In this document: in pieces, positions 1-64,000 of the stretch
Layout: every line of letters starts with the position of its first letter
Numbering within the stretch: position 1 is the stretch's first letter
NCBI RefSeq assembly: GCF_006345805.1
Contig: NC_043024.1
Location: forward strand, 12,586,001 to 12,650,000
Direction: 5' to 3'
Source: Octopus sinensis
Lineage: Eukaryota
Length of the DNA stretch: 64,000 nt
Translations under genes and position numbers: made by a program
Notes under the pieces: model-generated
Told to the model about the DNA's origin: nothing
Seen by the model: the letters and a program-made list of their open reading frames with translations, nothing else
Database searches by the model: none

Positions 1-114
1 TATCATTAACTCCTCCTAGGCCGCTGGTGCAAGGACAACGAAACTCAAACCAGCAACTCCTCTAATCCCATGGAATGTCCTAGGGGCTCAATTCTTTTAG
101 GGGCCGCCTAATTA

Positions 115-295
115 ACCATCATTTTTATTGCATTTTAAACTAAATACATAGCATTTCCCCAAGACACCTGATGAAGGCTGGAGGGTGTATTAGCCGAAAC
201 GTTGTGTTAACAACAAACAAGATGAGGACAAATATCGTCAAATGTAAATAATGTAAATAATGTACACAATACCTCATCTCTTAAATATAGAACTT
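115..295 (+). mobile_element. Penelope-like element terminal (pLTR-like) fragment carrying a hammerhead ribozyme
   Basis: Contains CCTGATGAAGGCT...AGCCGAAACGTTG, the usual PLE-associated minimal HHR signature, followed by an AT-rich tail. Boundaries approximate. Confidence 0.7.
163..208 (+). ncRNA. Minimal type-I hammerhead ribozyme, intact core
   Basis: Stem I GACAC(163-167)/GUGUU(204-208); CUGAUGA 168-174; stem II GGCUG/UAGCC; GAAA 196-199; palindromic helix III AACGUU; predicted cleavage after U203 (GUU). Confidence 0.8.
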
Positions 296-574
296 TCATA
301 TGTATTCGCACAGACACACAGACACACACACACACACACACACACGTGCGCGCATACATATAACACACGCTCAGATAAGCGTTCCACCCAGGCCTTCCCT
401 ACCGTCTATCGTCTCTCTATCACTAATACCTCCACCATTTTCCCCACTGCGTTATTCTGCTTCTGCCGTGTGATAACTACATACTTCGCCATTTTTTTCT
501 TTTCTCTGCGATACCAGTCATTCTTCCCACTCTCCGGAACGACTTCACTTAATAATATTCATCCATCATTCTCA

Positions 575-793
575 TACTCATTTACTTGTTTCAGTCATTT
601 GACTGCGGCCATGCTGGAGCACCGCCTTTAATCGAGCAACTCGACCCCGGGACTTATTCTTTTGTAAGCCCAGTACTTATTCTATCGGTCTCTTTTGCCG
701 AACCGCTAAGTAACGGGGACACAAACACACCAGCATCGGTTGTCAAGCAATGCTAGGGGGACAAACACGGACACACAAACACACACACACACA

Positions 794-834
<41 letters not shown>

Positions 835-989
835 TATATATATACATATATACGACAGGCTTCTTTCAGTTTCCGTCTATCAAATCCACTCACAAGGCTT
901 TGGTCGGCCCGAGGCTATAGTAGAAGACACTTGCCCAAGGTGCCACGCAGTGGGACTGAACCCGGAACCATGTGGTTGGTAAGCAAGCT
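575..989 (-). mobile_element. tRNA-derived SINE family A (CORE-like CCTTGGGCAAGT segment, internal (TA)/(TG) microsatellite), head slightly truncated
   Basis: Matches the full-length copy at 54000-54403 in reverse complement. Confidence 0.9.
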
Positions 990-999
990 TCCTCTTCTT

Positions 1000-1210
1000 A
1001 AAGTTGCCGAACTCATAGAATCGTTATTGCGCCGGGAAAAATACTTTGCGGTATTTCTTACGACTTTACGTTCTGAGTTCAAATTCCGCCGAGGTCGACA
1101 TAGCCCTTCAGCTCGCCGAGATCAATAAAATAAGTACCAGCTGGGATCGATGGAATCAAATTATCCCCTCCTACAAAATTGCTAGCCTTATGTTAAATAT
1201 ATGAAACCAA
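1000..1210 (+). mobile_element. SINE family C, diverged copy
   Basis: ACGTTCTGAGTTCAAATTCCGCCGAGGTCGAC B-box region and downstream ATAAAATAAGTACCAG, shared with 58239-58471. Confidence 0.8.
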
Positions 1211-1334
1211 TATTATCCCTCTCCGTTCCCACTTAAGATTGATCACTCTTATCAGTCTTTCTTCACCACCACTCACCTCTCATTCCCTCCATGTACCACA
1301 TCTGTCTCTCCGCTCACACTCTTGCAACCTACTA

Positions 1335-1342
1335 CAACAACA

Positions 1343-1383
<41 letters not shown>
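1335..1383. repeat. (CAA)n/(CTA)n trinucleotide microsatellite
   Basis: Direct tandem repeat; source of the poly-L/T/Y ORFs. Confidence 0.95.
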
Positions 1384-1974
1384 ACATACACATCCTCTCC
1401 CTTTCCCTCTCTTATCTTTTCTCTCTCTACTGTATTATCATACGATTTTGTTACTTATTTACCTTCACTCATCCCTTGCTATCCCCTACCTTTCCAAACT
1501 CATATCATCGATCACCCTTCTATCCCGATCTCAAATTCCCTACGACCACGCCTCAATTTCATTCAATCTTTAAATTCATCACCTGTTTTCCCTCCAAAAT
1601 ATATCTAACATCGATCTCACCCACAACCCTCGTTCTTAGTTCAATATATTCGCCCCTTACTTTCTCTCTCCCCATGGACCCTTACAACCTTTATCCATCC
1701 TCACTTCATGTTCTTCTGTTTCCATTCCCTTCTAATCATATTCTTGTAACTTCAGGATCGACCTTGGTATTTTATCGCCGTAATTGTATCCATTTTCCAG
1801 CTCCATCTCTTCACTCCCATCAACTCTTCAATAATGCGAGTGTCCAAGGAACTTCTCCACGGCAAAGAAACCTGTTCTGGCCCCTTCTCTCACACATAAA
1901 CCTTTCACTCCGTGACCCCACTCAGTCAAAAGGGGTCTTAATCTCGGCAGCTGCTTGATGAATCCCCTGTAGCT

Positions 1975-2165
1975 TCGTAAACTTGTACTCAGAGCTCACT
2001 GTAAAGTGGTTGACATAAAAAAAGGCATCCAAGCAGAGAAACCATACCAAAGCCGGCACAGGAGCTCGACGCACTCCTTTGAGCCCCTCGACCCTGTCAA
2101 ATCGTCCAACCCATGCCAGCTGGGAAGATGGACGTTAAACGAAGATGATAATCATGATAATGACA
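1975..2165 (+). mobile_element. Diverged LINE/SINE 3' tail (RTE-type tail ending in (GAT)-rich repeats)
   Basis: GTCAAATCGTCCAACCCATGCCAGC...GGACGTTAAACGAAGATGAT resembles the common octopus retroposon 3' end; recognised from memory. Confidence 0.55.
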
Positions 2166-2449
2166 CGTGTTTATCTGGATGTATTTCTATTAATAGCAAA
2201 CTTAATTAAAGAAAGGTATTATTTTAATCTTCTAGCCAGACATTTCACCATCGCTTTCATTATCGTCGTCATCATCATCATCGTTGTTGTTGTCATCATT
2301 AGTTAATATTTCTTTATCGCGTTCATTATTCGCCTCACACTCCCTCCGCCTTCCCCTCTCTTCCCTTTTGTTGTAATCCCGTAAGAAGGGATTAATATGA
2401 GTGAGGGTAGGCGTTTGTTTCCAGTCGTCACATCATCCTCATTGTTACC

Positions 2450-2700
2450 GTGACTTCATCATCATCATCATCACCCCCACCATCATCAATTTCATCAGAA
2501 CCATCATCATTCCCATCCACACCATTCTACTCCTCCACCCCTCATGGTCATCATCATCACCGTTATTACTAACACAACTCCACCAGCACCAGCAACAGCA
2601 GCAGCAGTAGCTTCACCACAACTACCACCACAGGCGCCATTTACCACCACCACCACCATCATCATCACCATCATCAACATCGTCATCATCATCATCATCA
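2450..2700. repeat. (CAT)/(CAC)/(CAG) compound microsatellite
   Basis: Direct observation. Confidence 0.9.
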
Positions 2701-3041
2701 CGTGTTTGTCTGTAATAGTAATCTTGCTTGATAATAATATCGAGCCTTATTGCTTTGAATCTGCCTTTATATTTATTCATAAGTCACTGTCAACTTCACT
2801 CAACAATCATTAATCAAACTAATGCTAACATATCTACTGACGAACTAAAGAAAAACAAAAGAATATCTTAAATTAGTTAAGACTCCGTCATCTTTGTAGG
2901 AAGAAGAAAAGCAATAACTCTTGGACTGAACTTGAACACAGCGAATAAGAGTGGTCGTATTTTGCTGCTTTAAGCGAAGTCATTGCTATCTTGCGTAATT
3001 TATGAACGTTGTGTTCCTACTGTTTCCCTTGATCACACACA

Positions 3042-3093
<52 letters not shown>

Positions 3094-3291
3094 TGTACGT
3101 GCGCATACACACGTCACTGGATTGCAGACATGCTGGGGCACGGTATCGAGGGATTTTAGTCATGCAAATCAACCACAGAGCGTATTTTCCTCTTAAGCTT
3201 AGTATTTATTGTATCAGTCTCGTTTGCCAAACCGTTAAATTCCGAGGCCATACTGAAACCAACACTGTTTGTAGGTGGAGGAACAAACATA

Positions 3292-3349
<58 letters not shown>

Positions 3350-3350
<1 letters not shown>

Positions 3351-3518
3351 GATGTGATTCTTTCAATTTCCGTCTGCTAAATTCGGCCAAAAGCATCATT
3401 CGGTCCTGGGGCTATAGTAGAAGTCACTAGCCTAAGGCGCCACTTCCGCGCAATGGGACTGAACCCGAAACCATATGGTCGCAAAGCAAACTTCTTAACC
3501 ACACAGCCATACCAGTAT
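3350..3518 (-). mobile_element. SINE family A head, older subfamily
   Basis: GGCTATAGTAGAAG...GGGACTGAACCCG...AACCACACAGCCAT homologous to the family A head. Confidence 0.8.
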
Positions 3519-3982
3519 GATATCAAATGTGAAAATGAGTGAAGTTATTTAACACCACCAGGTAAGATTAGTGGAACACAAATACACAACAAGCGCCATT
3601 CGAGACTTCGTTTACAAAGATTTTCTTTCTATTAAGAAAATATTTACGAAATTTTTGTTTGCCACGAAACTTTTAAAGGATGAAACAAAACAAACAGACC
3701 CACCCTTCCCATAAATGCAGAAAAAGAAATGCGAACAAAATAAGAAAAAATAAATCAGTCAAAAACGAAATTAAAAATATAAAAATAGAAATAAATACAC
3801 AAAGAAAAACATTTTTCTAAACACACACAAACAAAATAATTAAAAGCTATGCTGGAAGATTCGCAAGAATTTGGTTTATAAATGAAAATAAATAAACAAA
3901 TGAAATAAATAAATAACTAAATAATATATATAAGACGAAAGTGTAAGGCCGTTAATAATCTTTCGAAATTATAATTATTTCA

Positions 3983-4310
3983 ATGACAATAATGATGATG
4001 ATGATGATGCTGACGATAACCTTGATGACGAGGATGATAACGATGATGGTGATGACGACGATGGTGATGATAATGAAGCTGATGGTGATGATGATTATGA
4101 TGACAATGATGATGATGATGATAATGATGGTGATGATGATTATGATGACAATGATGACGATGACGTTGATGATGATGATGATGGTGAGGATGGTGATGAT
4201 GATGGTGATGATGATGATGATGATAATGAAGGCGATGATATTGATGTGGTGATGATGATGGTGATGAAGATGGTGAGGATAATGATGCTGCTGCTGCTGA
4301 TGATGGTGAA
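3983..4310. repeat. (GAT)n degenerate microsatellite
   Basis: Direct observation. Confidence 0.95.
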
Positions 4311-4645
4311 AATTATTTCTAGATTATATTGGTATTATTCTATTAATTATTTATTTTCGTTATTGATAATTAGCCTCCCGCTTAAATTTCTAATGTGAGT
4401 CTACTGCATGTGTGTGTGTGTGTGTGTGTGCGCGCGCGCGTGCGCGCGTATGTGTGTGTGTGTGTGAGTGTATGTGTGTGCATGTGTGTGCGTTTGTACC
4501 TGCTGTGTGTGTGTATGTGTGCGTATATAACATGCGTGTACGTATGTAGTGCATATCCAATGTGTACGTACACACCAGCATGCGTGAGTGCACTCAGGTC
4601 TGTGTGAATGAGTAAACGTGTGTGTTTAGTATGTATGTATATGTA

Positions 4646-4680
<35 letters not shown>

Positions 4681-4803
4681 GCGTGTGTGTGTTTGTGTGT
4701 CTGTGTGTGTGTGTGTTTGTGTGTGTGCCGATGTGTTGTATTCCGAAGAAGTAACCAGATTTGTGGTTGGATCAAGTTTGGTGATGATGGGTAAAATGTA
4801 TAT

Positions 4804-4910
4804 ATAGGCGCTGGCGTGGCTCTGTGGTAAGAAGCTTGCTTTTCAATCATAAGGTTCTGATTTCAGTTCCACTACGCGGTACCTTAGTCAGGTGTCTTCT
4901 ACTATAGGCT
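4804..4910 (+). mobile_element. SINE family A head fragment
   Basis: ATAGGCGCTGGCGTGGCTCTGTGGTAAG...GTGTCTTCTACTATAG. Confidence 0.8.
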
Positions 4911-4994
4911 CATCAGCAGGGATTTTTCAATTGTGTGGCCCGTTAGCATATATATTTATCATAGGAATTTATGGTTGATTTTGGGAGATGCTAA

Positions 4995-5808
4995 TTCTTT
5001 TATTTTTATTTGTTTCAGTCATTTGACTGCGGCCATGCTGGAGCACCGCCTTTAGTCCAACAAATCGACCCAAGGAATTTTGTAAACCTAGTATTTATTC
5101 CATCGGTCTCTTTTGCCGAACCGCCAAGTATATATAATATATAATACTTTTCTCCCTGGATTAAGTGCTCGTTTCTATTTTTGTCTTCTGCAATTTTATT
5201 TTTGGATCTTCTATATATATGAAGAATTTTCCTCCATGTGGCTGTTTTTCTCTCTGCAAAACAGAAAATTGCATTATGGAACAGTCATGTTAACGAGTTT
5301 TTTTTAATTTACTTATCATCCGTCGAGATACGTCTGCACCACTGGATACTCCTGAACCAGTTTTTGTGTGTCCCACAAGAGGAGTTGACGCTAGATGTGT
5401 CGAAACAATTGTTGTGATTAATAATATATTCTCGTATATTCCATCTTCTGTCTTTCATTTGTTTTATATATTATATATATATATATATATATAATACTTT
5501 TCTCCCTGGATTAAGTGCTCGTTTCTATTTTTGTCTTCTGCAATTTTATTTTTGGATCTTCTATATATATGAAGAATTTTCCTCCATGTGGCTGTTTTTC
5601 TCTCTGCAAAACAGAAAATTGCATTATGGAACAGTCATGTTAACGAGTTTTTTTAATTTACTTATCATCCGTCGAGATACGTCTGCACCACTGGATACTC
5701 CTGAACCAGTTTTTGTGTGTCCCACAAGAGGAGTTGACGCTAGATGTGTCGAAACAATTGTTGTGATTAATAATATATTCTCGTATATTCCATCTTCTGT
5801 CTTTCATT

Positions 5809-5854
<46 letters not shown>

Positions 5855-6015
5855 CGGGCTTCCTTCAGTTTCCGTCAACCAAATCCACTAACAAGGTTTT
5901 GGTCGGTCTGAAGTTATAGCAGAAGACACTTGCCCATGGTTCCACGGAGTGGGACTGAACCCAGAACCATGTGGTTGGTAAGCAAGCAACTTGCCACAAA
6001 GCCATGCCTGCGTAT
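4995..6015 (-). mobile_element. SINE family A copy split by a tandem-duplicated insert (tail 4995-5129, head 5854-6015)
   Basis: Both halves are in the same orientation and match the family A sequence; the middle is replaced by the 5141-5840 duplication. Confidence 0.8.
5141..5840 (+). repeat. Near-perfect ~350-bp tandem duplication (units start at 5141 and 5491) of a Penelope-like element with an HHR-like fold, bounded by (TA)n
   Basis: Anchors repeat at +350, and at +349 after a T8/T7 run difference. Confidence 0.9.
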
Positions 6016-6139
6016 GTGTATATAAAAATCTAAACATTTGGCACAATATAAGACCATAAATGAATACTTTTATCATCACTAGTCGTGACTGAGTGTGCCG
6101 AACCACTTATATTGCAAGAAATAAGATTTAAAACTATAT

Positions 6140-6265
6140 ATATACATTGACGGGGGAGATAACCGGCCCCTGAGCGAGTTTAGCATCACTGGGGTAGACT
6201 AGTTTCGCCTATTAGTCGTAGCCTCCTGACTTCCCTTTATGATCTCATTGCGTCTAGCTGTTTAT
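6140..6265 (-). mobile_element. Short (TA)n-flanked element with a decayed hammerhead-like motif (6191-6236)
   Basis: Minus strand reads GUCAGGA GGCUA...UAGGC GAAACUAGUC UACCCC; the core and stem II carry mismatches. Confidence 0.45.
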
Positions 6266-6618
6266 ATTAATATATATATATATATACTTAAGTCTTGCTG
6301 AACATGTAGTTCTGTACCCACTCAGACAGCAAGCCGCACAATGACATTTACACTGCTACCCCACCATGCATATACACGTACACATACACCCACACTCACG
6401 CCTATATATAAAGGCATAAATTGACTCGTTAGTTGGGTAAATGAAATCAATAAAACACCTACTTGTAGATAGATTACTTACATAACCTATTTTTATATGG
6501 ATCTGCACGACGCGACATATCGGATTTCGGAACCGATCGCAGTGTCAGGTTTGACGTGCACGCCTTGAGAAATTGTGTGCACATTAGTATGCGTGCGTGC
6601 GTGAGTGTATGTGTATAT

Positions 6619-6675
<57 letters not shown>

Positions 6676-6683
6676 AAGAGAGA

Positions 6684-6734
<51 letters not shown>

Positions 6735-7135
6735 ATGCCACGTGATATTTGTAACCTTTCTTATTTTAGTTTTCGAAAGAGATTTCTCGATATATCTATT
6801 TACCTTCGTATATATTTTCTGAAATTTTCCCATTTCTATTCGCTTTCAGACGCGCTCTGACATGAAATACTCGGCTTCTGAGCCATTGATGTTGTTTTAC
6901 AGCTAGGCATAACAACAGATGCAATCTAATTTATGCTAACTAGCTCACTTAAACATCCAGAAAAATATATGTATGTATAGGAGAGTATTGTAGTTCGCTT
7001 GAAGCATTGTAAAGAATAAAATATTTTGAATCGTACAACAATGGATTATAATACAGACAATGGTCTGTGTATACCTGTTGTAATTTAGTCATCCATAGTC
7101 TGATATGATATTTTGGAATAAAATTCCTTCTTCAG

Positions 7136-7169
7136 ATATTCTTTGGTGGAGCCGCTGCTATAATCGGCT
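7136..7169 (+). CDS. Possible 34-nt coding exon (IFFGGAAAIIG), phase 0 to 1
   Basis: Acceptor TTCCTTCTTCAG and donor GTATGT; phase-compatible with exon 15817. The donor coincides with the start of a (GTAT)n tract, so it may be chance. Confidence 0.3.
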
Positions 7170-7200
7170 GTATGTATGTATGTATGTATGTATGTATGTA

Positions 7201-7221
<21 letters not shown>

Positions 7222-7238
<17 letters not shown>

Positions 7239-7630
7239 TGTCAATGTTCAGATTTATTTCATGATTTCTTGCCAATAGAGAAAGCACCGGTTTCTAACCT
7301 AGAGGCTCTTTCACTGGAATTTCAACATCAACAACTGGGTTTTTTTGTATGTATGTATGTATATATGTATGTATGTATGTGTAGATTTTTATGTTTTATG
7401 TATGTATTCTCATGCCTATAGTTGCATATCTAGATATTCTCATATATATCTAAATGATAAACTTCTGGAAAGTTTTGCAGAGTTTTACAGTTCCACTGAT
7501 GGATTGGATCTGTAGTCTTCGAATTAGTTTTCTCCTTCCTGGTTTTCAGAAGCCTAATTTCTCAAGATTGGCATTTAAACAGTGTATTACATATACCAGG
7601 GCCCCAATAATTACATCTTATGGTTTCGGC
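7222..7630 (-). mobile_element. 3' end of an REL-endonuclease non-LTR retrotransposon (R4/NeSL-like), decayed, with (CA)/(CATA)n tail
   Basis: Minus frame 7611-7450 reads IIGALVYVIHCLNANLEKLGF*KPGRRKLIRRLQIQSISGTVKLCKTFQKFII*, a typical REL C-terminus (IIGALG...LQ...G). Confidence 0.75.
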
Positions 7631-7996
7631 CCCTAGACCGAGCGTTGCTGTAGATGAGTGGCCGGTGACAGAACGACGTCCCGTTCATGGAGGCATTTTG
7701 TGATCTCGGCCTCTTGGACATCATGGAAACCGAACAACCAGCATTTTGATTCCTTTGAGGATTCCGAGATACGAGCAACAAAATTTGCTCTCAGAATAGA
7801 ATATATATCTTGTGTACCTAATTAGGGATTTTAGTTTTGGTTGTCTCAATAGGGTTTGTATAAGGCTAAGAGCCACAGCAGGAAGGGTTTTGCTCCGGGC
7901 AGGAAACAAGGGAGGAAACTAATGATTCACCATCAGAAAACTTGGGAAGAAGTAAGGTGGAATGGTGAGAGTTAGAATCGCAAAACCGATGTGGAT

Positions 7997-8029
7997 CAAG
8001 GTTACCAAGGTTACCAAGGTTACCAAGGT
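7997..8029. repeat. 9-bp tandem repeat (CAAGGTTAC) x3.7
   Basis: Direct observation. Confidence 0.95.
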
Positions 8030-8764
8030 ATGGAAAAGAACTCTTGCTAACACACCAAGCACAGACGATCGTTGAAGGGATTTAGCTACCGAAAGGTTTA
8101 ATAAATGAGAACAAGCTCGAGCTGATGACGTCGAAGAAGAAGAAGAAGAAGGCGGAGGAGGAGGAGGTGGAGGAGGAGAAGATGATGATGATGATGTAAA
8201 TGAAAGTGATTTGTTAGTAACAGCTGTGGGACTACAATACGTATATATTACTACGAGGGGGATATAAAATCAATAAGAGATTTGAAAATTAAACATATGT
8301 CTCTTCATGTATAAGTTGATCCTTTCTCTCAGAACCACGCAACCCAAGAGGCTGAAAGCAATTCTTAAGTACACATTGTAATGAATCCTAAGATAAATAA
8401 ATTACAACGTGGGTTGGCAGCGACACGAACACCAACACACGTTACTTGCATTATCAGCCAACTCATACACGTACACATTTGTAATAATAAAGCCTGCAAA
8501 AAAATAATCAACACACACAGACAGACACACACACACTTAACGTCATACGTGTTCACATAAGCTCAAATTACTCGTAGAATCAAGCACGCGTGCAAACATA
8601 TACATGCAAACATACGTCTGTATTGGTTAACATAGACAGCTGTTTAATACTTAAGTCCATACATGGGCATATGAAAGGCGGGAAAGTGGGCAGTAACGAC
8701 CGCTCATATTCAAGCAAAACACTGATGAATATTCGGATGAAAATCGTCGAGAGAGATCAATAAT

Positions 8765-8870
8765 ATTGGTTACTTAATTTATGAAACCCGAAAGGATGAA
8801 AGGCAAAGTCGACTTCGACGGAATTTGAACTCAGAACGTAAAGACAAAAAAGATGCCGCTAAGCACTTTC
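8765..8870 (-). mobile_element. SINE family C fragment
   Basis: CCCGAAAGGATGAAAGGCAAAGTCGAC...GAATTTGAACTCAGAACGT. Confidence 0.85.
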
Positions 8871-8947
8871 TCTCCGACTCACAGCTCTACACTTAGAGAG
8901 GTACCATCCACTCTTGCCACACACACACACACACACACACACATATA

Positions 8948-9268
8948 AAGAACCCCTTTGGTCACGAATGACCGTAGGTTGGCGCCTAGAAAGTTCTCCT
9001 CCGAGGCACAAGTTCGGGAAAAGTTGTTTGTAGAAGACCAGCAATCGCCCATGCATACCAGTCCCCTCTTTCCACGCCACTGATGTTGTCCAAAGGAAAG
9101 GCAAAGAGGCCGATACAGCTTGGCACCATTGCAACTCATTTTTTTTGATGAGTGAACTGGAGCAACGTGAAATAAAGTGTCTTGCGCAAGAATATAACAC
9201 GACCCGGTCTGGGAAACGAACTCACAACCTCACGATTATAAGCCCAACACTCTAGAAACTGAGCCACA
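8948..9268 (-). mobile_element. tRNA-derived SINE, head/body type D with a distinct tail
   Basis: Minus-strand head GTGGCTCAGT...GAGTTCGTTTCCC and body GCAAGACACTTTATTTCACGTTGCTCCAGTTCACTCA shared with 35888 and 37911. Confidence 0.75.
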
Positions 9269-11354
9269 TATATTTACACACACACGCATACGCACATGTA
9301 TGTATGTATGTATATATGTACGCGTCGCACGTTTGTAAGCATGTATATAAAGGTTTGTAACGTAACATTGTATAATCAAAGACATTTGGAAAGAAAGCGA
9401 GATATGATTGGTTCAGATTTTACTAACTTGAATGGCTGCCGAAACGATTCGATACAAAATACTTCACATTTTATGAACGAAAGGATTCGCATATTCGCTT
9501 GAAGCAATCTCCACAGCCCTTTCTGCTGTAAGCAAACAAACAGGCATTTTTTGGAGCAATTGTAGGTAGTTTTACTGTTATCTATAATTCTCCATTGTAA
9601 TAACGAGTAACGGCCTCACAATAAGATTCCCCCATCAACGGTTATACCGCTTATGTGCGTATTTATAAACTGTAATCTTTAAATCCTTATTACATACACA
9701 ATGGTTTAGATCTAAAGATTACAGCTGTTACAGATTTAAGCATCGTCAATTTCTTCGATATTAATTTAGATTTAGAAACTGATAAATCTCTTACTGTAAA
9801 ATTAACGAGGAGTTGCATTCCATAAATGGAATTTCCTGCCATCCTATAATAATTCTAAATAAAGTTAGTAACATCCATAAGTGCATATCCTGCGTTTCCC
9901 TTGAGAGGAATGTTAATCGTGTTACTCATAAATAGTATCTTCAAAGACAGAACACTTTACTTTCGAAATGATACTAACATCATCAACTCAAAAATAGTCA
10001 ATGAAATTGCTCGTGGTACAATCCGCCTTTTAGTTTCTATGTTTGTTCTGATATTTCGAAGTACTTATTAAGTTTTATAAGCAAACGTTTCCTCATGAAC
10101 GGCGTGTATCTTCAATAAGCATAAAGTTAAAGTGAATGACGGATGTAACAAAACTTTGTTGCTTCTATAAACAATGGAAGCCTTTCTAGTAAGAACTTGG
10201 AAATTTCTCTTCTCTCTCTCTCTCCTCTCTATGTAATAGCCTTAATATTTGCCCTATCCACAGTCTGTGTGTCCCCAAACCAATAGAACTGAGATCTTTC
10301 TTAGAAACTACAGTAAAAATCATCTAAATAGCATTTAGAGAATAGTCTTTGAAGAAAATTCTCTTCATTTCAGCAGACCAAAAAAAAAAAAAGAAAAAGA
10401 TTAGAATTTCACCCAGCAAATATGTCTCAACCTTAAGGACGACAATGTTGGCAGTTATAAGACCAAATAGTCTGCTATGGAACATACGTCGCTTCGCATC
10501 AGTGGTTGCCAAAAGTGTAATCCTTATCCCTCGGAATAATGTAATATTCTGTTGCAATTTTAGCAAACATTTATGAATTGGGAAGTTCTTACTTACATTT
10601 CTATTGTTATTTATTGAGAAATTTCCACACAGATTTTAGTTAACAGACTCTACTTCCTGCATCACGGATTCGCTATACTCTAGGACTCCCCCATTTTCAA
10701 AAACATTAATTTAATCATAAACACAAAGAATTTATCAATAAAGAATGATCCATCAAATCGCGAAAAGCTGGTACACTATACATAGACAAATGAAAATGGT
10801 TGGTGGTTTTGTATAAGAAAGTGAAGAGACGAAACGTTGACAAGTTTTCATCCGGACTGATATCGCAACCAATGAGATATAGAACTACATTTGAATTAAT
10901 CTTACTTTGGTATTCTCGATTATTCTTTCATATATATTGTTCTACTGCCACGCTCTATCAAACATTTGAACAAACAGAATCGTCACATTGGCAATTACGA
11001 TTCAAAAAAGCTTCCGTCATATAAAGTTAGAAAGGTGGTGACCTGACAGAATTCAAAGTCCCGTCCGTATTTGTTCAGGATTTTTGCGTTATGAGTTCAA
11101 ATTACATCAAGAATAACCTTCCCTTTCATTGATTCTGGGGCGCTAAATATCGCCAACTCTTGGCAACCAGGGTTGATATGTTTACATTCTTATGACTTAG
11201 AAGTTGGACAAAGAAACCGATAGAAATTGTACAAGGCTTTAAAAAAAACAGGTAAATTTCTTCGATTAAACCCTTCAAGGCGGTACCCAAAGCATGACTG
11301 GTACCAAAAGACTGAAGCAAGTAAAAGTTAAAAAATCTCTATAACAGTTTCGCT

Positions 11355-11482
11355 GCTGCCGCTGCTACTGCTGCTACTCTTCTTGCTACTACTACTACTA
11401 CTACTACTATTACCACTACTACCACTACTACTACCACTACTACCACTACTACTACTACCATTACTACTACTACTACTACTAC
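11355..11482. repeat. (CTG)/(CTA)/(CCA) compound microsatellite
   Basis: Direct observation. Confidence 0.95.
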
Positions 11483-12026
11483 ACAAACATGCTCCCTCTC
11501 TCTCGCATCTTTGCGACTGCAACAAAAAGCAATCCTTTTGGCAACTCTCCACTTACAAACAATCAATAACCATCGTCTCTCAGTAGCTCACGTTCCTCTC
11601 CATGTCTCTTCTACCGCTACTAGAACGTTCCCTGCTCCATACTACCTGTTTATCCTCTCTGGTTTATAGTTGCTCATGGACTCGCATCTCTTACTTGGCG
11701 CCTCAATGGCCTCCATTGTCTCACGAAGACACAATTCCCTACCAAAACAACTTTCGCAATCATTCCTTCTGTTATTGAAGAATTAATTATTATAGAAAAA
11801 CTTCGCGGAGAGAAAATACAAAATAAACAACAATAACAACGTTCTTTTTCTAATTAAAATATGCAAAATAAAAATTACAGTTCAAAATCAATTATGTTCC
11901 TTGTAATTATTGTCTAATGAAAATTTTAATGATATTATTAGATGTCCCGATATAGTAGTGTATGCTCTAAACATACGTACACAATCATACACACAAACAC
12001 ACACACGTACACACGCGAGCGCGCCC

Positions 12027-12065
<39 letters not shown>

Positions 12066-12180
12066 TATGTATATAGACACATCATATTATATATATGAAA
12101 ATACTTATAAGTATATGCATAAACGTATATTATATACGTATATGTGGTTGTGTGTGTGCGTACGTATGTATGTATATATA

Positions 12181-12226
<46 letters not shown>

Positions 12227-12308
12227 TGTGCACTGTTGGCTATTAAATATCTTGCTTAGATTAACAATGATCGGATGCCTTCAAATTACGTATCTTTAGC
12301 TGCTGCTG

Positions 12309-12309
<1 letters not shown>

Positions 12310-12350
<41 letters not shown>

Positions 12351-13790
12351 ACAACCTACTACTCCTACGTATAGAATCGTCTGACGGTGAAGCAGATTAT
12401 TTTCTCGCTTCTTCCGTTTTCGCCTGTTGACGTGAGTCAAGAGTATTTCTCGGCGGAGTAGAATACGTAAGCGCCGGCCTGCATCACCATAGCAACGTAC
12501 ACGGCTATCTAGGATACATAGAATCCCTATGGCTATCAGTACACTGAATATTATCCCAGGTCCGTCAGCTATGCCATACGCTGAAAATCCACATCGTTCG
12601 CCAACATGACTCAACTTTAAGTTTAATATCCAAACTCATCTCAACTTGTCGCAAAATTCAAAGTTCCTCTCTTGAAAGCAGACATATTTCTCATATCTGA
12701 TGGGAAACAAGAGACGGCACTAATGAGTGGACAAGCCACATGGCTAATAGCCTATCCTTCTATGTCTTTAGCTATCCCGGATAACATCAGGATTAAAGTC
12801 TTGTCACATAATCAGAGACTTGGACACAGCTGGCTTGTACGAGTGTAGTCGCTCGAAATCTCTGCATACAGGACGCCAGTTGGTCTCAAAGGTCAGCAGG
12901 AGAGAATGTGTACCGTATCGGGGCCTAACTCTCCCTGAGTCTAGAGTGTACTAGCCCCATTCACTGATGTGGGGCCTCACCTACTGGATCTACTGATTTA
13001 TGTAATCTTAAATTCATTTCGGGGTCATCATCTCCATTCAAAAATGGAGATCTGATTTGTCGTACGGACAAATATGTCCTTCCCTCACCCCACACATCAC
13101 TTCTCCAGGTTTCCGCATTATTTTTCTGTCATATTCAGAAGTTAGCCTTCTCAACTCTTATCTCGATCTCTTTCAAAATGGTGTTCGCTGGACGATGATT
13201 GATGCCATTTGATAGCAGCCATCATCTCAGTCCGATTTCAATAAAACCCATACATCCAATTTCAGCAAAAAAGTGTATTGCACTCCAGCCAGCGTCTGTA
13301 CAGTCTCCTTGTGGACTTTCATAACGCTTGACTACCAGAGTAGCTCCTATATTGTCTTCATGTGGAACAATTCGACAAGATGACCTATATTGCGTCCTCA
13401 CACCATATTGTCATAAAAGGCTTCGTCTTTCTAGGCATTCGAAAAAGGAATTTCAAAGAACAGCTGCTCCCTCCCAAACTAGATCCCATTTTTCGTCGTT
13501 TACGGCTTTCTCCTTCTGTATTGGGTGATCATCTTTATTTTGTTGAAATAATGTGATAAACCATTTCCTGGCAGTCTTATGCGGTTCCTTCCTTTCATTG
13601 ATAATTTCCATTTGCTTCTTAGCAGCAATATCAAGCGAATTCTGAAGACCGAATTTTGTTTCCACATATACCTTTCTAGCGCCATTGAAGAATTAGAAAG
13701 AATACGCTTTCGCGTACCAACTTTCCTGCATCTACATTTGACAATAATGGACGTAATGTGCAGCTAATTGAAGATGTTCCTTCCTACTGA
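12310..13790 (-). mobile_element. 5'-truncated, decayed HERO/NeSL-group non-LTR retrotransposon (zinc-knuckle remnant + REL endonuclease + long 3' UTR + (TAG)n tail)
   Basis: Minus-strand motifs KCRCRKVGTRKRILS..ALERYMWKQNSV (about 13730-13648), VPHEDNI (13368-13348), KRYE, EIGCMGF (13263-13243) and EKANF*I*QK correspond to C.CG..GTL.HILS, RY.WRHN.VL, VPWEENI, EVGCRGF and EKASRWLW.K. Multiple stops and frameshifts. Confidence 0.8.
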
Positions 13791-14053
13791 ACAATCAGGA
13801 CAGTTCAATATACTTGTGTGTATATTTGTGTTTCACCATATACGTGATTGTGTGTGTTTGTGTATGTGTATGTGCACACAATTGGATGTTGACCCACAAC
13901 GGACCATCAGGGGAACATTTTTACTTCACGTTACAGAAATCAAAAGCTTACATGTCTAATATACTCACACACGCACAGGCACATATGTATGTATATATGT
14001 ATATCTATCTACCTGTCTGTATGTCTGTGTGTGCCTGTCTGTCTGTCTGTCTG

Positions 14054-14084
<31 letters not shown>

Positions 14085-14174
14085 TTACCTACCTACCTAT
14101 CTATCTATGTACCTATGTATGTATGTATGTATGTATGTATGCATGCATGTGTGTGTGTACCTATCTAGCTAGCT

Positions 14175-14243
<69 letters not shown>

Positions 14244-15493
14244 TGCGCGTGTGTATGCTTGTATGATATACAGCCCAAATAGTTTAATATATCCTCAATA
14301 TTCTTTGACGATAACGAAAGAAATACTTCAGAAATTTCTTTAACGAAATCAAAGAAATAAAAACGAAGAAAATCACTTAAAAGATAACAACGTCAAATAC
14401 AAAATAAATAAATAAATAAACATTGAAAAAAACAACAACAACAACAGTAAATAAAAGCAAAACAATTGAAAAGAGAAAGTATGAAATGAAGCAAATATAT
14501 TCCCACGTCATTGTAATGTTAATTTCAGCAGTGAAACTTGCACAGAATATATAATTGGCAGCAAAGGAGCGGCCTGCTGCCCTCTCTAGCTTTCCTTTAA
14601 AGTCATTTGAAAATCAGTCATTGACTAACGTGGTTGGTGTTGGTCGCTCGGTGAACGTGTATTTACACACACACACGTTTATATATATATATATATTGTT
14701 GGTGTTGTTGTTATTACCTGACGCTCAACAATCAATATATCGGATATGATAAAATATCCAATAACAACAACAACGACAACAACAGTGATAACAAAATTCA
14801 AGCAACAAGTATTTAAAATAAAGTTTCGTCTACTTCCTCTCAGCAAAAAGATAAATATACCAACGAAAAAGAAAACAGAGCTTAAATCACACAATCTTTC
14901 AACGAAAGTCTACTATCACCGTGGGCCAAAAGAAGTAACTGTTTTCTTTAACCAAACATCTTTATTTTTATTGCTTTTTTCCTTATTTTTTTTATTCTTA
15001 GATAAATTCGCCCTTTGGTATATAACAATTTTTTAAAAGAAATTATTAAAAAAAATTCCTTCTTACTGAAAACATAAGAATTTTTGATGTTCTAAGAATT
15101 TCCTGGAGGTAACAGATTTCGTGATATCATTATTATTACTATTACTATTATTATTATTATTATTATTATTATCATCATATTTGCTGCGGAATACATAATT
15201 TATATTTTCGAACACACTGCGTAAATCTTGTATAAAATCATTGTTTTCATTCGTTTCGTGGTGTCCATTTGTTTGCAAATGTTTTGTTATAATATATTAT
15301 TAAGAGCACCAGGAACCGTTTGACTGGCGCTCTGTGCTTATTTTGCCTCATAAGCGTAATATTTTCCCTTCCCCAAAATAATTGTCAAAATGATTTTTTA
15401 AATTCACAGAAAGATAAAGAGATGCAACTTCTTAATTTTTACAGTTTACTTAGACACAATACTAAATCAGTGTGTTATTATCTTTTATGTAAT

Positions 15494-15683
15494 AAGGCAA
15501 CTAACTGGCAGAACCGTTAGTATTCCAGGCGAAATGCTTAGCGTCTGTCTTTAAGTTCTGGGTTCTAATTCCGCCAAGATCGACTTTACCTTTCATCCTT
15601 ACGGGGTCAATTAAATATACACCAGTTGCATACTGGGGCTTATCCCTGCTCCGAAGTTGCTAGCCTTGTGCAAACGATTTGAA
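15494..15683 (+). mobile_element. SINE family C, diverged
   Basis: CTGGCAGAACCGTTAG...CCTTTCATCCTTACGGGGTC. Confidence 0.8.
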
Positions 15684-15816
15684 ATTGGTAATTAGTGTGC
15701 TATTATTATTTATGTAATAGTATTTGGTGTTAGGTATATTACAGGCTGTCTGCAAGTCTGTCTCTACTCTGTACTAAAATTCCATATTATTTTCACATTG
15801 CTTATTTTCCACGTAG

Positions 15817-15912
15817 GTGGGACTTTATACGAGAATCAACGAGATTTCTTTCTTGGCTTAATAAACAATCGGTGGTTAGGTGTACATAGAGCTTTGCTAC
15901 GTCGTTGTGATT
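15817..15912 (+). CDS. Coding exon (96 nt, phase 1-1) of an unrecognised membrane protein: xGTLYENQRDFFLGLINNRWLGVHRALLRRCD
   Basis: Acceptor TTATTTTCCACGTAG; donor T|GTAAGA; open frame; joins in frame to exon 16149 across a 236-nt intron. Confidence 0.65.
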
Positions 15913-16148
15913 GTAAGAATAAAATTTTGTTGGAGCAAGTGTAGGACATTTCGGTATAATGTGATATATTGTCTCTAGAAAGGCTTCAAACGGGCCACAT
16001 TTATCATTAACTTTGTAGTGACAGGCGTATGTCTCGTTTGTTTCTGTTTTCCATTGTGACTTCAGCTGTTCAAAGACGAAACAAATTCGTTGTGGGAATT
16101 TTGTTTCTCTATATGTGATCAACTTGCTACCCTTTTTTTCTATCGCAG

Positions 16149-16270
16149 TCAACGAGAGACCAGATCAGGCGTTTTGTGAATTAGAATGGCAATGGGCAAC
16201 ATCAATAACTGCCTTCTTATATTGTGCCCTGACACTCTGGAGCATCCTTTATTTCGTGGATCCACAGAAG
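16149..16270 (+). CDS. Coding exon (122 nt, phase 1-0): FNERPDQAFCELEWQWATSITAFLYCALTLWSILYFVDPQK, one predicted TM helix
   Basis: Acceptor CCCTTTTTTTCTATCGCAG; donor AAG|GTGAGA; open frame; 22-residue hydrophobic stretch. Confidence 0.7.
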
Positions 16271-16410
16271 GTGAGAGTCAGATTTATCGTTTGGATGTGG
16301 TGTGTTTTAAAATACATTTCTCGCATTACAATCTACAGAATTCTGTTATGTAAGAGGAACAAAGAAAACGTGATCGATATAGCGCTTTGTATAATGTACA
16401 CGTGCTTCAG

Positions 16411-16604
16411 AAAGCCGACCATCTTAAAATGACTTGGGCCGGGAGGCTCTGTTACGCGACAAAAGGAAGCTGGCTCACTACGTCAACATTATTGACAAAA
16501 ATACAGCAGAAAGAAAGATGCTGGCCTTTATGTACCCCAGCATCGAAATAGATACATTTAGGTCGTATGAGAAAAGAATGGAATACAGGGAGAAAGAATT
16601 GTAA
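16411..16604 (+). CDS. Probable terminal coding exon: ...ALLRDKRKLAHYVNIIDKNTAERKMLAFMYPSIEIDTFRSYEKRMEYREKEL*; acceptor uncertain (16411 with a 1-nt frame conflict, or 16446)
   Basis: Stop-free protein-like frame 16428-16604 in unique sequence, 140-175 nt after the 16270 donor. Confidence 0.5.
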
Positions 16605-17345
16605 CGTTTATCTACCGCACCCAAATCTTTTGATAACGAGGCGTGTCTTCCGGTGTAGCTTTTGGATACCCCCCCCCCCACACACAGAGAAATATATATA
16701 GATAAATAAATAGATAGATACATAGATAATATATTAGCCCAACCCGGCTGTAAAGTACATGGTCTGACAGAGGAGCAGATAGATATCTAAATATAAACAA
16801 ATCAATATGGCTGCTGTCTTAATTCCAGAACAAGATCTTCGTGACTGGGTTTAAAAACCGATGTTTATAAGAGAGAGAGTTGAAAAATAATGTATGAGTG
16901 TGTATGTGTATATATATATATTATATACTTGTTTGTATTTATGTATGGATACGTGTGTTTGTGTATATGTTTGTAACGTGTGATTTCTACAGAATAGTAG
17001 TATACTTGGAGTAATCACGTGAGTGATAAAGTCTCCAAGAGCTCTTCTTTAATGAAACACTGTAAAGTCTATGAGAGCAGTGACGGTTAATTGGTACACG
17101 TTATAAACTAAGGCCTAATGAATAAATATTCATTATATCTATAATTAAAAATAAATAACATTATGAACAAGTATGTGTGTTTATGGATAATATGACTGTA
17201 TATATATTTGCGTATGTATATAAATGTATGTGTTTATGTATATGTATATATCTAAATGTACATATGTATGTATGTGTTAATGTATGTATACATATATATA
17301 TACATACATACACACACACACATAACACACACACATATATATATG

Positions 17346-17500
17346 TTGGTGTGTTTACGCCCCCGTAACCTAGCGGTTCGGCAAAAGAGACCGACAGAGT
17401 AAGTACTAGGCTTACAAAGGATAAGTTCAGGGATCGATTTTGCTCGACTAAAGGTGATGCTCCAGCATGGGTACAGTCAAGTGACGGAAACAATTAAGAT
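17346..17500 (+). mobile_element. SINE family A 3' half
   Basis: TAGCGGTTCGGCAAAAGAGACCGA...CTCCAGCATGG...GGAAACAA. Confidence 0.85.
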
Positions 17501-17524
17501 ATAACTTCGTAACGTCTGTCACTT

Positions 17525-17566
17525 CTCGGATTCTCTGAATCCGAGCAACGCCGGGCAGCGCTATTA
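17525..17566 (+). mobile_element. Helitron-type 3' terminus remnant preceded by a 9-bp hairpin
   Basis: CCGAGCAACGCCGGG matches the 3' hairpin of the Helitron at 60005-60020. Confidence 0.5.
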
Positions 17567-18131
17567 GAATGCACGTGTCCGTGTGTGTATGTGTTTGTGG
17601 GTATGTATGTGTATACAGTTACGTGCAGTCACAGTATGTATGCATTAGTAAGCAGGTAGCTAAACAAAGAACATAGTCTACCAACTTTAGAATCCGGAAT
17701 ATTCCCTGGCAACGTCCAAACAGCGAAATTATGCCTAAAGAATTCAAGAGATTTTGAAATGTTTTTGGCAATGTTCCCAGATAATCTCTGGCTAATCCCA
17801 AGATATAAGCTTCCTTGGAGAAATGTTGACTGCTTCCTGTAAGTATGTATTATGATATACATACATACATACATCCGCACTTATGTGTGTGTGTATACAT
17901 TCATACATATATATATATGCGTCCGTACACACATGTATATATGATAATATAATATATGAATATAAATTTAAATATATTTATGAATATGTATACACACATA
18001 TACACACACTCATGCACACACATATATAAATGTACGAATGTCTGTGTGATTGCGTGCAAATATACACGTGCATCGGTAAATATATATATATATATATACA
18101 TATACACCCTTGCACAAAAATTACATACGCA

Positions 18132-18171
<40 letters not shown>

Positions 18172-18175
<4 letters not shown>

Positions 18176-18370
18176 AAATAAATAGTAAATCCCAAAAAGT
18201 AGAACAAACACAAAAAAAACACAACAAGGCAAGGACGTAGTACATGTAAAGTATTAGCAGACGCTCAGGGAAAGAAATAAAGATGATTTAACGTTTCGAG
18301 CAGATGCTCTTCTTCGGAAACAGAGGAAAATCCAACAGAAGGGAAGACAGAGGAAGAAAATCGCCAACGT
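18172..18370 (-). mobile_element. Short Penelope-like element (family X) with a variant hammerhead
   Basis: Homologous to 62537-62735 and 55367-55487; abuts (TA)n. Confidence 0.75.
18286..18321 (-). ncRNA. Minimal hammerhead variant (core CCGAAGA)
   Basis: GUUU CCGAAGA A GAGC-AUCU-GCUC GAAA CG UU AAAU. Confidence 0.6.
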
Positions 18371-18439
18371 TTCATATTGAAGAAAGAAACCTAGCTGTTT
18401 CTTGTAATACATACTAATACATACATTTAATGCAAATGT

Positions 18440-18537
18440 TTTTCAGGGGCCCTTAAAATACAATTGTAGATCCCCACTTTACTACTTCGTTGCGTGGGCC
18501 CCAAAAACCTTATATCGACCCTGGTTGAGAACCACTG
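18440..18537. mobile_element. hAT-type MITE end (TIR GGTTGAGAACCACTG, 18523-18537)
   Basis: Reverse complement CAGTGGTTCTCAACC is a typical hAT/Charlie MITE terminus. Confidence 0.6.
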
Positions 18538-18539
18538 GT

Positions 18540-18602
18540 GTAAACCCCGACCCAGATTTAGTGAAGACCATCATCGCTGATGATGAGACATGGGCTTATG
18601 GT
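18540..18602 (+). pseudogene. Mariner transposase fragment around the first catalytic Asp (NPDPDLVKTIIADDETWAYG)
   Basis: Resembles the mariner motif DPDFL..IITGDETWVY.Y. Confidence 0.6.
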
Positions 18603-18674
18603 GTCTGCTCGATGGCTTCGGTCACCTTGTGGAAAACTGGAAATCCGCCGTACACGCTGTACTCTCGGCATAAA

Positions 18675-18752
18675 AGTCGGGAACGTAACAGCAGACGAAA
18701 TACCGCTAAGCATTTCGCCCGGCTGCTAACGTTTCTGCCAGCTCGCCGCTTT
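18675..18752 (-). mobile_element. SINE family C head
   Basis: AAATACCGCTAAGCATTTCGCCCGG...TTTCTGCCAGCTCGCCGC. Confidence 0.85.
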
Positions 18753-18870
18753 TTCTGTTATTGTACCAATTCTATCAACCTATTACCATTGAAAGAACGG
18801 GTATTGTTGGTAAGGCTCTTCGACTAGAAGAAGCGTGTCAAACAGAGATTCGGTGGCAGATAGATATGTT

Positions 18871-18901
<31 letters not shown>

Positions 18902-18974
18902 GTATAAATATATGAATATATACATACATATATGTACATACCTACATATATATATTTATATATACATGTATATA

Positions 18975-19250
18975 TGGGTACAGGACATAAAAAAACGTAA
19001 ACAAAATGATAAACGAGAACATAAACGCAAAAACATAGAAAACGAAGTTTTTTCGAACAACGAAAGAAACAAACAAACAAAGAAACGAGACAGAAAACAT
19101 AAAAGAACATTCCCTTCCTCAGTTGTCCGCTGTTTTATCTACTCCGCGTTACGAAGGTAATGACAAGACGCGACTTCTTCAAAGCAGTCCTTCCCGCAAT
19201 GCAAATTAAATAAAATTTGGGATTTTTTGCAGAGGGTGAAAGTGGTAACG
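18975..19250 (-). mobile_element. Unclassified repeat family Z (homologue at 41555-41830, + strand)
   Basis: Shares AAATTTTATTTAATTTGC, AAAACAGC..AACTGA(T/G)GAAGGG and TTTATGTT with the 41.6-kb copy. Confidence 0.65.
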
Positions 19251-19638
19251 AAAACAGGACAGTGAGAACAAAACAGTAAAACCAAACGGTGAGGGCTGTT
19301 AAGCCCAGACGATGTGAAGTGGTGAACGCGATGTAGATATGCTTGTAAATGAAGTATGAAATGGTTTATCAGCCGAGATTTAGTCTTTTGTACTTCCAAG
19401 GTTTCTCAAGTAGACTAACTTCCATGAATTCGGATCGATTCAAAGAACAGTTCTTCCTTCGTTCCCTGGTATCCATGTAAGATAGCCACATGTGCAGCGA
19501 CGGTCATGCGGTGGCAGACTCTTCACAGCGACGGACAAGATGCCTTTTATTATTCTTGGGTATTTACCTTCTGAGAATAAATCCCGCCAGGATCCGGATG
19601 ACACCTAATCTATCTGCTGTCATAAAAATAGAATACCT

Positions 19639-19854
19639 ATTTCTTTATTACCCACAAGGGAGACAAACAAGGACAGACATAGGTATTAAGTCGATTACAT
19701 CGACCCCAGTGCGTAACTGGTACTTAATTTATCGACCCCGAAAGGATGAAAGGCAAAGTCGACATCGGCGGAATTTGAACTCACAACGTAACGCAGATGA
19801 AATACCGCTAAGCATTTCGCCCGGCCTGCTAACGTTTCTGCCAGCTCGCCGCCT
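19639..19854 (-). mobile_element. SINE family C, full length
   Basis: Reverse complement of the 58239-58471 copy. Confidence 0.9.
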
Positions 19855-20274
19855 GGCAGAATACCAGTAAGACACTGGGGTGGATTACATCTATTAAACT
19901 CTCTGCTTCTATAAAATCAAACGTCGCCAAAACATTGTACTCCGATGAGAAACCAATATGGCTGAGGTTAAGACGATCAACATTTCCTTACGCTTGGTTC
20001 GGGGCCAAGTTGGGCAACGGGAGTTTCGGGCGGAGGAGGATTTGTCAATGAAGAGAATCCCAATAGCTCGACATTTATTTTATTGATCGCAGCTGAAGAT
20101 GAAAAGCTTAGAGGGGATCCCCATGTGGGAGGGGGGTTCCGACAAAGATTATCAGAGAACGAAAGTAAATATTGGCAGGTATTAAAGGAGGAAGAGGAGG
20201 GGGGGGGCTTGAGATTTCCGACAACTGTTCACGCTCTAAAAGGGTTATATTATGTGTGTGTTTGAAGAGAGAGA

Positions 20275-20490
20275 TAGAGAGGGAGAGGGGAGGGAGAGAA
20301 AGAGAGAGTGAGGGGGAGAGAGAAAGAGAGAGTGAGGGGGAGAGAGAAAGAGAGAGTGAGGGGGAGAGAGAAAGAGAGAGTGAGAGAGAAAGTGAGTGAG
20401 TGAAAGAGAGGGCGGGGAGGGAGGGAAAGAAAGAGAGGGGAGGGAAATGGAGAGAAAGGGAGAGAGGGGAGAGAGGGGAGAGAGTGACTG
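20275..20490. repeat. Polypurine GA-rich tract with a ~22-bp unit (GGGAGAGAGAAAGAGAGAGTGA)
   Basis: Direct observation. Confidence 0.9.
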
Positions 20491-20824
20491 AATGAGAAAG
20501 TTAACTCGCTAAAGAGATGTAGATGCTGAAACAGAAAGAAGTGGACCTGAGGAGTGTATACACACCCACACACACACACACATACATAACATGTATATAT
20601 ATACATTTATATATGGATGTATATCTATATGGATATACATATCTGCTACATCAATATATATTGTGAGAGAAGGAGGGAGAGAAGGCGGGGGAGGTAATCT
20701 GTTGAAGAGATAAACAGGTAAATTGGTGGATTCCCAGGTAGGTTTGGATGGGGAGAGGGTGATCGGTCTGTAGATGAGTGGGAAAGCGGATGTGTGCTTG
20801 TGCGTGTGCATATATACATGCACA

Positions 20825-20859
<35 letters not shown>

Positions 20860-21174
20860 GTGTGTGTGTGTGTGTATAGGTATATTGACAGAGTTGGTAA
20901 ATATGTAGTTCTATACTTCTCCTTAAATACGGATAAAGAGATGAATGGTTCCCCAGGAAGCCGAGTAGTCAGGTAGGCTGTTGTTAACTTCCTGGCTATG
21001 AATAGGGAAAGAGATGGATATAAGTATTCATTGGTTCATAGAATACGTTATTTTGCTCTTCTATTTTTCTATGTGTTTCAGTCCAGAGGATGTGGCCATA
21101 CTGGGACGCCGCCAGTGTGATCACCTTTACAATGGCCATTCTAACATTCTAACACACACACGCACACAAACACA

Positions 21175-21253
<79 letters not shown>

Positions 21254-21258
<5 letters not shown>

Positions 21259-21542
21259 CTAGTGGTTAGGGCAGCGGACTCGCGGTCGTAGGATCACGGT
21301 TTCGATTCCCAGACCGAGCGTTGTGAGTGTTTATTGAGCAAAAACACCTAAAGCTCCACGAGGCTCCAGCAGGGGGTGGTGGCGATCCCTGCTGTACTCT
21401 TTCGCCACTTTCTCTCACTCTTTCTTCTGTTGGCCTGCTCGCTTAGCCAGCGGGGTTGCGTCATTTGAAGGCTAAAACAATGCGAAGCGCATTGTGATCA
21501 GTGATGTGTAACAACATCTGATAGCCTGGTCGGTCACGGTGA
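21254..21542 (+). mobile_element. SINE family B head/body with alternative tail T2, inside (TA)n
   Basis: A-box TGGCCTAGTGG, B-box GTTTCGATTCC; body matches 33581 and the tail does not. Confidence 0.9.
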
Positions 21543-21789
21543 TATATATATATATGGAGAGAGATCATTTATTAATGTGTTAATGCTCTATATGTTACAT
21601 GAAAAGGCATCGTCCATAATCCATAAGACTCTGCAGACATCGGAACATTTTCAAATTCTTTCAGTTCCGAAGAAAACTATTTGTTTTACATTTTCTGACT
21701 CTTTGTAAGGGAATTTTCAAATGTAGGATTTTACTCGATGTTACAGTCGCTGGTTTATCAAGCTATCTGCTCTAATTTTAAAGATACAT

Positions 21790-22060
21790 ACATACAAGTG
21801 TGTGTGTACGTATGTGTGTATGTATGTGATTATGTATGTATGTATGTACGTACGTACGTACGTATGTATGTACGTATGTATGTGTATGTATGTATGTATG
21901 TGAGTATGTATGTATATATGTATGTATGTGTGTATGTATGTACGTATGTATGTGTGTATGTATGTATATATGTATGTATGTGATTATGTATGTATGTATG
22001 TATGTACGTATGTATATATGTACGTATGTATGTGTGTATGTATGTATGTGAGTATGTATG

Positions 22061-22094
<34 letters not shown>

Positions 22095-22110
22095 TGTACG
22101 CGTGTGTGTA
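21790..22110. repeat. (TATG)n compound tetranucleotide array
   Basis: Direct observation. Confidence 0.95.
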
Positions 22111-24339
22111 TCTGTCTTTCATTGTATATACAACCCCGTGTCTTTTATATTCCTCTGTATAGTTTAAACCAACATCTTCCGTTGCTGATTGAACCTAGCA
22201 CAGTCCTGATTAGGCAGATCCGCGATGAAATGCGCTCTAACCATGACCACCCTCTCTACAACTATATTTCGCTAATGTGCTCATCCCTCTTTTATGTAGA
22301 ATATGAATCGTGGAAGCTTGTAGAATCTCGTTGTTTTTATTTAGCCCATGGTCGGCCCTCATAAAACTGACCTACGATCAAAAGCTTTCTTGTCGTGGCC
22401 ATCCCGGTTTTTGTGTTTATGTCGGACTATATTTGTCTAATAAATCTTTCTTTTAAGCTGGCAGATTATGAGGGAGATTCAGTTGCTGTCTTTTGTAGGT
22501 CAGGTAACCAGGTAGCAATCTCCCTTGGAGCCAGGTAAATTAGATGATGTTCAAAACGAATCCATTAATTATTCAAATCGAAGCTCAAACATTAAAATTC
22601 GTTGACACAAAAACAGAAATTGGTTTTCTCTTTCTTTTCGTTGTAACATATTTGAGAGAGGATAAAAAAATAATTCTCCACATTAAATATGAGATGCATG
22701 CGTTTCTTGTATGTGTGTGTGTGTGTGTGTGGGTGTGTGTGAGAGAGAGAGAGATAGAGAGAGAGTGGGGAAGAAAGGAAGGACGAAAGAGGAAGGGCGA
22801 AAGGGAGAAGAAAGCTTATTATATGAAGTTGTTTGTGTTGTAGTTGCTATTGCCACTGGTCTTGTTGTACAAGTCTTTATATAAAAAAACGAAATAATCT
22901 TCTCTTTATGTCAGTATTGATTTTCAAAAGCCAATGGGTTGAGTTCAGAATTAAAGACTTTCGATGATACTTTTTTATGGTTTTCGTTCTCTCTCTAGTT
23001 ACTTCGTGTCATTTCACTTTAACCTTATCTAGTGTTGCTGCAGAGAATCGTAGGATATTAAATTATTCCTAGTTAAATCTGCGACAAAATATTTAGCCTT
23101 CGTGTTTACTAATCACTGTTGCATCTCTGACCCGACCTTTGACATCGTAAATGGTTTTCTTTAACCCTTTCCGCAGAGACAAATAATCCGAATAAATGTT
23201 TATCTGTCGGCAAATAAGGGCATGGCACACTTACATTTAAAAACAAAAACGTTTTATGTTTGTGAGTTTTTGTCATAAAAATTACAACAAACACAAACCC
23301 AGTGAAAACATTAGTAAATATATATTTATTTTTACTCTTTAGTATTAACTGTTAATGGTCGGCACATCTATTGCTTAAACACACATATAACAGCCAGAGA
23401 ATACCAACAGAAGCTTGAGGAGAATATAAATGCAAACACCTCTAACAGTAAATTTGTATTTGCGGACAAAACGGAAAATTTATACGAGGTGAACAAGAAC
23501 ATGTAATAAATTACTAAATGACAACATAACCGAAAAAAAAAAAAACGAAAAGAGAAAGCAAAACAATGCAAAAAACATGAAGAATCACACAATGACGTAA
23601 AAATCAATAGAAAAACGAAGTGAAACAACAAAATTGAGCGAACACGAAGTGATGGTCACAGTAAGTTACAATCAAATAATCACAACGTCAGTTACGACAC
23701 ACAGCAAATGCTTGTGAAATTAGCTTCGTAAAAAGTGAGGCCTCGTCAAGCAAAAATATTAATCCTAAATAAATAAATCAAGTAAAAGCTCGATTCTAAA
23801 TGCATTAAATACCTTTACAAAAACCAAAAGCACCAAAGATATTGTAAACTGGTTTAAACAAATTGGGGAAAAAAACAAGAACAAAATCGCCGGGTGTCAA
23901 TTTATCCAGTTTGACATGGTAAAATATTACCTATTTATCATCAAAGACCTTGGCTATAAAACCGTAGAGTTCACAAGTTAGTACGCAGTCATCACATCCT
24001 ACAATCGTGAAACTGTAACACACTCTGGACGCTTACTCTGTTTTAACAACAACAAATTCGGAGTTGGAAATCTTGGCGTAGAATTATATAAAGTCACATG
24101 GCAACTCTGGAAAAAAATACAATAGACAACAATAGAGTGGAATTGTATATGGAGAATGGGTTCCAAAGGCCAGAGTGGACACACAAACGGCGTACTCAGG
24201 AAAAAAATTACTGCTAGCTTTAAAATGTTTCATCTCAGGATAATAAGAGAAACTATTCTGGTATACAAGAAATTCTTGGGTTGAACACAGTCTAACACAA
24301 TTTATTTATAAATTTATTTATAAACTGAAAAATATACTC

Positions 24340-24600
24340 TCGTATCCGGATAACTCGCCGCCAGCTTTTTTGCCGCGGGGAAATTTGCCGTAGAAAATTT
24401 CCCCGAAAACGAGGCTCACAAGAAGACTACAAACTGGATAACTTATTTTAAAGAAATTACCATTCTTTAATTGATAGGTTAGATGAAGAAGTTGGCACTT
24501 TAAGAAGAGAGCCAACTTTTTGTTCTTTTTGTAATTTATTTTTCTTTTGCGGCAAATTTTCTTATAGCAAATATATTTTTGTAGAAATTTCCTATAACCC
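24340..24600. mobile_element. Degenerate MITE with TTGCCG-GAAATTTGCCG subterminal inverted motifs
   Basis: TTTGCCGCGGGGAAATTTGCCGTAG at left; GCGGCAAATTTTC...GCAAA at right. Confidence 0.45.
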
Positions 24601-24811
24601 TTTCCCCCCCCCTCTGCTTGGAAAATAGAACTAATCTTTACTTGCAGGCACAACAGGAAATTCTTAGTGCATCATTTCGGAATAACAAATAACTCTATGG
24701 TGATATCATGAATCACGTGACATACTGCAATTTTGTTTTTTGCAAATGTGCGAATGTGTGTGAATATGCATGAGCGTCTGTGTATACACACACACACACA
24801 CACACACACAC

Positions 24812-25029
24812 AAGTGTGTATAACCATAGGTTATTATACAGTAAGAGGAAAACCAATAAGTGGTTTCCTTGCCTGCTGAATGAAGATGTCGGATCTTCAA
24901 ACCACGAAAAGTACATTCTCATACATGTATTTCTCATGGTTTGAAGATCTGGCATCTTCTTTTAGCAGGCAAGCAAACCACTTATTGGTTTTCCTTTTAC
25001 TGTATAATTACCTATGGTTATACACACTT
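24812..25029. mobile_element. 218-bp foldback element (~105-bp inverted arms, 8-nt loop), probable Tc1/mariner-type MITE
   Basis: Arms AAGTGTGTATAACCATAGG... and ...CCTATGGTTATACACACTT; about 10 differences; TA at the right flank. Confidence 0.85.
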
Positions 25030-25115
25030 ATGGATAAAAAGAATTTAAAGTCTTCGGAGAATTTTTACGCATGCTGGCCACTGGTATAAATTACCATTTT
25101 TAATAATCTTTACTC

Positions 25116-25162
<47 letters not shown>

Positions 25163-25259
25163 TTAATTTGAAGCTCCTAATAGTAACATAAGTATTTTAG
25201 TAGTGATGGTAAGGGCGGCGTTGTTGTGGTATATTCTTACTGATGGTTATGAAAACGTT

Positions 25260-25473
25260 CTTTTGTACTCTAGGCACAAGGCGCAAAATTTTTGGGGAAG
25301 CGTCCAGTCGATTAGATCGACCCCAGTACGCAACCCGTACTTAATTTATCGACCCCAAAAGGATGAAAGGCAGAGTCGACCTCGAAGGAATTTGAACTCA
25401 GAACGTAAAGACAAACGAAATACCGCTAAGCATTTCACCCGGGGTGCAAACGTTTCTGCCAGTTGGCCGCCTT
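25260..25473 (-). mobile_element. SINE family C (alternative tail)
   Basis: Family C head and central domain; tail TGTGCCTAGAGTACAAAA. Confidence 0.85.
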
Positions 25474-25491
25474 GATGGTTATAAAAATACT

Positions 25492-25722
25492 CATTTCTTT
25501 ATTGTCCACAGGGGGCTAAACATAGAGGAGACCAACAAGGAAAGGCAAAGGAATTAAATCGATTAAAACGACCTCAGTGAGTAACTGGTACTTATTTAAT
25601 CGATGCTCAAAGGATGAAAGGCAAAGTCGACCTCGACGGAATTTGAACTCAGAACATAAGACAGACGAAATGCCGCTAAGCATTTCGTCCGGCGTGCTAA
25701 CCATTCTACCAGCTCTCTACCT
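25492..25722 (-). mobile_element. SINE family C, tandem with the preceding copy
   Basis: Family C head, central domain and tail. Confidence 0.85.
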
Positions 25723-25774
25723 TAGTGTTGGTAGTAATAATGGTAGCATATACCTTATTGGTAGTAGTAGTAAT

Positions 25775-26152
25775 GGAGGAGTAATGGCCCAGTGGTTAGG
25801 GCAGTGTACTGATGGTCATAGGATCGCGGTTTCGATTCCCAGACCGGGCGTTGTAAGTGTTTATTGAGCGAAGACACCTAAAGCTCCACGAGACTCCGGC
25901 AAGGGGTGGTGGCGAACCCTGCTGTACACTTTCACCACAACTTTCTCTTACTCTTTCTTCCTGTTTCTGTTGTACCTGTATTTCAAAGGGCCAGCCTTGT
26001 CACACTCTGTGTCACGCTGAATCTCCCCGAGAACTACGTTAAGGGTTCACGTGTCTGTAGAGTGCTCAGCCACTTACACGTTAATTTCACGAGCAAGCTG
26101 TTCCGTCGATCGGATCAACTGGAAACACTCGTCGTTACCGACGGAGTGCCAC
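25775..26152 (+). mobile_element. SINE family B, full length (tail T1)
   Basis: Matches 33581-33957 over its length. Confidence 0.9.
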
Positions 26153-26154
26153 TA

Positions 26155-27320
26155 ATTAGTACTAGTAGCTGTAGTAGCGTTAATGTTAATGTAGTAGTAG
26201 TGGTAGTAATTGCAGTTGAGTTATTAGCAACAGTGGTGTTAGTCGAGTGGTGGCGTTAGTAGTGATGGTAGTAGTGGTAGTGGTGGCTTTGTTGCTAATG
26301 GCAGTAATGCTACTACTAGTGGTGGGGGGAGGGAGAGGTAGTAGTACTATCAGTATAGGCATTTGTGGTAACGACAGAGCATTAACAGTAGAGGTTAATA
26401 GATATAGTAATAGTAATAATAGTGGTGGTAGTAGTTGTAGTAGTAGTAGTAGTAGCAGCTGCAGTGATGGTGGTAGTGGTTGTGGCGGTGGTGGTGGTGT
26501 ATGTTCTATTGATTATATCTGAAGATAGTGGAAGTTGTTGACGAAAAAATATATAAAACCCGAAGAACAAGGAAATTAAAATGTCACCTTTAGAGAAATG
26601 ACATGATCATAAATATGGCGGATTTCAGATATTCTAACTCACGGCTGTCATTTTATTCTGGTGACTGGAAATGATTAAAGTTCTTCTGGTCTTCTCTTGC
26701 TATTGTAAACGTTGTTGTTGTTGTTGTTGAACTGCGGTCGATGTAGTTGTTGTCGCTGTTATTTTATACTTGTTATGTTGGTTGTTATTGTTGTTGTTGT
26801 TGTTTTGTCTTTGTTGCTACTATTGTTGTGAATGTAGTTGTAGCTGCTGCTGCTGCTGTCGTGGTTAATGTTGATGATGATGATGATGAGATTGTTACTG
26901 TTGATGTAGGTCATGGTCAAGCAAGATGGACAACATCCAAGGCCAGAACGAATGAGCAAAATAGTCAAACGCTCTTCCTGCGTTGTTGTTGTTGTTGTTG
27001 CTGTTGGCGGTGATGGTGGGTGCAGGTGGTTGTGAGAATGTTGATGGTGGCGGTGGTGATGAAGAAAGTGTAATAAAAAAAAATGAACGATAAAGGTAAC
27101 TGGAACTGATGACAGAGATGATGATGATGATGATGATGACGATAACAATGTTGATGAAAACGAGGACGTTACTGATGATAATTAAGGATATTGACCATCT
27201 GAACACGTGGGTGAGGAGTCAATTTAATCGACTAGCCCCTCCTCACAAAATTCCAGGCCTGCTCTTGTTGATGATCATAATTGTGATGATGATGATGATG
27301 ATGATGATGTATTTGTGTGT
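26155..27320. repeat. Cluster of (GTA)/(GTG)/(GTT)/(GAT) degenerate trinucleotide repeats
   Basis: Direct observation; interspersed with short unique stretches. Confidence 0.85.
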
Positions 27321-29774
27321 GTGTGTGTGTATCTTTAAACAACACGCCAAGTGAAATATTGTAAACTGAATTCTCGACATAGTATTTGGATGGTATCTGC
27401 AGAAATATTTTTTAATAAAAGCATATTTTCGGAACGTGGCGCACCCTGGTGGGCCAACTATTGGGTAGGGTGGTGGTGGACAAAATCCTTTCTTGATCAA
27501 AATCGAAGAGTAAAGAAGAAGGTGAACAGAATATACACGTCTCATATCTTCTTCTTTCCCATATGTTACAAAGATCTTAAAATTTCATCCTCATATCAAT
27601 ACATCAACATGGCGTAAGTCGGGGAAAATAAATTACGCTAAATTAAACATTTTTATAAAAGTAAAACAAATTACCACCATTTTGATCCCCCCTCACTCCG
27701 CACTTATTACGCACACACACACTTATTCCACGCATTTACACACACGCATGTATAGAATATAGTTCCCCGTGGCGGTCTGTCAAACCCGGGAAGCATGTTC
27801 ATTGTTGTCACCAGGTGGCGTTAAAGATCAGACTCAGGTCAGTTTTAACTGTCTTCCATTGTTCAGAAATTCGTTCAACTGACTTTAGTCAATTTATATA
27901 ACTTGGTTACTATTTATATTTTCTGTTTTAGGTTTTCAAAACCCGAAATGTAATATTTGTCTACCAAATGTTTGGATAACCTTAGTTGATAAATGTTGTC
28001 TAACTCAATACACAGGTGTCAATCACCTGTCTTGGGTTTAACCAAGGCTGTTAGTAAAACACACAAGAAAAAAAAACCAAACAGACACTTGTTCCATACG
28101 CCATTTAGAGGAACGGAAACCAGGACATAATTTCGAAACAAACACCTTTGAGACTCAGCTATTCCTACAACCAATTATTAACGCATAAATAAAGTCCTAC
28201 ACAACCTTATGGCCACACATACACGCACATATAAACACGGAAATGAAGTACAGACTTGAATACGTAGAGCGAAGACAGGTAGTAATTGAAGAATAGTTGT
28301 TTTTGCAGTGGTGTTCGTGTCAATCATGTGTCATGTGATTCCCGACTCTGCTTCTATTGTGTTCTTCGGTCTTATTTTAGGGAGAAACGCACCAGTATTA
28401 TTCATGGTTTGATGCGAAACAGGAAGTGAAACTTTGAATCCAGTTAAGGTTTAATGTTCGGCATCGCAATAATGAAAATGGCTTTCATAAAAGACAAATG
28501 AGAACACTTGTTGTTGTTGTTGTTATTTAACCTTCTGTCTGTCTTTAAGCAACAGAATTATGATTAAAGATCTTCCGGCTGTGACTAACCATAGAAGATC
28601 CAACAGTGTTTGTAGGACCACGCGTGTGTAAGCTTTTTATTCTTTTTTACTATTCTAAGAAAGTGCTGCGTAACTTCGGAGTTGAAGGACATTCTCACTG
28701 TTATGGTTAACAGGTTGATAGTCCTTGTAAAGTATTCTACACCGCTGTTTTTATGATTACCGAGTTTGTTTTACGAGGATTAAAGCCGTCTTTTCGCATC
28801 TTCTCTCTCTTTTACCTCTCTCTCTCTCTCTCTCTCTCTCTTTATGAATGTTGATTACCGAAGGGGCTAATGAAATAAGAAATGTGTATTAATATAGTTC
28901 ATTATACTCGTTCCTACAGAGTCTTGTGCCTATATTAGAGATAGCACTTAATTTTCCCTTGGCTTTCGTCGCAATGAAACATATAGGAGACAACTTCAGT
29001 CGAACGCGATTCAGCTCTTCTGAAGGACTCGTTAGTGTAATGTGGCCTTTCTGCAAAATGATTTATCGTGTAAATTGTTAAGCGTATTAAACTATGCAGA
29101 TGGCGATGTGGATTAGGATCAATATCGATAGATTACATCTGCTATTGATGCCTGTTTCATGACTGGTTGTTGTTAGTGGAACAATAAAAATACGCAAGAC
29201 TTTTCTCAAGTTTCAAATGTGAGATTATATTCGTTATCTACATTCCAACGATGGAGCTTTGTGTCTTTGTTAGAAACCAGTTCCTTCCTCAGAGGAAGTT
29301 ATATAATTAAAAGTAGCAGAGAACATACACACACACATACATACATACATACACATACATACATACATACACACACATATACTTACATGCACATACACAC
29401 ACACGCACACACATATATACTCAATATCATCGTAGAATTTCATGTATTGTATTTTTGTGGAATGTCTCTTGCTTGGATCTTGAGGCAAGCTACAATCGAA
29501 GATAATGATGAAACTTTCACACACAGACGCACACGCACGCACACACACACACACACACACACACAAGATTCGCGTCATAGGGTTAGATGGTGGAGCGGAA
29601 ATGAGATAAAGGGAAAAAGAAGAGAAGCATAAAGGAAAGAAGGAAGAAAATTCAAAAAAGCAAAAGACAAAAGGAAAGAAAACAAAGACCCAGAGCAGCT
29701 CACAGTAGCAAGAGACTGACTCAACAAAAAGTGAAACATTAGACACACATCTATTTGCACACGTAAAAGCATAT

Positions 29775-30250
29775 ATGTGTGTGTGAGAGAGTGTGTACGT
29801 GTGATCGTATCTGTGTGTATGCGTGTGTGTACGTGTGATCATAAGTGTGTGTGTGTGTACGTATGTTCGTATGTGTGTGTATGTGTAGTGTGTTTGTATG
29901 TGTCTGTGTGTATGTATGTTCGTATGTGCATGTGTGTGTACGTGTACGTATGTTCGTATGTGTATGTGAGTGTGTGTGTGTGTACGTGTGTTCGTATGTA
30001 TGTGTGTGTTGTGCGTGTACGTGTGATCGTATGTGTGTGTGTGTACGTATGTTCGTATGTGTGTGTGTGTGTACGTATGGTCGTATGTGTGTGTGTGTGT
30101 AGTGTGTTCGTATGTGTGTATGTATGTTCGTACGTGTACGTATGTTCGTATGTGTATGTGAGTGTGTATGTGTGTGTGTACGTGTGTGTGTGTGTGTATG
30201 TGTGTGTGTGTGTGTACGTGTGTGTGTGTATGTGTGTGTGTGTGTGTATG
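29775..30250. repeat. Cryptic (TG)n array with recurring CGTATG/GTACGT interruptions
   Basis: Direct observation. Confidence 0.95.
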
Positions 30251-30560
30251 GTCAGTCAGTATGTTTCTGTTTCGGCTTTGAAGCCTCCACGTGGTTACTA
30301 AGCAAATTTCTTAAGCACACAGCCATGGCTGAACACGTGACACATTTATTTAAAAAACAATAAACGACACAATAATGTTACGTGTCAGAGAAAGAAGAGA
30401 AAGAACAAAAAAATATTGTGTTTCAAAATATATGGCAACAGAAATTGAAACAATAATAAAAAGACAAAAAAGACAAAAAAAAACAATAACAACAAACTAA
30501 GAAAGCAATGACGTAGAGACATGACCATAAATAGAGTGAAAGTGATCTGAACAGACTTAC

Positions 30561-30660
30561 TTGTTCATAAGTGACAATACACTCTGCTATAAAAGTTGCC
30601 ACATAAAAACGTTTGAAAGCAACTCACCTGTGAAGAAAAAAGAAGAAGAAAGAGTAAAAT
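30561..30660 (-). other. Candidate recursive splice site (polypyrimidine tract-CAG|GTGAGT at 30628/30627) with a 67-nt cryptic exon ending at GTAAGT (30560)
   Basis: Minus strand: TATTAATATTTTACTCTTTCTTCTTCTTTTTTCTTCACAG|GTGAGT...GAACAA|GTAAGT. Confidence 0.45.
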
Positions 30661-30719
30661 ATTAATAGAGTCACGATTTCTTCAGCAGGAAAACAATACA
30701 CACATCTATATACGTACGT

Positions 30720-30886
30720 ACGTGTGTGTGTTTGTGTGTGTGTGTATGTGTGTGTGTGTGTTTGTGTGTGTGTGGCTGTGTGTATGTGTGTGTTTGGGTG
30801 TGTGTGTGTGTATCTGTGTGTGTATCTGTGTGTGTGTTTGTGTGTGTGTGTGTGTATCTGTGTGTGTTTGTGTGTGTGTGTGTGTA

Positions 30887-30936
<50 letters not shown>

Positions 30937-31103
30937 TGTGACTGTGAGTTTGTGTGTGTGTGTTTGTGTGTATGTGTGTGTTTGTGTGTATGTGTGTGTA
31001 TGTGTTTGTGTGTGTGTGTTTGTGTGTGTGTGTATATATGTGTGTGTGTGTGTATATATGTGTGTGTGTGTGTGTGTGTATGTGTGTGTGTGTGTATGTG
31101 TGT
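30720..31103. repeat. Long (TG)n array
   Basis: Direct observation. Confidence 0.95.
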
Positions 31104-31692
31104 AGATTTGCTGTAGAGTATAAACAGTGATTTTAATGTCGATTTTTGCGTTGTTATTTTTTCTGCTCGCAGTTTCACGAGTTCCGATATTCAAGTAACT
31201 CACTTCTGCAATACGACATAAATGTTTATAGCAATGATCATGTGCGCGGGCGAGGAGATGGGGTCATTGAACTGGAAACAAAAAGAGACAACTACAAATA
31301 TATAAACATATATGTATATATATAAATATATAGATATACATACACACATACACACACATATATATAAGCATACATATCATATACATATATTCAAAATCAC
31401 TGGTGAGCTGGCGATACCCGGATACGGTTGGGAGCTTGCCTCCCTTGTCAGTCATTCCTAAGATAAATGCTTTCTCATGGCTATGAATTGTTTTAACTCT
31501 TATTTCTAGCAATACTGGTGCTGAAAATTGCCCTTAGTCACAGTAGTGACGTATATCTATCTATCTATCTATCTATCTGTCTGTCTGTCTGTCTGATTGT
31601 CTGTCTGTCTGTCTGTCTGTCTATTTAATATTAGTCAATATAAATCTTGGTTCGTTGGTTATTTTCTCCAGGCATGATTTATGTGGGTGAGA

Positions 31693-31741
<49 letters not shown>

Positions 31742-31744
31742 GAT

Positions 31745-32313
31745 TATTCAGTTTAGGAATTAGTTCTACATGTGTCTAAGTTTTTAGTCGGTGCCCTCAT
31801 GAGAGAAAATTCGTGTTGTGCAGATGTGTTTCCCCGCTTGCTGCCTAGCGACTGGAAATCGTATAAAAAGCGTTCCTTTTCTGAACAGAGGGTTTTCGCT
31901 TCAATGAATTTCGTTTCAGGGTATTCTTCTGCTGCACGACAACGCCCGCCCTCATATCGCCAATATGACCAAGGAAGCCATTCAAACGCATGGCTGGGAA
32001 GTGGTGCCACACCCGCCGTACTCTCCTGATTTGGCACCAATGGATTTCCACCTCTTTCGATCTCTTTCAAATGCTATGCGCGGAGTTTCGTTCAATACTG
32101 ATGCCGAATTCAGAGCTTGGTTGGATCAATTTTTCAAGTCGAAATCGGGTGATTTCAACCAACGAGGGATTGAAAATCTTGTTGAACGTTGGGAAGAAGT
32201 TGTAAACAACAAGGGTGAATACATTATTGATTAATTAATTGTTATTTTTTTCATTAAACCTTTTAAAAGATTTAAATAAAAAAAACGGCGGGAACTTAGT
32301 TACGAACCCAATA
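31745..32313 (+). mobile_element. Internally deleted mariner element; right TIR intact, left TIR degenerate
   Basis: Right end AAACGGCGGGAACTTAGTTACGAACCCAA-TA; left TA-TTCAGTTTAGGAATTAGTTC matches it at 12 of 20 positions. Confidence 0.8.
31920..32234 (+). pseudogene. Mariner (DD34D) transposase C-terminal third
   Basis: GILLLHDNARPH...GWEVVPHPPYSPDLAPMDFHLF...RWEEVVNNKGEYIID*; exactly 34 residues between the second and third Asp; stop codon upstream in frame at 31905. Confidence 0.95.
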
Positions 32314-32358
32314 TATATACATGCTTGTGTGTGTGTATGTATGTAGGCATATATGAGT

Positions 32359-32390
<32 letters not shown>

Positions 32391-32852
32391 TAAAGTATAA
32401 CTTGAGTTTGGTGTCGCACCACGTATTTTGATTCGTTAAACTTTAAAAAAATAATAAAAAATACGTATCTGATGAAAAAAAAAAAAAAGGTTTCCGAAGG
32501 AGTAGATTGCAATTATTCTGACAGAATTTAGAAAATTAATGATAACTTACGCATATTGCAAATACAGAAATTATAAATTTGTCGTATGTAATTTTATTTT
32601 AAGGTAATAAATATTTTTCTTTTGAAAATTAGCATTCATTTCATCAGTTCGTATAATCAACGAGAAATTTTATAAAAGTTACATCGTAATAATTGTATGT
32701 ATGCTGCATTCCTTGTTGTGACATATTGTGTTAAGAGTATGCTTTCGAAGTTAGCCGCCATATGCCTGCCTGCCTACCTACCTACCTACCTACCTATATA
32801 CCTACCAAAATCTATCTATCTATCTCTCTGTCTATCTATCTATCTATCTATC

Positions 32853-33027
32853 TCTTTTATCTTTTACTTGTTTTAGTGATTAGACTGCGGCCATGCTAGG
32901 GCACCACTCCGAGGAATTCTAATCCACCCCAGCACTTATTTCATTTTTGATCCTGGTACTTACACTATCGGACTCTTTTGGCGAACCGCTAGAGTGTGTT
33001 GACGTAAATACATCAACAGCGGTTGTC
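32853..33027 (-). mobile_element. SINE family A 3' half, diverged
   Basis: GACTGCGGCCATGCT...CGAACCGCTA. Confidence 0.8.
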
Positions 33028-33580
33028 ACACACACACACATTACTAAACTTGCCCCAACCCCACCCCAATATACGTATGCCAGACATGTATCTTTAGTCA
33101 ACATCTTGAAAAAGATTTCAGGAACAAACAGAAAAAAGGCTACAAACTCAACCCCACCACCTTATACAAAATATATAAAAAAATTAAAAAAACTCCCTTT
33201 CTTCGAGAGACAGACATTGTTATTATCAACACCATTATCATCGGAAAGAACGTAGAAGATCAGTAAAAATGACGTTTTAAGTTCTAATCGCGTGAGAGTC
33301 AACTTCGCCTTTTATCCGTTTTGAATCGATAAATTTAAGTACGAGTCACGTACTTGGGTCGATGATATTGGCGAACAGTCTCTCCTCAGATCTGTTGACT
33401 TACGGCCTCAATCAATATTCGAAATAAAGGGAGGTAGCAGAATCGTTAGAGTGACGAAGAAAATGCTAGAATTTCTCATAGTGTTATACATTCCATGAGT
33501 TCAAATCACACCGATGTCAACTTTGCATTTCAGGCCCAAGTACCCGTTGAATCGTACTTAGTACCAGTTGAATGGTACGT

Positions 33581-33957
33581 GGAGGCGCAATGGCCCAGTG
33601 GTTAGGGCAGCGGACTCGTGGTCGTAGGATCGCGGTTTCGATTCCCAGACTGGGCGTTGTGAGTGTTTATTGAGCGAAAGCATCTAAAGCTCCACGAGGC
33701 TCCAGCAGGGGGTGGTGGTGAACCCTGCTGTATTCTTTCACCACAACTTTCACTTTCTTCCTCTCTCTGTTGTACCTGTATTTCAAAGGGGCCAGCTTTG
33801 TCACACTCTGTGTCATGCTGAATCTCCCCCGAGAACTACGTTAAGGGTACACGTGTCTGTGGAATGCTCAGCCACTTGCGGGTTAATTTCACGAGCAAGC
33901 TGTTCCGTTGATCGGATCAACTTGAACCCTCGACGTCGTAACCGACGGAGAGCCAAC
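33581..33957 (+). mobile_element. SINE family B, full length (tail T1)
   Basis: A-box TGGCCCAGTGG, B-box GTTTCGATTCC; matches 25775-26152. Confidence 0.9.
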
Positions 33958-34715
33958 ACATAAAAAAAGAAGAAAAAAACCCATTTGAATGCTAAGGTCA
34001 ATTAATGAGGACTTGAACCTTCCCATCAAATTACTGGTTTTTGTGCCAAATTTCAAACAACTGAAGACGAACAAGATTCATGGCTGTATTCCTTCTGGTC
34101 TTTTACTTTCTGAGTTCAAATTCCACCCAAGGTCGTCATTTGTCTTTGATCCTTGCGCTGTCGATAAAATAACTCTCAGTTGGACGGGTGTACTTATTTG
34201 CCCCGCCCTTCAAAATCTGTGGTTTTGTACACAAATTACAAAGACATTTCTATTATTGTTGGTGTTGTATATTTCTGGCGATCGTTTTTCCTTTCTTTAT
34301 TCTCCTTCCTACACCACACACACACAAACACACACACTTATGTATATATATTTAAGTATTCCGTATTCCGCTGCTTGAATATTTGATTTCCCCCGCCTCT
34401 TCCCCTCTCCCCCCCTCTCTCACATTTTCTTCCTTCAAGAGAAATTGAGAGGAAGCTGGCGGTTGGCCACACATTTCTTATTCATCACGAGTTGAAAATT
34501 ACTAAGAGAGGAGAGAGAGAGAGAGAGAGAGAGAAAGAGACAGTGACAAAATAAAACTGTGTGTGCGCGCGCGCGCGCGTGTGTGTGTGTGTATAAGGGA
34601 GAGATATAAAAGCCGAAAGAGAGACAGAAAGAATTAAAGAGAAGGATACATGTGTTCGTTTGTTTGAGTATGTGTGTGTGTGTGTGTATGTCTGTATGTG
34701 TGTGTATATATATTT

Positions 34716-34760
<45 letters not shown>

Positions 34761-34808
34761 GAATGAGAAGCAGGAAGAGAATATGAAAGTGATAGACAGA
34801 AGCGCATA

Positions 34809-34847
<39 letters not shown>

Positions 34848-35108
34848 ATACATACATATATATATATGTATGCGCACACACATATGTCTGTGTGTATGCA
34901 TGTATATATATATATATGAATACACACACATGTGTATGTGTTTGTATGTTAAACGTTTCTATGAGCGTGTTTTCGTATGCGTGTGTGTTATTTGTGCGTA
35001 TATAGGCAGAGAGATAGAGAGAGAGATAGCGAGAGAGGGAGAGAGAGTGAAGGAGAGTGGGAAGGAGATGCTACAATCAAATACATTCTTTTGGAAAGCT
35101 TTCTTCAG

Positions 35109-35174
35109 TGAGGACAACGATCACCTCAGTGTAGAAAGTATTGGGAAAAGATCGTTGAGGTTCCGTGATCTGAG
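35109..35174 (+). CDS. Possible 66-nt symmetric exon (xEDNDHLSVESIGKRSLRFRDLx)
   Basis: Acceptor GCTTTCTTCAG; donor GAG|GTGAGA; only the phase-2 frame is open. No partner exon established. Confidence 0.3.
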
Positions 35175-35654
35175 GTGAGAGATCAGCGACCTGAAATTCT
35201 TAGCAGGGATCTCGGCAAGCAGGATATATTAATCATTTGATAAATACTGGATTTCTGGACCCCACGCTGCCCTCATTCACTTTGACTACAGGCTTTGCAA
35301 AGTATGCAAGAATACGATAAAAATACGAATAAAAACTGGATGAATATTTCATCTATTATTCTTTAGTTTTCTCTTTCACTTTACACGTATCGCTTTCCAT
35401 GTATATATACATGTGTAAGTGTATGTGTATATATACGTGCATTTATTTTAAATAATCTGAATGTGACTTCGTAGTGTCGCCAAGGAAGGATTATCAAACG
35501 TTTTTATAGAGCTTCCTTGGAGAAACTTCGAAACTGCCACCAGCAATATTTAACAGAAATAAATATTTGAATCCATATTCTAGGTGTTCTTTTCTTTTAT
35601 CTGATGTTTGTTAGACTTTAATAACAAGTTGTTGCTAATAATGCTTTCTAACTT

Positions 35655-35860
35655 TGTCGCCAGGCCAGCAACTTTGAGGGGTGGCGGTGGGGGCAAGTCG
35701 ATTACATCGACCTCAGTGCTTGACTGGTTCTTAATTTATCAGTGCCGAAAGAATAAATGATAAAGTCGACTTGGATAGAATTTGAAATCGGAACGTGATG
35801 AGTCGAAAGAAAGGCTGTGAACCATCTTCGACCCTCCAACGACTCTACCAGCTCGCCGCG
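35655..35860 (-). mobile_element. SINE family C, diverged
   Basis: GTCGATTACATCGACC...ACCAGCTCGCCGC. Confidence 0.75.
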
Positions 35861-35887
35861 GAAATAATGATACTAATGATATGCAAG

Positions 35888-36138
35888 TGGAGATGCGTGG
35901 CTTAGTGGTTAGGATGTTGAACTCATGATCGTAAGGTTGTGGTTTCGATTCCTGGACCGGGCGATGCGTTGTGTTCTTGAGCAAAACACTTCATTTTTAC
36001 GTTGCTCCAGTCCACTCAGCTGGCAAAACTGAGTAATCCTGCGACGGACCGGCGTCTCATCCAAGGATGAGGGGATTTCTACATCACTGAAACAGGAAAC
36101 CGGCCCTTATGAGCTTGGCATGGCTCGAGAAGGAACAT
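35888..36138 (+). mobile_element. SINE head/body type D with tail T3
   Basis: A-box TGGCTTAGTGG, B-box GTTTCGATTCC; body TGTTCTTGAGCAAAACACTT...CTCCAGTCCACTCAGCTG. Confidence 0.85.
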
Positions 36139-36944
36139 TTATTATTTTTTAATGATATGCAAACTTCAGCTGAGCTTTGTAGAGTCCCAATAACTGTTGA
36201 GGAAGAAGTATTTTCTGGCCTTTAAGAGACGGACCAGTCGTGGGGCGATGGGCCAGCTTCTATGTAACAGGGAGACCCAAGCTTTGGAAGATTTTGAGGA
36301 CTGTATTTGTGCACGGTTTATGAATAGGGGTGGGGTGGTTATAATGCTTTCATGATACGAGTAATATTGGAGAAGAGAAATTTGGTATAACCACTCTTTG
36401 AGGATACCCTCGGGGTATCTGATCGCGAACTCCTTGAGTGTGTAATTTCTGAAGGACATGAGAGTGGGCGTTGTGGTGACACTGGGGGAAGTAAGTCGAT
36501 GATGTAACGGAAGAAGACAACAGTACAGGATAGAACCAAACAGCAAAACACGTCGGAGATGATAAGGTCAGTGATAAAAATAATAAATGTCCGTCAACGT
36601 GCACTCATAGGGTGCGCTCTGGTAGGAAGCTAACGGGGAGATGAAGGACGAGAGGAATTCATTGTCAGGTACACGCGCGTGCGCACACACAGCTATACCT
36701 CCCTCCAGACGGACTCCAACACACACACAGTCTTCACTTACGTTATCAGATAAGACACTTGAGACACCGAGAGAACCGAGAGAACCAAAAGAGAGAGAGA
36801 GAGAGAGAAATACGGGAGGGGAGACAGAGTGAAAGAGAAGGGGAGCATGGAAGAATAATCTCAGAATAAATTATTATATTCTACCAATGTATTGAATGGA
36901 TTTTCTCTTTGCAAATCCAAGTTTGCATGCGAGAATACATACTC

Positions 36945-37470
36945 GAAACATACATGCATGAATACAAACATACATACATACATACATACATGCATGCATA
37001 CACACACACACGTACGTACGTACATACATACATACATACATACATACTACTACATACATACATACATACATACATACATCATACATACATACATACATCC
37101 ATACATACATACATACATACATACTACATACATACATACATACATACATACAACATACATACCTACATACATACATACATACAGACATACATACATACAT
37201 ACAACATACATACATACATACATACCACACATACATATATACATACATACACACACACGTAAGTATACAATACTACAACGCATAAGAATACGTACAAACA
37301 TACATACATACATACATACATACATACATTCATACATGAATACATACATACGTACATTTATACATACATACATACATACACACATACATATATACATACA
37401 TACACACAGTAATATATCCTACATACATACATACATACGTACATACATATATACATACATACACATAAAT
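36945..37470. repeat. (CATA)n array
   Basis: Direct observation. Confidence 0.95.
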
Positions 37471-37910
37471 TTCATATCGTGCAATGTAAACACTGGTCAA
37501 GAAACCTTATGTAGACATTACATTTGATTAAGCATGACCTGAACACCAAATGAGGTTTGTCCAACTCCTTCGACGCCAAACGCTCAATGCCCTCCTTCAG
37601 CCAAACGACGCCTATTCAAACGCTTTGCCAACAAACTGTCAGGGGATCTAACAACAACAATTACTGTGGCTGTAATAAAAAATGATATTCTACGAGTTGG
37701 CAGATCAAGGAGTATAAACATTAGAAGGGGGTTGTCTATGATGGCTTTCAAGAGAAGAGTTTTGATTTTTAAACTTACGCCTTAAGACAGACAACATCTA
37801 TTTCGTATAAATGATAAAAAAAGATCCCCCAAGTCTAACTGTTTTTAACGAAAGCAAGGACGAATGTAAAAAAAAATCACCTCATAATGGCAAATTAACG
37901 CTTGTTTACT

Positions 37911-38220
37911 TGCTTAATGGTTAGGGGCATTCAGCTCATGTTTGTAAGGTCGCGAGTTCAATTCCAGGTGATGCGTTTTGTCCTTGAGCAAGACACTTTA
38001 TTTCACATTGCTCCAGTCCACTCAGCTGGCAAAAGTGAGTCGTACCTGTTTTTCAAAGGATCAGCCTTGTCACACTGTATCACGCTGAATCTCCCCGAGA
38101 ACTACGTTAAGGGTACACGTGTTTGTGGAGTGCTCAGCCATTTGCTCGTCAATTTCACAAGCAAGCTGTTCCGTTGCGTATCAGTTGGAGCCCTCGTCGT
38201 CGTAACCGACGGAGTGCTCC
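37911..38220 (+). mobile_element. Mosaic SINE: type D head/body joined to family B tail T1
   Basis: The 5' part matches 35888; from GTACCTGT onward it matches 25974-26150. Confidence 0.85.
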
Positions 38221-40015
38221 TATACTATGTCGTCTCAACAGTTACAAAACAGTTTCTTGGAAATACTAAAATATCACAGAATGGTAAAACAATGAAAGAA
38301 CTGAACTGCCATTGTGGATTTGGAAAAGGAAAAAAAAAATCTCTTTGATCGACAGAGAGCTGTCAATCATGTCGTGTTGCCTATGAAATGTAAATAGATT
38401 AATGATATACTTTGCACCAACGAAGTGTGAAAAATAGAATAGAAACAATGTTTGGAAACAGTAAAAACGAGAATAGTTGAATCATGGGTTGGTTATCGTT
38501 AAGGAAGAGCTAAAAACCGTCAGTGAAAAAATTCCGGCATCAGAAAAGGGTAACTGTATGGAAAGAATATAAAGAAATTTCATCAAAACTAATCAACAGT
38601 TTACAGAAGTATGAAGGGAAACTCAATAATTGTCATAATTTTTAGGAAGATTCTGGAGAGAGGTAAAAAAATTTAAGTTGAGAACAGAGTGGCAACACGA
38701 AATCAAAAGCAAACGTTGTCTCTGTATTAAGCCGCATCAATGTTGAGTTCTTTGAGTTCTGTGATACAAAGACTTGAGATTACAGAGTAGAAGAGAAAAC
38801 CTTGATTGCCCGACACTGGTAAAAAAAATAAATTAAAAAAAATGAGCGTTTTTCGGAGAAATCTTTCTGAACCATACCACTAAGTTCTCAGTGGAAATAT
38901 AAATATACTGGACTGTTTGGCAGAAATATTGCCGCTCGCACGGCGAAAAAACCAAAGGTAAATTGCGTGTCGGATGTTTGAGTATAATACAGACTGTTCG
39001 ATCTTGTACCTTTCAGTTCATAGTTAGGTGTGTGTGCGTGTTGCTGCATTCACAGTTTTGTCGATATAGTTCTGGGTCCTCCCAGGCAACACGTGATGAT
39101 ATTATTTCTATCACAGGGATAATAATAAAATCACAGCCGAACAAGCAGCTGAGAAGAAAGGAGTTTGGGGATGGAGAGAGTAACTTTTGATTAACAAAAC
39201 TGTAACGGTAGAGGTATAACAGGTAAACGAGGAAGTTTCTCGCAGTCTGACTGGATTATAAGAATTGCATTTAGTTGTGTTCCTTACTCCATGTTTAATC
39301 CAGCTTCGCCAAATAACCAGATACCATCATCAAGGCTGTAGAAAACTTGACGTTGGTCTGTGCCTTATTCTGAGGTAAAATGATGCGACTCTTTGATCAC
39401 CGAGAGAATACAGTTTCGCAACGATGTATTTCGAGGCGACTGGCACTTCTTCGATGCCTTTGGTACTTCCAGTAAACTTCTTATCCATTTTGTTGAGGAA
39501 ACATTGAAATGTATGCAAGAAAAGCGAAACCCTAAAACAACGCATAAGAGACGAACATATGGATGGTATGAAGAAGATCCTCGGCCTAGTTACGGCAGTA
39601 CACACACACACACACACACATACGCGAGCACACACATGTACATGCACACACTTATATACACATACATACACGCATCAGTAATCCAGCATTAATAAAGGAA
39701 GATGTTTTACTGAGCCGAAACATCTAACCACGTTGTAGGAGAGCAACGAATACTGTATACATACACACATACATACATACACACATGCTCATAAATACAT
39801 ACATACATACACACACACATATATATATATATATGCGCAAGAGTGTATGTGTTTAATATTGAATTGTATTTTATTGTGGATTTTGTTTTGGACAGGAACT
39901 GCTTTCTCTTTCATCCCCCTCCCTCTCTGTCTCACTCTCTTCGCATACACCTATCTATCAGCATGAGATATATCCAATTATCTCTCTCTCTCTCTCTATA
40001 TCTCTCTATATATAT

Positions 40016-40106
<91 letters not shown>

Positions 40107-40722
40107 GAATTATTACATATGTATAACTTATGTGTTTCACATAAAGGTCTATAAACTTACACACACACATACATACATAGATACATAAACACATACATAC
40201 GTACCTACAGACATAAATACGTTAACACAAACAGACATACATACATGCACACATACATACATACACACATACATACATACATGCGTACATACACACATAC
40301 ATACATTAACACTTACATTCACACAGATACGCACACACATACATACATACATACATACACACGTACATACATACATACACACAAACATACACACGTATAC
40401 ATACACATGTATATATATATATATGTGGACGCATTCCATTATATATTCTTCGCTTCACATCGTGTTGATGTTCCTCTTAATACCGAAGAAGCGAATCACC
40501 AGGAAGTTCTCTGTGGTTCCAAAGAGCCAGGGTGTTTTTTTGGTTAATGCAGGAACAGAGATGGCAGCGATGCTTTCGACTATTTTTAACGTCTTTTATT
40601 TCCTGCCTCCAACTTCTAAAATATCAACAGATGCAATATGGCAGTGTTACTGCATTAGGTTAGAATTACACACAGGAACACACCCTCCCATTCTCTACCC
40701 CACTCTCCTCCCTCTGCGTATA

Positions 40723-40757
<35 letters not shown>

Positions 40758-40983
40758 ATATATGCATGAGTCTGTGTGTTGCGTGTGTTAGATACATAGA
40801 TAAAGAGATCTATATTAAGAAGCGCTATTTCAGATTTACTATCTTTCGATCCACTTTCATTCCACACACAAACACACACACACACACACAGACACTTGTA
40901 AACAGATATAGATTCACAAATACGCACACTCACATATATATGTGAGGTGAATGTATACATAAATGAATACATATATATATATA

Positions 40984-41210
40984 TACTCTTTTACTCTTTT
41001 TACTTGTTTCAGTCATTTGACTGTGGCCATGCTGGAGCACCACCTTTAATCGAGTAACTCGACCCCGAGACTTATTTTTTTTTGTAAGCCCAGTACTTAT
41101 TCTATCGGTCTGTTTTGCCGAACCGCTAAGTAACGGGGACATAAACACACCAGCATCGGTTGTCAAGCAATGCTAGGGGGACAAACACAGACACACAAAC
41201 ACACACACGC

Positions 41211-41241
<31 letters not shown>

Positions 41242-41324
41242 TACGACGGGCTTCTTTCAATTTCCGTCTACCAAATCCACTCACAAGGCTTTGGTCGGCC
41301 CGAGGCTATAGTAGAAGACACTTG
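40984..41324 (-). mobile_element. SINE family A with the head truncated
   Basis: Near-identical to 575-932; interrupted after AGAAGACACTTG. Confidence 0.9.
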
Positions 41325-41554
41325 TTCTTTCTCTTATACTTTTACCTCTTTTTCTCCAACTATTCTATCCTATTACTCTGTGACTTTCTCTCCCTCACTA
41401 CTCCTCTCCTGCTCACGTGGCTCCCACATGACCATCAGCCATCTTTCTTTCTTTCTCTCCCTTGTAACTCGAACAAGGAAGACGTATTCTTGTTTGTCGC
41501 CTTTCTACGCTTGATTTACGTGTTCACCCTTCCTGTTTTTTTCCCTGTCCAGTT

Positions 41555-41830
41555 TGTGTTACCTATTTTGACCCTCCGCAAAATCCGAAATTTTATTTAA
41601 TTTGCTTTGTGGGAGCAGCTGTTTTTTCGAAAGAGTATATTGTTGTTAAATGCTCGAAATACAAGACTAGAAAAACAGCCAAAAACTGATGAAGGGTCGT
41701 TCTTTATGTTGCTTGTTTTGTTTTCAATTTGTGTCTTTCGTTGTACGAACGAATAATTCATGTTCCATGTATTCGTACTTGGTAGTTTTTGTTGTACACG
41801 TTTCATGACGTCTTCCTGTACTCACATATG
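41555..41830 (+). mobile_element. Unclassified repeat family Z
   Basis: Homologous to 18975-19250 on the minus strand. Confidence 0.65.
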
Positions 41831-41924
41831 CATAACACTGAAGCAAAATAACACCAAATATATAGTGCGTGTGTTTTTATTGGCTAAACTGGCAATATGA
41901 CCATTCCGAAATATAACAATATAT

Positions 41925-42443
41925 ATATATATATTATTTATATATATATATGGAATATATACATATATATATATATATATACATATATAGAATATACATA
42001 TATAGAACATATATATATATATATATAGAATATACATATATAGAACATATATATATATAGAATATATATAAGTATATACATATATAGAACATATATATAT
42101 ATAGAATATATATAAGTATATACATATATAGAACATATATATATATATATAGAATATATATATATAGAACATATATATATATATATAGAATATATATAAG
42201 TATATACATATATAGAACATATATATAGATATAACATATATATACATATACAGAATATATATAAGTATATACATATATAGAACATATATGTATATATATA
42301 TATATATATATAGAATACATATAAGTATATACATATATAGAACATATATATGTATATATATATATATATTATATATATATTATATATATATATATAGAAT
42401 ACATATAAGATATAACATATATAGAACATATATATGTAATATA

Positions 42444-42475
<32 letters not shown>

Positions 42476-42597
42476 ATACAGATAAGTATATAATATATAG
42501 AACAGATTATATATATATATATATAGAATACATATATATAACATATAGATATATATATATATATATATAGAATACATATAAGTATATACATATATAG

Positions 42598-42632
<35 letters not shown>
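41925..42632. repeat. (TA)-derived higher-order minisatellite, unit AGAATATATATAAGTATATACATATATAGAAC+(AT)n
   Basis: At least six recognisable units (near 42060, 42103, 42187, 42252, 42312, 42569). Confidence 0.9.
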
Positions 42633-42637
<5 letters not shown>

Positions 42638-42761
42638 CACAAACACGCACGCACACACACACATAGTAATAGCAGTAACAAACTAAAGAACACAATACTA
42701 AGCCCTCAATACCGCAATATATGTACATATGTAGTTATATTGCGGTATTGAGTTGTCCAAT

Positions 42762-42822
42762 AATACTATATTTGTTCCACGTCCTCGAGTTGTTGTGTTT
42801 TTTTGTGCTTTCTTGTTTGGAT

Positions 42823-42827
<5 letters not shown>
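42762..42827 (+). mobile_element. 3' tail fragment of HHR element family X
   Basis: Reverse complement of 62537-62603; ends at (TA)n. Confidence 0.8.
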
Positions 42828-42857
<30 letters not shown>

Positions 42858-43207
42858 TGGTGTGTGTGTGTGTGTGTGTGTGTTTTATTTCGAGGTGGTC
42901 ATTTTTTTCTTGCTAAATAAACACACGCAGTATATATTCGTTATTCACTTCATTACTGTTTTTAATTTTGGGTTGATTGGAAATGTTTCTTCACACACCT
43001 GTGACCTCTTCAGCGACTTTTCATCCCACGTCTTTCCTCCTATTCCTTTTATTCCATTCTACACACACACACACACACACAACACACACACACACACACA
43101 CACGAATATAATGTAATTTTTAAAAGAGAAATTTCTACTAAAACTTTTTTCTCTTTACGCAGTGAATATCTTCTGATCAGAGCGAAGTTTCTTACACCCG
43201 TCCTCAC

Positions 43208-43265
43208 GTCGATCCAGATGATTGCACAACGTGTCGATCCAGATGATTGCACAACGTGTCGATCC
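43208..43265. repeat. 25-bp tandem repeat x2.3 (GTCGATCCAGATGATTGCACAACGT)
   Basis: Direct observation. Confidence 0.95.
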
Positions 43266-43952
43266 GCCCCATTTGCTCTTATTGTATCTTCTTTCTCTTT
43301 GTTTAATGGCTTCTTTAAAGTCACTTGATAAGTACTTTACCACACTATTAAATGCTAAACTATTCACTCCTTATTGTTAACTGTTCCTTCATTACCGGAT
43401 GCTGTCGAAATTCTCTTGTTCAAATTACTGCTTACATTTCGAACAATGGCTGCTAGTTTCATCTGTTGTCTATATATAATACTAAATTGTTGTTATTAGG
43501 CTTCATGTACGTTTGAAATTTTCCACTGTTAAAGCCGAGCGTTACCTTTAAAAACGTTAACTATTTCTGGCTAGTACGTACTGTAATTTTTAGATTCAAA
43601 TAATGGAATGCTTTTATTAGTTACTCGTACATATTTCAGGATATCAATAGAACAACATGGCTATGAAGTTGTCCATTAATGGTGTTGAAACTATGGGGAA
43701 TTATGTCTAAAATATATGTTCCACTGAAGTTGATCTCCGTTCTCATGTTTACGTCAAAGAGAATTGAATACGCTTTCTACAGCTATATTCTACTTGATTG
43801 TAATATATATTTAAACTTAATAACAAATCCTTTCTTTATTGGCTAAAGTGACCTCTACATCCACCACACAACGTGACAAACAAAAGAGAAGTACAACGCA
43901 TGTGGCGATGTAAATATTTAATACATACATATGAATGTATGTGTATATATAT

Positions 43953-44001
<49 letters not shown>

Positions 44002-44289
44002 AATGGATGATGTCGAAAAACGTAGTGCGCTATAATACAAGAGACAGGGCAAAAATTTGACTCCCTAAAAATAGAAATGCGGGCTACCCACGTAGGTAGG
44101 GGTGAAATGCTATCTTCCAAACTACACAAAATGTTTGACCATCGTCCGATTCGACCATCTACAAACTGAGTATTCCGAAACTGTCCTTGAATAATTTCGG
44201 CGTTAGGTGGGTCTTAAAAGGTCATATCTTCTTGACCGCAATCGCAAGTCCATTGAGAAACCATTGGTCTTTAAACAACTATGTATGTT

Positions 44290-44620
44290 AGGGGATGGTT
44301 GCTAACTAGCTCAGATACCAGGAAACCCCCAAAACGACAGAAATTCAAAAGATAGTGCTCATGTGAACTGCCAATATCCTACGTAAAATACTGTCTATGT
44401 AATTTCGAATTTGAAAACAAGCATAATTTCCTTATGGTTTCTTAAACATTCTCTAGAAGAATTCTATGTGCAAAACCAAATATATGGCACCCTAGGCATA
44501 ACACCAACTTGAACATCTAACTTGTTGTCTCTTGAGGTCTCTGGGTGAGACTTGGAGCCAACTTGTACAAATGCAAAGCAAAAGTCAAACATATAATGAT
44601 GATAATAATAATAATAACTC
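44290..44620 (+). mobile_element. 3' end of an R4/Dong-like REL LINE with (TAA)n tail
   Basis: LAQIPGNP / EIQKIVLM*TANILRKILSM* C-terminus, then 3' UTR and ATAATAATAATAAT. Confidence 0.7.
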
Positions 44621-44876
44621 ACATATTAACTGACAGAATATAAGCTTTTCTTGAACCGAGATCTATTCTTTCACAAGCTCAAAAAGGCTGTAAAAGTAAT
44701 TCTTACGGGTGCAAAGATTAATTACTCGTAAATAGGCCTACATGTCTGAGGGGCAAGGGTTAGTTGATTACAGCAACCCTTGGACCCAAGAGCGAGGGAT
44801 TGGAACTCACATTAGAATGAATCTAAAGAGATTCGGTTTTGTATTTTTCCCGAATCTCCAACGATTCTACAAGCTC

Positions 44877-44935
<59 letters not shown>

Positions 44936-45352
44936 TTAAAAAATAAATTGAAGCAAAGAAAATATAATATAAATTTCCTTTAGTCTTCAATTCTTTATTC
45001 TTTAACTTCCAAGAACATTTTTCTTTGGAATCAAACATTCTGGAATAAAACTAATACTACAAATAAAAAAAACAAAAAACAAAGCAAAACAATTGTAAAA
45101 GTCAAATATTGGTTTGTTTCTGTCTCCTTTTCTTTGCTCACTTTTTTTTGTTTTATTTCGTGTATTTATTTGTTGTTGTTGGTGTTTGTGTGGAGTTAGT
45201 TTACTTTTTGTCTTTTGTTAATCTTTTCGAAATTTCAAATATTTTCATGAACTGGAAACATAGAAGTGAAAATGAAGGAATCTGAAATCTCATTTTAAAT
45301 GCGAACCAGAATTTATTATTATAAAAAATAAAATAATAGTAACAACAAAATG

Positions 45353-45404
<52 letters not shown>

Positions 45405-46394
45405 TAATATTAATAATAATAATAAATTTTTCTTTGAATTTCGTTTGGGGGAAATCAAATTTCAATAACAGCGGTTTAAATTAAATTTTACTTTATGATT
45501 CTTCTAATTGATATTTTTCAATGGTTTTGTGAGAGAAAGAGGGACAACATGCATGGCCCTTAATCAGTATCTCCGAGTCTGTTGAAAGGAAGAGAGCGTT
45601 CTTTAGATGATCGGAAACCTGGTTCGAATACTCATGACAGCGAAGACTCCATTAAAGGCACTCAACCGCGGTCGGGTTTTGAGCAAAGTAATGCTTTAAG
45701 TCTAGTGCCATCCTAGAAGGCAGGAACGGTCGCAACATTGACGGGGTTACTTTTGTACAGTTTCTTCTTAAATTTCGTACAAGGCTTTACTTGCCCCGAA
45801 GCTACACCTAAAGGGCCACGCAAAAGAAGAAAATAGGGCATCGAAAGGAAAACTGGTACAAAGATACTGATACAAACACTAAGATGAGAAAATTGGAAAG
45901 AATAAAAAGTCTCTGAAGAGGGAGGGAGGGAAGACAGTGGCAAAAAGATTCCGGTTCTTTAACGGCAGAAATGCGATCGGAACGACTTGACATGTTCCAC
46001 TGATTACTAATTATAATCATTTGTGAAATTTCCATTGCAATGACTAAATGAAGGGATGGTCATATCTAGATTGATTTCTTTAATAGGTATGCCAGGAGAA
46101 GCTAGAACAGCAACTTCAACGCAAACACCAACACGAGCCAACATAAGAGCCTTACATAGTTTCTCGATTTTCTAGAATTAGCAGCTTAAGGTATCATCTT
46201 TTACTCTTTTAATAGTTTCAGTCACGGGACTGTGGCCATGCTGGAGTTCTGCCTTCGCAGTTTCTTTTTAAATCTGTTGCTGATTTCATACAAACGTACG
46301 GAAAGGCAGTCGTGAAAGAACTTCACACGCCAAGGTATTTCTGCTCGACACACTGAGGTTTGTTATTTAAAGTTAATATACACAGAGAACAAAC

Positions 46395-46690
46395 CGACAA
46401 ATTTGCATAAAAACCTAAAAATACTCGGCTTCTATGGAAAAAGAGCAAAAGAAACTGAAGCGGATTCTCCACATCCAATCTATTAGAGACACACAGAAGA
46501 ATGGTAAGACATACCAAGAATTCTCCATCTGAGGTTCTTATATGAACAGATGCAGACACTCGGGTGTCTGCATCGATAGTTCAACCAACTCAACCACATA
46601 TTTACAAACACCGGGAAATCTCTTAACACAAGAAGTCTTGTCGCTTTGTTAGCGACCGGATTGAACTCGCTCAAAAACTTAAACTTAAAA
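46395..46690 (+). mobile_element. Decayed 3' end of an REL LINE related to the 7.2-7.6 kb element
   Basis: NLKILGF / EKEQKKLKRILHIQSIRDTQKNGKTYQEFSI* aligns with NLEKLGF / RKLIRRLQIQSISGTVKLCKTFQKFII*. Confidence 0.6.
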
Positions 46691-46764
46691 GGAAAAATCA
46701 TACATAGACATACTCACACCCACCCACACACACACGCACACACACAAACATATATATATATATA

Positions 46765-46796
<32 letters not shown>

Positions 46797-46912
46797 AAAC
46801 ATACATATATATACATAATACATACATATATATACATACATAATACATACACACACACATATATATATAATACATATATATGCATAATAAATATATACAT
46901 ATATATGCATAA

Positions 46913-46950
<38 letters not shown>

Positions 46951-47099
46951 CATACATACACATATACATACATATATATATACATACATACATATATACA
47001 TACATACATATATATATATATATACATACATATACATAGATATATACATACATACATATATACATACATACACACATATATACATGTGTGTGCGCGAGT

Positions 47100-47222
47100 A
47101 GACGTGGTTTAGTGGTAAAATTGTTGGACTCATGATTGTAAGATCGTTGTTTCGATTCCAGGAGCAGGTGATGCGTTCTCGAGCAAAACATTCAATTTCA
47201 TGTTGTCCAGATCACTCAGGAG
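47100..47222 (+). mobile_element. SINE type D head, diverged
   Basis: GTGGTTTAGTGG...GTTTCGATTCCAGG...GAGCAAAACA. Confidence 0.7.
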
Positions 47223-47384
47223 ACAAAAATTACATATTCCAGTGGAAGAGCTGCATCCCATCCAGTGGAGAGTATTACTCCACTGAATCCGGAAAGGATT
47301 CCCTAAGAAGTCTACATGACTTGGGAAGGTGCTTTATATATATATATATATATACACATATTTGGAGTTCAAATTTACAGAAAG

Positions 47385-47550
47385 CAAAAGACAAAGACAA
47401 GCAAAGGAACAAGAAGCAGGTGTATTTGTTTAACGCTCTGGAAGAACAGAAAAGTCTTTGACGTTTCGAACCTAGACTCTTCGACAAAAAGCGGAGAGGG
47501 AACGAAAGGAACGGGGAGAGAAAAAAATGTAGGGTTTAACGGTTCAGGCT
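47385..47550 (-). mobile_element. Short Penelope-like element (family Y) with a variant hammerhead at 47456-47491
   Basis: CUUU UUGUCGA A GAGU-CUAG-GUUC GAAA CG UC AAAG. Confidence 0.6.
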
Positions 47551-48904
47551 GAAGGAAAGGATATCAAAGTGGAATATCTACAACAAAGCACACGACTTCA
47601 GTGCTTCACTCTGGGATTGAACCCATGCGAACATGAAACGAATTTCGTAATCATATCTCCTATGCCTGCCATCTCCCAAGTAATTTTTGTGAGAAGTGAG
47701 TTGAATATAAAAATATGCGATGGTCACGGCTGAGACGCCTTTGATCACAGGTCTGCTCCATCAAGTTTGATGTGAAATAAACAACGACAACAACAATAAC
47801 AACAGCAACTGCAACAACAACAGCAAGAAAAACCACAAGGGATAAAAGGACCCAACCACTGCCAGCCGCCATATTAACTTTCAAATAAAGAAAGAAAAAA
47901 ACTTAAATTTTAATCATGGAAATAAATAAAAATTTATTAAAAAATGTTTAATGAATATTATGGTTAGAACAACATCGCACATAAAATGGAAAACAGAAAT
48001 AAAATGAAAATGAGTTGTAAAATAATTAAAGCTAATTTTTCAATATGGAAAATAATAAAAATAATAAATATTTTTATTAATAATAATAATGGCTTTCGGC
48101 GCAGGGGGAAAAAAAAAGATAAATTTTATGGGAGGGAACAGTCGATTTAATCGAGCCCAGTACTTGACTGGTACTTTATTTTATCGACCCTGGACGGATG
48201 AAAAAGAATATTGATTTTGGCAAGATTTGAAATGTGAAAGTAAAGAGTTGTCGGATTAATAAATTTTTTCAATAATTCAAATATTAATGTTCTTGATCTT
48301 GTTGCTAAGGTGCAGGTGAACATTGATTAAGCAATTTTACAAGTGTATCTCGGAATACATAATCCAGTGCATTTTTCTTTCATTAAAACGATTGGTTTTT
48401 CAGAGATATTTCCCTGCCATTACCAGTTCGTATCGAGACTGAGATTTCTAACATTTAAGCGGTTCATTATTTAGCTTGATTTCTTAATTATATTTCTCTC
48501 CAAACATTTGATTGGTTAGGGTTACACATCACATTTATAGGTTTTGGCCACTTGTTCTTTTGTGACCATTCTTTGGTCATGCTGGAGCACTGCTGTTGCT
48601 TTCAGATTCACTGAATCGTTGTTTTCCATAGTTTCTTCTTTCCCGAATTGCCATTATTGAGTTAACTAATTAATTTGTATTAAAGAGTCAACTTGTCACC
48701 CAGGTAAACACATCAATCAGGCACCTGGGTTTCCTTTATTGGAATCCATTCTGTTGGAAGCACTCAGAGCAGGTCTCAGATTTGGGGGAACCTCCCTCTT
48801 TACCTTTCACCAGTCTCAGAGACCTCATAATCAGTTAAGAGCACTGCGTTCCATTCTAACCAAAAGATCAAAAGTTATTATCGTTATTCTTAATAGAATT
48901 AAAA

Positions 48905-49090
48905 CTTAGCAAAATCGTCAAAATAGCGGGATTTCTTTCAGTTTTACGTTCTGAGTTCAAATTCCGTTGAGGTAAGTTTGCTTTTCATCATTTCAGGGTC
49001 GACAAAATTAGTACCTTTGTGGGTACTGGAGTCCATGTAATCGACTTTCTCTCCCTTAAAATTGCTGGCCTTGTGCCAAAATTTGAAACA
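48905..49090 (+). mobile_element. SINE family C, diverged
   Basis: TTACGTTCTGAGTTCAAATTCCG...AAAATTGCTGGCCTTGTGCCAAAATTTGAAAC. Confidence 0.8.
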
Positions 49091-49668
49091 ATTATTAATC
49101 ACGGAATTTTATTTTCTTAACGTTTGAAGACATCGTCCACTGTTTATTGTATTTTTATATCTAACAAAACTGTAATTTGCTTATAAAATTATATCAAGCG
49201 CTTTGGTTTAAGTTAATTAGATAATTATGTCAGACATTGTGTCTTATAACCAAAAATTAAAATATCTCAAAACAGCAAGACATAAAAAGGAAAAGACAAT
49301 AAGAAACATGCACAAGAAAGTCATCAAAGCTGACGGATTTCTGGACAACTTACGTTTGGGACATTGATGTCGTTTAATTCGGACATATGGCTAACGCTAG
49401 ATGGACAGTTGAGTACGAAATGCCTTTTCTGGCCATTAAATCATGATTGCACTGCTATGCAATCAGATCATGTATTTTCCAAACCAACAAATATCATATG
49501 TTGCCTTTAAAATACATACATTTTACGATATTTATTAAGCCCGTTTCTAAGCCCTTATGGTTACCAGTCTCACTCCTTATTCTATCTCTACCTTACTGCT
49601 TATAAGTATGCACACATGCACACACATACACGTATGAATATGTGTATGTATATAATATATACATAAAA

Positions 49669-49869
49669 AAGGCGGCGAGCTGGCAGAAACGTTAGCGCGT
49701 CTGTCGTAACGTTCTGAGTTCAAATTCCGCCGAGGTCGATTTTGCCTTTCATCCTTTCAGGGTCGATAAATAAAGTACCAGTTTCGAACTGGGGTCGATG
49801 TAATCGACTTGATCCCTTTGTCTATCCTTGTTTGTCCCCTCTATGTTTAGCCCCTTGTGGGCAGTAAAG

Positions 49870-49873
<4 letters not shown>
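49669..49873 (+). mobile_element. SINE family C with a short deletion in the head
   Basis: Matches 58239-58471 but lacks CCGGGCGAAATG...ATTT. Confidence 0.9.
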
Positions 49874-49917
<44 letters not shown>

Positions 49918-50332
49918 TATATATTATAGGTGTATGTATGTATGCATGCATGTATTTGTATGTCTATATACACAATGCAAATGATAAACTAAGATATATA
50001 TTCAAATATGGATCTTCAGAGAAAGCATCATAAATATCGACTGATATCAAAAAGAGTCCCATGAGAAACACACTATATTATACATAAAACTGTATATATA
50101 TATACAGGTATGTATTTGTGTGTGTTCGTGTCAGTATGATTATATGTGGGTGTATACAGTATATAAAACACACATAACGTTTACAAATTATCATGTGGGT
50201 GTATATATATGAATATGCACACATACATAAATACATTTGCACATAAGTACGCATGTATACCCATGTATATATAAGATACATATCTGTATATGTTCGTGTG
50301 TGTGTTTCTTACTCTATGTTTACAAAAAAAAA

Positions 50333-50364
<32 letters not shown>

Positions 50365-50765
50365 GTATGTATGGGGTGTTGCGTTTATGAGAGAGTATAT
50401 TAATGTTTGTCTAAACTGACCTTTCGAGTTTGAGACCCATGGGTCAGGTTAAAGTCTCCAGTTCGGTGCAACGTCCTTAATTTTGTTGACTCTCTTAATT
50501 AATTGAATATTTGTCAGATACAAATTCTGTTACTGTTGAAATGGCGCTGAATAGACACAGATATGAATCGGTGTGTTATATATGGACATAAATATATATA
50601 AAATTATATATATATATATATATGCATGAATCTATCTATCTGTCTATCTATAAAACACTATTTGTGCATAACATTCTGCGTCGAATTATGCTTGCCTGCA
50701 AAAAGATAATTTTGCGGCTAATGTTGCTTTAATCATTATATATATATATATATATATACACAAAT

Positions 50766-50838
50766 AAGGCGAGCCAGCAGAAACGTTACACGCCGGGCGA
50801 AATGCTTGACTGTATTTCGTCTGTCTTTACGTTCTGTG
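50766..50838 (+). mobile_element. SINE family C head ending in (TA)n
   Basis: GGCGAGCCAGCAGAAACGTTA...TTACGTTCTG. Confidence 0.8.
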
Positions 50839-50897
<59 letters not shown>

Positions 50898-50906
50898 CAC
50901 AGTTTT

Positions 50907-51310
50907 ATTCTTTTATTTATTTCAGCCATTTGACTGCGGCCATACTGGAGCATCGCATTTAGTCGAACACATCGACCCCAGGACTTATTCTTTCTAAGAC
51001 TAGTGCTTACTCTATCAGTCAATTTGCCGAACCGCTAAGCTACGGGGACAAACACACCAACATCGGTTGTCAAGCGATGGTGAGGGGGCAAATACATACA
51101 CAGAAACACGCAGACACACACACACACAGACACACACACATACATATATATTTATGACGTGCTTCTTTCAGTTTCCGTCTACCAAATTCACTCACAGGGC
51201 TTTGGTTGGCCCGAGTCTATAGTAGAAGACACTTCCCCAAGGTGCCACGCAGTGGGACTTGAACCTGGAACCATGTGGTTAATAAGCAAGCTACTTACCA
51301 TACAGCCACA
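50907..51310 (-). mobile_element. SINE family A, near full length
   Basis: Reverse complement of 54000-54403. Confidence 0.9.
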
Positions 51311-51829
51311 TATATATATGCACACATACATATGTAAATATATGTACATATATACACACACATAAATATATATGTGCATGGATATATATATATATATATA
51401 TATATATAGTATATATATATATATATGCAATTAATATATGTATGCAAACATAGATAATTGTATATATATATTAATTCATATAAATATTTACATTTATTCA
51501 CCCGGCTATATTTACATTTATTCATCTTTCTGTATACACACGTTTATATTTTTTATCATTTGTAAACACGGAGCTGAAAGGAGACAGAAGAAAAAAGAAG
51601 ACCGCAGTCAAAGCTGTTCGTGGTTTTGGCAAAAGCTAACCGAATCTCGTTCAAGGAGATCATACACATTGCACACGAATGAAAACGGAATCTCATACAT
51701 GAATACACGTGTATAAACGACACACACACACACACACACACACACATGTTTTCACAAGTTTATGCAAGGCAGCGTGTTTATTCCGCACATCTTTAGAAAG
51801 AATACATATCTTTCTCTTGCTCTCTTTCT

Positions 51830-51882
<53 letters not shown>

Positions 51883-52255
51883 ATATTTGCATACCTACAT
51901 ATATGTTTATCTATATACATATATAAATGCATACACACAGGCATACACAGACATACACACACATATTTATTTGTATATGGGTTTCGTATATTTATATATA
52001 TATATTATATATATATATATATATATAAAGATTAATATTTATAAAAATACACACATTCATATATACATACAGATATATACATAATCACACACACACACAC
52101 ATATATATATTTTTTCCTTTCAAGCATACATATACACAAACATCTTTACGTACATATAACCACAGGAAACCAATTTATAGAGCTGAAGACATCAGAACAT
52201 TGGGAGAAAAATGAATCGCAGAATTGCGATCACAGAGCGAATTTCCAATTACATT

Positions 52256-52302
<47 letters not shown>

Positions 52303-52480
52303 ACAGACACATGCACGTATGTACACGTACGCATACACACGTACATATATGTAGCATCGTTATTATCATCCTCAAAACATTTTAAAGAAATCTTCAGATA
52401 TTTTTTTTTCTTTTAGCTATCTACCGGATGAAGAAGAATCAATAATGTTGATAACACAAATAATTATATTAATAATAATA

Positions 52481-52515
<35 letters not shown>

Positions 52516-53389
52516 TGGAATATGAATTAATGCAAGCTGGGATATTATTTATAAGAGAAGTAAAGGAAAAAAAAGAAATAGATTCAAAGTGATATTTCTA
52601 AGACTTATAAGAATAGGAAAAAGATTTCTTATAGAAATTCTGAAGATGTAAATATTTCTAACAATATATCGTAAATAAATCTTTAAATGTATAAAATGTT
52701 TAAACAAATATATTAAAAAAAAACAGAACCTTTTAATAAAGCGCTGAAAACCCACCAACCAATCAATGTCTTGATTTTGTCGTTATGCTAAACACGAGGT
52801 GTAAATATAAAAAATGTTGGAATAACAACAACAACAATAATAATAATAATAATGATAATCTCTCGTTGGAATTTTGACACAGGGCCAGGAATTTTGGTGG
52901 GAAGGGTTAGCTGATTATATTGACCTGACAGAAGTAATTTTTTCGAGGAATCTAACGACTGATAATTCTCCTTCACATTTTGGCACAATGCCAGCAATTT
53001 TAGGGAGGTCACAGAGAGATTACATTCACTGAAATGTTCAGTTGCTACTTTTATCGACCCCCGTAATAATGAATGGCAAAGTCGACCTTGGCGGAAGTTA
53101 CCATTATAAGTAATTGGAATAGTGCCTTAGGGATAGTTGAAATGAAATTGAATGGCTGGTTGAAGATGTTGGAAACCAAGAGGAATCTTGTAATTCAGCA
53201 GGAAACAAACATGCTTTCTGCAGAATCAAGAAAGAATCGGAATAAAGGTGGTACATGGCTAAGTTTTGCGTGATCTCTGATAGTCAAATAATCACAGAAG
53301 AACAAAGAAATTCTAACTGAAAGAAATAATGATGATGAAGATTATGATGATGATAAGAGGAAAAATAGATAGTTCTTTCTACTGTAGGG

Positions 53390-53586
53390 ACATGACTGAA
53401 AATATTTTTGTGAGGTAAGTCGATGGCTTAGACCCCAGTTTTTAACTGGTACTCATTTCATCGACATCGAACGGATGAAAAGCAAAGTCAACATTGGCGA
53501 AATTTGAACTCGGAACGTAAGGATGGACGAAACGCCGATAAGAATTTTGCCCAGCGTGCGAACGACTCCATCAGCGCTCCGCCTTC
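53390..53586 (-). mobile_element. SINE family C, diverged
   Basis: GGATGAAAAGCAAAGTCAAC...TTTGAACTCGGAACGTAA. Confidence 0.75.
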
Positions 53587-53935
53587 AACCATAAAAATAA
53601 AAAAAGGGGTCATCGCAAGCATAAAGCAGGAAATGGTGTAGAAAGGGATTGGACCAAAGACGGGAAACAGGAGAGAGAAACACAAAAGGGCAAACTTATA
53701 TGGCCAGGAAGGGTCCAAATGTTTGAGACGAAATACGGAGCCAGGCAGTTGTAGTAAATGTGCTACTGAGGGCAAGGAATTTCTGCTGCACGTGCTCTCC
53801 GCTCAACGGACACCTGTTGAGTGGAAGTCCATCTGCGAAAGACACGGTCGTTACTCTTAATCCACCTTTCAACAAATTTATCTTCCTCCTACCACTCCTC
53901 CATCTCCGAAGGGAACTTGAAGACGTTTATGAAGG

Positions 53936-53982
<47 letters not shown>

Positions 53983-53999
53983 ATATTATATATATATAT

Positions 54000-54174
54000 A
54001 TAGGCGCAGGAGTGGCTGTGTGGTAAGTAGCTTGCTAACCAACCACACTGGTTCCGGGTTCAGTCCCACTGCGTGGCATCTTGGGCAAGTGTCTTCTACT
54101 ATAGACCCGGGCCGACCAATGCCTTGTGAGTGGATTTGGTAGACGGAAACTGAAAGAAGCCTGTCGTATATATG

Positions 54175-54205
<31 letters not shown>

Positions 54206-54403
54206 ATGTCTGTGTTTGTCTCCCTAGCATTGCTTGACAACCGATGCTGGTGTGTTTACCTCCCCGTCACTTAGCGGTTCGGCAAAAGTGACCGATAGAA
54301 TAAGTACTGGGCTTACAAAGAATAAGTCCCGGGGTCGATTTGTCGACTAAAGGCGGTGCTCCAGCATGGCCGCAGTCAAATGACTGAAACAAGTAAAAGA
54401 AAA
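54000..54403 (+). mobile_element. SINE family A, full-length reference copy
   Basis: A-box TGGCTGTGTGG (54013-54023), B-box GGTTCAGTCCC (54057-54067), CORE-like CTTGGGCAAGTGTC, internal microsatellite, tail GACTGAAACAAGTAAAAG. Confidence 0.95.
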
Positions 54404-54653
54404 ATATATATATATGTATATATTCTTTTATTCGTTTCAGCCATACACCTGGGCCATGCTGGAGCACCATCATGGTTTTGCTGACTTTCTCAGTCTGTGG
54501 TGTTTCACATCACCACTCCTGAATGTGCCTTTGTCGCAGCTGTTGGTCCATTTGGCTGATAAGGAAGTTTGATTCCGTTGCCCTCGTCTGTACCTCTTGA
54601 CGTAGTAGATAGGCCAGTGTGTGTTAGTGGAAAGAAGGGAGAGAAAGAAAGAG

Positions 54654-54654
<1 letters not shown>

Positions 54655-54737
<83 letters not shown>
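54655..54737. repeat. (GA)n microsatellite
   Basis: Direct observation. Confidence 0.95.
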
Positions 54738-55366
54738 CTGCATTACAACTGGGCAGATATTAATTTCAGTTGAGAGAATTTGAATAACGTGAATTGAACG
54801 GCGTCGCCGGTTCACGAATAAAAACCATGTCATTAAGATCACAAATCCCAACACACTACATATGCATGCGTGTGAATGTGCCTGTGTGCGTAAATGTGCC
54901 TGTGTGTGTGAATGTGGATGTGCGTGTGATCAAAATAAAATGTGACAACACTGAAAAACGATCAACTTAAAATGGTCTTTTAGACACGGAACGTACCACA
55001 CCAGCCATAGGAGAAACAGCGTCGTAGGAGAAGCTACTATTCTAGATGCATCAGTAATGATAAAGCACCACTGAGCCAGTGGTCGCTAAAGGACTTGTTT
55101 ACCAACAAGTATTGTCATTTTACTCATGCAGAAAATAAGAGTTGTTCCCTGGGACTCTGAAGCGCGTCGAAACCGTGCTGGTTCAAGTCCGTCACGGCTG
55201 ATGTGAGGTGTTCTATATTTTATTGTCGCTTCCTGGTAGACGTTTTCTTTTATCTTTCTTTTGACTATAGTTTCATATATTATTACTTATACAAATATTC
55301 ATAGATATTTATAAATGTATATGTGTATATGATGTATATACGTACGTATACACACACTTAAATAAA

Positions 55367-55487
55367 GTTAATCCAAACAAGAAAGCACAAAAAAACACAA
55401 CAATGCAAGGGCGTGGAACAAATATAGTATTATTGGACGCTCAGGAAAGAAGGAAAGAAGGAGGGTTTAACGTTTCGAGCGGAGCTC
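55367..55487 (-). mobile_element. Family X element 5'-truncated inside its hammerhead
   Basis: Matches 62537-62650, then runs directly into (TA)n at the base of stem II. Confidence 0.8.
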
Positions 55488-56218
55488 TATATATACTTAT
55501 ATATATATATATATACATACATGCATATATATATATATATGATGTATATACGTACACACACACATACACACACACACATATATATATACATATATATATA
55601 TATACATATGTACCTACATACATATATACATATATATATACATACATATATACATATGTACGTACATATATATGTAGATACATATATATATGTACATACA
55701 TACATATATATATATATGCATATGTACATGCGTACATACATATGTACATACATGCATATATATATACATATATATATACATATACACACACACATATATA
55801 TACATGCATATATATATATATATATGATGTATATAAGTACACAACCATTTATATATATACACATATACATACAATATACATACATACATATATATACATA
55901 CATACACATACATACATATATATACATATATATATACATACATATATACACATACATATATATATATACATATATATATACATGCATACATATATATATA
56001 CATGCATACATATATATATACATGCATACATATATATATACATGCATACATATATATATATATACATGCATACATATATGTATATACACATACATATATA
56101 TATGCATGTATGTATGTATATGTATGTTGTATATACATACACATATATATACGCACATATATACATATATATATATACATACATATACACACACACACAC
56201 ACACGCACATATATATAC
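55488..56218. repeat. (TA)/(CA)/(CATG) compound array
   Basis: Direct observation; source of the 282-aa and 327-aa artefact ORFs. Confidence 0.95.
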
Positions 56219-56805
56219 TTCTGCTTGTATATCTTTCACAGTTTTAGCTAATTCTCTCCAATTACCTAGCGAACTCTCTCCCTGCCCCTCCCCTTCACTC
56301 TCTCCACCTCAATCTGATATCTTCACTCTCTTTCCTTCCTCTCCTTCATTAATGTTACTCTCCTCCTCTCCTTCTCCTAGAAGCAACATCTCATCAAAAT
56401 TACTCTCCACATCAAACTTGTTTCTTTGTGTGTTTTTTTTCACGTTTGTTTTTTATTATTTAATTATTATTCTATTTGATTTCAGTTTTTATTGTGTTAA
56501 TTAAATTTAATTATTTAGAATTATTCATGACAAAAATCAGTTATCGATACCAGAAAAAAAAATGAAAAAATGAGAAAGGAAAGTAAAAAAAAAACAAACA
56601 ACCTAAATAATTCCCTCTCCACCGAAAAATAAGAAAACCAACAAAAATCTCATCAATTCAATATAGAAAATTAAACATTCCTTTTTTTCTTTTTTTAGTA
56701 ATTATTCAATTAATTAATTAATTATATTATATCTCTCTTTTTCATTAAAAGCCTCGTCGTATTTATTTACAGATATGCATAATGATGTGACTTGTTAGTG
56801 TGTGT

Positions 56806-56829
56806 GGGGGGTGGGGAGCGGGGCGGGGG
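56806..56829 (+). promoter_or_regulatory. G-quadruplex-forming motif G6-T-G4-AGC-G4-C-G5 containing a GC box (GGGGCGGGG)
   Basis: Sequence motif only; function untested. Confidence 0.4.
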
Positions 56830-57489
56830 TAATTAAGCTTCGGGCTTGCCGCATCGTTGACGCTATTCAAAAGTTCTTTCACTGTTTTTTTTTTCTTTGC
56901 TGTTGTCTTGTGCAATACCTTGTGCAGTTGCAATCGTTTGTTGTTTAGCCCCAGGAACCTTGTTTAAACAGACCTGTGATCAAATATGATCAAATAGGGT
57001 CTTCGAACCGTCCTCCTCCTACGCTTCCTTTCATCATGTCCGTCCCTTTTCGTCAAAATAATTGAGGGAGGCCATACAGGATAATGTAGTCCTCGTTACG
57101 GTTTTCGATAAAAATGAAGGAAACGTCACAGTTAGAACTGATAAGATCTAATGTTCGCTGAGCCACACAGGACCGAGGGCTAAACAATACGCATATTCAT
57201 GGTTTCCATGACGTCACTGTAACCGTCTCCAATCTCTGATTCACAAAATTTCTGTATCTTCTCTTTGTCTTTTGTATCGCTTCCGTAATCGCCATTAGTG
57301 TTGTGCTATCCCCATTCAAACACCCGTTCTTCCTCCTCTCGTACCTCTATCGAGTCTACGTACTCTAGTTCTCGAACCAATAACCGTCTGTTGTCCTTCT
57401 TCACCAGGATATTACACCTCAGGAATATTTCTTCCCTGCACATATTTTCCTTCGTTGAATTGCAACGCCAACTTTGTCAATTTCTCGGG

Positions 57490-57604
57490 TCAAGGAGGCA
57501 CCGTGAAAGCTATTGTCTCTGAAGGACACAATGCGTCGCCGCGAATCGAACTCACGACCTTACAGTCGTGAGTCGAATACCTAACCATTAAGCCACGCTC
57601 CTTC
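57490..57604 (-). mobile_element. SINE type D head
   Basis: Minus strand GCGTGGCTTAATGGTTAGG...GAGTTCGATTCGC...TGTGTCCTT. Confidence 0.75.
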
Positions 57605-58238
57605 ACCGATCTCTGTGAAAGTGGCTGAGTATTCCACAGACATATGTTATGTTGGATATTTCAATTACAGGTAACAGCTATCCGTTCGTAGTTTCAATCT
57701 TCCTAATTATAATGACGGGGCCATGGTAAGAAGCAGTGTTTAAGTCTCCACACAGTGGGATCGGACCCAGGATGTGATGTATGCGAAGTGACCTTTTTAA
57801 TCATTGGCCTTGCTGCTTCCTTACATACACATGTGCACACACACATGTACACATGTAGCATTGTAAATCATAAACACGGGACTGAAAAGAGAGACGTCAG
57901 TTTCAACTTTACGCTCAAAGCCAACCACCAAAGAGCGATGGTCACTCTGCTCGCAACGGCCGCTAAAATCATTCTCAGTTACTTTAAAAACTGGGTGACA
58001 CGTAAAAACGTTTACTCCTAGATACAAAGTGTCTGAACAAAATACAGAACACATTACATAAGATCGTTCTAGATGCACTGTCAGATAATGTACTCCTCAA
58101 TAAACTGTCTAAATAATAATAATAATGATAATAATATTAATGATAATAATAATAATAATAATAATAATGATAAAAGGGCACGGGGAACTATTCAGGTATG
58201 CTTGTAAGCGAGTGAGGATTATTATTTTGGCTTTACTT

Positions 58239-58546
58239 AAGGCGGCGAGCTGGCAGAAACGTTAGCAGGCCGGGCGAAATGCGTAACCGTATTTCGTCTG
58301 CCGTTACGTTCTGAGTTCGAATTCCACCGAGGTCGACTTTGCTTTTCATCCTTTCGGGGTCGATAAATCAAGTACCAGTTACGCACTGGGGTCGATATAA
58401 TCGACTTAATCCATTTGTCTGTCCTTGTTCGTCCCCTCTGTGTTTAGCCCCTTGAGGATAGTAAAGAAATAGGTATTTCACCTGTCGCTACGTTCTGAGT
58501 TCAAGTTCGGCCGAAGTCAACTTTGCTTTTCATCCTTTCGGGGTCC
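58239..58546 (+). mobile_element. SINE family C full length (58239-58471) plus a partial tandem second copy (58472-58546)
   Basis: tRNA-like head, central TTTCATCCTTTCGGGGTCGATAAA domain (resembles conserved metazoan SINE central domains; family not verified), tail GTAAAGAAATA. Confidence 0.95.
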
Positions 58547-58841
58547 ATTACCTTGATTCCCGATTGCTACTTATGGACAGAAATTTGGCTGCTATTTCTT
58601 GCAAATTGCGTAGTTACCTAGAGGTTCTATCGGTCCTGTTGATTTTGCCGTTTTAGTTGTCAGTCACACTGACGTCGTTAATCGATATTTAATCGATTTT
58701 TGATACTGGCAGAGAGCCACACAGTCTTTGAAGACTGTATCGATTCTATCGATACTGGTACAGCTACAGACACAGGCACATACACTCGTACTATAAAGAT
58801 ACACACAAACAGAGACATCTTTCTATCTATCCATATACATG

Positions 58842-58893
<52 letters not shown>

Positions 58894-59112
58894 TATATAC
58901 ACACACAACGTGTACATACATGCACACATATATGTGAATATGCGTATCTGTGTATATACATACATACATACATACATGCATGCATACATGTAACCAAAAA
59001 CAACCTTCACTTGCAAATGCGTGTATCGGGTTTTTGCTAATTGTTTTAGGGGTCTCTGTAGTCGGGAACAGATGTACAGCTTCCACCTCCGCTCCACACC
59101 TTCGTGTTAACA

Positions 59113-59325
59113 GAACACTGAGGGTTGGGCCGACCAAAGACTTGTGAGTGGAGTTGGGAGACGGAAACCGAAAGAAGCCTGTCGTATATATTTAATATAA
59201 TATATATATATACACATACATATGTGTTTCTCTGTTTTGTTCCACCACCACTAAACAACCGGTGTTGGCGTTTTTACGTCCTCGTAACCTGGCGGTTCGG
59301 CAAAAGATCCCGATATAATAAGCGA
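59113..59325 (+). mobile_element. SINE family A internal portion, diverged
   Basis: GGGCCGACCAAAG...GACGGAAAC.GAAAGAAGCC...GCGGTTCGGCAAAAG. Confidence 0.8.
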
Positions 59326-59519
59326 TGTAATAAGTTTCAGTCTTGAAGAAATATTAAGCAAGGCCGCAATCTAATGACCGGAACACGTAAAAGTCAAAAG
59401 CTAAAAGATGTAACGAACAGTATTCATTGAACTGGTACCGAAAGAATGTTATAATCGTCAGAATAAAATTATTAACTGCGTTTAGCTTGCTTTGGTATAG
59501 ATTGGTTAAATGGAGGATA

Positions 59520-60032
59520 TCTATATATATAAAACTGTAGTTGTGTGTGTGTCTGTCCCCTTCGATTTAGATTCCTAACTACTCCCACATTTTGCGGTGC
59601 AGTTTAACCAAATTCGGGTATCTTATAGTCGTGATTCATATCGAGCCCGTCTAAGTATTAGCGCGCGTCTACGATGAGTCTACGATTTTAAAAATAATTT
59701 AACATAATTTTTTATTCCATTTTAATGCATAATTTTTCGTGTGTCGATGGCGGCGGAGTTGGCGTCCATGGTCACACCTGCACCTGTTTGCTTCTCCCCC
59801 TTCTTCCCTCCCTCGTGAAGCTGTGGGGAAGGGAGTGTAAGGAAATCAACGTCGTAAAGCGTTGTCAAGGAGACCAGCGTTCTTTTAGAACAACGACTTC
59901 ATGGCTTGAAGACACCAAAACAGAAATGGCTAAGAAAGCCCGAATTGGCATCTATAAGGGAAGTAACTCTCTAAAAATGCTTATATAGTTATTTCCCTTA
60001 CAAACCCGAGCAACGCCGGTCGATACTGCTAG
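59520..60032 (+). mobile_element. Non-autonomous Helitron, complete termini (513 bp)
   Basis: Starts TCTATATATATAAAAC after A59519; ends with subterminal hairpin CCCGAGCAACGCCGG and CTAG followed by T60033 (A|T target, no TSD). Confidence 0.9.
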
Positions 60033-61369
60033 TTAAATATATGAGAGAGTTGACGTAGAGCTCAACAGCATTGGTCAGTTGCGTTAAGGCTGGTCACTGG
60101 TAAAAACTGGGAGTCTGCTCCGTGAAGATGAAACGGTGTTAGTTCAGTTGGGGCCGGGATTAAACAACGATTTCTTTAGTCGGGACTGAACCTGCGCTTA
60201 ACTGTAACATCATGGTCAGTTAAAGGATGGGGGTCAGGTGCAAATACCACCACCAACATTTTTGTGATACACGATCCCTTTTGATCATTTCATTTCTTTT
60301 TTCTCCGATCCCTTTTGATCGGAATTTTACTTTTTTCTCATTTTTCCCCTTTTTTTCATTATCGAAAAGAAAAGCTCTACATTTGTATATGTCCCCCCCC
60401 CTGTGTTCAGCCCTGTGTGGCCAATAAAGAAAGTTATCATTATCGTCGTCGTTGTCTTCCTCCTCCTCCTCGTCCTCATTATAATCATCATCATCGTTTC
60501 ATCATCATAAACGTCAACATCGTAACTCCACCCCCCCCATTATTATTATCGTGGTCGTCGTCTTAATTATCATCATCATCATCATGACCATCATCCTTAT
60601 CATTATCGCCATATTACAATCATCAAAACCAACGATAACGACTACGGAATCAACTGACTCTCGCCACAAATGTCCCCTTGCCTACGGAAGCCATCTTAAA
60701 TATGTCACACATTCAGACGTACAAAGAAAGAATATAAAAATCAAAAATGTCTACTTGATTGGATGACATTAACAATTACGCTCAAAACTACGGGGGAAGA
60801 GTGTAAAAACGCACGCATAAGATTGGGGATGATTAGAAAATGGAAACAGCTATGAGCAAAGGTGGGAAGTGGCATAACTAGCACAAACTAATTATACAGG
60901 AGGAAAGAACTAAATAGGAAAGAAATAATAATAACAAAAATATATCAATAGGAAAAAGCTGAAATGTAATATGCACACATATTGTTAGGTGCATGTAATT
61001 GCAAGCGTGTATATCGAGTGAGAAAACGCCCATTTAAGTGTAAATGTATCAAGACATGACTGCATGAAACCAAAGAAAGAAATAGAAATAAAATGAAGGA
61101 ACAAAGTTTAGACTGGAATAGAAACGCTTTGAGAATGAATCACACAGAATATATAAAGATGAAATATACGAAACGGGGTATGGCTTGGATATGAGGTATG
61201 ACATATGCAAACAGCTGTATGTGTATACGTGTGATTGAGTGTGATGGAGTGTGTGTGCATGTGTGTGTGTATAGAAGGCGACAAAGATAAGCAGATATAG
61301 GTTTCAAATTTGGGCTCAAGACCGTGAATTTAGGGATCACATCAACCACAATATCAAACTGTTACTTAA

Positions 61370-61470
61370 TTTATGACAGCTAAAAGACCAAGTCGACCTG
61401 CGCGGAATTTAAACTCATGATGTGAAGACGCACGAAATGCCGCTAAGCATTTCGTCCGGTCAGCTAAAGG
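61370..61470 (-). mobile_element. SINE family C fragment
   Basis: AAGTCGACC...GGAATTTAAACTC...GAAATGCCGCTAAGCATTTCG. Confidence 0.75.
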
Positions 61471-61519
61471 TTCTCGATGCCTTAGATAAGAGCATATGCA
61501 AATGCATATATATATATAT

Positions 61520-61625
61520 GGGGAAGTTTACGAAAATAAACAAAAGACGAAGGCAGGTGGTGTACAAACAAACAAATGTATTAGTATAGCGCTCAGGAAT
61601 AGAAAAAGTCTTTTACGTTTCGAGC

Positions 61626-61626
<1 letters not shown>
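61520..61626 (-). mobile_element. Family Y element 5'-truncated inside its hammerhead, flanked by (TA)n on both sides
   Basis: Homologous to 62410-62520; retains GGCUC GAAA CG UA AAAG. Confidence 0.75.
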
Positions 61627-61657
<31 letters not shown>

Positions 61658-61684
61658 GTGTGTGTGTGTGTGTGTGTATGTATA

Positions 61685-61905
61685 TTCTTTTATTCTTTTA
61701 TTTGTTTCAGCCATTTGACTGCGCCCATGCTGGAGCGCCGCTATTAGCCGAACAAATCGACCCCAGAACTTATTCTTTGTAAGCCTAGTACTTATTCTAT
61801 CGGTCTCTTTATCCGAACCGCTAAGTTACGAGCACGTAGACACACAAATGTCTGTTGTCAAGCGATGGTGGGAAGAGAAGAACAGACACACAAACATATA
61901 TATAT

Positions 61906-61943
<38 letters not shown>

Positions 61944-62146
61944 AGACGGGCTTCTTTCACTTTCCGTCTACTAAATCCACTCGCAAGGTTTTGATTGGCC
62001 GGTGGCTATAGCAGAAGGCACTTACCCAAGGTGCGAAGCAATGGGACTGAACCCAGGACCATGGATGCAAGCTACTTACGTGGATGTAAATAGCTTGCAT
62101 CCATGTGGTTGGGATGCAAGCTACTCACCATACAGCCACTCCTGTC
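61685..62146 (-). mobile_element. SINE family A, full length, with a palindromic insertion in the head
   Basis: Family A match; extra fold-back segment at 62060-62105. Confidence 0.9.
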
Positions 62147-62199
62147 TTGATTTCTCTCTCACAGCGCAGCATCCTTTATTCCAGTACACAAACTCACAG

Positions 62200-62237
<38 letters not shown>

Positions 62238-62349
62238 CACATAAAAAAGTGAGATGTATGAGGTGAATATATTTATTTCATTGGTAGCCGCGTCCACCAG
62301 AGTTGCTTTCTGTAAATGTCTCAGAATTCTATCAATCGAGATCGCTAGC

Positions 62350-62520
62350 CACTAAACCTTTCTTCATTTTCTCTCCCTGTTTATTTCTGTGTTCCTTTCT
62401 GTTGCAGAGCATAGGCTCGAAACGTAAAAGACTTTCTCACTTCCCGAGCATTAAACTAATATAACTATTTGTTGTTTACACATCCGTCTTCGTCTTTTGT
62501 ATTTTTGGTAAATTCTCACT
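62350..62520 (+). mobile_element. Family Y Penelope-like short element with a variant hammerhead (62395-62430)
   Basis: CUUU CUGUUGC A GAGC-AUAG-GCUC GAAA CG UA AAAG. Confidence 0.7.
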
Positions 62521-62536
62521 ATATATATATATATAT

Positions 62537-62735
62537 GGTTAATCCAAACAAGAAAGCACAAAAATACACAACAACGCGAGGACGTGGAACAAATATAGTA
62601 TTATTGGACGCTCAGGAAAGAAGGAGGGTTTAACGTTTCGAGCGGAGCTCTTCGTCGGAAACATAGGAGAAGGATAGATCCAGAGAAGGGAAAACAGAGG
62701 AAAAAAAATTGCCAACGATACACACGCGGTCACAT
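62537..62735 (-). mobile_element. Family X Penelope-like short element, apparently complete, (TA)n on both sides
   Basis: Contains the HHR variant at 62628-62662. Confidence 0.8.
62628..62662 (-). ncRNA. Minimal hammerhead variant (core CCGACGA)
   Basis: GUUU CCGACGA A GAGC-UCC-GCUC GAAA CG UU AAAC; all stems pair. Confidence 0.65.
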
Positions 62736-63753
62736 ACGTATATATATATATATTGTATGTGTTTATGCGCACTGAATCACTTCGCTTGTGAATCAGAATA
62801 TCAAATTGGAATTGTAATAAAGATGTTATGCGATTAAGAATGTGAGTTCATCGTCAACAAATTCGAGGGTAATAACCAATGACTAATAAATATTTGGTTT
62901 TAAATACAGCAAATAAAACCTCGTAATATTAAGTTTCTTTACTGTAACATCGTATAAACAATACTACTGAGGAATAAAGTGTCAAAATAGATTATGTCTA
63001 TTAGACAAATATATCATGGTAAAATGATAAAATATTAAAGGATAAAAACTTGAAATACTTTTCCAGTTTTGCCAGTTCTCATATTTGTCCAATACGTAGA
63101 TGAGAACAATTCAGCCAAGATCTAAATGAACAAAGCAAACCAATTCATTCATCAACATTGTCGCTGGCTGCAATTTGATTTCTCACTTTCTCTACCCAAA
63201 TAAGTGTGTGTAAGGTAAGTTGCAATTAACACAGTTTACTTTATGAAACCCGTGATAATTGACAAAATTGTGACACCAGTTAATGAAACGCTTCCCAGCT
63301 GTGACTGTTTCCTTTTGCTTTTAGGTTCAAGGAAAACATACACCAAGGCACAGTGTTGCATCTCAAATTGGGTTTCTGATTCGCTGTCAATACTTAACAT
63401 TTAAATGGCGCTGGTTGTAGGAGATTTAGCTGATGGGTCTCTCTCTCTCTCTCCCTTTCTCTCTCTCTTTCTCTCCTTCTTCATCGTGGAATGAACTATA
63501 TTTTCTACCTGACAGATTCTAACTGTCAATTGTATTTTATATTTTCAAGAGTGCATCTTGGGTCAATAGAAATCAATATAAAAAAACTCCCCAAAATCAT
63601 GATGAAAAAATCTTGGAAGATGAAAATGAAAATTAATATTTAAATGATTGACACATTCTGTCTGTTAAATAAACACTTTTCTTAGCTATTTATTCATCGG
63701 CGAGTTTTGGAGTATAATAAATATAATCGCCATACATACATACATACATACAT

Positions 63754-63792
<39 letters not shown>

Positions 63793-63959
63793 TACATACA
63801 CACAAACACACGGACACATACGCCTACACACACAAGCACACATACGCACATACACGTATGCCTTTATGCGTGCATAATGTTTTAAGAGCTATTGAATACA
63901 CATCTATATACACACGATGTATATGCAATGATTTAATATCAACACAAACACACACAGAC

Positions 63960-63990
<31 letters not shown>

Positions 63991-64000
63991 TGTATGTATG

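What the first reader, a model, noticed from the sequence alone, without database searches (positions are those of the whole stretch)
30555..30665. Candidate recursive splice site with a poison RS-exon on the minus strand
Seen: branch-like TATTAAT, a ~25-nt polypyrimidine tract, an AG-free zone of ~50 nt, then CAG immediately followed by GTGAGT. A second consensus donor AA|GTAAGT lies 67 nt downstream, and that exon has stops in all three frames. The site survives as a unique island between two long (TG)n arrays. Established: AG|GURAGU ratchet points subdivide long introns in Drosophila, and vertebrate RS sites are followed by short cryptic exons, often with premature stops. Inference: recursive splicing in a long cephalopod intron, which I am not aware of being described. 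The host gene is not identified, and chance occurrence in 64 kb cannot be excluded.
Basis: partly seen in the sequence, partly recalled or inferred. Interest (0 to 1): 0.7.

Follow-up and report, generated by a model that had tools for sequence, protein, structure and literature searches.

The report
Unverified recursive-splice-like motif in octopus
A textbook acceptor-then-donor splice motif is present on the minus strand of this repeat-rich octopus DNA, but nothing I could reach shows that it lies in a gene, is conserved or is used, so it is most likely a chance match in T-rich simple sequence.

Summary
On the minus strand there is TATTAAT (30667-30661), a 23-nt pure pyrimidine run (30654-32), a 50-nt AG-free zone, CAG (30630-28) abutting GTGAGT (30627-22), then CAA|GTAAGT (donor 30560-55). 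That defines a 67-nt segment with stops in all three frames.

It is the only such site on either strand of the window. I expect about 0.004-0.06 per window by chance, and about 0.07 times that with a second consensus donor.

The cephalopod origin is confirmed. The window's SINEs match only Octopus proteins and recur in an O. vulgaris chromosome locus.

Nothing supports function:
- No exon or Pfam domain was found on the minus strand.
- No host gene was identified.
- No orthologous DNA could be reached, so conservation is untested.
- No RNA data were available.

The surroundings are (TG)n arrays, a SINE 3' fragment and a mariner remnant. The island's minus strand is 50% T, and the pyrimidine tract is itself a decayed (GAAGAAA)n repeat. 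A ~2.8 Gb genome should hold hundreds of such sites by chance. Stops in all frames occur in 23% of random 67-mers.

Best reading: a chance cryptic splice-like motif (about 0.6). A true recursive site is about 0.1.

The parts
30661..30667 (-). Branch-point-like TATTAAT, with candidate A 33-35 nt upstream of the AG. A second candidate, TTTTACT, lies at 30659-30653.
   Evidence: Read directly. Such yUnAy matches are very common in AT-rich DNA, so this carries little weight.
30632..30654 (-). Uninterrupted 23-nt polypyrimidine tract. On the + strand it is a decayed purine-rich simple repeat, (GAAGAAAAAA)x2.2 / (GAAGAAA)x3.3.
   Evidence: pyrimidine fraction 1.00. TRF rows 30632-30653.
30628..30630 (-). 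CAG acceptor-like trinucleotide ending a 50-nt AG-free zone (30679-30630).
30622..30627 (-). GTGAGT, a consensus donor immediately after the AG (the putative ratchet-point donor).
   Evidence: rough PWM score 8.9 bits, close to the maximum.
30561..30627 (-). 67-nt putative RS-exon or cryptic exon. Its length is not a multiple of 3 and it has stops in all three frames.
   Evidence: translations. 23% of random 67-mers from the window also have stops in all frames.
30555..30560 (-). Second consensus donor GTAAGT, in the context CAA|GTAAGT.
   Evidence: The chance of a GTRAGT within 20-150 nt is 0.07.
30270..30340 (+). 3'-terminal fragment of the ~400-bp octopus SINE family, at the left edge of the 'island'.
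   Evidence: (match to 3476-3510) and the alignment with seven other copies.
29776..30250 (.). Imperfect (TG)n array with a 28-nt higher-order period, flanking the island on the left.
30722..31103 (.). (GT)n array of 191 copies, flanking the island on the right.
31760..32316 (+). Context: 5'-truncated mariner (Mos1-like) transposon remnant. The transposase C-terminus is at 31908-32231 and the right terminal inverted repeat at about 32283-32313.
   Evidence: DDE_3; E 1.5e-52.

Best explanation
This is a chance, non-functional (at most cryptic) splice-site-like motif in non-coding, repeat-derived octopus DNA.

The roughly 380-bp spacer between two (TG)n arrays is strongly T- and pyrimidine-rich on its minus strand. 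On the plus strand it consists of decayed purine-rich and A-rich mini-repeats. Such tracts followed by YAG are common in this genome. In this instance the AG happens to be followed by GTGAGT, and another GTAAGT lies 67 nt further on.

If the minus strand is transcribed at all, the segment would behave as a pseudoexon or decoy that the spliceosome may occasionally sample. It would not be a selected ratchet point.

Shown: the anatomy, the low-complexity origin of the tract, the repeat context, and the absence of a recognisable minus-strand exon. Inferred: the lack of function.
For: - The island's minus strand is 50% T and 65% pyrimidine.
- The pyrimidine tract coincides with a weak tandem repeat. 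Two more purine-rich mini-repeats lie inside the island.
- The window holds about 100 tracts per strand with >=85% pyrimidine over 22 nt, and 14 strong acceptor-like sites.
- The neighbours are (TG)n arrays, a SINE 3' fragment and a mariner remnant.
- No Pfam domain was found in any non-repetitive minus-strand ORF of at least 48 aa across 64 kb. ORF inspection showed no obvious exon.
- No second RS-like site exists on the minus strand in 64 kb.
- The O. vulgaris median intron is 2.5 kb and gene density is 8.4 per Mb (PMC10700109). Most 64-kb exon-free stretches are therefore intergenic or on the wrong strand.
- Scaling the per-window expectation to about 2.8 Gb gives hundreds of chance sites.
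- Stops in all frames are uninformative, occurring in 23% of random 67-mers.
Against: - Within this window the composite is rare. About 0.01 is expected, and about 0.0008 with the second donor.
- All parts sit at the spacings expected of a functional acceptor and RS-exon: branch-like sites 27-35 nt upstream, a 50-nt AG-free zone and a 67-nt exon.
- Both donors are perfect on the intronic side.
- The absence of Pfam hits does not exclude short or domain-less exons, non-coding exons, or a giant intron spanning the whole window.
Confidence: 0.6

Rival explanations
1. This is a genuine recursive splice site (ratchet point) with a cryptic, out-of-frame RS-exon inside a very long minus-strand intron. 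The 67-nt exon is first defined through the acceptor at 30628 and the donor at 30560. It is then spliced to the upstream exon. The regenerated xxx|GTGAGT donor is then used to remove the exon together with the rest of the intron.
For: - The anatomy matches published RS sites: juxtaposed acceptor|donor and a short cryptic exon of about 50 nt with a downstream donor and poorly coding content (PMC8605326; PMC6110457; PMC6224609 abstract).
- It is the only such site in 128 kb of both strands, against about 0.01 expected.
- No exon is recognisable in 64 kb, which is compatible with a giant intron.
Against: - No host gene, no transcription evidence and no conservation data are available.
- The RS-exon donor CAA|GTAAGT is as strong as the ratchet donor. 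Exon skipping needs the ratchet donor to win.
- No further RS-like site exists on this strand in 64 kb.
- The genome-wide chance expectation is in the hundreds.
- Recursive splicing is not documented in any mollusc in the searched literature.
Confidence: 0.12
2. This is an ordinary 67-nt exon used through its acceptor (30628) and its downstream donor (30560). It could be a cassette or poison exon, or a non-coding or UTR exon of an mRNA or lncRNA. The GTGAGT at its 5' end would be incidental.
For: - It has a strong acceptor and a near-perfect donor at a typical exon length.
- The O. vulgaris annotation includes 1,849 lncRNA transcripts and long UTRs (PMC10700109), so non-coding exons in repeat-rich DNA are plausible.
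Against: - There is no transcript evidence.
- Six-frame ORFs of the island have no relative among 5.8 billion proteins.
- Stops in all frames exclude a coding cassette exon.
- The sequence is low-complexity and flanked by microsatellites.
Confidence: 0.13
3. The island belongs to an interspersed repeat family that has no other copy in this window, for example an antisense retroposon tail or 3' end. The splice-like signals would be carried by that family's consensus, as with antisense-Alu exonisation in primates.
For: - The island begins with a SINE 3' fragment and continues with A- and purine-rich sequence on the plus strand.
- O. vulgaris is reported as 68.7% repetitive.
- Antisense A-rich retroposon tails are a known source of pyrimidine tracts (general knowledge of Alu exonisation).
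Against: - 30341-30721 has no other copy in the window or in 20 kb of O. vulgaris DNA.
- The pyrimidine tract lies about 290 nt beyond the SINE end, so it is not the SINE's immediate tail.
- Other copies of that SINE end in (AT)n-type tails.
Confidence: 0.1

Closest known systems
Drosophila intronic ratchet points with cryptic RS-exons (Ubx, kuz, Bx; Duff 2015, Joseph 2018, Joseph & Lai 2021, PMC8605326)
   Same: It has a pyrimidine tract, then YAG|GTRAGT, then a short out-of-frame cryptic exon ended by a second donor. The content looks non-coding.
   Different: Drosophila sites are defined by ultraconservation, by residence in introns of tens of kb, and by saw-tooth or junction reads. None of these could be shown here. 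In addition, the second donor here is as strong as the first, which in flies favours exon inclusion.
Vertebrate RS-exons (Sibley 2015; Blazquez 2018, PMC6224609)
   Same: The RS site is followed by an exon with its own 5' splice site and premature stops. These are proposed for long, brain-expressed genes, and octopus has a large nervous system and a large genome.
   Different: Vertebrate cases were found from RNA intermediates, and only a handful of fully suppressed intronic sites are considered definite. The great majority of motif matches in vertebrate introns are unused.
Pseudoexons and cryptic exons in long introns, including those created by antisense retroposon tails (DMD pseudoexons, PMC7175933; Alu exonisation)
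   Same: It has good-looking acceptor and donor pairs in repeat-derived, low-complexity intronic or intergenic DNA, with no coding capacity.
   Different: The exact abutment of AG with a consensus donor is not a usual feature of pseudoexons. No retroposon family could be assigned to 30341-30721.

Membership tests
Recursive splice site (ratchet point) with RS-exon | Juxtaposed 3' splice site and 5' splice site: pyrimidine tract, then YAG|GTRAGT | tested here: met
   a 23-nt pyrimidine run, a 50-nt AG-free zone and CAG|GTGAGT.
Recursive splice site (ratchet point) with RS-exon | Short cryptic exon (about 50 nt, variable) closed by a downstream donor | tested here: met
   67 nt to CAA|GTAAGT. A chance second donor has probability about 0.07.
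Recursive splice site (ratchet point) with RS-exon | Lies in a long intron of a transcribed gene, in sense orientation | tested here: inconclusive
   No minus-strand exon was recognised and minus-strand ORFs gave no Pfam domain. Exact look-ups of five window ORFs found no record. No tool maps DNA to an annotated octopus genome.
Recursive splice site (ratchet point) with RS-exon | Strong conservation of the AG|GT core relative to its flanks | not testable with these tools
   The island's ORFs have no relative in the protein collection. The exact-pattern scan of metagenome contigs gave 0 matches. No octopod genome is searchable by DNA.
Recursive splice site (ratchet point) with RS-exon | Splicing intermediates: junction reads into the site, saw-tooth coverage, recursive lariats | not testable with these tools
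   No RNA data are available.
Recursive splice site (ratchet point) with RS-exon | The regenerated ratchet donor outcompetes the RS-exon donor, so the exon is skipped | tested here: inconclusive
   The intronic halves score equally: GTGAGT 8.87 and GTAAGT 8.94 bits in a rough PWM. The exonic half of the ratchet donor depends on an unknown upstream exon.
Poison (NMD-triggering) cassette exon | Included in some mRNAs of a coding gene, where it introduces a premature stop or frameshift | not testable with these tools
   The 67-nt length and stops in all frames are compatible, but 23% of random 67-mers show the same. No host gene or transcripts are known.
Retroposon-tail-derived cryptic acceptor (Alu-exonisation-like) | The pyrimidine tract is the reverse complement of the A- or purine-rich tail of an identifiable retroposon | tested here: inconclusive
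   A SINE 3' fragment lies at 30270-30340(+) and purine-rich mini-repeats lie downstream. However, the tract is about 290 nt from the SINE end, and other copies carry (AT)n tails.

The most novel reading that the evidence does not exclude
The site is a functional recursive splice site with a cryptic RS-exon in a giant octopus intron. That would be the first recursive splicing documented in a mollusc or lophotrochozoan. It would suggest that stepwise intron removal is an ancestral bilaterian solution to very long introns, reused in the expanded, neuron-rich cephalopod genome.
Probability: 0.1. Interest if true: 0.6.

Novelty: not a real feature. Interest (0 to 1): 0.22.

Why it matters
If real, it would extend recursive splicing beyond arthropods and vertebrates, to a clade with very large, repeat-laden genes and an elaborate nervous system. 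It would also give a concrete site for minigene and RNA-seq tests.

As it stands it is a lesson in base rates. In a ~2.8 Gb genome full of pyrimidine-rich simple sequence, hundreds of perfect-looking AG|GTRAGT sites are expected without any function. A motif alone, with no host gene, no conservation and no RNA evidence, should not be called a ratchet point.

Tried and rejected
1. Exact look-up of five window ORFs, including the 59-aa ORF inside the island, to find the source contig and its annotation. None is on record.
2. A concatenated six-frame translation of the island searched against 5.8 billion proteins, hoping to reach orthologous contigs. No hit at E<=1.
3. An exact scan of JGI metagenome contigs for the 23-nt core. 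0 hits.
4. Rfam and tRNA scans of the window. Nothing found.
5. A Pfam scan of about 8,500 aa of non-repetitive minus-strand ORFs to find host-gene exons. 0 families. The plus-strand ORFs were not scanned in bulk.
6. An inverted-repeat search for the left mariner end. It was swamped by microsatellites.
7. A scan for further RS-like sites on the same strand, which would be expected in a multi-ratchet giant intron. None found.
8. Orientation bias of SINE copies as a proxy for transcription direction. The counts are roughly balanced, so this is not informative.
9. Rejected: the idea that 'survival as a unique island' implies selection. Similar non-repeat spacers between microsatellites occur throughout the window, and part of this island is a SINE fragment.
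10. Rejected: stops in three frames as evidence for a poison exon (23% background).

Full report
**1. The observation**

Reading 30200-31000 on the minus strand shows the following order:
- (CA)n;
- unique sequence containing TATTAAT (30667-30661) and TTTTACT (30659-30653);
- an uninterrupted 23-nt pyrimidine run (30654-30632);
- CAG (30630-30628) directly followed by GTGAGT (30627-30622);
- 67 nt later, CAA|GTAAGT (donor 30560-30555).

The nearest upstream AG is at 30681-30680, so the AG-free zone is 50 nt. The 67-nt segment has stops in all three frames. Only the position of TATTAAT is slightly off, lying partly outside the stated end coordinate.

**2. Is it more than chance?**

The window holds five AGGTRAGT sites on both strands. 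Only this one has a pyrimidine tract. With relaxed thresholds (>=68% pyrimidine, AG-free zone >=15 nt, donor PWM >=5 bits), only one other AGGT site passes on either strand. That is 15816(+), with a weak GTGGGA donor, so this is the only site with a consensus donor.

Depending on stringency, the window has 3-76 acceptor-like sites. GTRAGT follows an AG 5 times in 6,549. The expected number per window is therefore 0.002-0.06, and about 0.01 at >=85% pyrimidine and >=30 nt AG-free zone. The chance of a second GTRAGT within 20-150 nt is 0.07.

So the composite is rare in 64 kb. Three cautions apply:
- The thresholds were chosen after seeing the site.
- From O. vulgaris gene number and density (23,423 genes at 8.36 per Mb, PMC10700109), the genome is about 2.8 Gb, or roughly 44,000 such windows. 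About 100-450 chance sites are expected, some 10-30 with a second donor.
- Stops in all three frames occur in 23% of random 67-mers from this window, so that part of the argument carries no weight.

**3. What surrounds it**

The window is a mosaic of microsatellites and interspersed repeats. The island 30251-30721 lies between an imperfect (TG)n array (29776-30250) and a (GT)191 array (30722-31103).

Its left 70 bp (30270-30340, + strand) align to the 3' end of a ~400-bp SINE family. That family has at least seven other copies in the window. The remaining ~380 bp has no other copy in the window.

On the minus strand the island is 50% T and 65% pyrimidine. TRF finds three purine-rich mini-repeats on the plus strand. 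One of them, (GAAGAAAAAA)x2.2 at 30632-30653, is exactly the polypyrimidine tract.

About 1 kb to the right lies a 5'-truncated mariner remnant:
- The transposase C-terminus is at 31908-32231.
- It matches Pfam DDE_3 at 25.7 bits, below the curated cutoff of 28.6.
- Mos1-like relatives reach E 1.5e-52.
- Its DNA is 92% identical to a TARA ocean metagenome scaffold, including the terminal repeat.

**4. Organism**

ORFs read through the window's two SINE families match proteins named only from Octopus vulgaris and O. bimaculoides. A 20-kb O. vulgaris chromosome locus fetched through one of them carries many copies of the same SINE, at up to 88% identity.

**5. Host gene**

I found none.
- Six-frame ORF listings show only microsatellite- and transposon-derived reading frames.
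- About 8,500 aa of non-repetitive minus-strand ORFs of at least 48 aa give no Pfam hit at E<=0.01.
- Exact look-ups of five window ORFs find no record.
- No tool here maps DNA to an annotated octopus genome.

With a median O. vulgaris intron of 2.5 kb, a median gene length of 20 kb and 8.4 genes per Mb, a random exon-free 64-kb stretch is more likely to be intergenic or on the other strand than inside a minus-strand intron. A giant intron is not excluded.

**6. Conservation and expression**

Neither could be tested. A concatenated six-frame translation of the island has no relative at E<=1 among 5.8 billion proteins. An exact scan for the 23-nt core in metagenome contigs found nothing. There are no RNA data.

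**7. Comparison with known recursive splicing**

Published descriptions define a ratchet point by these features (PMC8605326; PMC6110457; PMC6224609 abstract):
- a tandem acceptor|donor;
- ultraconservation of that core;
- location in long introns;
- a short cryptic RS-exon of about 50 nt, poorly conserved and usually out of frame;
- exon skipping that depends on the ratchet donor outcompeting the RS-exon donor.

Detection itself rests on junction reads, saw-tooth coverage and lariats.

The site here meets the two sequence criteria. The other criteria are untested or inconclusive. The two donors are equal on the intronic side (8.87 vs 8.94 bits in a rough PWM), so skipping is not predicted with any confidence. 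No second RS-like site lies on the same strand within 64 kb.

No paper in the searchable library combines recursive splicing with octopus. The one paper that mentions cephalopods uses each term only once and is not about recursive splicing in cephalopods. A real site would therefore be a first for molluscs.

**8. Verdict**

| Reading | Confidence |
|---|---|
| Chance, at most cryptic, splice-like motif from pyrimidine-rich decayed simple sequence in repeat-derived non-coding DNA | ~0.6 |
| Genuine recursive site | ~0.12 |
| Ordinary non-coding or poison exon using the same signals | ~0.13 |
| Unrecognised repeat family carrying the signals | ~0.1 |

The hypothesis is cheap to test outside this toolset. 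Map the window to an annotated Octopus assembly, inspect total RNA-seq and Iso-Seq, and compare the core across octopods. Until then the finding is a correct observation with an unsupported interpretation.

Noticed in passing
window 31760-32316 (+): A 5'-truncated mariner (Mos1-like) transposon remnant with an intact 108-aa C-terminal transposase ORF (31908-32231) and a right terminal repeat. Its DNA is 92% identical to a TARA ocean metagenome scaffold (L001 2273-2662), where the element appears internally deleted, spanning about 2080-2662.
   Followed up: partly
window 575-989, 3155-3513, 40959-41324, 50887-51373, 54029-54431(-), 61677-62079 and others: A ~400-bp SINE family ending in ...CCACACAGCCAC followed by (AT)n-type tails. 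It has at least 10 full or partial copies in 64 kb and many copies in an O. vulgaris chromosome locus (L003). ORFs read through it are annotated as 'hypothetical predicted protein' in O. vulgaris, so they are probably annotation artefacts.
   Followed up: partly
window 19687-19854, 25306-25472, 25559-25715, 49698-49874, 58239-58478(-) and others: A second, ~170-bp interspersed repeat family with at least 12 copies. It reads as '...RQSRPRRNLNSERK...' in one frame.
   Followed up: no
window 5129-5493 and 5478-5843: Two 99.2%-identical direct repeats of about 365 bp, offset by about 350 bp. This looks like a very recent tandem duplication.
   Followed up: no
window 15805-16164 (-): An ORF with a weak match to zf-RVT, the zinc-binding tail of non-LTR reverse transcriptases (E 0.07). 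It is probably a decayed LINE 3' end.
   Followed up: no
window 25774-26151, 33580-33955, 38039-38217: Another repeat family at 85-88% identity. It is unclassified and had no Pfam hit in the one copy tested (37899-38345).
   Followed up: no
window 18408-18824 (+): An ORF containing '...IIADDETWAYG...', reminiscent of the mariner 'ITGDETW' motif, fused to SINE-like sequence. It has no Pfam hit.
   Followed up: no
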